DNA from: Rhodosorus marinus CCMP1338
Taxonomy: Eukaryota; Plantae; Rhodophyta
Reading direction: 5' to 3'
DNA length: 64,000 bases
NCBI GenBank assembly: GCA_029953675.1
Contig: JAMWBK010000008.1
Span: 248,001-312,000 of the forward strand
Under the pieces are notes generated by a model that ran no database searches, was not told the DNA's origin, and saw only the letters and a list, made by a program, of their open reading frames with translations. A program made the translations under genes and the position numbers. Every line of letters starts with the position of its first letter. Position 1 is the stretch's first letter. Of this stretch, positions 1 through 64,000 are shown one piece after another.

Positions 1-249
1 GGCGTGAATCTTTTCAACAATTGCGATAACTTCAAACGAGCCGCATGGCCGCATGGATGATTCCGCTCCACAGTCCGCCACCCACTAAGTCGAATCAAGT
101 CCCTCTGAGTTTCATTTCCGGCCCTGAAGCAGCTTGTAACTCGCATTCCATCGTAAGCACAGAAGCTATCGTCAAGGGTTACTAGCTTGTGAGCAGGCGT
201 TGCTACGACGTACTGCATGAGGTATGTAACACACAAGATACACAAAAGT

Positions 250-1800
250 CCCTGGCCTACGAAATTGGCCATTGTAGTAACCCTAAATCAACCAAAATAA
301 GCCCTCTGTCAATCCTCAGGTCTCAGCACGCCAACAACCATCCTCCTCCGTCGCCAGTCGAGGTAAAAAAGGTTGAACGGGAAATTCCACGTCTGTTGCA
401 GTCCTCATCCTTCTTCGGGTACATTCCTCCATTCTTATCCAACCCTGTATTTGCAAAAAGTGGATCGTGCTGAAAAGGCAGCTCGCCGACAACCTGCAAA
501 CCGGTCGGAATCTTTGCTTTCCAGGCGACGGCTGCCAAAATGGCACCCCAAAAAAAATCTTTCAGGAAAAATGGAAGCAAATCGTCAGTGCTTAAAAATC
601 GACCAGCAAGGACTTCCCGCACTCAAAAATCCTGCTCAATGGCGAAACTAACCAGTCAAAAAAAGCTCACTTAACCGAAATCTGATATTTTATTGCGAAA
701 CGAGAAATGGCGGGCAGGCAAAAGTCGAAGATTTTGTGCAATGCGGGGCTTGTCAGGAAATCTATCAATGTGTCCATTGATGATTGACTCAATTGACTGT
801 TCAAGGTTGGGTGCACGAGTACAAGTCCACTCATCACCAAACTTAATGGACAGCTTGTCCTCTAGAAGCCTCACGTGGTTTTGTACGCGGATCTCCACGC
901 AGATCTGAACACTTCCCATGCTGAACTAGGCCCCCAACTGGATCTTGCTTAGGAGCGATGAGGCTAGGCAACACCAGGCACTCTACATAAACTCCAAAGT
1001 CGCTGGTTTGCACTGGGGAAGTTGGAAATAAAGCGAGAAAAGTTATCGGTTTGGGCCACATGAGTAAGCAGATCAACATTCAAAAAATGTATCTATTGCG
1101 TTTTTTTCCCCTTGTGTCTATTTTTGATAACTTACCTTGGGCCAAAAAACTTTTTAAAAACAGAAAGTGCCTGCTTACTCCACAGCCCAGGCCCATATAG
1201 TACAAGTACTATTTGTACAACTGGGGTCTGGTCCCCCCTTGTCGTTCTCGTTTCTTTTTCTATCCGATCAGGTGACAACCTACATCCAGGAGTTACGTAC
1301 TTGCCCCACACCCAGGCTACGCTGATAAATTTCTGAATTCAGCATTTATTTTGCGAGGGTTTTGCCAGGATATTGCCGCGATTTTTCGGGCAGGTCGCAC
1401 TTTGCATTTTTTTGCCAATTGGCGGGGTTAGTCCGGGACCCCTTTTTTAGGGGTTTTTTGTGGTCCTGTTGGTTAATTTGTTTGATAAGAAAAGCTCCCT
1501 TTTTTGCCCCATCCGTAAGTTTTTATAAAAACAAACGCGAGGGATGAAAAACCAATGGAATGTGGAAAACCAACACATTAACGAGTTTCTATCGAGTTTT
1601 AAAACAATTGGTGAACCGTCAACAACAACCGACCCCACTTCGAGGATTCGAATGGTTCCTATTGTAGTTTTCTTTTTTTACATAACACACCGGTCCGAAA
1701 ATCGGGAAAAAAAGGGTGTTAGAATAAACACGCTCCTCGTCCCAAATATTACCCGGGCCCAGGGGGTAGCAGAAATCCACTTTCTGTGGCCAGACCACTC
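250..1800 (+). mobile_element. Heavily decayed Ty3/gypsy pol remnant (RT end, RNase H, integrase)
   Basis: Degenerate motifs appear in pol order across shifting frames: NLMDSLSSR (~NxADALSR), GHMSK (~GHxG of the HHCC domain), ACLLHSPGP (~GLLQPLP), RDPFFRGFLW (~SDRDPRFTSxFW), TNGM..N.L (~QTDGxxERxN). Many stops and frameshifts. Confidence 0.4.
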
Positions 1801-2048
1801 CAAACGGCAGAAAAAATCCACATGTCTGCACATATATTGATTGAATACAGCAAGCGTCATAATATTGACTGAACATCAATCCACGCGGTTCTTCGGTTCT
1901 TCGGTTTTTGGGGTTGAAACAATTTGCTCCGCACGCAGAGAAGGATATCGATCATCCTGTGTTTCCCTCAGTTAAATTTTCAGTGGAATTAGGAACTCCT
2001 GGGCAGAGGGTTTGCGTTTGTTCAAAGCGCCTTGCTAGTGCTTGCGTT

Positions 2049-2080
2049 GCGCTGCGATAGGTAGCGCTGCGATAGGTAGC
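2049..2080. repeat. 15-bp tandem duplication GCGCTGCGATAGGTA x2, with a partial third copy at 2145-2156
   Basis: Read directly from the sequence. Confidence 0.85.
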
Positions 2081-3286
2081 AACCGAATGAAGGGTAAGGG
2101 ATTCTAAGTTCCCGCCTTTTCCCTTCCCGATATAATTTGTGTTTCGCTGCGATAGGCTGCTGCCGAGTAAAGGTTGCGATGGCTGATTCGCCAGCTCCTA
2201 CTGACGTCATAGACCCAGCAGTAAAGCTTCGGCAGGCCGAGGTCGTGCTCTAAGCGGGTACCTGCTTCGGGACTAGGAGAGTCGGTGCAGCCGTCTCGAA
2301 GAAAGCTCTAAAGCCTACTAGGCACAAGAGAAGGAACGCGCTGCCCCACATTCCAATGGACGCAGGCGACGCAACCACATGGGGGGGGGGGGGTGGCTCG
2401 CCTTACCCAATGGCTTGTTCTTGGCCAAGATATCACTTTATCACAGTTCACCGCTACCCATTCAGGCCTCCGTACGTTCCAGAAACGTAGGACACGGAGT
2501 ACAACCATAATGCAGTTGAGCGCAAAAGCAATTCGGTGAGGAGCTGAAACGAATTGCATCCCCCCCCTCTGCAAGTCCAAACCCTTTGCGCAGAAATCGA
2601 GCCATCTGAACATCCAAGTTTCGGCTTAATGCAGTGTGGGTAGATGGCAGAAGGCGGCTGGGCGCTAAAAACAAAAGAATCCGGGTAAATTTCGATCAAC
2701 AGTTTTAGCAAAACACACGCAGGCCGGCGTACTTCCGTGAAAAGAGGGTAGCGGGCTAGCTGCTCTAGTCTTGGGAGGCTGCGCATGCGGATCTCCCCAT
2801 AGCAAGGGTCGAAAATGTTAAACCCGCAATTCGACCTGAGCGAGGAATTTTCACCTCGAATTCTGCGCAGGGGTGGACAGCGCAGACCACAATTCAACGA
2901 GCTAAGTACGACATGCGTACCTGTGCCCTATCACAAGCGCCAACTATTTCCCCACGTTCAAGCGTGGACCAAAAGTCGATCTCACAAGGCAGCGTCAGGC
3001 ACGTAAAGCAAGGTCTGAAGCGTGGAAGGGCCCCGCGCCGTGGCAATGCCTACTGGCATATGACAGCTGCTGAAGGAAATGGCCTAACTCGAAAGAAGAA
3101 AACCGAGAAATAGACGCGAACATGTGCACCAGATAAAAGCATCTTTACACTCTTCGGTAACGCAAATATATTCAGCCTACCCCTCAACCACATACGCGAA
3201 TTGAGGAACCACAGCAATCACTTCTAATCATTGTTCGCTTAAAAATAAATATACAACAGTCAGCTACGACATCCGCTCCTTTCCAG

Positions 3287-4856
3287 CTAGTTGCCCTTCG
3301 CCTTCGTCCCCATCCCGGGCACCAAACCCATCAGCCACTGGCGTTTGCTGGTTAAAACATCCGAAAACTGGTTACTCAAGCATGCCGCAATAATTAAGAA
3401 TCCTCCGAAAATACCCTTCGTGGTCAGACTTTCATCCAGGAAAAACGCGGAGAAAGCTGCGGCGAAGAAAGGTTCGGTGCTCAGAAGCACTGAGAGTTCC
3501 GACGCAGACACCTTCTTCAGAGCAAAGTTCTCCAAGACCACTGCTGCAGCCGTCGTTATTAAACCGGTATAAAGCAGTGATCCAAAGATAAGGGGGTCTG
3601 ACGCAGCGACCGTAATTCCAGACAAATCGAAACTACCGTACAACATTAAAGAGTCTACCACATACCACAACCCAGCCAAACCACCGACAGTGGTCAATTG
3701 TGCTGCGCTTAGTGGCATGACAGACGTCGGGTATCTGACGTGCACAAGAAAAAAACAATCTTAGTCAGGCAGCCGTGGGCTACATCGGGAAAGACGAACT
3801 GAGAGCAAAGCGACGACGGCATGCTCGCTGTAGAAGGTGGCTTACTTCGCCATTGCTCTTTCATTGGCAACGAAGCCAGCCGCAAATGCCACCGCCTGGA
3901 GAAGTCCCAACAGATCACCTATTGACGGGGCTGCTTCACTGCTCAGTTCAAGGAGGCCAACGCCTGAGACGGCCAGTAGGATCGAAAGAATTGGTGCCGA
4001 TTTCTTCTCGGCCTCAAGTTCCCTGTTGCAAAACAGATAGGACTATGCTTAGACTCAAAGGCAAAGAATCGGTGACAGGTTATTCCACTAGCAAGAACGG
4101 AAGGGAGCGCGCTCCCCAACCCAGATAGAATAGGTTCCACACTTAACACCAAGCGGCGACTTCGCAGCCCACTACGGCTCTATAATGTACGCTCCTCTCT
4201 ACACAAGTCTTGAGCATATTTGGATCGCATACTTACTTGGCAGGGAACAAACTATTCAGTATTGGCACGAACACAACGGCCAGCGAGCAGAGAAACGCGA
4301 TCTTATTTGAATCCGAGTACCTCAACGCGTTTGCTTGTAAAAAGTAACCAGCAAACACGTACTTTCCAATGTCAAATCCCCGAAACAAAACTTCTCTCGA
4401 AGCCCCAATCATTGCCGGACTCAGCGCAATGGCAGCTAGGCCGAACCGAGCCATTGCCGAAGCCGAGCTACGAACCGAGTCATCGAGGAGTTTCACAATT
4501 CCAAAGTTGGTCCCCCATATACCAGCGACGAGAAGAAGAAGAGCTCTTGGCCACAAATAATCGAAAGCGCTCCGAGCAGTACCCTTCTTTTCATCTGCGG
4601 CCTCTTCTGTAACCGCCTCCTCTGTGCTAGATACCATCTCTCTATGTTCATCTTCTTCCGAGATAGCATCTTCAAAAGTCTTAGGAAACTTTCCACTGCT
4701 TGTAACAAGGTCTTCTAACTCCCGATCTCGTAGGGAAACTCGCAATCGCACTGTTGGAGCACGCGCGCAGGTACTATGAATGCGACCCGTCAGCGGGCTA
4801 TGCACAGTGTGGGAGGGCAAAAATCCCAAGTGACTGCGTCGAGACACCCAAGCCAT
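3287..4856 (-). CDS. EamA/DMT-family drug/metabolite transporter, multi-exon, probably plastid-targeted
   Basis: ORFs 4233-4994 and 3287-3745 give two EamA repeats: WGTNFGIVKLL, IAFLCSLAVVFVP, LYTGLITTA...ENFALKKVSASELSVLLSTEPFFAAAFSAFFLDE. The N-terminus from MAWVSRR (ATG 4856) is S/R-rich. GT-AG introns between the ORFs. Confidence 0.85.
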
Positions 4857-5836
4857 CACGAAAGCAAAGATCGAAAAAAGAAAAAAACCAGACCAAGTCC
4901 TACTCCACCAGAGCACTGCCCACCCCAACCCCCAGCACCCACGCAGACAACTTATTCTCCCTCTCCCCACGAAGTAATATACACACCCCTTCACTCAAGA
5001 AATACACCTTCACTGTGTTGCGCCCACATATCTGCATCGACGATCAAGCTGCAAGATTGCCACTCAAATCTCTAGATGCTGAACCCCCCCCCTCCCCACA
5101 TCGGCAGTTGCAATTCTCAAACAACATATTTATCGAGGAAAAAGGCACACTGCATTCTTGCGGGGACATCAAGTAAATCGAAAAACCCTCTATAAACGAC
5201 TGTTTTCTCACAAAACGGAGAGATACTCGATAACAAGCAATATGGCAATGAAAGGCGGTCCTCGAGAAATCCTCCATCTGGCGCCCAACAGCGATTACTG
5301 CTGTGGGGCATACGAGGTTAGCATGGAAAAAAAAACAATTCAATGACTTTCAAATCGTTAATTGGCCGAGAACCTTGGTGATTGACCACCAAAACGCGGC
5401 CTAAAGCAAGTTACGAGAATTAATTGGCTCAAAATGGACAGCTGTCAATACAGACGTTCTTCATTGGTAAGAAAAATGGATCACCCTCGACCGAAGTCCG
5501 CAGATTCTATCTTCTCGAGGCGAAGCGACTAGAGAAATCTTGAAACACTAATCAATTTTCTCGGACCGACGACCTCTGCTTCCTGTGAGCCCTTGCCTTT
5601 TTTTTCTGACCTCGATGTGCATTAGGCTCCCAAAAAATACTCGAAAATATTTAAAATTCAAATAAATCTTTACTTTTCAGGCCCAGACGCACCAGAAGAT
5701 ATTTCATGAACGGATGGGGGGGGGGAGGGTGTTTTGGGGGTTGGAACGCAACAGAATGGTGTTTTCACACACGTTGGAACACCGTATTTCCACGCTGTAT
5801 CAAGGGTTGGCACTTTCTTAACGTATCGCACAGAAG

Positions 5837-6900
5837 ATGGATTTTTTCAAACCTCGAACGAATGTTGTGTTCAAAGTTGATTCTCGGGGGCTCTCTGGGT
5901 ATATGCTGCAGACCTGGCACCAAGGAGAAAAATGCGCACACGATGTGCAACCCAAAAACGGCCTGGGTTCGATTAGCGTTGAATTATTAATTCTTTCTGT
6001 TTCGGTCAATCAAAAACAGTTTCCAGATATTAACCGGTGCTCATTAGGCTTTGAGTTACTGGTCGGGAACGTCAACGTGATTTTCTTTTCAATACTGCAG
6101 CTAGGACCAGGGTTTGTCCTCCCGTCTATTGGTTTTCGACCACAAGACAGCTTCTACCGTCACGTCAATGCATTGCGCGGAAGGGTGGCTCAATTCAATG
6201 ATTTCAATGCCATTCTGCTCCGAATGACGGAAAGTAGGCTGTTGCGGGCTAGGGTTTTGGTTGACCCAAGAGCAACCTGCGTCAACTTCCATTTGGCATG
6301 AGCTCTCAAAGCATCTGGCGACTGCATTGCTGGCTATATAGGGTTTTGGATGACCGAAGCACAACCCTGATGATACGGACTGCCATTCAGCGACGAGGCT
6401 CCCGAAGGATTTGATTCCAATGGTTGCGAGATACAGAGTTGTAGCTTATGACTGGTTGATAAGGATTCCTCCGAGACCATTGAGGAAGAAAATAAATTTG
6501 CGAGCTTGCAAGTTCACAGGGTATATGAGAGGACTTTGGAAGGCGGAGCCTCCATGAGCTCTGATACCGAAAACCCTTCCTGGTTGATTGGGGGCTCCGG
6601 ATAAACCTAGGACTTTGTCTTTTGTCGTAAGACCTTGGCATGTTCAAGTCACCTTCAGCAGCGCATAGTAGGGTCTGCCTCAGGAGAAGAATGGAATCCT
6701 CACGGGGTGAGAATGGGGAGCATAGACCACGAGTCGTCTCTTTTTGCACAGGGAAACCCCTTTGCTGCACGAGACCACCCTCCATGCACTCAATGAGACC
6801 TACGTGAAATGGTGTTCGACGGGCTTCGGATTAACCCCACCACGCTCCCAATTCTTTATGGGAAAAGCGTCATGACCAGAGACCAAGCGTACTCTTGCCT
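5837..6900 (+). pseudogene. Possible decayed protein-coding sequence, family unidentified
   Basis: 154-aa open frame (5837-6301), then protein-like text interrupted by scattered stops. No motif recognised. Confidence 0.2.
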
Positions 6901-7223
6901 CCTGTAGCGTCTAGTCCGGGGCCAACGGAAAGTCCCTCAGGCAGAGGAGTACAGTGCGTAAAAAAAAAAGAAGGGTCGGAACATGACCATGAGCGTGGCT
7001 GGAGTCTCGGCACTGGTTCCTCGCTTTCTACGTTTAACAACAACCCTAGCCTCAGAAATCCCGGCTCTCCACGTCTGGCGTTGTTTTTTGCGAACCCTCT
7101 CGATTTCGCTACATTGATTGCATCGAATAGCAGTGTCCCAATCATTGGATCCGCACACATCGAGGTCAGCGCCTATATAAGTTACGAGTTTCATAAAATC
7201 TCCTCGAAACCTAGGAGATTGAA

Positions 7224-8250
7224 ATGGAAACGGAAACCGAAACGGAAACACGGGCCTCCACACATTCGTTTGCTGACGGAAAGCGGTCAGGGAAGGTCCT
7301 CGGTATTAATAATATTATTCCATTCCCCCTCAATTCCATAAAATCTCCCTGATCTTCGCGTAAGGCCGATGAATAGCAGATTATCCGGTGCGCCTTGCAG
7401 AAGGGTTCAGTTCACAATGCGTGTTCAATCATTTACTGTTTCTGGGCTCCACAGAACAAAACTTGATTTTTAGGAAGCAATGGGAACCATCAAGCAAATT
7501 CTGGCCTTATCGCAATCAGAAAGCCAGATGGGTCAGTCTGTCCGTATCGAACTCGATGAGCAACCAGAAGGACATCTACGGCTGTCACAAATTTATCATC
7601 CTTAGACCTTCCTTACGCGCTATACAAAGTACTATACCCAACCAGTTGACCATCGTACGTTGCTCACCCGGGACTGTTGTTGCGCAGTCTGGTTGGCTGG
7701 TTAGTATGTTTTCCTCATTATCGAATGCTCTGATCTAGTCAGTTGCATAGTTTCTCGTTCTCCCCATAGCCTTTTTCGAATCGACCCAGCTCGCCTTGAC
7801 AGCCTCCTCGCGCAACGGTCTTAATATATGTGGTTGTGTGTCTGGCGTTCAAACGCTCTTTGTCGCTGGACGTACATCCTCGCCGCTTCTTCACGAGGCT
7901 AGTTGGGCTCTGAACAATGTACTACTTGTTCACTGCCAAAGGAGAAGCTGGTTGACTGAGACTCAAAAAGTCAGACCCTTCATATCACCCGCAACCGGTC
8001 AGAAATTAGCCAAGCATTTCATTCTTGTGAGATCTTTTAAGCCATTTCAGTTTCTTCCAAACCAGCCAATACGAGACAAGCAAGCTAAGAAGAAAATCTG
8101 TCTTGCAATGTGCAAATCAGTATCATCAAGCTGCGTCCATTGAGAGTCGAAAATGCTGCCAACAGTTGTGGCCACGTTCACATACTCGAAATTTCTTCTA
8201 TAAACAAGATAGACAAACACCTCCATCTCAAATACTGTTTTCAATGATAG
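7224..8250 (+). pseudogene. Possible decayed multi-exon gene starting METETETET
   Basis: TATA-like TATATAAG near 7173 and CCAAT near 7138 lie upstream of ATG 7224. GGAAAC hexamer repeats. Exon-like stretches (EAMGTIKQILALSQ...) carry several in-frame stops. Confidence 0.25.
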
Positions 8251-8500
8251 TAAGCAAAAATCGATTAAAAAAGCTGTGTTTCATGGTGGCATGCAAGTTT
8301 TTCGCGAAATTTTTGAACGTATATTAGTTGATTGCGTCGGCTCTCGCTGGCTTCGTGGGCTCTTTCGTCACAGCCCAAGTCGTCTTGATAGCCTCCTCAC
8401 GGAGCTGTCTCTGACCTTATGGCGTCCAACGCGGCTTTATTGTTCGACGCGCGTCATCATCGTCTTGTTTCTCGCTTCTCAGGGTAGTTAGGCTCTGATA
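7775..8500. repeat. Diverged direct duplication, ~7775-7915 vs ~8363-8500
   Basis: Shared blocks CGYCTTGAYAGCCTCCTC, TGGCGTYC and TAGTTRGGCTCTGA occur in the same order in both copies. Confidence 0.75.
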
Positions 8501-8800
8501 AACTGATGATGAGATTTTAGCATATCTCATGGAGAGCCAATGAAAGCGGTGTTACACTTCACCATGGTAGTTGGCTTTTGCATGTCTGCCAAAGTTCGGC
8601 ACAAAGGCAGCTTCATTTTCTAATCTAGTAGGATCGGAGGTCGTTAGGTCTTTTTTTCGTGCAAACCCTACATAACATAAGTGTCTTTCAAAGAGCCTAT
8701 CGACATCTCAAACATCTAAACTTGTACAAGGTCAAGCAGCATGCTGTCATGACGTAATATAGATATGAATTGAGTATCTACCGCAATTTCTCTCGTAGGC

Positions 8801-8960
8801 ACATTGTTCGCAGTCCCCTCGAAGCAACATGACGCTATTGAAAAGCTGTGGGCGGCACTCATTGAGCTACACACAAAATTTTGCTGGTAATGACATTGTT
8901 CGCAGTCCACTCAAAGCATCATGACGCTAATGAAAAGCTGTGGGCAGCACTCACTTGCCG
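8801..8960. repeat. Tandem duplication of ~68 bp with a 92-bp period
   Basis: ACATTGTTCGCAGTCC...CATGACGCTA.TGAAAAGCTGTGGGC.GCACTCA at 8801 and 8893. Confidence 0.9.
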
Positions 8961-9329
8961 CTGATCTCTTCAGTGTAAGCTCTTACGCGGTTGTAGTTCA
9001 AAATTTTGTGCCCCACAATCTCGATATGAACAAGATGATGGTAGCGGAAGCACGCCATACCCTGCTCTCCAGTGACCGTGATCGAAGCATAGGATTCACA
9101 GTACACGATGGCCCCACGAGGCTTGGGAGTCCAGACCATTTGCTCAGAAGTGAAAAGGTGGAAGGGCTCTGATGTGAGATTACATATCCGTGAGGGATCT
9201 TGTGACAGTCGAGGGGAAGGCGGACCGAGAACATGCTGCTGGAAGTGCATATTCGGCAAATGGAGAGCACTCTTTTGACTCCGAGAACCGGATTGCTCCC
9301 ATCGAGTAGTCTGGTACAAGAAGACTCGC

Positions 9330-10510
9330 GAGAAAGAGGGCACGCTTGACTCCTCTCAGCATAGCAGAACGTTTGGCCTCGTGAACTACAATTCTTGACT
9401 GCTGCGATGTAACGGACGAAGATTTCGCCACCATTAAGCTCTTCGATGAATCCGTTCGAAGCTCTGCTCCAATCGCTCTCCGCTTCATGCTCGCCACGCT
9501 ATGTTGCGGGCCCCAAGGGCATTTCTGATTAAAGGGTTGAAATGTGTAACCTCCAAAAATTGGAGGTTACAGATTCTTGCCGGATACGTCTTCCAGTCCG
9601 TGGCGCTTCACACGACGGTGCCGAAAAAAAAAAAAAAATCCGTTCCTGTTGGCTTTGGCGGTAGTTTTCGTTCCTATACTGGGCAAGCTGCTACCAAATG
9701 CTACAGTGCTGGGAATCGGCTATACAAACTTAACTCCTACGGCGGGGTTAAGTAACTCCTACACGGGATTATCTTTTTCCCTCATCCAGGACATTTCGTT
9801 TGCTGGGAGGTTCCGATTACTGTGTCTTAACTCATCCTTTGCTATTGTAGGAATGTACGAGCCAAGGCGGACATTACAGCCGCGTCCATTCTTTTCGCCG
9901 TCTTGGCCGCTGGCTCTTCGGAATTAGGTCATGTCAGACCTGTTTTGGAGGGGGATTTCTATGGCCTTCTCCAAAAGATCATGTCGTCGTGCAGTTTTTT
10001 TTTTTCAATGAACGAGCGGCTGTGAAGTGAGCATGAGATTATCCTTTGTTCACTTCCTATGAATATGACACACCTCGCATGCTCATCGGGGACCCTGTCG
10101 GTTTTCGGACTCAGGGTTCCCGGCAATAGCTTCGCGCTTGTTTGTCGGCAGAGCAGCCGACAACCGTTGGGGTGGAGTCGATCTTGTGGTGTTGTTTGGA
10201 TTTCTGCACTTTTCCATGGTAGCTTTGGCGCCGATTGAATAGCAGCTGCGGTTGCCAGTCCGCAGGTAGCTGGATCTCTGTCTGGACTGGTGTGTTTTCC
10301 ACTGCTCTGGCAATCGGTCTGGAGAACGTTGTCCTGAGCCAAGTTTCAGCATCTGAACTGGCCCTGATCCTCCAGCACCGGGCCGTTTATAGCCACTGCG
10401 TTCTACGCCTACCCCCACCTATTGAATGAGAGCTTAACACTGGAGGGGTGGTGGGAGGATTGATTAGTGCTCTTGGATGCATCGTATGCCAATGTCGGCA
10501 AGCTGAGTGC
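9330..10510 (+). pseudogene. Pseudogene paralog of the EamA transporter, in opposite orientation
   Basis: WPRELQFLTAAM*..FATIKLFDESVRSSA, LAGYVFQSVAL, FLLALAVVFVPIL and WTGVFSTALAIGLENVVLSQVSASELALIL are collinear with the intact copy. Stops, frameshifts and an A14-15 run disrupt it. Confidence 0.8.
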
Positions 10511-11079
10511 TCCATCTCATACTCATGCCTTGGCCCAGGGTTTGCTTGGCGCAAGGAGAAATCGCAGAAATGGGTGTAAGGAGGAGGGCACTAATAAGGA
10601 ATGATATTCAAGGCCGCGAACCTCGCTGAGCACAAGGGACACGCAGCAAGGCCGACAAGGGCCGAATCGGGTCCCCAGCTGCTTGGCAAGGACGCGCGGA
10701 AATATCAATATATGAGTTGTAGTAGAGTTGGAGAGTGGTGGGTTCCCGGCTTTGTCTTGTGGTTACGGTCCCCCGGAAGTAGCTGCCAAAAAGCCTGATG
10801 GACCCTATCGCCGGGGTCGACTCCTCACTTACTGAGACGAACAATTCTAGGTTGGAGTCTGCGTCTTCGCGCCTCCTCGTCTTGACGAAAGTATTTTATT
10901 TGCAGATGCACATTAGTACATGTATATAGAATTCTACAAAAAACAAGAAAATCTGAAACCTGAACATAGTGGAGGAATTATTCACATCACTGCCGAACCA
11001 AACTTGGGAGCGAGATTCGTGACTTTTTATCATCCAAAAACGAATCCTCTGTCTAAAGCTTTTTGACAAAAGGTTCAGT

Positions 11080-12167
11080 TCAGTTCCGCGAGGTTTGAGG
11101 AAGCAATTTTTTATCCTGCGGCAGAGGGGCGATCCAATGGTGGAGATATCAGGTCTCATTTGGCTGAATAAGCTGGCATTCGGTTGGCAACGAAAGTATT
11201 GACTGTAGAATGCTTGAGAATGACCTACCTTGTGAGCTTGCTTCTTTCTCCTCTTCTCAATGTACTTCTTGACCTTGCCTTGGCTCTTGAGTTGATCGTA
11301 CTTGGCTTCCAATTCCATTCTGTCCAACTCCCGCCTGAAGTCAATAAATTCGAAAGTCAGGAACTTAGCATCGGAAGAGGATTGCGAATTGAATTCTATC
11401 CCGTATGAATCGTAGTCGGATGCCCACTCACTCTGAGGCAAAGAAGGGGGTTTTACCAAGCCTAACTTTTTCTCGCTCCTCCGCTCGTACCCTGTTCCTG
11501 ATTTCTCGTCGAGTTCTCTGAGCCTGCGAACGTTCCACAGCTGCATTGAGCGTCTGCAGTTGCTTAGCCATTTTCCTCCTCACCGCTGGATTTTTTTCCT
11601 CTGCCATTTCCTCCGCGAGAGCCATCTACACATCGGGAACAACATAGGAGGGAATTTCTGTAATCAGCATTTATGAACAACAAATAGGATTTCCATCGAT
11701 CCTCGCAATACTACTGTTAGAATTTCTGGACTGAGATAGACGTTCATATCTGTATATCTCGGGACGAAACTCTTCGCAACAAGCCAAATTTGCGCAGATC
11801 TGAGCGAACATGGAAGTCTACATGGGCCCCGTACCTTCTCCTTCTCCTTCAGCTCATCAACAAACCCGTAAGCTTTGTCATGTAATCCTTGGTTGAAATT
11901 TCCACAATGTTCCTCAAACCTCGGATCTACAGACTTTCTCTCTCCAGCTCTGTTGTTGGAGCTCACGCCTCGACCAGCGAACGGCACGGTTCTGTTACCA
12001 ATGGGCTCCTCTCTCGGAACAACTTTCTTTGTTCTTTTGCCAACTTTTCTAAGCGGTCGTTTTTCTCCAACTGAGTGCGCCTGAGCACCCGGCCGCTGCT
12101 TGTCACTTCTGTGTCGCCGTCGAGCATACTCCACGCGCTCTCCCAGAGTGGCCTCCGTGCCGTTCAT
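11080..12167 (-). CDS. RRP36: rRNA biogenesis protein RRP36 (DUF947), multi-exon
   Basis: DPRFEEHCGNFNQGLHDKAYGFVDELKEKE; EEREKVRLGKTPFF; LEAKYDQLKSQGKVKKYIEKRRKKQAHK|DKKLLP. Canonical introns. Confidence 0.9.
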
Positions 12168-12300
12168 AATGATGATTTGAGATTTGCTTCAATGCCTTCC
12201 ACGTCGCAAAGACGAACCGGTCCCCGTCAGACTCTGACAGAGTTCAACTTCAATTCCAAACTGGTTCAACCATCCGCAGTCAATTCTTGTCCCAAGCAAC

Positions 12301-12756
12301 ATGCCCCACATATTTTTGGCGCGCGAGGAGCCCGACACTTCTTATAGCTGTTGTACTTTTATACAGTACACCTCAGGCCCAAACTGCTCCACCTTTTGCA
12401 CCTTTTGCACCTTTTTGCAGAAGCCGTCCGGGTCGCGTTTGGGGCGAGAGAGCCAGTCCCCAGGACATTTTCTCGCCTGGCGTTTTGATTTGCGAGTGGG
12501 TTTGTTGAAGGACCTATGGCAAGAAGCGCTATCCACGATGGAAGCTGATTTCTGGGAAGCAAGGGTTGCATTAGCACGCGCGCAGAGTAGCACAGAAGTC
12601 GCGTCGGAGAAGGTGCTCGAAAGCCCAAATTCAGTACTACCCATGGACGGAACGGCACGTGCGAGCCGGCAGCGGTTGAAGGTGAGCTCGAAAAAAGCTT
12701 CCAGAATCCCGATTGAGTCCTTATGGACTGTCGACTTCATAGAATACGAGTACTAA
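12301..12756 (+). CDS. Hypothetical 151-aa ORF; the antisense frame is also open
   Basis: Open frame only. Contains a 9-bp tandem CTTTTGCAC at ~12391-12420. No family recognised. Confidence 0.2.
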   Translation: MPHIFLAREEPDTSYSCCTFIQYTSGPNCSTFCTFCTFLQKPSGSRLGRESQSPGHFLAWRFDLRVGLLKDLWQEALSTMEADFWEARVALARAQSSTEVASEKVLESPNSVLPMDGTARASRQRLKVSSKKASRIPIESLWTVDFIEYEY

Positions 12757-13517
12757 CTAATCGCTTAGGATAGTCCAAGCTAAGAAACAACCTTAGCGCT
12801 ACAGACCGCGCTCCCCTGCCCCACCAACCGACTTGCAGAGGGATGCCACCGTATTTTTCCGCCCCTTTCTAGATGATACTTGTTCCTCAAAATTAGCAAC
12901 GCCCTAATTTATGGCCTCCCCCTGCCAACAATACTAGAGAGAACCACTTTGGAACGTTCTGTTCGTTATTCAGGGCTGAAACTAAAAAAAAAGATTGTCC
13001 CGCCAAATCGAGGAATATTTGGCTGGTTTTAGGAGAAATTAATTGGGCATTTTTTCCTTAGAATAGATTGGAGACGACCTATATCCACCGCGGGTCCGCT
13101 CGTCGCAGAAGCGTTCTGTAGGAACAAATTGGGGTTTTGCAGACGTCGTACAAGCGTCGGGTTTCGGGGTTGGTAGTTCCTTGCTAGCTATGCTTTAGAG
13201 CTTATCTCAGTGGGTTCGCAAAGTGAGGTTTTATCTGAGGGTGGCGAAAACGTCAGGCCCCAGCAAAGAGAGCTGTGGTAATCGCAGTTTTGCGTATTGA
13301 TCCCGATCGCATGTTAAGCTTGCAATGGTAGAAGTCGAGTTGCGATTGTGGTGTGAGCAAGGGTGAAGGTGAGAACGAAGTGGAAACGAGTCCGCCGGTT
13401 GGTGGCTTGAGCGCAAGTCGAATTTAAGCACTTCCCGATAGCTCGCACCTGCGCAAATTGAAACTTTTCCCAGCGGGGAAGCCTGGGTCGTTGCGAGGAA
13501 GAAGGTTATTGCTGGAA

Positions 13518-15377
13518 ATGAATGGGATGAACACGTTGCCTGGATCCGAATGTGGGTTTGATGTAGAGGGCATGACTTTCGCTACCGCACAGGGTGTATC
13601 AGGTAAAATTGCAGTTTACGATGCTCAAACTGGGGATCGCCGCAGAGATTTCAGCGCTGCCGCCGTCGGTATTGGATCTCCCTTCGCGGTAGTTGTCGGT
13701 AGCACAACGCAAACGAATTCTTCAGGAAAGACGAGATCCAAGAAGAGGGCACGAAGAAAATCGTCAGACAATGTTATATCACCTGGAAAGGAGGCTCTAG
13801 TTTGTGCTGGCTACGCAGCTGGGACTGTGCAGTTGTTTTCCCTGGCGTTTTCCGAAGGGCTTGAGCTCTCAGGTCATGATAGGAAGCCTCAGACAGCTGT
13901 GAAGTCGCTAGCGCTCAATCAAGAATCCTCAGTTTTATATTCTGCGGCTTCCGACAACTCTATTTGCAGCTGGTCAACAACATCGGGTGAGATGCTCAAG
14001 AAAGATGTCAGCACAAGTGGCCAGGCTTCGTGCCTGCGTGTCTCTCCGACCGGGACGTTGCTCGCAGTAGGCGCCACAAGGTTGGTGCTGTTAGACACGA
14101 ATACATTGAAGCCTTCTCGAGTGTTCGTCGGCCACGCAAGTACTGTTACGGACATTGTTTTTGCTTCCGACGAGATTATCTATTCTGGGTGCAGCGGAGA
14201 CCGACATGTGTCCAGGTGGGAGACCACAAGCTCCAAGGAAACGTCGGTGGCTTCGTATCTCGCTTCAGCACCAACTACTAGCCTGTCAACCGATGGCAAG
14301 GACCATCTCGCTGCTCTGGGTACCGATGGCATCGTAAGCATATTCAAAGTATCAAAGGCGGGAAAACCGTACAGTACAGTACAACCGAACGTGTTGTCAG
14401 TGTCCATGCCTCGGCCCGGCTATATTGTTGTCGCTCACGGATCAAAGCTGAAGCCTCAATTTGAATCGTTTGAGGTAGAAAAAGGTTTTGTTGAGCTCGA
14501 GTACGAGCCAAGGGAGCAAACTGGTGACTTGACCGGAGAACAGTTCCGGAGCGGTAAACACATCCTCGATGCAGAACGCAGAGCGAAGGTCCTGACAACT
14601 GACGTTCTTGAAAAGAAACCAGTTCTGGAAATTAAGAAGACTGACCGTGAAGAAACTGACCAAAGCAATGGTGTGGATGACGAGGATGATGAGGATGATG
14701 AGAATGAGGGGCCCAGTATAGAGGAGAAATTGGCGCAGATCGGGGTTAAATCGGCTGGTGATACGGAGGATGACAGCCAAGACCGCTTAGGACCACTTGA
14801 ACGAGGGGGAGGCGCAGACTCAGTTGCCTATGTATTAGGCCAGGCCCTGAAAACAAAGGATGGCGTTTTGCTGGAGAAAGCTCTTTCCTCCGTACGAAAG
14901 CGTTCTGAGATTGAGTCCACTCTTGTGAAGCTCTCTGCCGACTATATTGTTCCTTTGTTGCTTGCGCTCTCCGCGAGGCTTCGATCCCGGCCTAGAAGAG
15001 CAGCGACACTCTCAGTTTGGCTGCGGGCGCTGGTGATCGAACATGCAAGTCTGCTTCGAGACTCAAGCGGTGGTGAAGTAAGTCAGGCGCTTGCGAGTTT
15101 ACACCAGAGCGTGGAAGAACGCGTACGCCTTCACCAGCGCTTTGCTGCATTGGACGGTCGTCTAGAACTTATTCTCGCGCAAGCAAAGCGGGTGGCGTCT
15201 GTGCGAGAGTCAGAGCTCGTCCAAGATCGACCAGTCCTTGAATACGTGGTCGAAGAAGAAGATGCGGAGGAGCGGGAGGATGGCGAAAGAGCTGATGCTG
15301 ATGTCGGAGACAGCGAGGAAGGGGACGAACAATTTGAAGGGCATAGTGATGAAGATGTAGATCTCGACATGGAGTGA
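13518..15377 (+). CDS. UTP5: WD40-repeat SSU processome protein UTP5/WDR43, single exon
   Basis: N-terminal WD repeats, acidic linker, Utp12/Dip2 domain (VLGQALKTKDGVLLEKAL...IESTLVKL...LSVWLRALVIEHAS...LDGRLELILAQ) and an acidic tail. Start is ATG 13518 or 13572. Confidence 0.9.
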   Translation: MNGMNTLPGSECGFDVEGMTFATAQGVSGKIAVYDAQTGDRRRDFSAAAVGIGSPFAVVVGSTTQTNSSGKTRSKKRARRKSSDNVISPGKEALVCAGYAAGTVQLFSLAFSEGLELSGHDRKPQTAVKSLALNQESSVLYSAASDNSICSWSTTSGEMLKKDVSTSGQASCLRVSPTGTLLAVGATRLVLLDTNTLKPSRVFVGHASTVTDIVFASDEIIYSGCSGDRHVSRWETTSSKETSVASYLASAPTTSLSTDGKDHLAALGTDGIVSIFKVSKAGKPYSTVQPNVLSVSMPRPGYIVVAHGSKLKPQFESFEVEKGFVELEYEPREQTGDLTGEQFRSGKHILDAERRAKVLTTDVLEKKPVLEIKKTDREETDQSNGVDDEDDEDDENEGPSIEEKLAQIGVKSAGDTEDDSQDRLGPLERGGGADSVAYVLGQALKTKDGVLLEKALSSVRKRSEIESTLVKLSADYIVPLLLALSARLRSRPRRAATLSVWLRALVIEHASLLRDSSGGEVSQALASLHQSVEERVRLHQRFAALDGRLELILAQAKRVASVRESELVQDRPVLEYVVEEEDAEEREDGERADADVGDSEEGDEQFEGHSDEDVDLDME

Positions 15378-15400
15378 AACAGACGCATGCGGCTGATCGG

Positions 15401-16164
15401 TTAAAAGTACCAGAGGACCTCGCGGCGAAAAGGAAAGAAGGGGTCCACCGATGTGTCGTACAAAAGAACTTTATGCCTCAGACCACGGAAGGGAGCGAGC
15501 TCCAGTCTGCTTTCAAGAGCTTGGGTGCGGTCGCGTTCCGTCGGGAACGTTGACCAACCTTTGGGGAGAAAAGCACCAAGCCAAGCCAAGCTGGGGGACG
15601 AGAAATGTTCATAAGCCTGCTGCTTAGGTACAGCGTCGGAGTCCCATCTTTGGTTCAACTTATTATCCCCTGTGCATTTACATTGCGAACTAACTAAAGG
15701 ATAAAAGAGAAACGTGAAGACCAACGATAGTAGCCGCTGGTGCTCCATGGAAGTCCTGAACTACTCCGCCATATCTCCGGCCCCTTTCCTAGGGTGTCAT
15801 GAGCAACCTCCGGCATCTTCCCGCACAGTTCCAGACTCGACCAAACGACAAGTATCAGCGCGCACACTCGCATTTGCTGTCCGGAGCACTTCACAAACAA
15901 CTAGCAATTAGACTCCTTCGTTTCAGAATCTATCAGCCTCGAAATGGGATGATCTCGGCGAGAGTCCTTCGCAACTCCTAATTTGCACTCACAGAGCAAC
16001 CCGTCGACATCGGCAAACACAAAGGTGCCTTCGGCATGATAGCGGCAGAGCAAAACAAAATCCGCGCACAGGAGAACAGACAGAGCGCGCACGGCTTCGC
16101 GAGACGACGATCGGAGCCTTCGGGTGTACAGAGGTACCCGGAAAGGGCTGCTCACAGACACCAT
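15401..16164 (-). CDS. Possible hypothetical multi-exon gene
   Basis: Chain of minus-strand ORFs (15901-16164, 15694-15900, 15401-15748). No motif recognised; could be RPB11 3' UTR. Confidence 0.2.
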
Positions 16165-16198
16165 TCTCAGCGCAGTGAAGCGATCGCTCCGGGTTTCG

Positions 16199-16648
16199 TC
16201 ATCGACGATGATATGGGACGTTCATACTTGCGTGGATCTCAAACTGCTTTTTCATGCGTTCCTCCAGAAGAGCAAAATCACTCTGCAGGTCCTCAATAGC
16301 TTGGATGAAACTCTCCACTGGGCCTAGCTTGCCTTCTTCGAGCTTTTTAGATTGTACCCTGAGGATGAAGTGATGCTCAAGCGGATGCGGGATTCGGTAT
16401 CCAACAAAGTTTACATTATCATCTCTCAACAGTTGCATACGAAGTAAGTTGCCAAGCGTATGGTCCTCTCTCTCTATCTTGAACTGGGCCCAAGTTGGAT
16501 ACTGCTCGTCGACAACAAATTCTATCCTACCCCGATCCGCAAAATTCGATTAGACGAAACACATAGGAAGAAAGGAGGAGGAAAACACTTACTTCTTGAC
16601 CCCGTCCGGTAATACGACGGCTTCAAAACGATCTGGAGCATTAGACAT
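16199..16648 (-). CDS. RPB11: RNA polymerase II subunit RPB11, 2 exons
   Basis: MSNAPDRFEAVVLPDGVK|KIEF...EREDHTLGNLLRMQLLRDDNVNFVGYRIPHPLEH. GTAAGT...TAG intron. Confidence 0.95.
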
Positions 16649-16906
16649 CCTACCACAGCAAAACCAAAAGAAGACCAAGCAAGGCAGCGCGTCGCAGCGA
16701 ACTTCGAGGCCACCAAACCGAGCCACCTGACCAAATCACTTTAAACCCAGCACCAAGGTCATTCAGGAACCTTTGTCACAATCAAAAGCTTCCGCGGACT
16801 TCAACCTTTGCCTTAACAAGCGTTCACGCTCTCTCGTCAAATGTGTGCTTTGGTTGTGAGAATTACACAATCCAACTGGGAGCAACCCAACTCCGCGCTA
16901 CAATCG

Positions 16907-18666
16907 ATGTCCGCCGAATTGTTCTTGGACCCGGCCGCGCGGCAAGCTCAAGGATCTGATCATGAGCAGGTCTCAACGAAGAAACCGAAGTCCGGGTGCT
17001 AGTGCGGTTTGTCAGTCATATAGCTGAGGAGCTGACGCAGGTTGATGCATGCTCAAAAGCAGGCTATTGAGATTAACAAGCGGAAGGGGACATGTTTTAG
17101 CATCTGCTTAAGTGTTTTCCTCCGATTTACGGTGCGAGGGAGAAGGGGGAATTCGCTATTACCGGCTTGACGTTCGAAGTTCCTACAATTTGCATGGACG
17201 ATGGACAGTGAGGCAGTTGCATCGTTCTATAATGAGCGGGTCAATGATAAAACAGAGAGACGGACGTCGAGGATCTTGCGCATGCGCAACTTCAACAACT
17301 GGGTCAAGGCGGTCCTGATCCAACTGCACACGCGGCCGAATTATAGTGTACTTGATCTCGCGTGCGGAAAAGGCGGTGATCTGTTGAAGTGGTGGGTCCC
17401 ATTTAAACCATCCAAGCTCGAGCATTGAGAAGTATTGACGTAGTAAGGCCATGTCCTTCTTGAGCAGGGACTCTGCCGGTGTTACCTTGTACGTCGGATG
17501 TGACATTGCACGTGTTTCTCTAGAGCAAGCGATAGAACGGTACCAGAACATGAGGAAGGTGAAGTTCGACGCGATGTTCCTCCACGGCGATTGTTTCTCC
17601 GCGAGAGTTGAGAGGTACCTCTCGGACGAGGCGATGTTCGACGTAGTCAGCAGCCAGTTTGCTATTCACTACGCGTTTGAAAACGAAAAGCGGGTTCGAA
17701 GACTGCTGTAAGTTGTTTTTCTAATTTTCATCGATACCAACCCATTCGTAGGCACTCAGACGGACGTGAGAGTGCGCACCCAAGCGGTGAGCCTGGCAAC
17801 TAAACGTGAAGGGTCTGGTTTTTATGGTCCAACTTTTTGCGTCTGACAGAGAAAACGTATCATCACGATTGAAGCCCGGCGGCTTTTTCATAGGGACGAC
17901 CCCGGACGCAAACGTTCTTATCCGGAAGCTGCGCGCTGTTGAAGGGCTTGAGTTTGGTAATTCTATCTTCAACATGGCTTTCGATGGGCCGGATAAATAC
18001 TTTCCGAGAGGTAGGTTCACCTTTCGTTTTTGACCCGACCCGCAACAGAGCACATGAGCGTTGTTTCGCTTTGCCTTCATAGTTTCTCCCCCCTCGGTGG
18101 AGGCGGAAGTTGGTTCTGGTTGACTTGCTTGTGGAACCCGCTGATAATTCCTTCCTGAAGATAGGGTTTTGATTCTCTGCTGTGGTCGTAGATAAGTCTC
18201 CGTGGGGCATTCGCTACAGATTCACCTTGGACGAAAATGTTATGGACACTCCAGAGTTCCTCGTTCATTTTCCGACCTTCCAGAAGATTGCTGCCGAATA
18301 CGACCTAGAGCTGCGCTTGCTGATGAATTTTCATCAGTTCTATTTAGAGTTCATCAAGGTTCCCGAATTCCTCGAAATCTATGAGCGCCTTAAAGTTGTG
18401 GGGCAGCATGGTAGCCCTCCTCCCGAGCACCAGGTCGAAAGACACGTTGATTGGGACGTCTATCTAACAATCGGCTTGACCTGACCTTCTGGGTTTTACC
18501 TCCAGGGATAACGTACGATGAGTGGGACGCGATTTTTCTATACACCGCGTTTGTTTTCCAAAAGAGAGGCGGATCACCGGATCCCGGCCTAGACCGATCA
18601 GACATTGAGCCGATCGAGAAGCCAGAGGAGACGCTCATCCATGAGATGGAAGACGAAGACGACTAG
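16907..18666 (+). CDS. RNMT: mRNA cap guanine-N7 methyltransferase, multi-exon
   Basis: [86 protein letters not shown]. Core starts at ATG 17201; a first exon at ATG 16907 is uncertain. Confidence 0.93.
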
Positions 18667-19423
18667 AAGCATAAGTGCACATCTAACCATACTAGGCCTC
18701 CTTCGAGGTCGGACACTTGGTCACTGGACCCTGGGCATCCTGCAACCGGATATTCCTCCTAAATTAAACCACAAACACAAATGTTTATGTACTCCAATTA
18801 TATATATTCCCGCCAGTTTTTTGCCCAGTTCATAATATTCTAATTATTACTCGATTTCTTACAAAACATTCGATTCCTTACTAGTGACCATGTGTCTCCT
18901 CCGGATCATAAAACAGAAATTTTGATAATTCTCAGAAAACGAGAAAACACAAAAAAAAAAAAACCTCCAAACGCCTTGGAAACCCCCGCACAGGACTACT
19001 TCCAGTGTCACGTACGAACGGGTGTCCCTGAGCCCCATTTTTGTGGGGGTTATTTCATTTTGGAAAATAATTCAATTGAAACAAGGTTGTGCCCAAAAGT
19101 TTTGAAAATTCTATCATAGCTTTGTTTTGCCTCTGGAAGTAAGTTCGTTTTTTTTTGGTTTTGGCGTACTGTTTTTCAAGTCCCGTCTGCTGGGGTTTTA
19201 TGGTGAAGCTGCCATGGGTAGAATTGGGGTGGGAAAACCGCTCTGCGTCCAACTTTTTGACGCTGACCGATTTTTCTTGATTGGAGGGTGGTCGCTGGGT
19301 TGTCACAATAGTAGACTAATGTGCAGTGTACCTTTCCAGAGGGCTGACTTGGAACGCACAGCTAGGGCTGAGAGCGAGGCAAGTAGACTCTAGTGGGAGG
19401 ATTATATAAAGTTCCTAAGAAAT

Positions 19424-22181
19424 ATGATTGTTTCACTGAGGAACCTGGTGGACTGCTGGAGCGAGGTTGTGCGCTCTAGGGAAGAAGCATCGGTAAGCGA
19501 TAATCGCCCATGGGAGCTTGAAGCGGCTGGGGGGGATCTTGGCAAATGTTCGGATGTTGAACTATGCGTGCTTTTCACTGTTCTACAGGGACCAGTGTTG
19601 CTTTTCGTCGCGCTGGATGATTGCGATGCTATTGCCACCGCAATGTCCGTGATGGCCCTCTTGAAGGCCGACCTCGTACGCTATGAGGTGGTTCCAGTTG
19701 TTGACCTTGGTCAGCTTGCAGACCGTTTCAAGGAAATGGCTAAACCCGCAGAGCCGCGCAGCGCAGTGTTCATTAATTGCGGAGCAAGGGTGTGTTGTAG
19801 AAAGAAGGAGAGCAAGTTCTGTGACATACGACAGATATCTAAGAAAAGTTTTTTTTTTCTGTTTTCTTGACGGTGCCTAGGTTGATCTCGAGAAACTTCT
19901 CAGCCTGGAAACTGTTGAAGATGAAGCGCTCAAAGTATTTGTGCTGGATTCTTGTCGCCCGTTCCACTTGAACAATATTGAGAGCACTAGAGTTCAGCTT
20001 TTCGACGACGCTCTCCAGCCCGTCGATCAATCGTCACTCCCTCTTTGTGGTTACGAGGTATGGTTGAATTGTATCTGATATCTGGCACACGGAGCGGGGC
20101 GGAATGCACTCATGTTCAGTAACGCTCATCACCACCGTTCCCGGCTTTGTAAAGGATGCATATGGGTTTGTTGAGGTGGAAATGGAAGATGAATCGGCAG
20201 GAAGCGATGTCGAAGCGGAGGATGATGTCGTTTTCGGGTCTGACATCGAGTACGAGAGCGATGCCAATGAGGTGGATGGCACTAATGGTAAGTGCGAGAG
20301 TTCATGAAAAGTGTAAAGCTCATGCGGGAAATGAGTGATTGAGATAGCAACACGGCGCGATCTCCGCAGCTAAGTACAACCTCTTGTACTGTCTCTTGTA
20401 CCCAGATCGAAGCAAAAAGCGACACTCTAGTAGGAAGAAGGAAAAGACAAAGAAAAGAGCCCGCCAGAACGTGGAGGTTGACTCGGACATGCGCCATCGG
20501 GCATATGACTACTACTCGAGGTAGGCAGTCTTCTGATGGGCCTTCTGCAAAACTGATGACTAATTTCGAGGCTCCACTCCGATGTATCTCAACAAATACC
20601 CACAACTCGAACAAAACGCAGCTGCCACGTGGCCACACCCTCGGCGCTAGTGTGCTACTTGCTTTCCATGGACCTGAAAAAGGAAAATCCCACCTTGCTA
20701 TGGTTGGCAACAGTTGGTATCGCAGACCACTTCATCTTTGGAAAGTCTACGAACGAGTCCTATGAGGAAAGCGCGTCGCTACTGAAAGGTAAAACCTGCG
20801 GGTTCCAGAACAAATTGCCTCAAAGGAAAAGGGCGGTATGGCCAAACGAAAAAGAGGCTATGGCAGACTCAATCATCACTTTTCGAACTGTGCGTCCTTG
20901 TTTTAGGGCAGCTAGAAAGATTTTACAACGAGCAGGAAGCCCAAACTGGAAGCAAGCAGTACGAAAATAATTCCCAATCGCTCAGTTCCTCTCTCGATGC
21001 CGAGGAGGTGATTCAGCACGTGGATGAACCGCGACTGGAGCTACTGCGCCATTGGAACCTGTTCGATGCTGTACTATACTCGACATATATGTGCTCAAAA
21101 CTCTCCACCTGGCGACAGACAGGTCGAAGACGCGTGTTGGAATTTCTAGCTACTCTAGGTAAGTCATTTTACAGATGAAAGACCGCCTTGCGCTTTTTTC
21201 CACCTTTCGCTCACTTTGTCAGAACGAAATCGCAACTCCTCTACGAAGGTATTCCGATCCGTGTCGCGCAGCAGAGATGGCAACACCTCTCGCGCGAAAG
21301 CCGTAACGTCCTAGAAGATCCTTCCCTGGAGACCACGCTCGGGAGGCTAGGTTTGAACGACTTTCACCGTGACGGATTTGTCAAGACGAAAGGAGGTTAC
21401 AAGGCAAGCGTTTCAGCTGTAGACGTCGTCCTGGCAGTGGCGTCGACGCTTGAAGTCGATAATCCCGAAGGTTTGGAAATAGACCCGAATAGTTTCCTCC
21501 CAGGGGGAACCCTGGATGGCGGAATCTGTATCTACCGAACTAAAAGGTAGTGTGTGGTTCTTTTTGCCACCCTCGAAGGGAGACACAACGTACCGGGCGA
21601 GAACGTTTGGGAGAGCTTGTTCTGGAAAGCCTACGACATCTTGGGCGCAGGGCTTGGCGATGTGACCTTGGAGAGGGGCATGGACCTGGCATCGAGAATG
21701 CAGATGCTACTAGTGCAGGTTGGCGGCCAGGTGATTGATCAGCGCGCATTTGTTTCCTCCGGTACATTTCGCTATGCCGTGTTGAGGGACGGACAATACC
21801 AGGAGGCAGTTCGACATCCGCTGGTAATCACACGCCTCGCTCATTTCCTCATGGATGCTCTGGAGGCCCAAGGAGAAAAGCCCAAGCCGTTCGTGATCAT
21901 TGCACCGTTGACCGAAAAGAGTAAGCCATGTCGGAGAATGCTCACGTCAAACTTGGCTGCAAAGATTTCTGTTCACTGAAGCTTCTCCGCTCAAAGGTAC
22001 ATGGCTAGCGGTTGCCGTCACTCGGGCGAGCACGTACAACGACTTTGGCCTGCGCTTTCGGACAGCTGCAGCAAAGAACGGCACAAAGATTGTCGATCAT
22101 GGCTTCTGTCCGCATATAGTGGAGGTAGCAGACGGCCAAGAAACGGAGTTTGTGCGATTTCTTCATGACGTCATGGGATAA
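19424..22181 (+). CDS. CDC45: DNA replication initiation factor CDC45, multi-exon
   Basis: VALDDCDAIA, FINCGA, VFVLDSCRPFHLNNI, LLWLATVGIADHF, PRLELLRHWNLFDA, SVSAVDVV, FWKAYDIL, FGLRFR, FVRFLHDVMG*. Confidence 0.93.
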
Positions 22182-22725
22182 CCCGCCGTCTCCTTTTACC
22201 TCGGCATGGTTCGAATATTTCAGACTGTAACACCCTCACTCCTATTAACTCAGCCAAGATCCACGAAAGCGGATTTGTGCTTTCACCGCCCTGAGAGGTC
22301 AAACAAATAACAGATTGTATGTAAATCAAAATGCTGAAGGAAGCCTTCTCTCCGATCATCCTCAATTTTCCTGTTGTTCCCCACGTCGACAAATACCGAC
22401 AAACTAAAAACATCACACCGACTAGCAGATTGTGCGTGTTCACCCTGAGCAACCGCGGAACTGATAACATGTCAGACAGTCTGCACTAGAAAGAGTCTGG
22501 CGATTCAGGTGCGGTCTTTCTCCCTCTGAGAAGCAATATCAATCACAACTCAGTACCTGTACAATGCGGAGTTCCCCAGAGCCCCGGACATGCATGCAAC
22601 GCTGTGTACATCGGCCACTTTTCGGGTGGCGCCCAATAAGCTCCACTACAACGCTCTTAAAGAAAAATAAAATTTTAATCTTTTGCTCTGCTCACGTTTC
22701 TTACGTATTCGTGCGTGCTTTGAGA

Positions 22726-23025
22726 CTATTCGTGGACCGGCTCTTCTGAAGCATGCTCTACGTGCTTCTCTGGTAAAGGGAGCTGCATGGACTCCGTCTT
22801 TGCCAGCCTCTCTCTGATGACTATCATCTCGAGCACACTAACATATCCGACAACACTCAAACCGAAGAAAATATGCCAGCCCTGCAATTGAGGCTTCTTG
22901 TGGTAATATTTGACCATCCTATCGAACGCTTGTTTGTATGTATCTTCTTTAAACAAGCTTCCCACACGCCTTCCGAGCCCTTCAAAACCGCCGCTAATTA
23001 ACTGCTCAACCGGTACCTGCACCAT
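22726..23025 (-). CDS. Probable mitochondrial ATP synthase subunit f (plant-type), ~79 aa after splicing
   Basis: YKQAFDRMVKYYHKK..WHIFFGLSVVGY|LPLPEKHVEH resembles the land-plant subunit f pattern (AVQRGLDxYHAKY..LYHVCFGGMIFSY..LPEERRHLEH), compared from memory. 60-nt GTTAGT...CAG intron at 22783-22842. Confidence 0.5.
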   Translation of the reverse strand: MVQVPVEQLISGGFEGLGRRVGSLFKEDTYKQAFDRMVKYYHKKPQLQGWHIFFGLSVVGYVSVLEMIVIRERLAKTESMQLPLPEKHVEHASEEPVHE

Positions 23026-24210
23026 CCTTCCTCAAAAAAAAAATACACAACCCCTCCACTAGCTCAACTCCAATCCAACGATTTCTTCTTCCCCGCAAGA
23101 AACCGAACGATTTCAACACACACACACAAGGATATGCGTACCTCTTTTGTAACGCCAAGCTTTTCTTACTCCTTCAAACCAAAACACATCCGGCCCCTCT
23201 CCTATGCCCTCGCGCAACCTCCCTCCCCCTTCCTCCTCCCAGTGAGCACCGATCGATTCTGCCCGATTTTTGGACCCTCCAAAAAACAGGCTCAAGAAGA
23301 TTAATCCAAAAGTTTACCAAATTATAGAAGCTGTCAAGGTCTCATTTAAGTGTCACAGGAAATCGGTTCCCTTGAAACAATTGGGCAGCAGCAGCGCTAG
23401 GCGGAAAAAACTAACCTGTACCTCAAGCAAACCTTTTTTCCCTGCTTTTCTTCAACAGCAAATCGAACCCAGACCCTAAGTCAATCACAAAAGTACCGAA
23501 ATAGACTGATCACTGATTTTACAAAATGATACATATACAAACCATTATAATGATTGATGATTCCTGCAGGCTACGGCAATCTGTGGATCATCCCACAACA
23601 ATCAATATTTCTAGTGTTATACTAGTCTTCGTAGTAATCTAATTTTGGTAGTTTCTCGGGTTTGACAGCTGTCCGCAAATTCGATTAGGGGAATCGTGAG
23701 TCGTGACCTACGACGAAGGTGGTTCTAAATTCTAGTTTATAGCGATGACGATCAGTAAATACTAGTTTCATGTTGTGGTTCGCTGTTGGGGGCATCAAAC
23801 GTAGCCTTAGTTCTAGATGCTGTTCTCTAGATTTGGTAAAGACTAGGTAATGTGGGTTTATCAAACATCGGTTTTTATTGGGGTTTGGACCATATAAACC
23901 ACAATTTCGAAACGGATCTGCATATTGGGTAAATTTTTATAGGCCTCGGATAAAAATTTCCCACAATAAAATTTAGTTGACTATATCCTTGATTTTGAGT
24001 ATCTTGTCCTATTGAAGTCTTTAATTTTGAAAGGATGTGTGCATTATCTGTCCGGACACACTTCAACCCTCCTTCTTGTTGAAACGGTCAACCGTGACCA
24101 TGCCCTCTCAACACGTAGTAGGGCATCCACACATCGCAATACATACGGTAAGACCGATATGCACATGGCATACGATGGGTGGATTCCGAATCATACCGTT
24201 GGCGCACGGT

Positions 24211-24503
24211 TGTAGCCGGACAGAACGACACCATTAGGGTCACGCTGACAACGGAGTAAGCCAGGGAGATGTCAGGCGGAGCGAGTCTAAGGGGTACCTG
24301 TAGCCAACTGCGGCACCAACAATAGAACATAGATGGCTACCAAAAATGGCACTGTGTCTAGATGAGAGATATGTAGAGGCCTAGCCTGAGGGTATAAATA
24401 GGCTAGGACGGAGTAGAATATGATAGGGCTCAGGGGGAAAAAATTCTTTGGACTTACCAAGCAACTCTTCGTGAGGGGGTTACTGAGACGAAAAGTTCCA
24501 ATA
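24211..24503 (+). repeat. Candidate 5' LTR (~290 bp)
   Basis: Begins TGTAGC, contains TATAAATA at 24393 and ends ...AAAAGTTCCA(ATA) just before a TGG-starting PBS-like motif and gag. The exact 5' boundary is uncertain. Confidence 0.6.
24393..24400 (+). promoter_or_regulatory. TATA box of the candidate LTR
   Basis: TATAAATA, flanked by the inverted repeat CCTAGCCT/AGGCTAGG. Confidence 0.55.
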
Positions 24504-24505
24504 TG

Positions 24506-24522
24506 TGGTGGATTTCCGGGGC
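24506..24522 (+). other. Putative primer-binding site (tRNA-Ala-like)
   Basis: TGGTGGATTTCCGGGGC follows the LTR end. Its complement ends ...CCCCGGAAAUCCACCA, like a tRNA 3' end. Confidence 0.5.
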
Positions 24523-24564
24523 TGAAGCCTCTGGCCCCCTCTGGAACCTGGTGTTTGAAGAAAA

Positions 24565-24914
24565 ATGGAACCCGAACCTCCTCCGGGTAGATGGATGCCC
24601 GCAGTTGCTCAGCTACTAGAGCAACAACAGCGGATGACGGAACAGCTTGTGCGAGCGTTGCAGGAGCAACAACAGCTACAACAGCAGCAAGGAGCTCGAA
24701 CGGGACGACTACCAAAGAAATCTGAGTCCCCGACTTTCGACGGAACTTCAGACGTCGAGACCTTTATAAGCGAGCTCGAGCACTTGAGGGCCGTTTATAC
24801 CCTTGAGGAGGACAGTGACTTACTCTTCATCGCGGTTCGAGGGCTTGCAAAGACCGTTACCGAATGGTACCGCACCCTCCCCGTGGCACAACGGACAACG
24901 TGGGCAGCGTTACA
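24565..24914 (+). mobile_element. Truncated Ty3/gypsy gag (retrotransposon capsid), uninterrupted up to the fold-back point
   Basis: PTFDGTSDVETFISELE...AVRGLAKTVTEWYRTLP...TTWAAL matches the PxFxG..D / WY..L..TW pattern. N-terminus is a Q-rich coiled coil. Confidence 0.8.
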
Positions 24915-25051
24915 ATTCGGTAACGGTCTTTGCAAGCTCTCGAACCGCGATGAAGAGTAAGTCACTGTCCTGCTCAAGGGTATAAACGGCCCGAGCTCGC
25001 TTATAAAGGTCTCGACGTCTGAAGTTCCGTCGAAAGTCGGGGACTCAGATT
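24719..25051. repeat. Long inverted repeat: arms 24719-24865 and 24915-25051, 49-nt spacer
   Basis: Base-by-base comparison shows only 2 substitutions and one 10-nt deletion in the second arm. Confidence 0.97.
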
Positions 25052-25088
25052 CTTCGTGAGGGGGTTACTGAGACGAAAAGTTCCAATA
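25051..25088 (+). repeat. Perfect 38-bp direct repeat of 24466-24503 (LTR 3' end)
   Basis: TCTTCGTGAGGGGGTTACTGAGACGAAAAGTTCCAATA at both positions. Confidence 0.97.
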
Positions 25089-26749
25089 ATACCGTTCCTG
25101 TTTCAAACGGAGGAAAGAGTTTGAACAGTACAAGATATCGATCATCTTCACAGTATAGTAGAGTACTTAGGCGGAACATATCGGCCTATTAGTCAGTGGA
25201 ACAATAAAGAAGGCACCGAAGTTTGGAGGATGAAACTGAGGTCAAGGAGAGGAATCCTTCGAAAATTCCAACATTTTTTAACAGAAAGGTCAGTGAGCAT
25301 GAAAATTTTCGATATGGATGAACCAGCGCTCGCTTCATGGAGATGAGGACGTGTTTCTTGGCAGTGGATAGTCTCGCGGATGGGAGTAATCGATGGAACT
25401 TTGAATCAGCTATTGATGCTCAATTGACGGATAGACTGGAATCCTTCGCTAACCATCGTGCCCGATAATCCTCCACAGCAAAAGAGTTTCTCTTATGATT
25501 GTCCCAACACCCGAAAAGAATGAGGGTTCGAGCTGGCGCCCTGTCGCGGTGATGCTCCTCCCGTAACAGGTCGTCCGCGAAATCGTTCCTTCGCTGAAAA
25601 GCGTCAAGAGGACAGTTGCAAGTATAATGTTCGGACTAATTCGGTTTTGATATTTCTACTGGCTCATTGACAGGCTTGAATTCTGTTCTCGACGCCGAAG
25701 CAATCACGTCATTGATTCACAACAAACTCGGAAAGCAAGAATAGACGCCTCTGTCTTTTTTCTGACTGGCAACACCAGCAACACGGACATCACTCAAAAC
25801 GATGGTGAATGAAGCTGAACTGCCTTTTGGGCGGGAAGGAGTGTACCACGAGAACACATGCCAAAAATATCCATTTGACGAAATAAATTCAACGCATTCG
25901 GAATGACTATTGGTGGGTGGGCACATGGACCGTAGTTCAAAAGATTGAGTCAGTCATTTTCTAGCTGGGTATTGAAAGTCCTGACCTCTGTGATGTTCTT
26001 TGAGGTGCAACTTCGGTTTCGATCAGTAGTTTCACGTCTTGCTGAGAGGATTGGCGAAAGCGCAAAGTGAAAATCACGACCTTCCAAACGGAAAACGAAC
26101 GGGATTTGCTTCGAACCCATCCATGACTCGGAGCGTGCCTACTGGAACGGACAGGTGATAAGACCACTTGCGCAGGGCAACAATGTCTCACGATGGTGCT
26201 ACCGAACGATTTGCTAGGTACTAGTCACCGGAATCTGAAGGCACGTGAATTCAAATTGAACTCTTCAGTGTTCAGCACGTGTTCCAACATTTGCAAGCTG
26301 CTGAAGCCGTGACTGTCATCCCAACGACAAGATGGAGCCGGAACAAGACCAGCAGCGAGTACGAAGCTTCAGTGCAGGGAGAGGCTCCACACTGCAAAGC
26401 TGTAAGTACCCTCACAACGGGAACGGGGATCGTAGATTTGCGTTTGCTGCCAATGAACCTGCCCAACACACGGAAGGCCATTTCGAGACTGCCTTTGGAT
26501 ATGCAACACATGGCACTCGTCTGAAGTTTTTCGGATATTTTATGAATTAGTAAGTCAATTAGAAACAGAAAGATTTTTCCTGCCTTTCTTGTTAGCCAGC
26601 GGCCGTGAAGTTCACTCTGCGCTTGCTACCCTCATCTTAAAGCGAAAACAAATTCACCCCTTGTTTTGGGAAAAACTCACCCTGCTCATATCCGCGAAAT
26701 GTTTTTGATCGGTTCACAACCATGACAGCAACCAGTTAGCCAAGGCAGG

Positions 26750-27980
26750 TGTACCGCCGCAAAATGTCCCCTTGAGGGTGTTCATAAGGACGAGTTGCTG
26801 TCATCTACTTCCAGCCAATCGAAAGTAGGTCCTGTTCGCCTTGTGGCCAGATACTACAAGAAATCGCAAGAAAACGAAACCCTAAGTTTTTTACCCAAAC
26901 AATATTCCCCCAACTCAATTCCGGTTCTGGTCGTACCAACGAGTTGAGATGTTTTGCAATATCTCTATTTTTGAAGAAAATATTAAGAACTAGGAGATTA
27001 ACTAATCTGGTTGGATTAAGTTTCTTTGTATTCCTAATAAAACGCATAGGGATAGCTTAGATCCCGAATTTGGTGTATCAACCAACCTCTTTTCACTTTG
27101 TTGAATACCTTCGCTTCTCTAAGTTTCCCTCCGGTCCAATGACAAAAGGGGAATCGTAGGACGTACCTCGCGAGGCCCTATCCTCACCGTCTGAAAGTTT
27201 GAAGCGAGTGACATCGTTTGTCGATTTTTCACAATTGTGCCTTCCCTAGAGACCGCAAAAGAGAGCTTCGATTAAAAAAAAGGGGGCGTCGGTCTTACAT
27301 CAGCTTGAAATCCCCGGTTTTCGATGGGCGAAAACCGGATTTCAAAGGCAACCCAGGCGACATCATCAAAGCAAACCATAAGGGCGCAACACCCCACCTC
27401 CGAACCAAAGTTGAAATTCTACTTTCTTCTGAAACTGGTTCGGAAGTGCCGGTTTTGTCTTACAAAGTGGGTAAAGCCCAACCCCTGACAGAACTGTACC
27501 TTTTCGTCCGCTTTTTTTAATCAGAATTTTTAAGGCTAAGCTGACATTATCAGTTTTAGCCCGGAGAAATTCCACCCCTTGGAGGGTTGCTGATGGTCTC
27601 CAATATCGACCATTTTAGCCTCGCCTTGAAAGGTTTCTCTCCCTTACCAGCGTGAATCCGAGCTTAGAAACTTACAACAACTGGCAAATCCTTGGGCAAA
27701 GAAAGGCGTCCCTTCAAAGCATAAACACAAGTTCAGTAGCGTGGCGGACGTGAAAGCCTGTACAATGCCAGAAAAGGACCAATCAAATGCCAATTTCAAT
27801 TTTTTAGTCTTGGTCCCAGCCAACCGATACACGCCCCTCCCCCCCAAAAAGGCATTTCCCGCACGCCTGAGAAATTCCATCTGGAAACCCTTGGGCTCCG
27901 CCCCTCAGGCACAAAATTTCAAAGAAATGAAGCCCTGGGCAAAGCTGGTATTGAATTTCTAAATAAACCGTGACGTACTG
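26750..27980 (+). mobile_element. Heavily decayed Ty3/gypsy RT-RNase H remnant
   Basis: Degenerate motifs in RT order: SP..RKRN..QLN, YLRFSKFPSG (~YEFxxMPFG), FVDF (~YxDD), DFKGN (~FLGH), KVEI, LFVRFF (~YYRRFI), PARL. Rich in homopolymer runs and possibly error-prone. Confidence 0.35.
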
Positions 27981-28384
27981 CTCTTTTAGGCAAAAAAACA
28001 GTCAGTGGATTATCAAAATGGGGTAGGAGGCCAGAGCAGAAACCGAGGAACTTATTCCCTAAATATTGTGGCTGAATTTCTTCTGAAAATTTGAATGGAA
28101 ACGTTTTCCTTCTCTTTGTTGCACCAGAAGTGGAAAAGGCCTAAAAAATATGAAGATTCCTCACAATATCCGTGGCTGGCGGTAGATTGTTTCAAGATTC
28201 ATCCCGTGAAAGGAATGGTCCCTGCCTTGCTATCATCTTACGTTCATTACACCCGGCGTTCTATATATAGCGAGCTCCTCTAATGTGTAGGGTATTTGTA
28301 GTTAGGGGGTTCCAAGGCTAGGCAGGGGAAGAGGTTGGTTGTGTGTGGATTGTCGAGGGGAAACTTGAAAGTGGTGAATGAGGT

Positions 28385-28660
28385 ATGGGTTTCTTAAAGT
28401 CAAAGGATGTGGAGTCTGATCACCGGTACTCATTGTTCCAGGATTATACGTTTGACGAGAAGAGTCCGTCAGGATCTTCTTCTAGGGATCCTCACAGCGC
28501 TGATTTGTTCAGGAAGGATACGTACGTCGCGTTTTCGACCGAGGCTGCAAGGGCTCGACGTGTGCGGGAGCAGCAGACATTCCACAAGCGGGTCAGGAGA
28601 GGAATGTCAGGTCGAATGAGGAATCTCTTCAGGAGGGACGATACGTGGATCAGGTACTAG
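28385..28660 (+). CDS. Small hypothetical protein (91 aa)
   Basis: Clean ATG-to-stop ORF with a G-rich upstream region and coding-like composition. No family recognised. Confidence 0.5.
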   Translation: MGFLKSKDVESDHRYSLFQDYTFDEKSPSGSSSRDPHSADLFRKDTYVAFSTEAARARRVREQQTFHKRVRRGMSGRMRNLFRRDDTWIRY

Positions 28661-29439
28661 GAATTGCCGCGGGGCAGTACTGGCAGGTGGTGGATTATTT
28701 GCTGAACCTGTTAGCGCTTTTATCTAATACTCGCTGCTTGAGCTCTTTCCGGTCTCTGGCGCGACCTGTAAATAAAGACTTAAATTCATTTGAACTCCCA
28801 ACGACGTACTCAACGTACATCCGTAAACTCAACTTTGTGGGAGCCTGCTACTCAGCAGATCGTTAGGACTTACCATAGAAATAGTCCCGAACTCCTGTCA
28901 GGTTGCATTTGCCGGCAAGCGTATTCACGCAGCAAAGGACGCTAGGCTCCATGCGCAATAGGCGGTACACTATTTACCCCAGAGCTTCTTCCAGAGGTTC
29001 TAAAATCGGAAGCGAGCGAAAATGGATCTGGTGAGGCCACTTACCCTTATCCAATTTCAATTCCCACGGGTTCCCCTGCTTTTGGACGGTCTCCTTGCAA
29101 CGCGGAATTACTGATAAGCACAATCGATTTGGACTGAATCTATATTTTGACTGAATCAATCAGTTTCGCGACAGAAGGATTACTTTTTTTTATTGAAAGA
29201 CAGTGCCCCTTGTTTTTCCCGTCAAAACGTGGAGATGACGCTCAAGCTCAACGCGGTATTGGAAGGACGAGTTCCCGATTCCGATGAGGGACTGAATGCC
29301 TAGCGCGCACTTTATTGTCCCGTTGGTTTGCAGTCTGCTGTTATTTTCAGGAAGGACGGGGACTAAAATCGACCGTGACCGCTGATACAGACACAGGTTT
29401 TTGGAGGCAGGTAGGAAGTTGACGTGGATATCGCTAACG

Positions 29440-30470
29440 ATGGCGTTCATAGCGGGAACTGGTTTTGTCCGTGCACAATCTCGGCCGTCAACATGTGCGT
29501 CTTCTCGGAGGTGCACGGCTTTGAACATGAGCTTGGAACAGGAAGATAAGGTGGTGGTCAAAGAATATTTCAACACTAAGGGATTTGATCGATGGAGCAG
29601 GATCTACTCGGAGGATGGTGAGATCAACAATGTTCAGAAGGACATCCGAGAGGGCCACCAGATCACGATTGACACAATCTTGGAATGGCTGGATAAGGAC
29701 GGAAACCTATCACAGCAGAAGATATGCGATGCGGGGTGCGGTGTTGGCTCCTTGGCAATTCCACTTGCTCAACGAGGTGCTACGGTTTCAGCATCTGACA
29801 TATCAGACTCCATGGCAAACGAAGGCCGCGCGAGAGCTGATGCAATTTTGGTAGGCTATGATTCATCTGAAAAGAGGCCATGGTCGTTGTTCCTGAAAGT
29901 ATCCGCTTGCTATTCCCAGGGTGCGAACGCGTCGAGGGTCAGTTTCGAGTCAGCAGATTTGGAGTCTTTAGCTGGAAGCTACGATTTAGTCTGCTGTGTA
30001 GACGTGCTGATCCACTACCCTGACGAAAAGCTCAGGGACATGATTGGTCATCTTGGATCTTTGACGACCGGACAGATGGTAAGCATTCTGCATAATAAAA
30101 CAGAACTGGCCAAAGAAATGATTCTAGCGGAACCCTTCCCTAACTAGTGGATACTTCGAACGAACTAGATTTTCAGTTTCGCACCTAGGACGCCGCTTTT
30201 GGCTCTGCTCAAGAAGGTCGGGGACTTTTTCCCGGGGCCTAGCAAGGCGACGCGAGCATACCTGCATGCAGAGGTTAGCACCTCCCAAAAACGAGTTCGA
30301 CATAGTTTGTGAAACTAAGAAGCGGCTCTAATACCTCGACTACCGTCATTCTTGTTTGCCAGGCTGAGGTCGTCAGCATTTTGAGCGAACTGGGCTTCAA
30401 AGTGGTCCGGCGCAGTGAGACGAGAGCAAAATTCTACTTCTCCACAGTGCTGCAGGTAGAACGGGCATGA
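29440..30470 (+). CDS. CHLM: Mg-protoporphyrin IX methyltransferase, plastid-targeted, 4 exons
   Basis: VKEYFNTKGFDRWSRIY, ICDAGCGVGSLAIPLA, VSASDIS, CCVDVLIHYP, IFSFAPRTPLLALLKKVGDFFPGPSKATRAYLHAE, FYFS. Transit peptide MAFIAG. Confidence 0.96.
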
Positions 30471-31774
30471 GTTTGACCTTCGGGTATCCGAAATGTGACA
30501 GCACCTCCTAATTTCCCGCGCAGTGTGAAATTCTGATCATTTCGAGCGTGTGCAAGATGTAGACTATCTGGAAAGCTCCTGGGAAGCTCCGTAAATCCAA
30601 GGTTGACTTTGTCCGAACTAATCTGATCACCGCTCCGAATCTTGCGGCGGGTAAGACGATCGCGAACAGTTGTGCTGCAATAGTGCGTCCGTGACGCGAT
30701 TTTGGCTGCTTGGAACGCTCTAGTCGTGCCACAGTGACATCTGAAGTCAAGCCGTTGGGATCAACGCCGGCGGCACGTCTTCAGAAATGCGTCCATGGTG
30801 GGTCCAAAAACCTCAGACTTAAGCACGAATGGAGGTGTTCAGATTCAGCAAGCCTCTGCTGCTCCCCACAAACATCAGAACAAAGGCGAAGTCTGAGAAG
30901 ACCTCATCAGACCCAACCCTCCGAAATTTTAGGCGGTCTACCAAACTAACAAAGCTCAGCGGGCACTGGCTTGTGGAGAACAGACATGATCTCTAGTGCC
31001 AAGGTCGTACTCGCCTAGTACAAAGTCCAACCCTGGAGCCGCAGAGCTAAGCACAAACCATAACTCGATAGGAATAGGAGCTCGAACAAACCCCAACTCA
31101 TCTCCACCGCTAATACGGGCCCCTTGAAGCGTAAAATTCAAGCGGTAAAGCGTGGGACGAGGCACCATGTACTGGCGACATGAGCGGTGAGAACGATGCT
31201 TCAGTTTTCGATATATTTAGCACCCAACGCTCAGGAGCTTAACAAGAAGCACTTATTCAGCCTCGGAAGACATTCAAAGGAGCAGTTCCACTTGCTGCAT
31301 TTGAAAAGTGCTCTGAGGAGAACCCACGGATTTATGAGGTTGGCCAAAGGTTTCCGCGGAACGGGTTTGGTTACGAACTAGCAGCGTTTGGGTGTAAGAA
31401 GAGCGCCGTTTGTTGGTTTTCTGGTGTGCTTAGGTGCTGTGTCTCCAAGGAGGATTTGAGTGAATGTGCACATGAACCCCGGGGGCAAGGTCTGGTCTGT
31501 GTGTTAAACAGTGGTTGCGAGGAAGCTATCAGACTTAAGGAGGAGCGTCGAGCTTAGATGATCGAAGGGAACTTATTTGGCTAAGTACGTTGGCGAAAAG
31601 GTTTCGAGAGCTGACGAGCAGAAGTGATCAGTAGAAAGAGCAGGTCTTGGCATCGGAAGTGGGCACCCCTGGAAGTGTGTGGTTCTTAGATGAATTGATG
31701 GGGTTGTAATCTCGAAACGCATCGGTTTGTACGAGATGGTGCGCGATGGTAGAAACGTGAATAAGCTGGGATTC

Positions 31775-32955
31775 ATGCTAGGTTTTGCTGGTTTGGGATC
31801 GAGCTCGCTTAGATTGAGGGAAGGATGGTCTATGATGGGCGGCCACCCCCGGGAGATGTCAGGGAACTTAAGGCCGCTTTGTACTCGTGGGGGCCATGGA
31901 ACACGGAGGATGCTAGCGGGAGTCCGGATGGGAATGGTGCCGTTTGACGTGCCGAGTTCATTGAGCTTGGCTTCCATGGTGCCGAAAGCTCTTCCGTGGA
32001 CAGCAGTAGGGACAGTGATGATCTCCGTGGTGGCTGCGTTAGTAGTTGTGCTACGAGCATCGGCGGCAGTTGCGTTGCTGCGGAAGCTTACTTCTGCCGT
32101 AGCAAGAATAGTCCTCAGGTTGCAGTCTACAGCTGAGCCCATTGCCGAAGGACCGCTGACCGATTCGGCTATCTCAGAGAGCACAACCACTCCCTTCAAA
32201 TCTGCGGTTTTAGGGGCAACCCTGCCATCCCCTTCGAGCGAGAAACAGGCCGTTCACAACGGCAAGCCGGTCACGGAAGAACAAGTAGAACCGCTAGAGG
32301 TTTCAGCTCGAGTAGGTGAGAGGCCTGCTGGCGAAGTCACGGCGAATGAGGAGCTTTCCGCGGCTTTGAAAGAGCCATTTGGTCCAGGTGAGTACTCGAA
32401 TAGAGTCGCTGGTCCGAAAAGAGTCCGACTTTGACAATCAGACTTAACCCGACACGGTTCTGGGATTGCTTAGGGGAACTGAACATAACCGACGAACAGT
32501 ACATGCAGTTGAGTGGTGACGAGAAGGCAAATATGCTAAAACGGGAGATGCGAAAACAGTGGAAGGAAACCCTTGAAGAGCGAGGGTTAACGGAGGATGA
32601 CCTCGGCCCGGAAAAACTCGTTTTTTCGCCGGAGGGAATTCGTCGAGCAGCTCAAGACCCGTTGGCGGCAGAAAACGAAGCTGACGAAGAGGATGAGCGA
32701 AGCTGGAAATCGATAACTTTCACGATTCCTGTTCCGATGGGGCTTCTCGAGTTTGCGGAGAGACTCAACGGCCAGCTAGCGGTAGTCGGATTGGTGGTAT
32801 GCTTTCTGCGCCAAGTTCTGGAGCCTGGACATCCCCTGTTTACTGAGCAGCTCCTGCAGGCAGTCCAGCTTGTATTTCTGCTACCGATGATTCTGCAGAG
32901 CTCGCTCTCAAACGTGCAAGTGGATGATGTACAAACCCTACCTCTGAGTTTATAA
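31775..32955 (+). CDS. LHC-like (LIL/OHP/SEP-type) membrane protein with a long N-terminal extension, ~364 aa, 2 exons
   Basis: The phase-1 intron 32388-32473 (GTGAGT...TAG) joins ORFs 31727-32434 and 32431-32955 in frame. C-terminal FAERLNGQLAVVGLV resembles the LHC motif. Transit peptide MLGFAG. Confidence 0.7.
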
Positions 32956-33644
32956 CTGGCTCCTGGAAAGTATGCGGACCTTACACGACAACAAGCATCA
33001 TATTCCAAAACTTTCCTGTTTTTGTTTCCTACTGCGTATCACAACCCGCCACTTCTGTCGTAGACGACGATCGATCCCTCGTGAAGATGTGGTGCTACGC
33101 TCTCCGGGAAAGAGTGGATCCTGGGGTGGGGGACATGCCAGCGCGGAGGAAGAGCTGACGCACGCAGATGACAGGGCCTGTGGGAATGACTCTTTGGAAT
33201 AGGATTCGGGATATTCGGAAATATTTGCTGGTGCAAGTCACAGGGCTGCTGCTGAAGTTTGTGACGTCGATACTCTTTCGATATAAATATTGAAACGAAG
33301 ACGGAATGTCAGTGCTAAATGACGTGCAGACGCTGACGCAAGCGAGGATTTTGCCCGAGCTTCGCCCAGTAACCAGTGCCGCTTTTAGACGGGTATCTGA
33401 ACATTACTCGTCGCATACCCCGCCCAAAGCACTGCGAACCCGATCAGTTTGCTGACTTGGTCACGCGGGTCAACAAACGATCCACAGCGGTTCATGTAGC
33501 AGTATTCAAACTCTTCTGTTTATTCAAAGAAAAGGAACCCTTGCTGAATAATCGTATCTCCTCGACTGTCCTGTTTCGTTTTTCTCATATGTGCAAAGCG
33601 CATCGTCCCCGTCTGATCTCCCGATTTGCATACGGCTACACGAT

Positions 33645-35336
33645 TTAGGAGGTGTGGATCAAGTAGTTGTCATACTCTTCCGGCTTTTCTCTAAAGAGAT
33701 GCTGATAGTACATGATTGTGTCGTAGAGGACCTCTTTCGAGAAATCCGCTGTGACAACAGCTTCCCCAAGGCCTTTCAAGAGGATAAGCTTGAGGACCCC
33801 CGATTCCACTTTCTTGTCCACAGACATGTAGGTCATGAACTCCTCGATAGCCATTGAAGGAGGAGGTCGAATCTGAAAAAGACAAAAGGAGAAAAATTAA
33901 GCGTCATACTGGAATCTCATTGTCGAGTTTGCGAACCGAAATGGCTATCTTGCAGCGAACCACTCTACCACGCGTGGCGTGCGCATTGCAGGACTACAAC
34001 TGTGGTCAACAATCTTCGGCGAGCATCCACAAGGCAACAATGACCGACCACAATCCATATCCGACGGAAATAACTCACCGGCAAGCTAGCACGTGCCAAG
34101 AGCTTCTCAGTTCTTTTGGTGACGGACTCATCGAGCCATCCGAGGCGTACGGACATTTCACACGCCATCACCATCCCAGCAGCAACGGCCTCGCCATGTA
34201 GCCATTGTCCATATCCCATGGACGCCTCAATTGCATGTCCGAACGTATGTCCAAGGTTCAACGTAGCACGCACACCCCCCTCTCTGAAGTACGGCCAGAG
34301 CGAGGCAAAGATGAAAAACGGAATTGAGCGATCTACGTCCAAGCACGTGAGTTAGGTTTCTCACAAATCCATGGCGTACCTTTCATCTGCCTCTACAACT
34401 TCTGCCTTGTTGATACAACTTCTTTCCATAGCGTAGAGAAGAGTGGCCGGATCGCGGGCGATCATACCGTCCATGTTCTCCTCACACCATCGGAAGAAGG
34501 GCTCGTCACGAATAAGTCCATACTTGACAATCTCAGCAATACCTGCAGCTAGTTGTCTATCATCCAGTGTGCTCAAGACAGCAGTATCGACAACCACCGC
34601 CTGATCGGTCAACAAAAAAGGATCTTCCATGATTAGTGGTGAGCTTTGGATGCGAGGGAGGCCATGCTTTAAACGGTGAATTCGATACCCGTGGTTGATA
34701 GAAAGCACCGATCATGTTCTTTCCTTTAGGATGGTTGACGGCTGTCTTACCACCTACGGATGAATCTACCACTGCCAGCAAAGTTGTGGGCACTTGAACA
34801 AAAGGAACGCCTCGAACAAAGCATGCAGCAGCAAAGCCAGTAATATCTCCCACAACACCTCCCCCCAGAGCGACCAGGGAGCTTTTCCGGTCCAGCTTGT
34901 GATCCATGCACTTATCCAATATCGCGTTTAACCATTCCATACTCTTGTACTGCTCACCATCAGGGAGCTCTATCGTGAAGATGCTCTTTCCTGTCGCGGT
35001 GAGTGACTCTCGAAGCTTGTTCAAGTAAAGCGGTCCAACTGTCTCGTTCGTCACCACCAGAACCTAGCCCGGACAAAACCAGGAATATTGGCAAAATTAA
35101 AAAGGAATTGGACATGCCATCTATTCTGACGAATCATGTACCTTGTCACCGGGGAGATACGGGCTGAAGTTGGCAGGGTCTCCAAGGAGTCCATCCCCAA
35201 ATATAATTGGATATGTCCTCGATTCCGCTTTGACCTCCAAGACTCGAGTCCGCTCAGCTGGTGACACAGATGCCATAGTGACAGAACTACGACGCCTAAC
35301 CTTCCTCAAACTTCCCAAACTTGCCACAAATCCCAT
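33645..35336 (-). CDS. aroB: 3-dehydroquinate synthase, plastid-targeted, multi-exon
   Basis: [84 protein letters not shown]. Confidence 0.97.
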
Positions 35337-37026
35337 CCTGCACCCACTACCGAAATAGAAACAAACAATGGTCAAAATAAGTTGATGCTCTGTCCCCTTC
35401 CCAAAAGGCTACCCAAGCAGCTTCCCAAGCTAAAAAAAAAAACAACCTCTTGTAAGGCTGCCTTCACCCTCAACTCTGAATCAGCCCCTAAAACGGGTTG
35501 CCACCTGCCCGCAGATTGCACGCACATCTCCACACAAAAACTTACCCCCCACCACTTCCACGGCCGGTAAACAATTCCATTGTGCCGATTCCGTTCAGGA
35601 CCAAAAAAATAGTACTCTAATCGTAAAAACCAAAAAAATTCCAAATAAACTCTAATTGTTATCACAAAAAAATCTCGAAAACGTCATTGTGGAATCCTAT
35701 GGCACTGAAAGGACTCTACTTTCGGTTGGACGTTTGCAGGAGATGTGTCCTCCACTAAGGAGCTGTGAGGCACCAAGTGATTGTAGCGTTTGCTGATGTG
35801 GAGTGCGTACCGATGGCTTCATTACGCAACCCCCTGGCGGTCCGGACAACCGTCCTGAAGTCCTGCATGTGGGCAACCATTATAACTCGATTCGGGGGTT
35901 GTTGGGATTTGGATAAGAACTACTGTTATCCCATTCTCAAAGCATACAGCCTTCAAGCACTGCGGTAAACAAACTACTAGCAGTCGCACCTCAGACACAG
36001 CTTCGTCTGTCGTGATCTAAAAAGCAAATGCGTGGCCATCAAAGGTGTGCTGACGACAAAAGCGTCGGCATTCATTTCAAAAGCATCCGCGATCGTCGTT
36101 TCCCCAGCTTCATGACCTAAGCACTGCTGAACTCGACTCACTAGGGTTCTCAGAAAGTGTTGATCCGTTCATGAGTGATACGGACAGCCGATTGACCTGC
36201 GAATTCCGTTGCGGAACAAATCCGTGACTTCCCTGTTTGAGCAGCACGGATTGTAGCCCCGCCAACTGAAAAGCAAAACCGGGATAAACCTGAAGAACAA
36301 GGCAGATTCCCTCCCGTTCGGAAAGGGATCATACAGGTCCGGTCTAAGCGACGAACTCCAGACCAAACCCTTCCGAGCTTTTGCTGGGAAAGCAGAAAAA
36401 TAAGGTTCTTGCGGACGAAGCCTTCTCCAGCTGTCCATGCTGGTCCCTCGCCTCAGAATACCAGATAAAGGAACATCCTAAATCACAGCAAAAAGCACCA
36501 TAAATATCAAGTAATTTGAATTTTTTGACGTGTACTTACCCAAACTTGGAACTTTGTCCATTTTACGATGTTCTTTTAATTCATTGATTAATAACATGCA
36601 AATAAATACTTATTCAGATAATTTATTTTTGTTTTATGAAAATTATGTGCAAATAACGAGTAATTACACCAATTGCGTTGAGACGTCCCGTTCCAGAAGA
36701 CTTGGCAATAGAAATTACGTTAGTTGCGCTTTTAGGTGAGGGGGTGGGATGGGAAGCTGAGATGGAGAAAAGCCCAGGAAGGGGCGATTTTTCCATCGCT
36801 TTCTCAGTAGAACGGGGTGGGGGGGGGGGGGGTCGTGGTCCTAAAAGCCAGGAAACGCAGGCTTCGCCATCGGTATGCTGTTCTGGTGGTGCGGGGTGGT
36901 TGGGCTTAGGAGGGTACCTTGTAAGATTTTGGAAAGTCTTGTTGTTTCACTGCAAGGAAGGAGCCTCAGGCTAATTTGTTTGTGGCTTTTTATATTGTTG
37001 GCGGGGGAATTGTGGGAATCGTGACA

Positions 37027-38005
37027 ATGGCCAAGAGAAAGGAAGAAGAGGAAGAGGAATCTTCATCGGAGGAGGTTGAGTCTTCTTCCGAGGAGGAGGA
37101 GGACTCTATTCCAGAGGTCAACGATGAGGCGGCTGCAACTGCCGCACAGGTTGATCCCGCTGCTGCGGCGGCTGCAGGAGCACCTCCGCAGACTTTCGAC
37201 CCGATGAATCAGTTCCTTGGTATTCCTACTTACCAAAGCCAAGCGGCGCAGGGGCAAGGGGTTCAACCGCAGCAACGGGCACAAGCGTTCAATAACACGG
37301 CGCAGCAGCGAGTTGCTGCGGTAAAGGCCGGGATGCAGCAAGGTGGTGGCCAGCAGTGGAACCAAGGTGGGATGGACGCGGTTTACCAGGCTCAGATGAA
37401 GGCTCGCCAGCAACAGCAGCAGCAAGCTCAACTCATGCAGCAGATGTATGCTACCCAACAAGCACAACAGCAGATGGCAGCCTACCAAACCTACAATGCC
37501 GCCGCAGCCGCGGCTGCGTATCAAACTGGTACGTCGACGAAGAACATTTTCAGCGCTTTTCGATGAAGCTTGCACGGCTCGCCGCGCAGTGCTTCAGAAA
37601 TCACTGCCGAAGTTTCACAGCGCTCACTATTTTGTTGTCTTGCATCATCAACAACAGGCCAAGTAAACAACATGCAGCTTGCAGTAGTTGATCCGAATGC
37701 GGGTGCAGCGTACAGAGGAGGAATGGGAGGTGGGATGATGGGTGGCGGGATGGGAGGTGGAGCTCTAGTCCCGTATCAGAACCAAGCCGCGGCGTTGATA
37801 CCGGCAATGGAAGCGGTAAGCCCTATATCTTCCCAGATAACGACTCGTTTGCAAATGCTTAGCTCGCAAACCGTTTAAAATCGAATAGGAAAAAGTGAAA
37901 CAGGAAGCGAGTAACTACAGAGTGCAACGGGGAACCAAGCCAACAAGAATCAACGCGAGTGATCAAGCATTTGGACCTTTGCTCGATCAGATGATGAAAA
38001 AATAA
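37027..38005 (+). CDS. Low-complexity Q/A/G/M-rich protein, multi-exon
   Basis: Acidic/Ser N-terminus, Q/A-rich middle, GGMGGGMMGGG segment. The last exon splices in phase 0 to EKVKQEASNYRVQRGTKPTRINASDQAFGPLLDQMMKK*. Confidence 0.75.
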
Positions 38006-39080
38006 CTTTTATGAGTATGTCTCGTCCTCGAATTCAGCGGCATGAACTATTCCGTGAAATGATGAGAGTTTGGGGAGTTACGAAAGCGAGTGAGTTAGTA
38101 CTGTGCTTGACCCCTCGCACATCCCGTGATCTCCTCATTGTCGCCTGGACCGCTCTACTTTTTTTTAACGGAACTAAAGCTTATTTTGCCTCGCCCCGAA
38201 TCGTTGACGGTTTTTTTAGATTCGTTCTCGCTCCCTCTCCTCGTAGTGTCATCATGGATACTTCCCCGTCTCCTCGCTTCACCTTCCAACGCATGGACAC
38301 CGATCGCAGACATTCTGTACTCCTCGGCGTTCGGTGAGGACCCAAGGTCCACCGTGACCATGGAAGGCCTTGCAACCGGGTCTGTCCAGGTCTGTGCGCA
38401 CGCCTCCGCGAATCCTGGCAAAACCAGCTCTGGATTCGCGCTTAGAAGGATCTGTGAACAAACCCGTTCTCTGATGCACATATTGGCACGCGGCCAGGTT
38501 AACGTATTCTTATTCTCATACGCTTAGATGCCAAACAACTCTTCCCTCTTCTGAGTTGATGTGAGTGCAGGAAGACGCCTTACGATTTGAAATTTCTCCG
38601 TACAGGATCCTAGTGAGATTCCAATCCTTTGACGAAGAATCGTTCTCAAACCTTTCCCCACAACAATTGCGTTGGCCAGGTTTTCGGCTACCTCATCAAA
38701 GTTTAGCAATTTTCAGAGGAAAAATTTATTCAGCACGTCACCAAATGCAGTTGTTTCGATTTAATGAGAATGAAGCCGCTGTCATCAGAAATTTTGCTTT
38801 TCTGGGAGCTGTGCCGCTTTTATCAGTTAGATTCCAACTCGAGTGAGACTTTGAAGATCTAGGACCTGATGATGATAATGTCGTTGTGGTTACGCATTTA
38901 AGGCACAGGTGAAGAGAGGTGCAAAGTTCCCAAGGACTCAGGAGGTTAATCGGAGGAGGGATTGAGGACAGGTGGCGACGAGGGTCATGAAGATCTGTTG
39001 CGATTGAAATGAGCAAGACAAGAGGGGGAACTTGGGGCTTTAAACCGTTTCTTTTTTTGTTTTGAAATATAGCGGAAAAT

Positions 39081-40361
39081 ATGGATAAGGCGACGGAGGA
39101 AGTAGCTCCACTGGTTCCAGAGACTGAGAAGGATGCTGACGAGGTAGAGGCTGAGGTACCGCCGGAGGCCGCGGCAACTGAAAAAACCGGTGATGAAGCT
39201 TCAAGGTCCTGGTTTGCGATGCCCGAGGTCGTGACAGGTCTTTTTGGTAACGCAGGCGCAACGACGGAGCCCTATCCGATGGTGGATACATCAACCACCA
39301 CGGCATCGGTACGGTCACGTGTCACCTTTGGCCTAAATGCTGGCTTTGAGATTACGCTTGACGGAAGGGGCTAATTTAGAAACTATTTGGATTACTCCAA
39401 ACCTTCCTTTTTAGTTTGGAAATGATGTGCAGAAGACTGCGGAGATGGTGGCGAAGGATCTGGAAAGCGTATCTGAGGGAGTCACGAAAAACGTAGCTCT
39501 TGTTGGCGAAGAGATTGGTAAAGGATGGGTTGGCCTGCACAACTTCATCGACGGCGTCTTGAACGAGAATTCCCTCTCACAGTCAGAGCGAGTTAGAGCA
39601 CAGTTCTTGGCGCGTTTCCCTGATCTGAAGGAAGAGGATGTTGTCGACTCCTTTAACTGCAGTCTAGTTCAAAAGTAAGATCTGAACGTTCACTCGCCAG
39701 ACGTTAATTGCAAGTAGCCAACTCGGCATGCGCTCCTTTGATACCAGGTACCGTTGTTACCATAACAGTGGTACGCCAGAAAGACAATATACTTTCGATG
39801 GCACGCTGTACGTGACGATCACATCGGCCGCGTTTTGGGCAGAAGATGATGAGGCCGGATTTGGCAATGCTAATTTCCCTGTAAGACGCTGTGCACAAAA
39901 GCCCAGAACCTCAAAGCCTCAGCACCGTAGGAGCATACTAATCATAGTGTCACTGCGTAACAATCCGAACGACGGCTTGGCCTCCTGTTATTGGTTCAAT
40001 GATTTCTGTTCTTGAACAGGTGGTGCTTAAATTCAGTGCGGTTGAAAAAATTCAGCGGGGACAACCTGGAATGCTGAGATTGTTGCTCAACTCGAAAGCA
40101 AGCTTCGTATTCAACAGCTTCGAAAGTGAAACCCACTACATGGGAGCAATCAGCATGCTGGAGCACATGATAGAGTCGACCCGCTCGGCTGCTTCTCAGC
40201 CCACAGGCGAAGAACGTTCTGCAAAGGACGATGGGGGAGAGGACACAGGAGTGGAGAAAGCAGCAGATGAGCAAGAGAAAGAGATAGCTCCCGAGCCCGA
40301 AAAGGCTGCTGCACGGCGAACATCGGAAACCGACAAGAAGAAGAAAAAGGGCAAGAAATGA
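39081..40361 (+). CDS. GRAM (PH-like) domain protein, multi-exon
   Basis: FLARFPDL...VVDSFNCSLVQK|YRCY...FDGTLYVT...AAFW...LKFSAVEKIQR fits the GRAM pattern. Acidic termini and a C-terminal KKKKKGKK. Confidence 0.75.
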
Positions 40362-42101
40362 AGACTTTTTGCGCTGGAAGGCTTGCCCCCTCCCACGGTG
40401 CCAGTATGGTATCAACTTGAATTGGACGGGTAAAATGCCATTGTGTAGGAGCCGTTTCTTGCGATTGGTTTGGGCGGTTCGTCATGGAATAGGTAACATT
40501 GATTCCATTCAGCCGGAAAGGTTTCATGGGCGTTATTCCTTGACTTGAGTTTGCGGATGGAAGTGAAGCTTTCAAAACCTACCTTCCGTTCTTTCATTTG
40601 TGCCACGGAATAGTCCTTGCGCATGAGAGCCCGAAGCTTTCTGCGTCGGATGAGACGACAGTCAGCGTTCATGCGAGAACGCGGTTAAGAATTAAAGCTA
40701 ATCTGATATGAATGGAAACGGCCACATACACACCGGAGTTTTTCGTGCATTGCGGGTTGACGAATTGCTTCTGAAAACACAACCCTGTAACTACCGATGA
40801 ATGCTTCCGACCTGGGTCACCCTCGGCCCGGTGGAAAGCAAGGGCTCTTGAAAGAGAGCTACGCTTTTCAATGAAGGCTCAAGAGTCGACCAGATTCCGC
40901 AATCCCATAACCCCCCTTAGCTAGTGGAATGCAATTCCATGACATGAGCCTACCCAGCGTCCTTTCTCCGTGCAAATCGCCGCTGCCTCACCAAACTGGC
41001 TAGGCGGAACGACCAAGGCAGCAACCAGCCCTACACAATAGCCACAGCATACTCTCGAGAGACCTTCCTGGTTAATATCTCTCTCCACTAGGTTATAGTA
41101 TCCATCTTGAGCGCGATCCCCAGCAAGGGAGAACCTCTCAGCAATCGAAAACTGCCCACATAGTCCTCAAAGTACAGAAACACAAATACCAAGCGTTCCA
41201 GCTTATGCTTACACACAACCTACATCTCAGTAGAATACTCACACAGCGTCACTACCTATTAAGCAACCATAGCAATCATCCTCTCAATTCAGGAGACCCT
41301 CATCTACCACCGCCCCGCCCCCCCCCCCCCCCACCCCAACGCCCGAGCAAGAAGTTATCATTTCTCCCATTCCACAAATTACTTGGAGCTTGCTCGTACC
41401 CCCCCTAAAATTGCACCAACAACCGACCTATAATCCATTATATTATTCATAAACAATTTTTGATACCTATCTCTTCCGAATACTTACCCCCCCCTCCCTT
41501 TCCTTTTCCTACTTTTCTCTTTTACTTGATGCAAGTCGATCGTACTGTTTTCTTGTACGCTAGATCTGGACTTGTTTTCAGAAGAAACTAGATGTTAGTG
41601 ATTAAAATATAATGGATATTCAGACTTGTAGAGAAAACATATCTAAGTAAGAGATCCGTCCCTCTTTATTCGACAAAACCTAAAAGGGGTGGGTTTGAAC
41701 CGGAGAACGGGGGGAAGGGGGTTGTTTTTTTTTTTCATTCTCTGACATTTCTGATTGTCTGTATGTGTAGAGTTGGATAAATTTTTCTGGTGATTTTTAT
41801 TTTTTGGGGAGGGGGGTTGTGTGTGTGTTAGGATCATTGTACTTGTTTCTTTTTTTTGTTGTACGTTAATAAATAGATGTGTCACGGTGGGTGACTCCAG
41901 TATTCGGGGGGAGCGTGCTTCGATGTTTGATGCTTGCATGTGAGAGATGTGATGTATGCTGGTGGAGCATATAAAAGGCTTCGGAGCGTTTGGTACAGAG
42001 CACAGAAGGAGCATTGGTGTGGAGGAAGAATTAAGGGAGAACACGCTCTGAGAGGACAAGCAGGTCGGCAACATTGTAGGTCACTATCTGGGTTTTTGAG
42101 T

Positions 42102-43964
<1,863 letters not shown>

Positions 43965-44864
43965 ACTCGTGAACCGCATCCAAGGCTCTAGCGAAAGGTT
44001 GGAAGAACATTGCGCTGTTCCGAGCTACCTCTTGCACAAAGTTCCTAATTGTCCCGCTTGGGCCGTTCGAAGGCCCAATAAACTCATTGAAGGATTGTCA
44101 CTAAGACCGTCGACTGCCAATCACTGGTTCGTTCGGTGCACGAGCTGACACAGTTTTACTCACGTCGCGGATGAACAGGGAAAAGCCTTGCCCTGGATTC
44201 AGTCCGAGACAGTTTTCAATGGGCTTGGTTGTTTTCCGTTTGGCTCAAGCGACGGGCTTTTGAAACTGCAGTGAACAGTTGACGAGCGAAAAAAGCCCAC
44301 CCGTCTTCGGTTTCTAGTCGAACATGCTTCGAGCCGTTGTATAGCTCCGACTGCATCAACAACTGGTCAACTTGGGCCCACCTCGAGGATATCAGAATAC
44401 GATTGTATCAATTGCACAAGATCAATCCATCCGCCTTTGATGAGCTCCACATCGTCACGGGCTTTCCGCGAATATCTACCCTCACGTCTTCCCCAAACTT
44501 CCCTGGGCCTCTATAAGATTCGAGGGGGGGGAGGTGAGCGGTTACGCCTGGTTTGATCATCGCAATACTCGCCTACGTAATGAAGCGATCCCATTGCATT
44601 GCTGCGAATCCAGGTAGCTTCACCACTACCACCTGAAAAGTCCAACTCCAGCTCCCACTGTTAAATCCGTCTCGGGGATGGAGGGTGTTGAGCGTCCATT
44701 ACAAAAAGGTCCATGTCCACTGCGGCGAGGGTTAAAATGGAAGCCAAAGTTTACACGAGAATGGTGCTGAGAGCTGCGACGGAAGAGTGAAGTTCTGCAC
44801 TTGGAGTTCGCGAATTGAAAGGCTCGATAAGGTCATATAGATCCACTTGGTGTATTGAATCGGT

Positions 44865-45407
44865 ATGGCCGGGTTCGTGGCTCCCGCTGGGACTGTGGGT
44901 GCGTTGAGAAGGGCACGAACTCTGAGGCGATGCGCAGAGAATGGATTATGCGATCGAATACGACCAATAGCTGAGGGCTTTGCGAGTCCACTTGGACTGA
45001 AGGTTGAGCAGACGTTATTTGAGAACAGGAAATTGTCGGTTTTCTTGGGTGATGGTGAACGAAAACCTACCCTGGAGGACTGTGAAAGTTTGTCCAAGAT
45101 CTTGGATGATACAATTACCGATGATGAAAGCTATGACTCGCTTACTGGATCCAACTTTTCGCTGGTCGTTTCCACCGCCGGAGTCCGCGATGTTCTGACG
45201 CAGGATTTTGAGTTCAACGTCTTCAAAGGTTTCTCTATTATCATAGCTACTTCCGAAGAGTTCAAAGGGAAACGAGAACTAACTGGAACCCTGCATGGAC
45301 GAGACGAGAAACATGTAAGGCTCAACAAGAAGGGTCGTATTGTGAAGATTCCACGAGAAATCGTAACATCCGTTCAATTGACACAGGCGAAATCAGAGGA
45401 TGGCTAG
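44865..45407 (+). CDS. rimP: Plastid-targeted ribosome maturation factor RimP, single exon
   Basis: PTLEDCESLSK, SLVVSTAGV, FNVFKGF, LNKKGRIVKIPR (cyanobacterial-type RimP). Transit peptide MAGFVA. Confidence 0.85.
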   Translation: MAGFVAPAGTVGALRRARTLRRCAENGLCDRIRPIAEGFASPLGLKVEQTLFENRKLSVFLGDGERKPTLEDCESLSKILDDTITDDESYDSLTGSNFSLVVSTAGVRDVLTQDFEFNVFKGFSIIIATSEEFKGKRELTGTLHGRDEKHVRLNKKGRIVKIPREIVTSVQLTQAKSEDG

Positions 45408-47615
45408 TGGCCGAAGGAAAATTCCCCTTAATCTTCTCTCGTCGCAGGAAAAACCGTTAAAGAAGATATTGTGTGAAACCGATAATACGTGGAAATCAAG
45501 GACCGAGCAAGCCTGAGTCAGGTCACTCTTCTTTCATCTTCATGCTCTTGGTAAACGGTAGCGTGTGTCGTCTACCTGCTCTGGAATCTAGCTTGACCCG
45601 GCTTAATTGAAAAACCCGATGAACAGAACTTTGCTTCAAGTCAAAGCGCTCTCGTTTGCGTCTGCTCCTGGGTCAGTTGTGCTTGTGTGCGATCCAAGTT
45701 TTCTAGGCCTGACTGCGCCTCTGTCTGACTCGGGGCCAGACAAGGGACTGCATCGGACAACGATCTCTTTCGCCACTTTTCCCCAGCGCTGTATTTAGTC
45801 CAGTTTGTTGCAGGCCTAACTGAGTCGTTTGCTGGTACTTGTACATGCCCTGATACAACCTCGGCGTGTCAGGGTGCCCAAGAAAACCTCGTGACGAGGC
45901 TCTAGAACTTGGTCAAACTCGGAGAAGCAAGAACATCCCTTTTTCAGTTGCTTGTCCAGCTATGAGACATCTCGCACGCGCAGAGCTGGAGCACCACACA
46001 ACGAAAAGTTTCAACGAACGCTTCTCATTCAACTTCAATCAAAGTGCTCACAAGCATGCCTGATACAACTCAACGTGCGAATTTGGGACAACAATCCTAA
46101 CGAGAGTCCATAATTCGTTTCTTCTCATTTGATGATGGGTGAAGGAAAGCATTTCGACGCAGCCGAACTACTATTCGCTTCGTCGAGGTGGGTTTCACCG
46201 GAAACTTCAGCGCCTTTCAACACAGCCCTGTTTTTTTTTTCAACTGCGGAAAAATAATTCCGTTCGATGTGGCAAGCCCAATAGGCTTGGCAAAGATGAG
46301 CGCCGCGTGATTGGAAGATCCTTGTCAACAGACTCGCTCAGCTGTAAAACATCAATATACCTGCCGGGGCGATTTCGTACCGACCGCTACACACCCAAGT
46401 TGTCCCGGATTATCTCCCACCAGGCTTAGGGATCGATATCCAGGGAAAATGTTCTCCGAGTGCTCAAGGTCTTCAAATTTCAATTCTCAACGCGCAAAAT
46501 TCATGTCCGGGTTGTGAAATTTTTGGGTGGCTGGGCTTCCCCAAAAATCCGCTTAGCTGGTGCTGAACAAATTTTGTACTTCGGCTTATGGATCTGTTGC
46601 CACTGATCCCGTAGATTGATGTCTTGTCTTCAGGCGTTGGGCAACATTTTCAGGGGGTTTTTAGTCAACATATCCCGAGCGCATCCGGGGTTTCTGTTCA
46701 TCACGGTGGACAGGTTCTACGCATATACCCTAGGCGGATCTTAAGAGTAGAAAGGGCTATGAGATCTCCCTATGGAAACACGTTTGATCAAGTTAGAATT
46801 TTACAGCTGGCGTTGAAACGAGAATAATCCGAATCATTTGAAGTTTTCACACCACCTTCAACCGGAGGGAGCGCGTTTGTTCTAAAGAGGCTAGGAGCCA
46901 CTAGCGAGATTTGTTGAGCGATCGGTTCGCTCGTTTTCAAACTTAATTCCGAAAGCCGGATGTAACCGGTGACCGGAAACGATCTGGTCGACGAGCGCTC
47001 ACATGGGAAGTCGTGTCAAAACTACGAAAGAAAGCAAGGATCCGTAGGGAATACCTAATACCACATGACTACGCCTCGAAGAGGAGTCCGGGTGAAGCTC
47101 GCTGGGTATAGTGCAGGGGTCCAGGCTCGGCCAATGAACGGTGGAAACCCTGCCGCATCGTCATTTTCCGCTAGCAATGGCCCCGAAAGCTGAGGATTTC
47201 GTGAAATTCGCCTGCCACGTGGTCTCGAACGCAGAGCAAACAGATAACAACAAAGTCCGAAAACAGAAAGCAATATATCGATAAGTCGAAGCAGACGAAA
47301 ACTGCAAGTCTAGGAACAAAACGTGGTATATCGCCATGCCCTACCATCCAGCTACAGTCGTCCTATAATCAACAAATGGATGCTGGCCTGAGACGATAAC
47401 CTCTCGAGATGTTTTCCACAGACCCAAAACTCGGCATCTCCAATCATAACAACTTTCAAGGTCCATTAGAAAAACAAAGCAAATCATCATATCCCGACCA
47501 CTGTGTTCTCATCCCTTCAAAACAAAAAAAAACACACCACCTCTCATATTTTCTTCAATGATTCTATTTTAATCGCAAAACCGATCTCATTTGGATGGTC
47601 CAGAAAGAGTGCACC

Positions 47616-47635
47616 ATATATATATATATATATAT
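47616..47635. repeat. (TA)n microsatellite in a ~2 kb AT-rich, homopolymer-rich intergenic region (47300-49100)
   Basis: Read directly; a second TA tract lies near 48561-48587. Confidence 0.9.
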
Positions 47636-49385
47636 TTCCGTTGCGCCTCCCAAACCCTCCATAGCTTACCTCCTATTACCTACAAACCAAAATCTAATAA
47701 AATTTTGTTCCATCTCCATACTGAGGACGACGACACGACACTACTGGGTGCAACAGTTTTGACAGTTAGTGTAACTTGCTTAAACAATCGATTTTTAAAC
47801 CAATTTTCATGCATCGAGAGCGTCTCTCAAGGTTGACAATACGAAAAAAGAAGCTCGTCACGAGCTCTCCACCTCGGAATAATATTATTCATAAATTACT
47901 TCTGAAAATCTCGATCATCAATGTATGCATTCATGTTGGGGGTTGAACAGGTCGACCTCCTCTTTTGTTTTCTTTTTGTTCTGTAGATATTCTTTTCTTC
48001 TGAGCTTTTTTTTTTTTTTTCAGGTAACCCCGCGAAGAATATGTTTTTCTTATGAATTTAACCTTTTTGTGGGGGATTCCTTTCCCTTCGTTCCTACTTT
48101 CGAATTGTAACTAGCAGGTTTCCCGTTCGTCTAGTTTTATAGAATTATGATAATATCACAAACAAGTTCTTGATATCAATAATTCACTCGAAAATCCATC
48201 CAATCCAAAAAATTCATTTGTTTTCCACGTATTTTCTTCCTTTGTCCAATCCTCATTCAAAAAAAAAATTAAAAAATCCCTTGCAATTAACATGTACTTT
48301 CAAACTTTCTTGCCTCGATCCCCATCCATCCCCACGACCCTTTTCACTATCCAAAACGAAACATATCTCATCAACTCCACCCCCCTCTTGCCCCCGCACT
48401 AAGAAATCTCAAGTAGAGCTGAAAGAACTACACTTTTTCTTAAATACTTGCACAGGTTGGTAGGACGGAAAAAATCCGTGAAAAACCAGAAACCAACGGG
48501 AGTCAAAATTAAAACATAATAAACATATTTTCAAATATGGATTGATTTCAATCAAATATGTGTATATATATATATAATATATATATATTTGAATGAACCT
48601 TTGTCATTGCTCCGTGTGGTTCGAAAAATCGATTTTCCGGGGGGGGGGGACGGGTAATGGGGAGGAATGTAGATGTTTAAAATTTTGCTGGGTGAGAACG
48701 GGGTTTCCACTATTAGCGGAATGGTTGAAGAACTATTTTTAAGAAATATTCGCTCACGGCATCAAAACCAACTCATTGGCCACCCCCTTGATAATAGATT
48801 GGATCCATTCTACAAATGCGCGCCTAGTATTCAGGGAGGGAGGGGGGGGGAGAGATCGCTACGAAGAAGCGGTTGGGTTAAAATATGAAGAAAATTAGAT
48901 GGAGGGATAACTTTTCCGGGAGGGGGGGGGTTGTAGTGCCTGATTAGTTTCTTATTAAAAACAAGGTTTAGAGGTGCCCGTTAAAGAACAGTTTGGCGGG
49001 GTTTTTCGTTGGAGTCGTCAGGGGAAATGTAGAGGGGGAGAGGGGGAGGGATAGGATTTGGTTGGGGATGACGATGATAGGTTGAGGTGAGGTCGAGGGT
49101 ACTCACTACTCACTACTGACTGCCTAGTGTTTTGCATCAGGTCGAACAGGTAAAAAGGTTTGTTGGGATGGGTGTGTAGCTGTAGCATGAGAGTATTCGA
49201 GTGGGATTTTTAAATAAGGATGCATGCATGCCCATCTCCTCTTGCATTGGCGGTGCGAATACCTAGGGCATTTAGTTAGCCGACGTGAGGTGGGGAAGGT
49301 GGGGTTGGGATGGTTGGGCGGATTCTGGTTTGAGAGGGGGAGTCTTTGGATCTGGTGCACTGTTCTGCGGAGTTTGGTCGTCATC

Positions 49386-49885
49386 ATGGAGAAGTTTTCG
49401 GATGTAGGTGGCCGTGGTAGTTGGGGATCTCTACATCGAAGGACTCGCTCGGGATCATTTGAGAGGAAGATGCGGGTGGCGTACGAGAGGAGGAAGCTGT
49501 CGATGAGGTCTGGAGGTTATATGAAGATGCCAAGGGAATTTTGGAGGATGAGCGAAGTGGAGGATGTTTCGGGTGGTTCTACAGAGGATGCTGATTACGA
49601 GTCGCTAGGGGAACGAAGCAAGAACAGGTCCGGCTATAGAATGGAGGTGGATGATTATTGGCCGGTGCATGTGGTCGACGAACCTGTCCACAGCCCTGCT
49701 GAGAAGTCCCCAGATAGGGACTCCTATGTCGATTTTGTCAGCGACAAGCAGCGATTCTCCCAGATCATGCGATTGCCGGGTCTCAGGTTCTTTCAAAAGT
49801 GAGCTGCTCTTGTTTTCTCTTACCCCTTTTGTAAATTATATGTATCCATCTCGCCAGGCACGGATCCGCCGCCGAAGAACCCTAG
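49386..49885 (+). CDS. Hypothetical disordered protein (~140-147 aa)
   Basis: ATG 49386, open to 49802. A possible GTGAGC...CAG intron adds KHGSAAEEP*. Charged and Ser-rich; no family recognised. Confidence 0.55.
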
Positions 49886-50734
49886 AAACCACGCGTGTTC
49901 GGAAGACTCCCCATCTATTCTCATAGTAAACTTCATCAACTTAATAAACGAGTATGAATTGTGTAAATGACTGCGAGGAACCGCAACTTAACTGCTTCCA
50001 GAATGATATCAAGGCCCAATTGAGCCGACCAGTGGTTTGGTCTGGCTGCCCAACGCTGGGAAGAAAAGAAAGCACTGAAAGTCCAGAATGTCAATGAGAG
50101 CACCGCCTTACCCGCCAGCACACTTCTAACATTGCCTGGTCCCAGTGAGCGTTGTTCGGAGCTGAAGAGCGCTGCCCCGACGAAACGAAAAGCCGTGCGG
50201 ATTGAGATGATTTACAAGCTTTCCGTGAGTTGAGATTGTGTACACTCTCGGTTTCCTTTGCCCAGAGCCATGCCGATGCGCGCGACTGGATATGGGTTTT
50301 CGAGATGGTCCGCGTTTCTTGTGGCTACATCCGCACGGCTTGACCGAGAATTTCGGTCAAGCCCCAAAACAACTTTTCCTTTGGTCCATGCAAGGATACC
50401 CGAATATACTCCGATCCAGCACCGCAAAAAAATTGGACTTGCGGACGCCCCGCAGTAGCTTCAATATCCTGCGCTCAAGGGTGAATCCCATAGCCCGTTA
50501 ACTCGTATATTCGTGCTCAGTACAATTTGTTAGTACTGGCTAGGCCTCCACGAGGTGTGCCCTTCCGCAGCAGAGCTTGGAAACATGGAAAGAGGGCGGA
50601 GAGTACCAGTACCAGGCTGAAAGGGAAGCCTCCGTACAAAGGCTCCGGCGATTGGCAAGGGAAATCGATGGACTGGCTTTGACAGCCCGCATCCGATCGG
50701 CTTGCTCTGGTGCGCTCGTAGGGAAGAAAAAATC

Positions 50735-51473
50735 ATGAGAATCGCGTTCTCATTTACGCACGTAGAGTACGAGTCTGGAGATCCGATAGGATGGATTCTT
50801 GCGTTGGTAAGGGAGGACTCAAAAACGATCGACGCAGTCTAAACTATGTTTGTTTCATGAGAGCTTGTATTCTTGAAGACCCATCCTAATTGAGAGCCTT
50901 ACCATCACGTTTGAACAGGTGAGTTTGGCACCCTTTTTTGTCCTTGCCTTCCTTGCTACTTTGACGGTTTTCCGTCGAGAGGTTCATGCACTGTGCTGCG
51001 GCATAGGACTTGTAGCAAATGACATCCTCAGCTCTCGGTTGAAAAAGGTTAGTTTATCTATTGCTTCTTTAGAGGCGTTTGCGGCGAGGCCTCCAAATGC
51101 TCCTATGGATGGAGGCGGGCTACCATCGTCACATGCCCAGTTCGCTGGATTCGTACTGGGATACTCGTTCTTCCTACCAGCAAATGCTAGGCTTCTACGG
51201 GCCCTTAGCGTCCTATTTTTAACCCTGACTTGCGTTTCTCGATGGTACCTCAACTATCATTCCCCAATGCAAGTTCTTGCAGGCAGTCTGGTCGGGATCG
51301 TGCTAGGAGCCGCCTGTTCAATCCAGACTAGCCACTCCATCGTGGATCGCGTAGAGAAATCAAGCTTCGGATCTCGCTTGCACCTTAGAGACAGTCTAAG
51401 GTCACCTCAAATTTTCGCAAAAGAGAGGGAACTCACTCTGACCACACGGACAGAACAAAGGAAAACTGAATGA
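50735..51473 (+). CDS. DOLPP1: Dolichyldiphosphatase (PAP2 family)
   Basis: FSFTHVEYESGDPIG, RP motif, GLPSSHAQFAGF, SRWYLNYHSPMQVLAG. Intron 50807-50918. Confidence 0.9.
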
Positions 51474-51567
51474 TTAAAAAACACAACCCAGGAAATCGAG
51501 AACTAGAACGCGACTGAGAACGCGCGCTCTAGTCTTGGCGCTCTCAATCATCGCCTACCTTGTCATG

Positions 51568-54500
51568 CCACCGCCAATCGTTTCGCAAAGCCTTGAATCG
51601 CATGACAACGAAGATCGTCCAGATCCTCTTCGTCGGTGCAGGCGCCCTCAAACCACTCGTCCTTACTGCGCTAAGCCCCTAGTCGTCTCCAACATGTCTG
51701 CACAATCTCAAGTAGGTGCCGGGGAAACGCGCTCTTTGATCGCTGCCTGCAAGGTATCGAGCGAGGCACTATCACCCACCGTCTGCAGTTGAGCCAGCAG
51801 CGCGTCCGCAGCATTGTATCCGAAACACTCGTAGTCGGAAGAATGTACAGTTGCCATGAGAACGTTACAGGCCTCTTGGTTGCACCCGTAACGGAGAAGC
51901 AGGGGAACAACTTGAGCAAGGTTCCCCTTTCCAGCCGCTTGGTCAATCAACCATTGTGGCGGTGATAAAGCACCGCCGCTCGCAGCCAGGACACCCTCCA
52001 GCGCGATGAAACTATAGTTTCTAGTAGCTTTTGGCCAATCCCGGAGCAAGTTTAACGTGGAATCAAGCAGGTTCCATTTGTCGAGAATCACTGCGGTGGA
52101 CGCCGATGCTCTAGTTACCTGGTCAACCGGAGAGTCCTTTTCTTAGGCAAACGAACTCCTCGTGGTGTTTCATAGGGTCTTCGTGCTCACCTGCACCGTC
52201 AGGTTCTCGTTAATTCCCGCATTGGCCCACGCTATAGCCAGTCTCGTGGCTGGTTCAACTTGTTCTGAAATTTGCACAAACGATCTCACGTCAATAGTCG
52301 TCGATTTCTGTTCGAAGGGAGCCAAACCGGCTTCGCCTCTTTGAAACGGTGAAAATGGTATCATCGTACGATAAAGACAAAGCCTCGCGATCGCATATTC
52401 AACAGCTTCGATGTTCTCTTGAAGCGGAGGTTCTGCTCCGTCCGTGCCATCGCGAGCAATGATCACCGCCTGGGCATTCGCTAGAAGCGAAAGGCGCTCC
52501 AGATGTTCGGGCCCGACGACCGGCACCTTGGAGTCACCCACAGCGTCCAGAAGCTCATGCAGCGCAAGCGACTCCAGTGTCACTTGTTCGTGTTCCATCA
52601 TAACGTCGCTCTCATCCAAGGTGAGCGTCGAGGTAATCCTGTCACGACTCTCTAACGTCAGTAGCATGAAAAAAACCAGACGCACCAAATGTTCGGTACT
52701 CATCACGTACTCAGCTGGGTTCGAAGTGAGAAGGACAGCACCCTTGGTTACGGTAGTCGGAATAATCTGTTGGCCAGGATGCAACAACTTGAGAGCTCCC
52801 AATGCAGAGGATAGTGCGGATGCTCTTCCCTGCGTCCACAAATCAAGCTTGGTGCCGTGCACTCGCTCCTCCAAAAGACGTCTAGCCCATTCATAAGCAC
52901 TTGCGGCTACACCCGCGGTGTCTCCTCTCACCATATCCCAGGCCATGACGTCCTGTCAAGGATGTTTGTGGAGCGCAAGAAAACCAGATCCAAGGTCGAT
53001 GTCCAGAATTCAGAAAAATCGATTCTCCGGAAGATCGACGGTGACCACGAGTACCTCGTATGGAGATTTTCCAGATCCAAGCATGGCTATAACATCAGAG
53101 CTCCTTGCCATCCTCAACAGTGCGACTTTGACCGCGCTAGATACTGTCTCAGGAAGCGCACACGAAGCAAACCACTCCAGCTTTCCTGCAGAAAGCACTG
53201 CGTTGGCGATGCTTCCGATCATATCTCTCAGCGACAGCGCTTCATCGGCTTCGTCCTCAGTCCAAAAATCTGTTCCGCACATGAGATTGTACTGGCCGTC
53301 AGCTAACAGTCCGCAAACACTGGCACCATTGCGATGAACATCTGCTCACCTTTAAAATGCTCTCTTGTGTCTTCCTTCCTCGGTCTGAACGGTGGATACA
53401 AGACCGCGGCCAGGGCCTTTTCAACGTCGCCAATGTCAAGAAACCTTTGAAATACAACGCTTCGCATCACGCCATAATTCCTTCTCGTTGATGCGTATTG
53501 CATGGCATCCACCGCGGCAGTCGCGGCAGCCTTGATGGCTCGCACGGATTCGAGCATTCTCACGACGCGCTCGCGATACCAAAACTCAAGATTTTCCTTA
53601 TCGTTCCCTGTACGTAACCACCATAAACGTCAGCACCCATTCTGTCTCGATATGGCCCTACGAGCAGCAACCCAGAAGTACGGCTCGTACTTGCGCCGTC
53701 GCAGCTCACCTAGGATGTCACTCAATCCCACCAGCTTCTCAATCGTCTGTATGTCCTCACTCTCCCTCGGCTGCTCGGGCAGAGCACTCGCTCCATCGAG
53801 GAACATGTTGAGAATTTCATCGGCTTCTGTATCGGCCTTGTGACGCGTCTCTGGCTCAGCGAGTGATTTGGGGTTGCTGAAAGAAGCACAACGAACAAAA
53901 ACAGGAGCAGACCCTTGTCAGTTGTGGTGAAAGATGGACTCCACTCAAGCTACGTAAGGGGGAGGGGAAGGGGGGGTGCAGAAAAGTTTTGGTGGATTCG
54001 TACTACCGCAGGCTGTAGTCCGAGAGGGCTGAGATTCCGGCAGCGAAGTGAGAAGACGCTGGTAGTCTTTCTGCAGTGCGAGCGGCTGCCTCGGCCAGCG
54101 TGCCATACTCTTGGATAGCCACTAAGAAACGAAGAAGCAGCGGAGCAGGTATCATCGTAGAGCAGATTTCTTGAAGACAGCTTTCAAAGCTCCATTCTGA
54201 AATATCTTCTCCTTGCCTTTCCAAGTTCTCCTGCACATAGCTAGAAGCACGATAAGGATCCGCGAGCCGTCTCAGCAAGTGAAACAGCCCTTTCGTACAA
54301 TTCCTGCAAAAACTTTGCGCGCGGACAACTCACCGGGCTGCGATTGATGCCAACCCGAGGTCCATGTTGGCATCTGAGGGCCTGCGGAGAATTGGAATAG
54401 CTGAGGAGCCCTCCTGATCCCCACATGATACTACTTGCAGTGCAGATACTCCTGCCAGCATCCAAGCCCAGGCTCCCCTGGCGATGCTAGATGATTCGTC

Positions 54501-56800
54501 CACAGCCCGCATTTCTGCTATCCCCCCGCTTCGACCTAAACCAAGCACGGTGGTCCCTTTTTCAAGTAAGCAATTCTTGAACCTGCACCACCTTTCTGTC
54601 AAGACTGCGCACCAGCAAGGAGGTACGCCCTCTCCTGCGGGAGACACGGACGAACAACAGAAACACCAAGACCACGAATTATACTAGACATTCCCTGAGG
54701 TGCTGTTCCAGCTCCTATGATCCTGGCCTCAGTTGCCACGGTCGCTCTCGTGGCTCTCCGAATCACCTGGGCCACGATATCATTTTTGTCCCGACCAGGG
54801 TCCTTCATCCTAGAACGAGTGCGAACCTCAGTTTGTCAAATTAACCGACTCGATGCAAGGCCCTTGTAGGAGAAAACGGTAAGAACCTACTCCTGCTCCT
54901 TGATAAACTCCTTCACGAGAACTGTCAGATCCCGCCTTGACACAGATGCTTCAAGAGGCACTTGAATCGCTTTCGCAATAGCCGCGTCCGTGAACCTCCT
55001 ACACAGCACAACGATGTTATTTAGCTCCTCCCCGCAAGAGTAAAAAACCCATCCTGTCGAGGAAATGAAAGCAGCAGTTTCTTACCCAGGAGAGAAGAGG
55101 ACATCTTCAACTGATGCCACCAGAGGATCTGTCTTCCTCCAGCATCCTTCTTCGCTCAGGTCGTCCGTCAATGACCAGACCTAGGCATCTCACAAGGGTC
55201 TTGTTATGAGAAAACCCATGAACGGGATGTGCAGGAGAACTCCCAGGGGGAAGTAACAGCTCACCTCCTCTTCGCGTGCCTCAGTGTCCATTGTAGATAC
55301 TCTCTGTAAACTTCCATCGGAGTAGACGATTCTAGCCTCAGTCGAACTGAGCTTAGCAACGCCAGCGATGGTGTCGGTGCCTGTGAGCATTTCGCTGTTA
55401 ATAACCTTCTCCTGCACTCGGATAGAAGGTCCATTACAAGAAACGACCGCTGCAGAAGTTTGGGAGGAATCAGCTTGATCAATACACAGTCCAAGGACAA
55501 ATGTGCTTCCATCAAGCGCGGCCGCTTCTGATCTTCTACTTGTGGAAAGTTCGGATCGCAAGTTGTGGCGTAGATAAACGGGGCTTGCGCCAGGACCTGA
55601 CAGATGCCATGCCAGGACTGATCCACTCGAAGTGACGAAAAGAACAGTCTGGAGAAGACACAGTAGTTGCGGTAGATTAGCCGGTTTGATTCACTTCAGG
55701 TTGGCGTAAACATTGAATCGCGTGAAGCAGGTACTACCTTTGTCTGAGAATCCTCTGCGAGCTTTGCCAAAACTACTCTGTCTGGTTTTGACTTCTTCTC
55801 CGCTCCGAAAAATTTCCCTCTTAGAAAACCACCCCCAGAAGAGGAGTTCTGAGCTTTTCCCTTGCTGAAAATTTCTTCAGATCTGCCTCGTTCATCGAGG
55901 ACGAAGATTCCTCCAGTAGCCGTAGCCGCAAATGACCCACCGTCAGCAATAATGTCTATCTCGGACTCCAGCGAAGAATATTCGATGGTTTTCACTTCGG
56001 AAATGCTGATTTCTGGTACCTGAATCGCAACCTTAATGACAGACTTGCCACATGGCACCGCAACAACTAGTCACAAGAGATCCATGCCGCGTCAGGTCCA
56101 GGGGCTAAGGAAGCAAGTCCTTCAAAATTTTCTGCGTGTGAAAACCTACTCAAACTTTGTGGCCTTAGAACTATATCCGGCCTGCCAGATACCCCTGAAG
56201 GCAATAGTAAGTGAAGAGGCTCCACGGTCTCATCGATCCCCAGCGTGATTGACTCAGAATTGCATCTCACGGTCAACATCCGAGAGGTATCCAGCACGAA
56301 CGAAGTGGCCCAATCTTCAGTGGATCCACCCCCACAACCGTCCCCAAGCATGTATGCATTGTAGGACCTTGGGAAAGCCACGAACAAACTCTCCCGGAGA
56401 TCCATCTTCAAACTCAACTAGCCAAAAGCGTCCACCCCGCAAAAAAGGCACAGAACAGATATCGCCTGATAACGCCTAGCACAGATTCCTTCTTAGATCA
56501 TCGTTTTGAGAAAACCTAGTCTCATCTACGAACCACCAAAAGCATTTGCAACTGTCCACCGCCTTCCCGCCCACGATCATGACTGAACTCAATCCACTGA
56601 TGACAGAAGACCTCATCGCTGATCAGCTATTCACAACCTGTTTCATATCCACATACAAGCACCTCGTTCGCACAGATACATACGCGCATGCTCGCAGCCT
56701 GCACCCAAACCCTATCCGTCAGCATCTCCGATCAACCCGAACCTTCCTTCCCCGAGGTACAGATACATGTGAACTACCAATGCGCAATGCCCCGCCGGGA
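51568..56800 (-). CDS. NUP160: Nucleoporin Nup160/Nup120-like, large multi-exon gene; both ends approximate
   Basis: Beta-propeller-like N-terminal half and helical C-terminal half. Nup160-type motifs: VFQRFLDIGDVEKAL, LLRMARSSD...PYEVL, SAYEWARRL, PQWLID...VPLLLRYG..EAC...YNAADALLAQL. Confidence 0.75.
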
Positions 56801-57835
56801 GTTTGCAGAAAACCTCTAGGTGAACACAACGGCACCTAAGGAGGCTTGTGGGGTAGAAGAGACGTTCGCTTGGTACCCATCATCTTGGAGAATCGGACTA
56901 AGCAACCATGGTCATTTCCATCCAAAGCTGGTCAAGACAGTCTATTTCGTGGAACATGGATTGGTTCCTTTTCTGAGTGATCTGGATTTTGTATTGTAAG
57001 AGTGACTTAAAGATATGATTTCTAACGCTCTGTCTGATTGTCTTCGGTCCTGGCCGTGCTGTAGCGACTGTCCAGTGCTAACGTCTACATCTCCCACTAC
57101 GTCATTGTAATAATGATTGCTCGCTCAAGTCTCAATCAATTAAACAATGTTTTTGATTGTGCTAAGCAGCGACGTCGTTTCGGAAGGCACTGTTACATGG
57201 ACTGGTACCGGAAGGGGTGGTGTGACGATTTAGCGATTAGTCAGTGGAAAGGTGTCGATAAGGCGTCTCAATAACCGAAATCCTTTAGAGGATCCTCTAC
57301 TTGTCCAGTACACGTCCCTGCCGAATTCCTATTCGTCCTTTCTGGACATCATTTTTTTGGTCCATGAGAAACAGTTCTTAATATTGAGCTCAGACTTGCG
57401 AGCAAAAACGTTGTTGATAATCGGACGCAATATACACGCGCGAGGTGAAAGTTTCATGTGCAAAACTTCCCGGATTGTGCATGTCTCCGATGCGGTCGAC
57501 AAGCTTGGTTGGGTTGCGCGAATCTCGTCTTCGGGATTCCAGATGGTGTGTTGTTTCCAGGTCGCTATTTTAAGGAGCTTACCCAGCTCATCGACTCTGA
57601 AAGACTGGAAAATGCTGAGCTTGCTCTGTGATATATCCTGTTCTTGATCGCAAGCTTTTAGTCGTTGTCTTGGGATCGACTCTGATCCTTCATCGACCAA
57701 AGGAGGTTGTTTTACATTGAATTATCACTGATCTCTTTTAGCTTCCCGGCACGACCTGAGTATGTGCAAAGCACATCAACAAGCTGCTGAGCAGTGCTCC
57801 TGTCCATCGAAGGTCTCGTGTCGTATGTACATGAA

Positions 57836-59071
57836 TCAAAATCTAAAAGGTTAGTATCAGGCACCAGTGGCTAATCCTCGGAAAATACAGATCTTATCGG
57901 AACTCCATGTAATGGCTGTCCTTTTCAGGTCACGTCGCTACCGGAAGGAGCTCGAAGATCCACCAAAGAAGCCCTTCATAACTTCTGACATCATGTCTTG
58001 CATTGTGTTTCCTCCGGGCTTTACGCCAAAATACATCTCCGCGACGAGGTCCAACTTTTTCTGTACACTCTGATCCTCTTTGTTCAGTATGAGGTTGTAA
58101 TGTTCCCTCAATTTTGCCATGAGAGGATAAGCACCTTGCCTGAGGTCGACAGATGCGTTCACAAAAACCAGAGACGTCACGTGAGTAATTCCATTCAACC
58201 TCCGAGACATGTCATGCATGCCAGAGAATCGCACTAGGGTTGCTCCTATACCTCTGAATAATCTTAAGCAGCATATCAGAGAAAGCTATTTGGGACGCCA
58301 GCAAATCAGCACCGCCTTCGTCCGATTTTCGCTTAAGCTTGTTGATGCTCACAACCACTATGGCATCAGCGAGGTTGCCGCTTGTTAGGTAGGCCAAGAC
58401 CGCTCTTACAACAACCAGCGGTGACTTGGGATCATTAGCAGCAGAGTTGGACCACTCATGTACCATCAATCCGCATCTCTGCGGAGCAGGGGATCGAACG
58501 AAAAAGTCGAGCGCTGAGGAAAACGAAGATTGCTTCCAAAGGGCTAAAAAAGGAGAGCAGTCGAAAACGATGAGGGTGATTTTCAGTTCGCTTTGCAAGT
58601 AAATGAGTACGTGGTCAGTGGGGATAACCTACCCTCAGCCGTCATCAGGTTGAGCAGCTCATCTCCGTACATTCTTTCACCCAATCCTTCCTTCTTGGAA
58701 AAGTCCACACAAGCCCTGAGCAATCTGACTAGTTCAGACTGCTCATCAGCTTCCAGTTTATGCTTCTCATAAGCATTTATCAAAGCGAAGAGATTCTCCT
58801 TGCTGTCTCGATACATAACCATATCCTCTATAAGCGTCTTGACGAGCTCCAGCCCCAGCGAGGTCCCCGAATGTATTGCCCCTCGGTCAATAAGCGCCAT
58901 GGAACCCTCCAGTATCATATCCCGACCCGCTTTCTCGGCCTCGCTTTTGTCAACATCTTTGCGCGTCCTCATCCGATGCACAATCGTCAAGCACGTCTGC
59001 TCAGCAGTGTACAAATCGTCAGATGCCAGAGCACTCTCATACCGTTTTCGCAGAAACTTTACTGATCCCAT
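57836..59071 (-). CDS. GET4: Golgi-to-ER traffic protein 4 (DUF410), multi-exon
   Basis: LYTAEQTCLTIVHR, SGTSLGL, YGDELLNL, VRAVLAYL..GNL, LREHY, LDLVAEMYFGV. The stop is at 57938, or at 57836 through a last intron with a TACTAAC branch point. Confidence 0.88.
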
Positions 59072-59309
59072 CGCATATCTTTCATCTAACCCAAACCCCA
59101 AAAGACTGACTGAGCAACAACGGTACCAAGCTAGACCCTCTGTTCCATATCAAAAGGAGCAAATAAAAAAAAGAACAGCAAAACCCAAAAACCCCTCCAA
59201 CCAACTTCCGCTATCTCAATCTACCCTTTTCCCCCTCTACGTCTACATCGTCAAAGATCCGTTCGGAAAACGAACCACACCGTCACATCCACCAAACCTT
59301 CTTCCAAAA

Positions 59310-59460
59310 TAGATAATGATTGAAGCAATCAATATAATAGTTTCAATTCTGGAAATAATATAGATAATGATTGATACAATCAATATAATAGTTTCAATTC
59401 CGTAAAATAATATAGATAATGATTGAGGCAATCAATATAATTTTTCAATTCTGGAGATAA
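59310..59460. repeat. AT-rich minisatellite, 3 copies of a 51-52 bp unit
   Basis: Unit TAGATAATGATTGA..CAATCAATATAAT..TTTCAATTC.G.AA starts at 59310, 59361 and 59413. Confidence 0.95.
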
Positions 59461-59559
59461 AAAATAAGGATCAGTCAAAAATTTGGAGGAACGTTAGGAA
59501 AACGTGGTTTTTGCTGGATATCAATCTCTTTCACCCGCTGGTTAGCGTTCCTCTTTTAG

Positions 59560-59950
59560 GGTCTTGACTTTCGGGTTTAGAGTCTGGAAGGCATTCTGGC
59601 CAGGCATCGGGCGGGGGCTCGAGGAGCTGATCGATCTTTGGAAGAGGATGTTTTAAAAGGAGGTGTGATTTGTGTTTATATTTATGTAGCCTGCACGCAG
59701 GCGAAGGGGGTGTTGTTCTTCTTAACGCGGGTATATCTGACAAACCCGCGCTCCAGCTCAGTAGACGTTGGCCTGGTAGAAGCGATCTAGGAGTTGATCG
59801 ATCTTGGGCAGCGGGTATTTCAAATGAGCCGCTAGTGTGATTATTCTTCGATCTATGCACATACGAGGTGCCTCTTGACGAAGAGAACGGGGCCCCGCTC
59901 CGCGAGACTATACAATGGTAGATGGGATCGCAGCTCGTTTGAAGCATCTA
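59560..59950 (-). mobile_element. Decayed Ty3/gypsy reverse transcriptase fragment(s)
   Basis: GPVLFVK, RMCID, KYPLPKIDQLLDRF, GF.QI, RVK...TPFA, a second KHPLPKIDQLLE, then MPGQNAFQ (~MPFGLxNAPATFQ). Confidence 0.75.
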
Positions 59951-60894
59951 CTTCAACGCATAGATCAACCCATGGACCGCCTGGGCCTGGCGAGAGTCTT
60001 TTCCAGACTAAACCCAAGTCAGGACACAGGCAGCTGAGGGTGAAAGGGACTGACTTACCCGAAGACGCAATGTTCTTTGTCGGTCATCCCCAAAGACGAT
60101 TGGTGGCTAAGCGAAGTACTGTAAGCTTGCGTGGCAAAGATCACCACCTTACGCGTAACCACAGTCTGCTTGCCATCTGGACATTCTTGCTTGGGCTTCT
60201 CCAGAGCTTTCGTGTTCCCGGACTTGTGAATGTCTAAATTTACACACCGGTTGGAGCTTGCAAAGAGAAAACTAGGACAGATGCGTTCTATCGAGTTCCA
60301 GCCCCGTCCATGGTCTCTTGTGTCTAATTTACAAGGCAGGCTGTTTCAAGTTCTATGCTTTTTGAACACTCACAACAGCAGACGCAGTTGGACGAGCAGA
60401 TTATGTTTGCGTTGGAATGTTTTGCAGACGCGGCCGCGAGCCAAATCTGATAGGAAGCACATTCGTTCGTTGCCTTTCGTGCAGCTTTATTCTGTCTTTT
60501 TTAAAGAATCTCAAGTAGATTACCTTCAATTGAAGGGCGTTTTTCATTTTCACTCGAACACAGATACAGAATCAGTTTTCATTCACTTTGAGAATGCAGC
60601 TCAGTGAAGGCAGTGGTTGTGGAAGGTTCCGGCAGTCAATGGTCCATAAACGGATGCGAGCAGCCATGCAGTCTCAGTCGCAATGAGAGAATTCTTGGTG
60701 CTCTCGATCCTCGTTCCCAGGAACCCACATCAACCCCTCCCCTTCCCCTTGGACTGGGATCCAGGTTTCCCGGTGCCGAGAGTTTCTATCGAAGTCGGAA
60801 TTCGCTGTCAGCAAAGTAAGCAAAGCAGTATCGTCAAATGCTCCAATCCCAGTTAGTTCATCTCTTGGCTTTTCAGCTGGTTTCGCAGTCATGG

Positions 60895-61972
60895 TTACTC
60901 GTCATCCAGGGGTGGACGCTCAAGCAACATCTCTCGAAGTACAATTCGGATTTCGTTGGTGTCGTCTCCACGAAGGACGCACTTTGTGTATTTGCACTCA
61001 ACCTTCATTTGCACCTGATTAGAATTAAAGTGGATGATAAGCAATACACAGAACCCTTCGAACTCGCTAGTATTGTTCAATTTATGATACGAACCATTTC
61101 GTACGCGCCGCGGATGATTCCGCATAGAATATTTGCATACCAGAGATCGCTATACCGGTCCTGAGCAAGAAAAGAAATGAAACCGACGTTCAGGAACTTT
61201 TTGTGCCGTCGGTGGCTCTTTATAAGGCTCGAAAGAGTCCTGATTCTCTACGGAGTCTTTTCTTACAGGAAGCTCGGTAAACTCGGTTAAAGGATTGTCA
61301 TCGAACTGCAGGCTATAGGAAAGTGAGCCCAACATTACACAACTCATTAGACCATGAGAAGATTTGCGGGGAAAAGTTGGTTTCAACCATACTCAGGCAT
61401 ACCTGAACTCCGTCTTGTCTGAATTCCAGTCAACCGTGTTCGCAACAACACCCAAGTACATTTTGAATGCAACCTTTGCGACGATCTCCGCAGAGTCCAC
61501 AAATGACGAGATCGTATCTATGCCAGAGTCAAGATAACCTGCAATAAGAAATCGTGGACCAAGCAGCAGAAGCTTTTCGCCAACGCTTACAGATTTTCGA
61601 ATTTGCAATGACATCCTCGATGAGGCGGATTCCTTGAAATAATCCAAGAAGTAAAGACAGTCAGCTCCTCTAGAGCGAAAGCGGACCAGAAATAACCGAT
61701 GTATCCGAAGGACTTACCTATGTTGTATCCCATCTGGTCTAACTGTTTATTGACCTCATCAGGTTCTTCATAATCGACCAGCAGTTGCTTAACAGTACTC
61801 CCATAACTACAACCATTTCGAGAGATAGCTTAGAGCCAAAAACGAAAAATCTCCCATCAAGCTCTTCCAGATCGCTCAAAATAACTTACGTCAAAGCGAG
61901 GAGCTCAGCGCTAACTCGATCCGAACTCTGAAAAACAGTCTCCCCGAGACGCTGCAAGTTCACTTTTGACAT
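60895..61972 (-). CDS. BET3: TRAPP complex subunit BET3/TRAPPC3, multi-exon
   Basis: SAELLALTYGSTVKQLL.DYE, LDQMGYNIGIRLIED, AKVAFKMYLGV, DNPLTEFTELP, VQMKVECK...LRGDDTNEIRI. Confidence 0.95.
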
Positions 61973-62390
61973 CTTCCTTATCGAAAGCAAAAACAAAAAA
62001 ATCCTTTTCCCAAATGGTTCAGAAGCCTGGTCTACCCTAAATCCAATCAATGGACGCAGACCTGATTCATCTTACCCACAGCACCCGCTTCCCCAAGGCT
62101 CACGAATCCACAGTCACTCCCTTCCATCATCACGCTTTGGAAGACCAAAACTTGCTCCTCATCCTTCTTGATCGGAAGAATCCAAGGATCGATTAGGACG
62201 TGGAGCGGTGGTCGATATGATCAGCTTGAAGAAGTACAAAGCATAGCTTCAATCATTGCTTGTCCTTCCTGTTCTGAGCTCGAACGTCCAGCGTAGGTTG
62301 GTGGTTTCTTGGCGAAGGACTTTTTTTCGAGCATCAAGGGACGATCCAACTCAGCGTCTTTGATTGCTTTGGATGAAAGGTTAGCCGTGC

Positions 62391-63282
62391 ATGATGGAGG
62401 TTGCTTGTCAGAGCGAAAGAGCAAGCTTGCTTTCAACTACTACCGGGAGAAGTCGGATAGTCATCAACAGATTGCTTCTGTCTTTGAGTACGGTGTTTCT
62501 GGTTTTCGGTCTGTTCATGTGGTCGAGCGGAGGAGCGATCGTTCGGGACAGTTTCGAGGGTGTGGGGAGGCGAAGTAGTTCAAAGCAGGTCCATATCCTT
62601 GTGATATCCTTACCAGAATCGGAGCATCCGAACAGTCATCGAATGGCGCGACACGTTCTGGACGGAGCGAGGTCAGTAGTTGGCCTGGACTCGGCAAAGC
62701 TGCTCGAGTCCAATAAGGTCGATTTTGAAAAGGACATCCTGAGCTGGTCCGATGCAGTAGTCGTGGGCTCTCCAGTTTATATGGCTAATCCACATCCAAA
62801 GGTCTGGAATCGACAAGTTTCAATTAGCTTTTGCAGTAGCTGACCTGAAGTCTGCTCAACAATCCACCAGATCCTAGAATTGTTTGGCAATTGGAACTTT
62901 TCCAAAGACCTTTCTGGCAAAGTGGGCGCTGCTTTTGTGAGTGGAGGAGGAATCTCCGGCGGCCAAGAGCATGTCCTCACTGCGCTGTTGATGGCTCTGT
63001 TAGAATATCGGATGATGATCGTTGGAGGCGAACGATGGACAGAAGCTTTTGGCGCAGCAGCAGTCGTAAGCAAGTCATCAATAGGAATACAATGGTATGC
63101 TTATGCTGAATTTCGTCATGTGAACCGTCTGTCGCTCTGCCTCAATTCGGAAAACCGGCACATAATAATAGACCGATGAAGCTCCGTTCTATGACCCCAA
63201 CTTACAGGCACTGTTCCTATCGAAAGCGGAGGGTCTAGGGCGACGGGTCGCAAGCGTTACCTTAAAACTCAACAATTGCTGA
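62391..63282 (+). CDS. WrbA/flavodoxin-like NAD(P)H:quinone oxidoreductase with an N-terminal membrane anchor, 3 exons
   Basis: DAVVVGSPVYMAN, LSGKVGAAFVSGGGISGGQE, YRMMIVGG..AFGAAAV|TDEAPF...FLSKAEGLGRRVA. Hydrophobic segment RLLLSLSTVFLVFGLFMW. Confidence 0.85.
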
Positions 63283-63614
63283 AAGTCTACAGATAATCTC
63301 ACATCGACGAGCACTTCCGAGTCCAGGTAGATATCCTGGGAGTGGACGTGAACTAGGAACTCTACAGACGCATCAGGTCTGGCGTGATCAACACTCTTTG
63401 AAGGCCAGTACTACGGGTCTCCGATGTTTCGGTCAAAAGCTGATGGCGTTTACTTTTGTTTTCAAATTGATAAAATTTCTGTACATGGACAAGGACTCCA
63501 CCCGGAGAACAGGGCAACTACGTGTGTTGGTGCACATCTTCGAGACGCATAACCGGCTGGTCACAGAACTGCGGATATCTGGCATCGCTGCAACTCGGGA
63601 CCAAAAACATAAAT

Positions 63615-64000
63615 TTATGCAACCGGGACCGATGGCGGTTGCTCAATTGCTCCTTCCCCTGGTTGTTGGGGCACTACCTGGAACGGATCATTCTGCTGTG
63701 CAGTGGTTCTCAGAGGGGCTCTTGTCACTGCTGGCCGGAAAATATTCTGCCATGGTTCGGGCATATCCCCAATCGGATTCCACCCCGGAATTCTCTGCTT
63801 CCTAATCTTTCCCCTAACCTTGATCTTGTCGTTCGTCCATATCAACGTGGTATGTGTGATTAGCTCCTCCTTATACATTAACGCAAGAGTCTCCAAATTA
63901 TAAGGGCCTTGCTTCCTGTAGGGGTCTCTCTTGTCCTCCTGCGACAAGTAATAGTACACAACCGGTGGTGGTTCAAACAGTCCCATTGTACAACAATACT
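63615..64000 (-). CDS. 3' part of a GYF_2 (DUF4339) domain protein, truncated by the window edge
   Basis: YYYL...QGPYNLETLALMYKEELITHTTLIW...GWNPIGDMPE, followed by a P/Q-rich tail. Confidence 0.7.
   Translation of the reverse strand, partial: YCCTMGLFEPPPVVYYYLSQEDKRDPYRKQGPYNLETLALMYKEELITHTTLIWTNDKIKVRGKIRKQRIPGWNPIGDMPEPWQNIFRPAVTRAPLRTTAQQNDPFQVVPQQPGEGAIEQPPSVPVA

Follow-up and report, generated by a model that had tools for sequence, protein, structure and literature searches.

An inverted gag duplication within a rearranged LTR-retrotransposon insertion of the red alga Rhodosorus marinus: anatomy, probable origin, and possible silencing role

The long fold-back found in the window (the whole 64-kb stretch of Rhodosorus marinus CCMP1338 DNA analyzed here) belongs to a single 892-bp insertion, 24197-25088. 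We consider this insertion to be, more probably than not, a rearranged copy of a Ty3/gypsy-type element that was dead on arrival; the rearrangement would result from template switching, probably in reverse transcription, with the hairpin as a by-product. The insertion consists, in this order, of a 5′ LTR, a primer-binding site, a leader, 117 gag codons, a 137-nt inverted piece of gag, and a 38-nt LTR tip (Table 1), an anatomy in which we have high confidence. Dead retroelements with rearrangements are ordinary objects; the layout of this one is unusually suggestive, and structurally it is a possible silencer of the type of maize Mu killer, and a silencing role is possible.

The locus lies mid-way in a 2.1-Mb contig, and the host is a red alga, as the initial annotation had assumed. 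In GCA_029953675.1, the window corresponds to JAMWBK010000008.1:248001-312000: the protein P0009, encoded on this contig, is 100% identical to the product of 13518-15377, and the retrieved record agrees letter for letter with 3518-25377. The CCMP1338 genome comprises 31.2 Mb with 15% repeats; NextDenovo produced the assembly from ONT reads, Illumina data served for three rounds of polishing, and RNA-seq data exist (PMC10250338). The Illumina pairs are deposited under PRJNA778797, and the annotation holds 8,392 gene models. The insertion is intergenic, approximately 2 kb downstream of CDC45; a position inside CDC45 was considered and rejected, as the last exon of this gene already ends at 22181.

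Table 1. Features of the insertion and its surroundings (coordinates in the window).
Feature	Position	Strand	Basis
99-aa gene near the insertion	22726-23025	-	annotation; its start is 1.2 kb from the insertion
Left target-site duplication, ATAC (or ATACC)	24193-24196	.	sequence read
5′ LTR, 307 bp (CGTTGGCGCACGG...GTTCCAATA)	24197-24503	+	alignment with L001 LTR
Conserved core-promoter block with TATA box TATAAATA at 24393-24400	24390-24431	+	comparison with L001
Terminal 38 nt of LTR, copy 1 (U5 end, block "X")	24466-24503	+	repeat search
Primer-binding-site-like TGGTGGATTTCCGGGG, TGG-initiated, 2 nt past the LTR end	24506-24521	+	sequence read
gag N-terminal coding fragment, 117 codons, stop-free	24565-24915	+	ORF list, homologues
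Left (original) arm, gag nt 155-301	24719-24865	+	repeat search and gapped alignment
Spacer/loop, gag sense sequence	24866-24914	+	repeat search, gapped alignment, protein alignment
Right arm, inverted copy of 24719-24865	24915-25051	-	gapped alignment
Terminal 38 nt of LTR, copy 2, all there is of the 3′ LTR	25051-25088	+	repeat search
Right target-site duplication, ATAC (or ATACC)	25089-25092	.	gapped alignment
First AATAAA 3′ of the element, possible poly(A) signal (weak, inferred)	25203-25208	+	sequence scan

Ends, LTR, and primer-binding site

The LTR of L001, a transcript contig from a sister strain, aligns to 24197-24503 (TGTTGGTGCACGC...CTTCAACA in L001), with an overall identity of 55%. 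Conservation is concentrated in three islands: the 16 nt at the start, 42 nt surrounding TATAAATA, and CTCTTCGTGAGGGGGTTACT near the end. In sliding windows, the TATA block retains 28/30 and 26/30 identical positions, against 55% for the whole LTR, and is the part of the LTR most conserved with respect to this transcribed relative. The TATA-containing sequence that had initially been called LTR-like is a real 5′ LTR. Its 3′ end, CCAATA, is backed by four contexts in which similarity ends at precisely this point, two in the window and two in another sister-strain contig, L020. The flanks of the insertion, when compared with the LTR, show no LTR similarity, and their interpretation as degenerate LTRs was rejected, the scores being no better than those of shuffles. 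The LTR termini are CG (or GT)...TA, a non-canonical form that speaks against the element model, the canonical TG...CA being present in L001.

Directly outside both predicted ends stands ATAC(CGTT), the LTR start having been placed independently, via the L001 alignment. The flanking repeat reaches 8 nt (ATACCGTT, at 24193-24200 and 25089-25096) and overlaps the first bases of the LTR. We read it as a 4-5-bp target-site duplication, within the range of 4-6 bp; since the flanking match extends to 8 nt, the exact boundary of the element is uncertain by 1-4 nt. The complement of TGGTGGATTTCCGGGG, CCCCGGAAATCCACCA, has the form T-stem/acceptor/discriminator/CCA, as a primer-binding site should; a tRNA scan of the 64-kb window yielded no tRNA gene, hence none matching TGGTGGATTTCCGGGG.

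At the other end, the repeat search revealed a perfect direct repeat (24466-24503 and 25051-25088, 38/38) that had escaped the initial annotation. The second copy of this LTR tip has the same orientation as the 5′ LTR and is fused straight to the right arm of the fold-back. The sequence and the repeat search show no PPT, pol, or 3′ U3-R within 24197-25088, so the copy can neither transpose again nor be reverse-transcribed by the normal route.

The fold-back and its gag sequence

The repeat search yields two inverted pairs, 24788-24873/24907-24992 (95%) and 24719-24781/24989-25051 (98%), which the gapped alignment merges into one fold-back with arms of 147 and 137 nt and a spacer of 49 nt; no second inverted repeat of at least 60 nt was found by this search anywhere in the 64-kb window. 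The left-arm segment 24719-24777 is identical to 25051-24993 of the right arm (59/59); the next ten nucleotides of the left arm, 24778-24787, are missing from the right one; and 24788-24865 differs from 24992-24915 at two positions, with G at 24808 against C at 24972 and G at 24842 against A at 24938. Thus, the 10-nt gap aside, 135 of the 137 aligned positions are identical (~98.5%). The initial annotation had given the arms, the spacer, the two substitutions, and the single 10-nt deletion exactly as they emerge from this alignment.

All three differences, that is, C at 24972, A at 24938, and the 10-nt deletion (which sits between two GAG triplets), are borne by the right arm, while the left arm retains E82, G93, and the reading frame, as seen in the homologues by the gapped and protein alignments. 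Judging from these alignments, all three are derived on the copied arm.

The RNA of 24690-25100 folds at -307.4 kcal/mol, compared with -129.5 +/- 6.2 kcal/mol for shuffles (z = -28.5), and the stem is still present when the whole predicted transcript, 24425-25225, is folded. The early expectation that a transcript would form a long double-stranded stem is borne out in both folds: any RNA made from the LTR promoter would have to form this structure, with a stem of ~137 bp and a longest perfect run of 59 bp. In repeats, alignment, and folds alike, the locus is an inverted duplication able to make long dsRNA, as a hairpin silencer should be. In Rfam, the best match, MIR868, reaches 46.8 bits where the threshold is 200, and is of a generic long-hairpin kind.

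The coding fragment was initially described as an uninterrupted piece of gag, and this holds: the ORF 24565-24960 is open, and its identity is given by the homologues P0001-P0004 and P0013 from Rhodosorus marinus transcriptomes. The ORF encodes 131 aa, of which 117 codons are gag and 14 run into the inverted arm (stop at 24958-24960). It is about 52-86% identical to R. marinus gag proteins: 53% over the full length for P0001, and 71-86% over parts for P0002, P0003, and P0004. In the protein alignment, the window copy runs alongside its relatives as far as ...TWAALQ (24915), where it folds back and they read on into NALRARF. The duplicated piece was said to be the last 147 bp of the gag fragment; its coordinates are correct, but "last" is not, because true gag codons extend across the spacer as far as 24915.

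Homology to the capsid comes via the relatives, P0002 and P0013 carrying the Pfam domains Retrotrans_gag/Ty3_capsid (PF03732/PF19259). The gag fragment ends where the Retrotrans_gag capsid domain begins, and the 131-aa ORF itself, being too short, has no Pfam match. Neither this ORF nor its two neighboring ORFs have an exact protein on record, and the gene models differ. The contig L001 contains gag, Integrase_H2C2, rve (integrase core), and an LTR in the order typical of Ty3/gypsy. The window copy has no pol and thus does not show the RT-RH-IN order, so that the Ty3/gypsy (Metaviridae) label rests on the relatives.

A sequence search found no further piece of this retrotransposon family in the 64-kb window, and a profile search with the gag alignment retrieved no protein of the family from the CCMP1338 annotation. 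Related gag/LTR transcripts are present in the sister strain, and match the window copy exactly over at most 11-14 nt in the arm and 21 nt in the LTR. These transcripts come from a clearly different strain, since the MMETSP0011 "R. marinus" orthologue of one housekeeping protein is only 89% identical. In a metagenome collection (not containing the MMETSP contigs), a protein-pattern scan gave zero matches, and a scan with LTR 17-mers gave 15 chance matches, none of them similar to the window.

Origin of the rearrangement

Both internal junctions carry microhomology. At the turn-around, 24907-24915 (GCGTTACAA) pairs at 7/9 positions with 24866-24874; at the second junction, between the right arm and the LTR tip, CTT/TCTT is common to both sides (3-4 nt). 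We infer that the copy was made by two microhomology-guided template switches, which most likely occurred before integration. That they occurred during reverse transcription we consider an evenly balanced proposition, and its proposed timing and mechanism are as follows. A short tRNA-primed minus-strand DNA over the U5 tip would be transferred to a wrong template and would copy there 147 nt of antisense-polarity gag, the template being either the minus-strand DNA of a co-packaged genome or an antisense RNA. The nascent strand would then switch back to RNA and reach the primer-binding site, and ordinary plus-strand transfer would complete the left LTR; both integrase-competent ends would thereby be kept.

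The right junction is situated 38 nt from the LTR tip and falls in the R-U5 stretch, which is synthesized first; this favors the reverse-transcription route. In the sister-strain contig L020, two other rearranged LTR pieces (one of them an isolated 40-nt tip, at 2798-2839, the other an LTR cut short at ...CTCTTCGT) break within ~7 nt of the same LTR position. Because of the junction within R-U5 and the L020 breakpoints near the same position, the pre-integration route is favored over a post-integration one. The shared breakpoint position may mark an RNA end. This is speculation, as the L020 contig was built by Trinity and its breakpoints could be assembly effects.

Retroviral strand-transfer errors are known to produce deletion or "deletion with insertion" variants whose LTR tips are correct and whose internal junctions lie in short homologies. 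The R. marinus copy resembles them in its proper LTR tips and in junctions at short homologies, as expected for mis-directed transfer of nascent DNA. It differs in adding an inverted gag copy, and its link to that mechanism is putative; a product that has an inverted 147-nt gag copy and has lost all pol along with the bulk of the 3′ LTR is, to our knowledge, not among the standard described outcomes.

Some simpler routes were considered and rejected: autointegration, as the LTR tip adjoins host DNA at its outer end and gag at its inner one; and self snap-back of the minus or plus strand alone, as the segment order does not fit.

Several observations speak against the reverse-transcription model. 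It needs a 147-nt template of antisense polarity, which is purely putative. Two substitutions per 137 nt is a high number for reverse-transcriptase error, unless the template was another copy. Finally, fold-back repair after integration, followed by deletion, gives the same microhomologies and retains the duplication.

The latter possibility, that the rearrangement happened after integration, is the strongest rival, although we see it as the less probable origin. It posits a break in the gag of a full-length element and fold-back priming on the 7/9-nt inverted microhomology, after which microhomology joining removes the rest of the element except its last 38 nt; in a variant, an antisense nested copy is followed by two deletions. 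The microhomology at both junctions and the retained target-site duplication agree with this scenario, as does the placement of all three differences on the newly made arm, which error-prone repair synthesis predicts; moreover, illegitimate deletions within LTR elements are frequent. However, a random breakpoint would have to fall in the last 38 nt of a several-kb element, sparing the tip and the flank, with a chance of ~1%, and the two L020 LTR fragments breaking at the same LTR position would be left unexplained.

By its tips (38/38), arms (~98.5%), and open gag frame, the copy looks young. The initial annotation took the near-identical arms to imply a recent origin or maintenance. The first alternative fits a young copy; nothing points to selection, and the near-identical arms, the identical tips, and the open frame are no argument for maintenance, because a young neutral copy shows the same.

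Silencing potential, comparison with known systems, and meaning

Genes for Dicer-like proteins and Argonaute (DCL/AGO) were lost in Cyanidiophyceae (PMC9812998); the loss is placed on the branch of Cyanidiophyceae, which implies that the red algal ancestor had these genes. Mesophilic red algae are reported to keep them (PMC9812998, PMC12026948), and they are present in Asparagopsis (PMC12026948). We found no literature on DCL/AGO in R. marinus, and no papers on Rhodosorus combined with retrotransposon or Argonaute. If the alga has RNAi, the hairpin would be a substrate for Dicer. The transcription of the locus and any small RNA from it are predictions; formation of the hairpin RNA in vivo is possible but somewhat doubtful, and measurable silencing of the family by the locus is unlikely.

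The initial annotation proposed a Mu-killer-like locus. The layout conforms to this proposal (an LTR, a primer-binding site, the start of gag, and a 137-bp fold-back on one strand), while nothing indicates selective maintenance. In the strong form, the locus would be a functional silencer, its LTR-driven hairpin being processed by Dicer into siRNAs that silence active members of the family in trans, and selection may keep it in place. The promoter, stem, and strand arrangement are all there; the TATA block is the best conserved within the LTR; transcripts of related elements exist in sister strains; DCL/AGO have been reported from red algae other than Cyanidiophyceae; and hairpins derived from TEs are an accepted silencing trigger (PMC3440606, PMC11624286, PMC2725412). 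Nevertheless, we regard such a function as improbable: there is no second copy within 64 kb; the recorded proteins of the CCMP1338 genome include no gag of this family; the nearest known transcripts match the arm exactly over at most 14 nt; youth alone accounts for the near-identical arms; and the truncated 3′ end comes without the element's own poly(A) region.

That the fold-back is an assembly or chimeric-read artefact of Nanopore assembly is highly improbable. Fold-back chimeric reads do occur on the ONT platform, which was used here together with NextDenovo, and the record L019, stemming from the same assembly, offers no independent check. But the arms are set apart by two substitutions as well as a 10-nt gap, and the right arm ends in a precise LTR-tip junction followed by the target-site duplication and unique flank, which makes an artefact unlikely; the position mid-way in the 2.1-Mb contig and the three rounds of Illumina polishing (PMC10250338) also speak against it. 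Weaker still is a protein route, with the 131-aa ORF acting as a truncated Gag that disturbs the assembly of particles, in the manner of the truncated Gag restriction factors of yeast and mammals: the ORF is intact, ATG-initiated, placed behind the LTR promoter, and conserved at the N-terminus with its relatives, but the fragment extends no further than the beginning of the Retrotrans_gag capsid domain and has no Pfam match, codons 52-131 lie within the stem, which should hinder translation, and there is no sign of conservation.

In maize, Mu killer (Muk) arose spontaneously when part of a transposon was duplicated in inverted orientation, and its long-hairpin transcript silences in trans (PMC3440606, PMC2725412). 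The R. marinus locus is similar in being a partial inverted duplication whose transcript would be a hairpin of element sequence, in principle silencing intact copies in trans. The two differ in that Muk derives from a DNA transposon (mudrA plus TIRA), and the algal locus from an LTR retrotransposon; that the Muk hairpin is ~4 kb and is proposed to arise by read-through from a flanking gene, whereas the R. marinus stem is 137 bp of gag with its own LTR promoter; and that silencing and small RNAs have been demonstrated for Muk, whereas for the R. marinus locus they are at most predicted.

Inverted LTR-retrotransposon sequences transcribed from an LTR have been discussed as silencing triggers, as proposed, e.g., for EVD of Arabidopsis (PMC11624286). 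The likeness here is retrotransposon sequence in inverted orientation with an LTR as promoter; however, the EVD type involves two insertions (nested or tandem antisense) with LTRs kilobases apart, and the R. marinus locus is a single insertion with one duplication and an internal gag fold-back. Rearranged endogenous pararetroviruses, defective reverse-transcribing elements, have been proposed to give heritable RNA-based immunity (PMC9868043); these are a different class of elements, found in plants, and the likeness is in being rearranged, defective, and reverse-transcribing.

A more far-reaching interpretation, to which we give little credence, is that, among the red-algal Ty3/gypsy elements of this group, errors of reverse transcription may again and again generate hairpin "vaccines" under LTR control, against the family itself and by way of RNAi; the breakpoint at the start of the 38-nt LTR tip, common to three independent rearranged pieces, would then be the RNA end where the mis-transfer takes place, and the resulting mini-copies may be integration-competent, with an intact LTR promoter and an inverted piece of gag. 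For CCMP1338, the data required for testing the locus are already available (RNA-seq, reads from ONT and Illumina, and a 31-Mb assembly). If transcribed and diced, the locus would be, among the literature found, the first natural transposon-derived hairpin silencer in a red alga, and a case of a retrotransposon whose own replication error gives rise to its silencer in a single step. Even without any function, it preserves a double template switch in clean and datable form, with both integrase ends intact, and informs the origin of defective LTR copies.

Inverted and rearranged TE pieces in sister-strain transcripts

The Trinity contig L020, a transcript of the sister strain, was obtained from an R. 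marinus transcriptome (JGI 3300016967), the sample that also supplied the transcript contigs L001, a related transcript that carries gag, integrase and LTR, and L003. Several TE pieces are nested within this single contig (L020:1130-3110; see table). The inverted LTR repeats in L020 are 42-59 nt long and 78-88% complementary; hence, the sister strain has transcripts with inverted TE pieces. Three independent breakpoints, two in L020 and one at window position 25051, where the right inverted gag arm is joined to the 38-nt LTR tip, fall within ~7 nt of one LTR position.

In another sister-strain transcript, L002, the order of TE pieces is scrambled over positions 400-1410; this contig is a Trinity chimera or else stems from a copy that is itself rearranged.

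TE pieces in the sister-strain transcripts L020 and L002
Piece	Contig	Position	Strand
Truncated LTR, ends ...CTCTTCGT	L020	1327	
Inverted LTR	L020	2272 to ~2490	
Orphan LTR tip, 40 nt	L020	2798-2839	
Gag piece	L002	first in 400-1410	+
Gag N-terminal piece, out of order	L002	after the + strand gag piece	
Integrase zinc-finger region	L002	775-1059	-
Integrase C-terminal region	L002	after the zinc-finger region	+

Insertion ends and the gag N-terminus

Similarity between the ends of the insertion reaches past the target-site duplication (window 24184-24200 vs. 25081-25096), the upstream TTCCGAATCATACCGTT and the right-end TTCCAATAATACCGTT sharing 14 of 16 positions with one gap. The target site thus resembles the LTR tip, which could be due to chance, to a target preference, or to homology-assisted capture.

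The N-terminus of gag contains a glutamine-rich CAG/CAA tract (window 24625-24690, L001:136-266). The tract is far longer in L001, where the repeats have a 12-nt periodicity, than in the window copy, and hence is variable among copies.

Other window features and strain divergence

At window positions 8785-8953, a 77-nt unit is present in two tandem-like copies, 86% identical and 92 nt apart. The plus strand is strongly C-rich at 22800-23400 (GC skew as low as -0.46), directly upstream of the start of a minus-strand gene encoding 99 amino acids; this stretch may be the 5' UTR or promoter of the gene.

The WDR43/Utp-like protein of CCMP1338 (window 13518-15377) is only 89% identical to its comparator P0005 from 'R. 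marinus' MMETSP0011; strains named R. marinus are strongly diverged.
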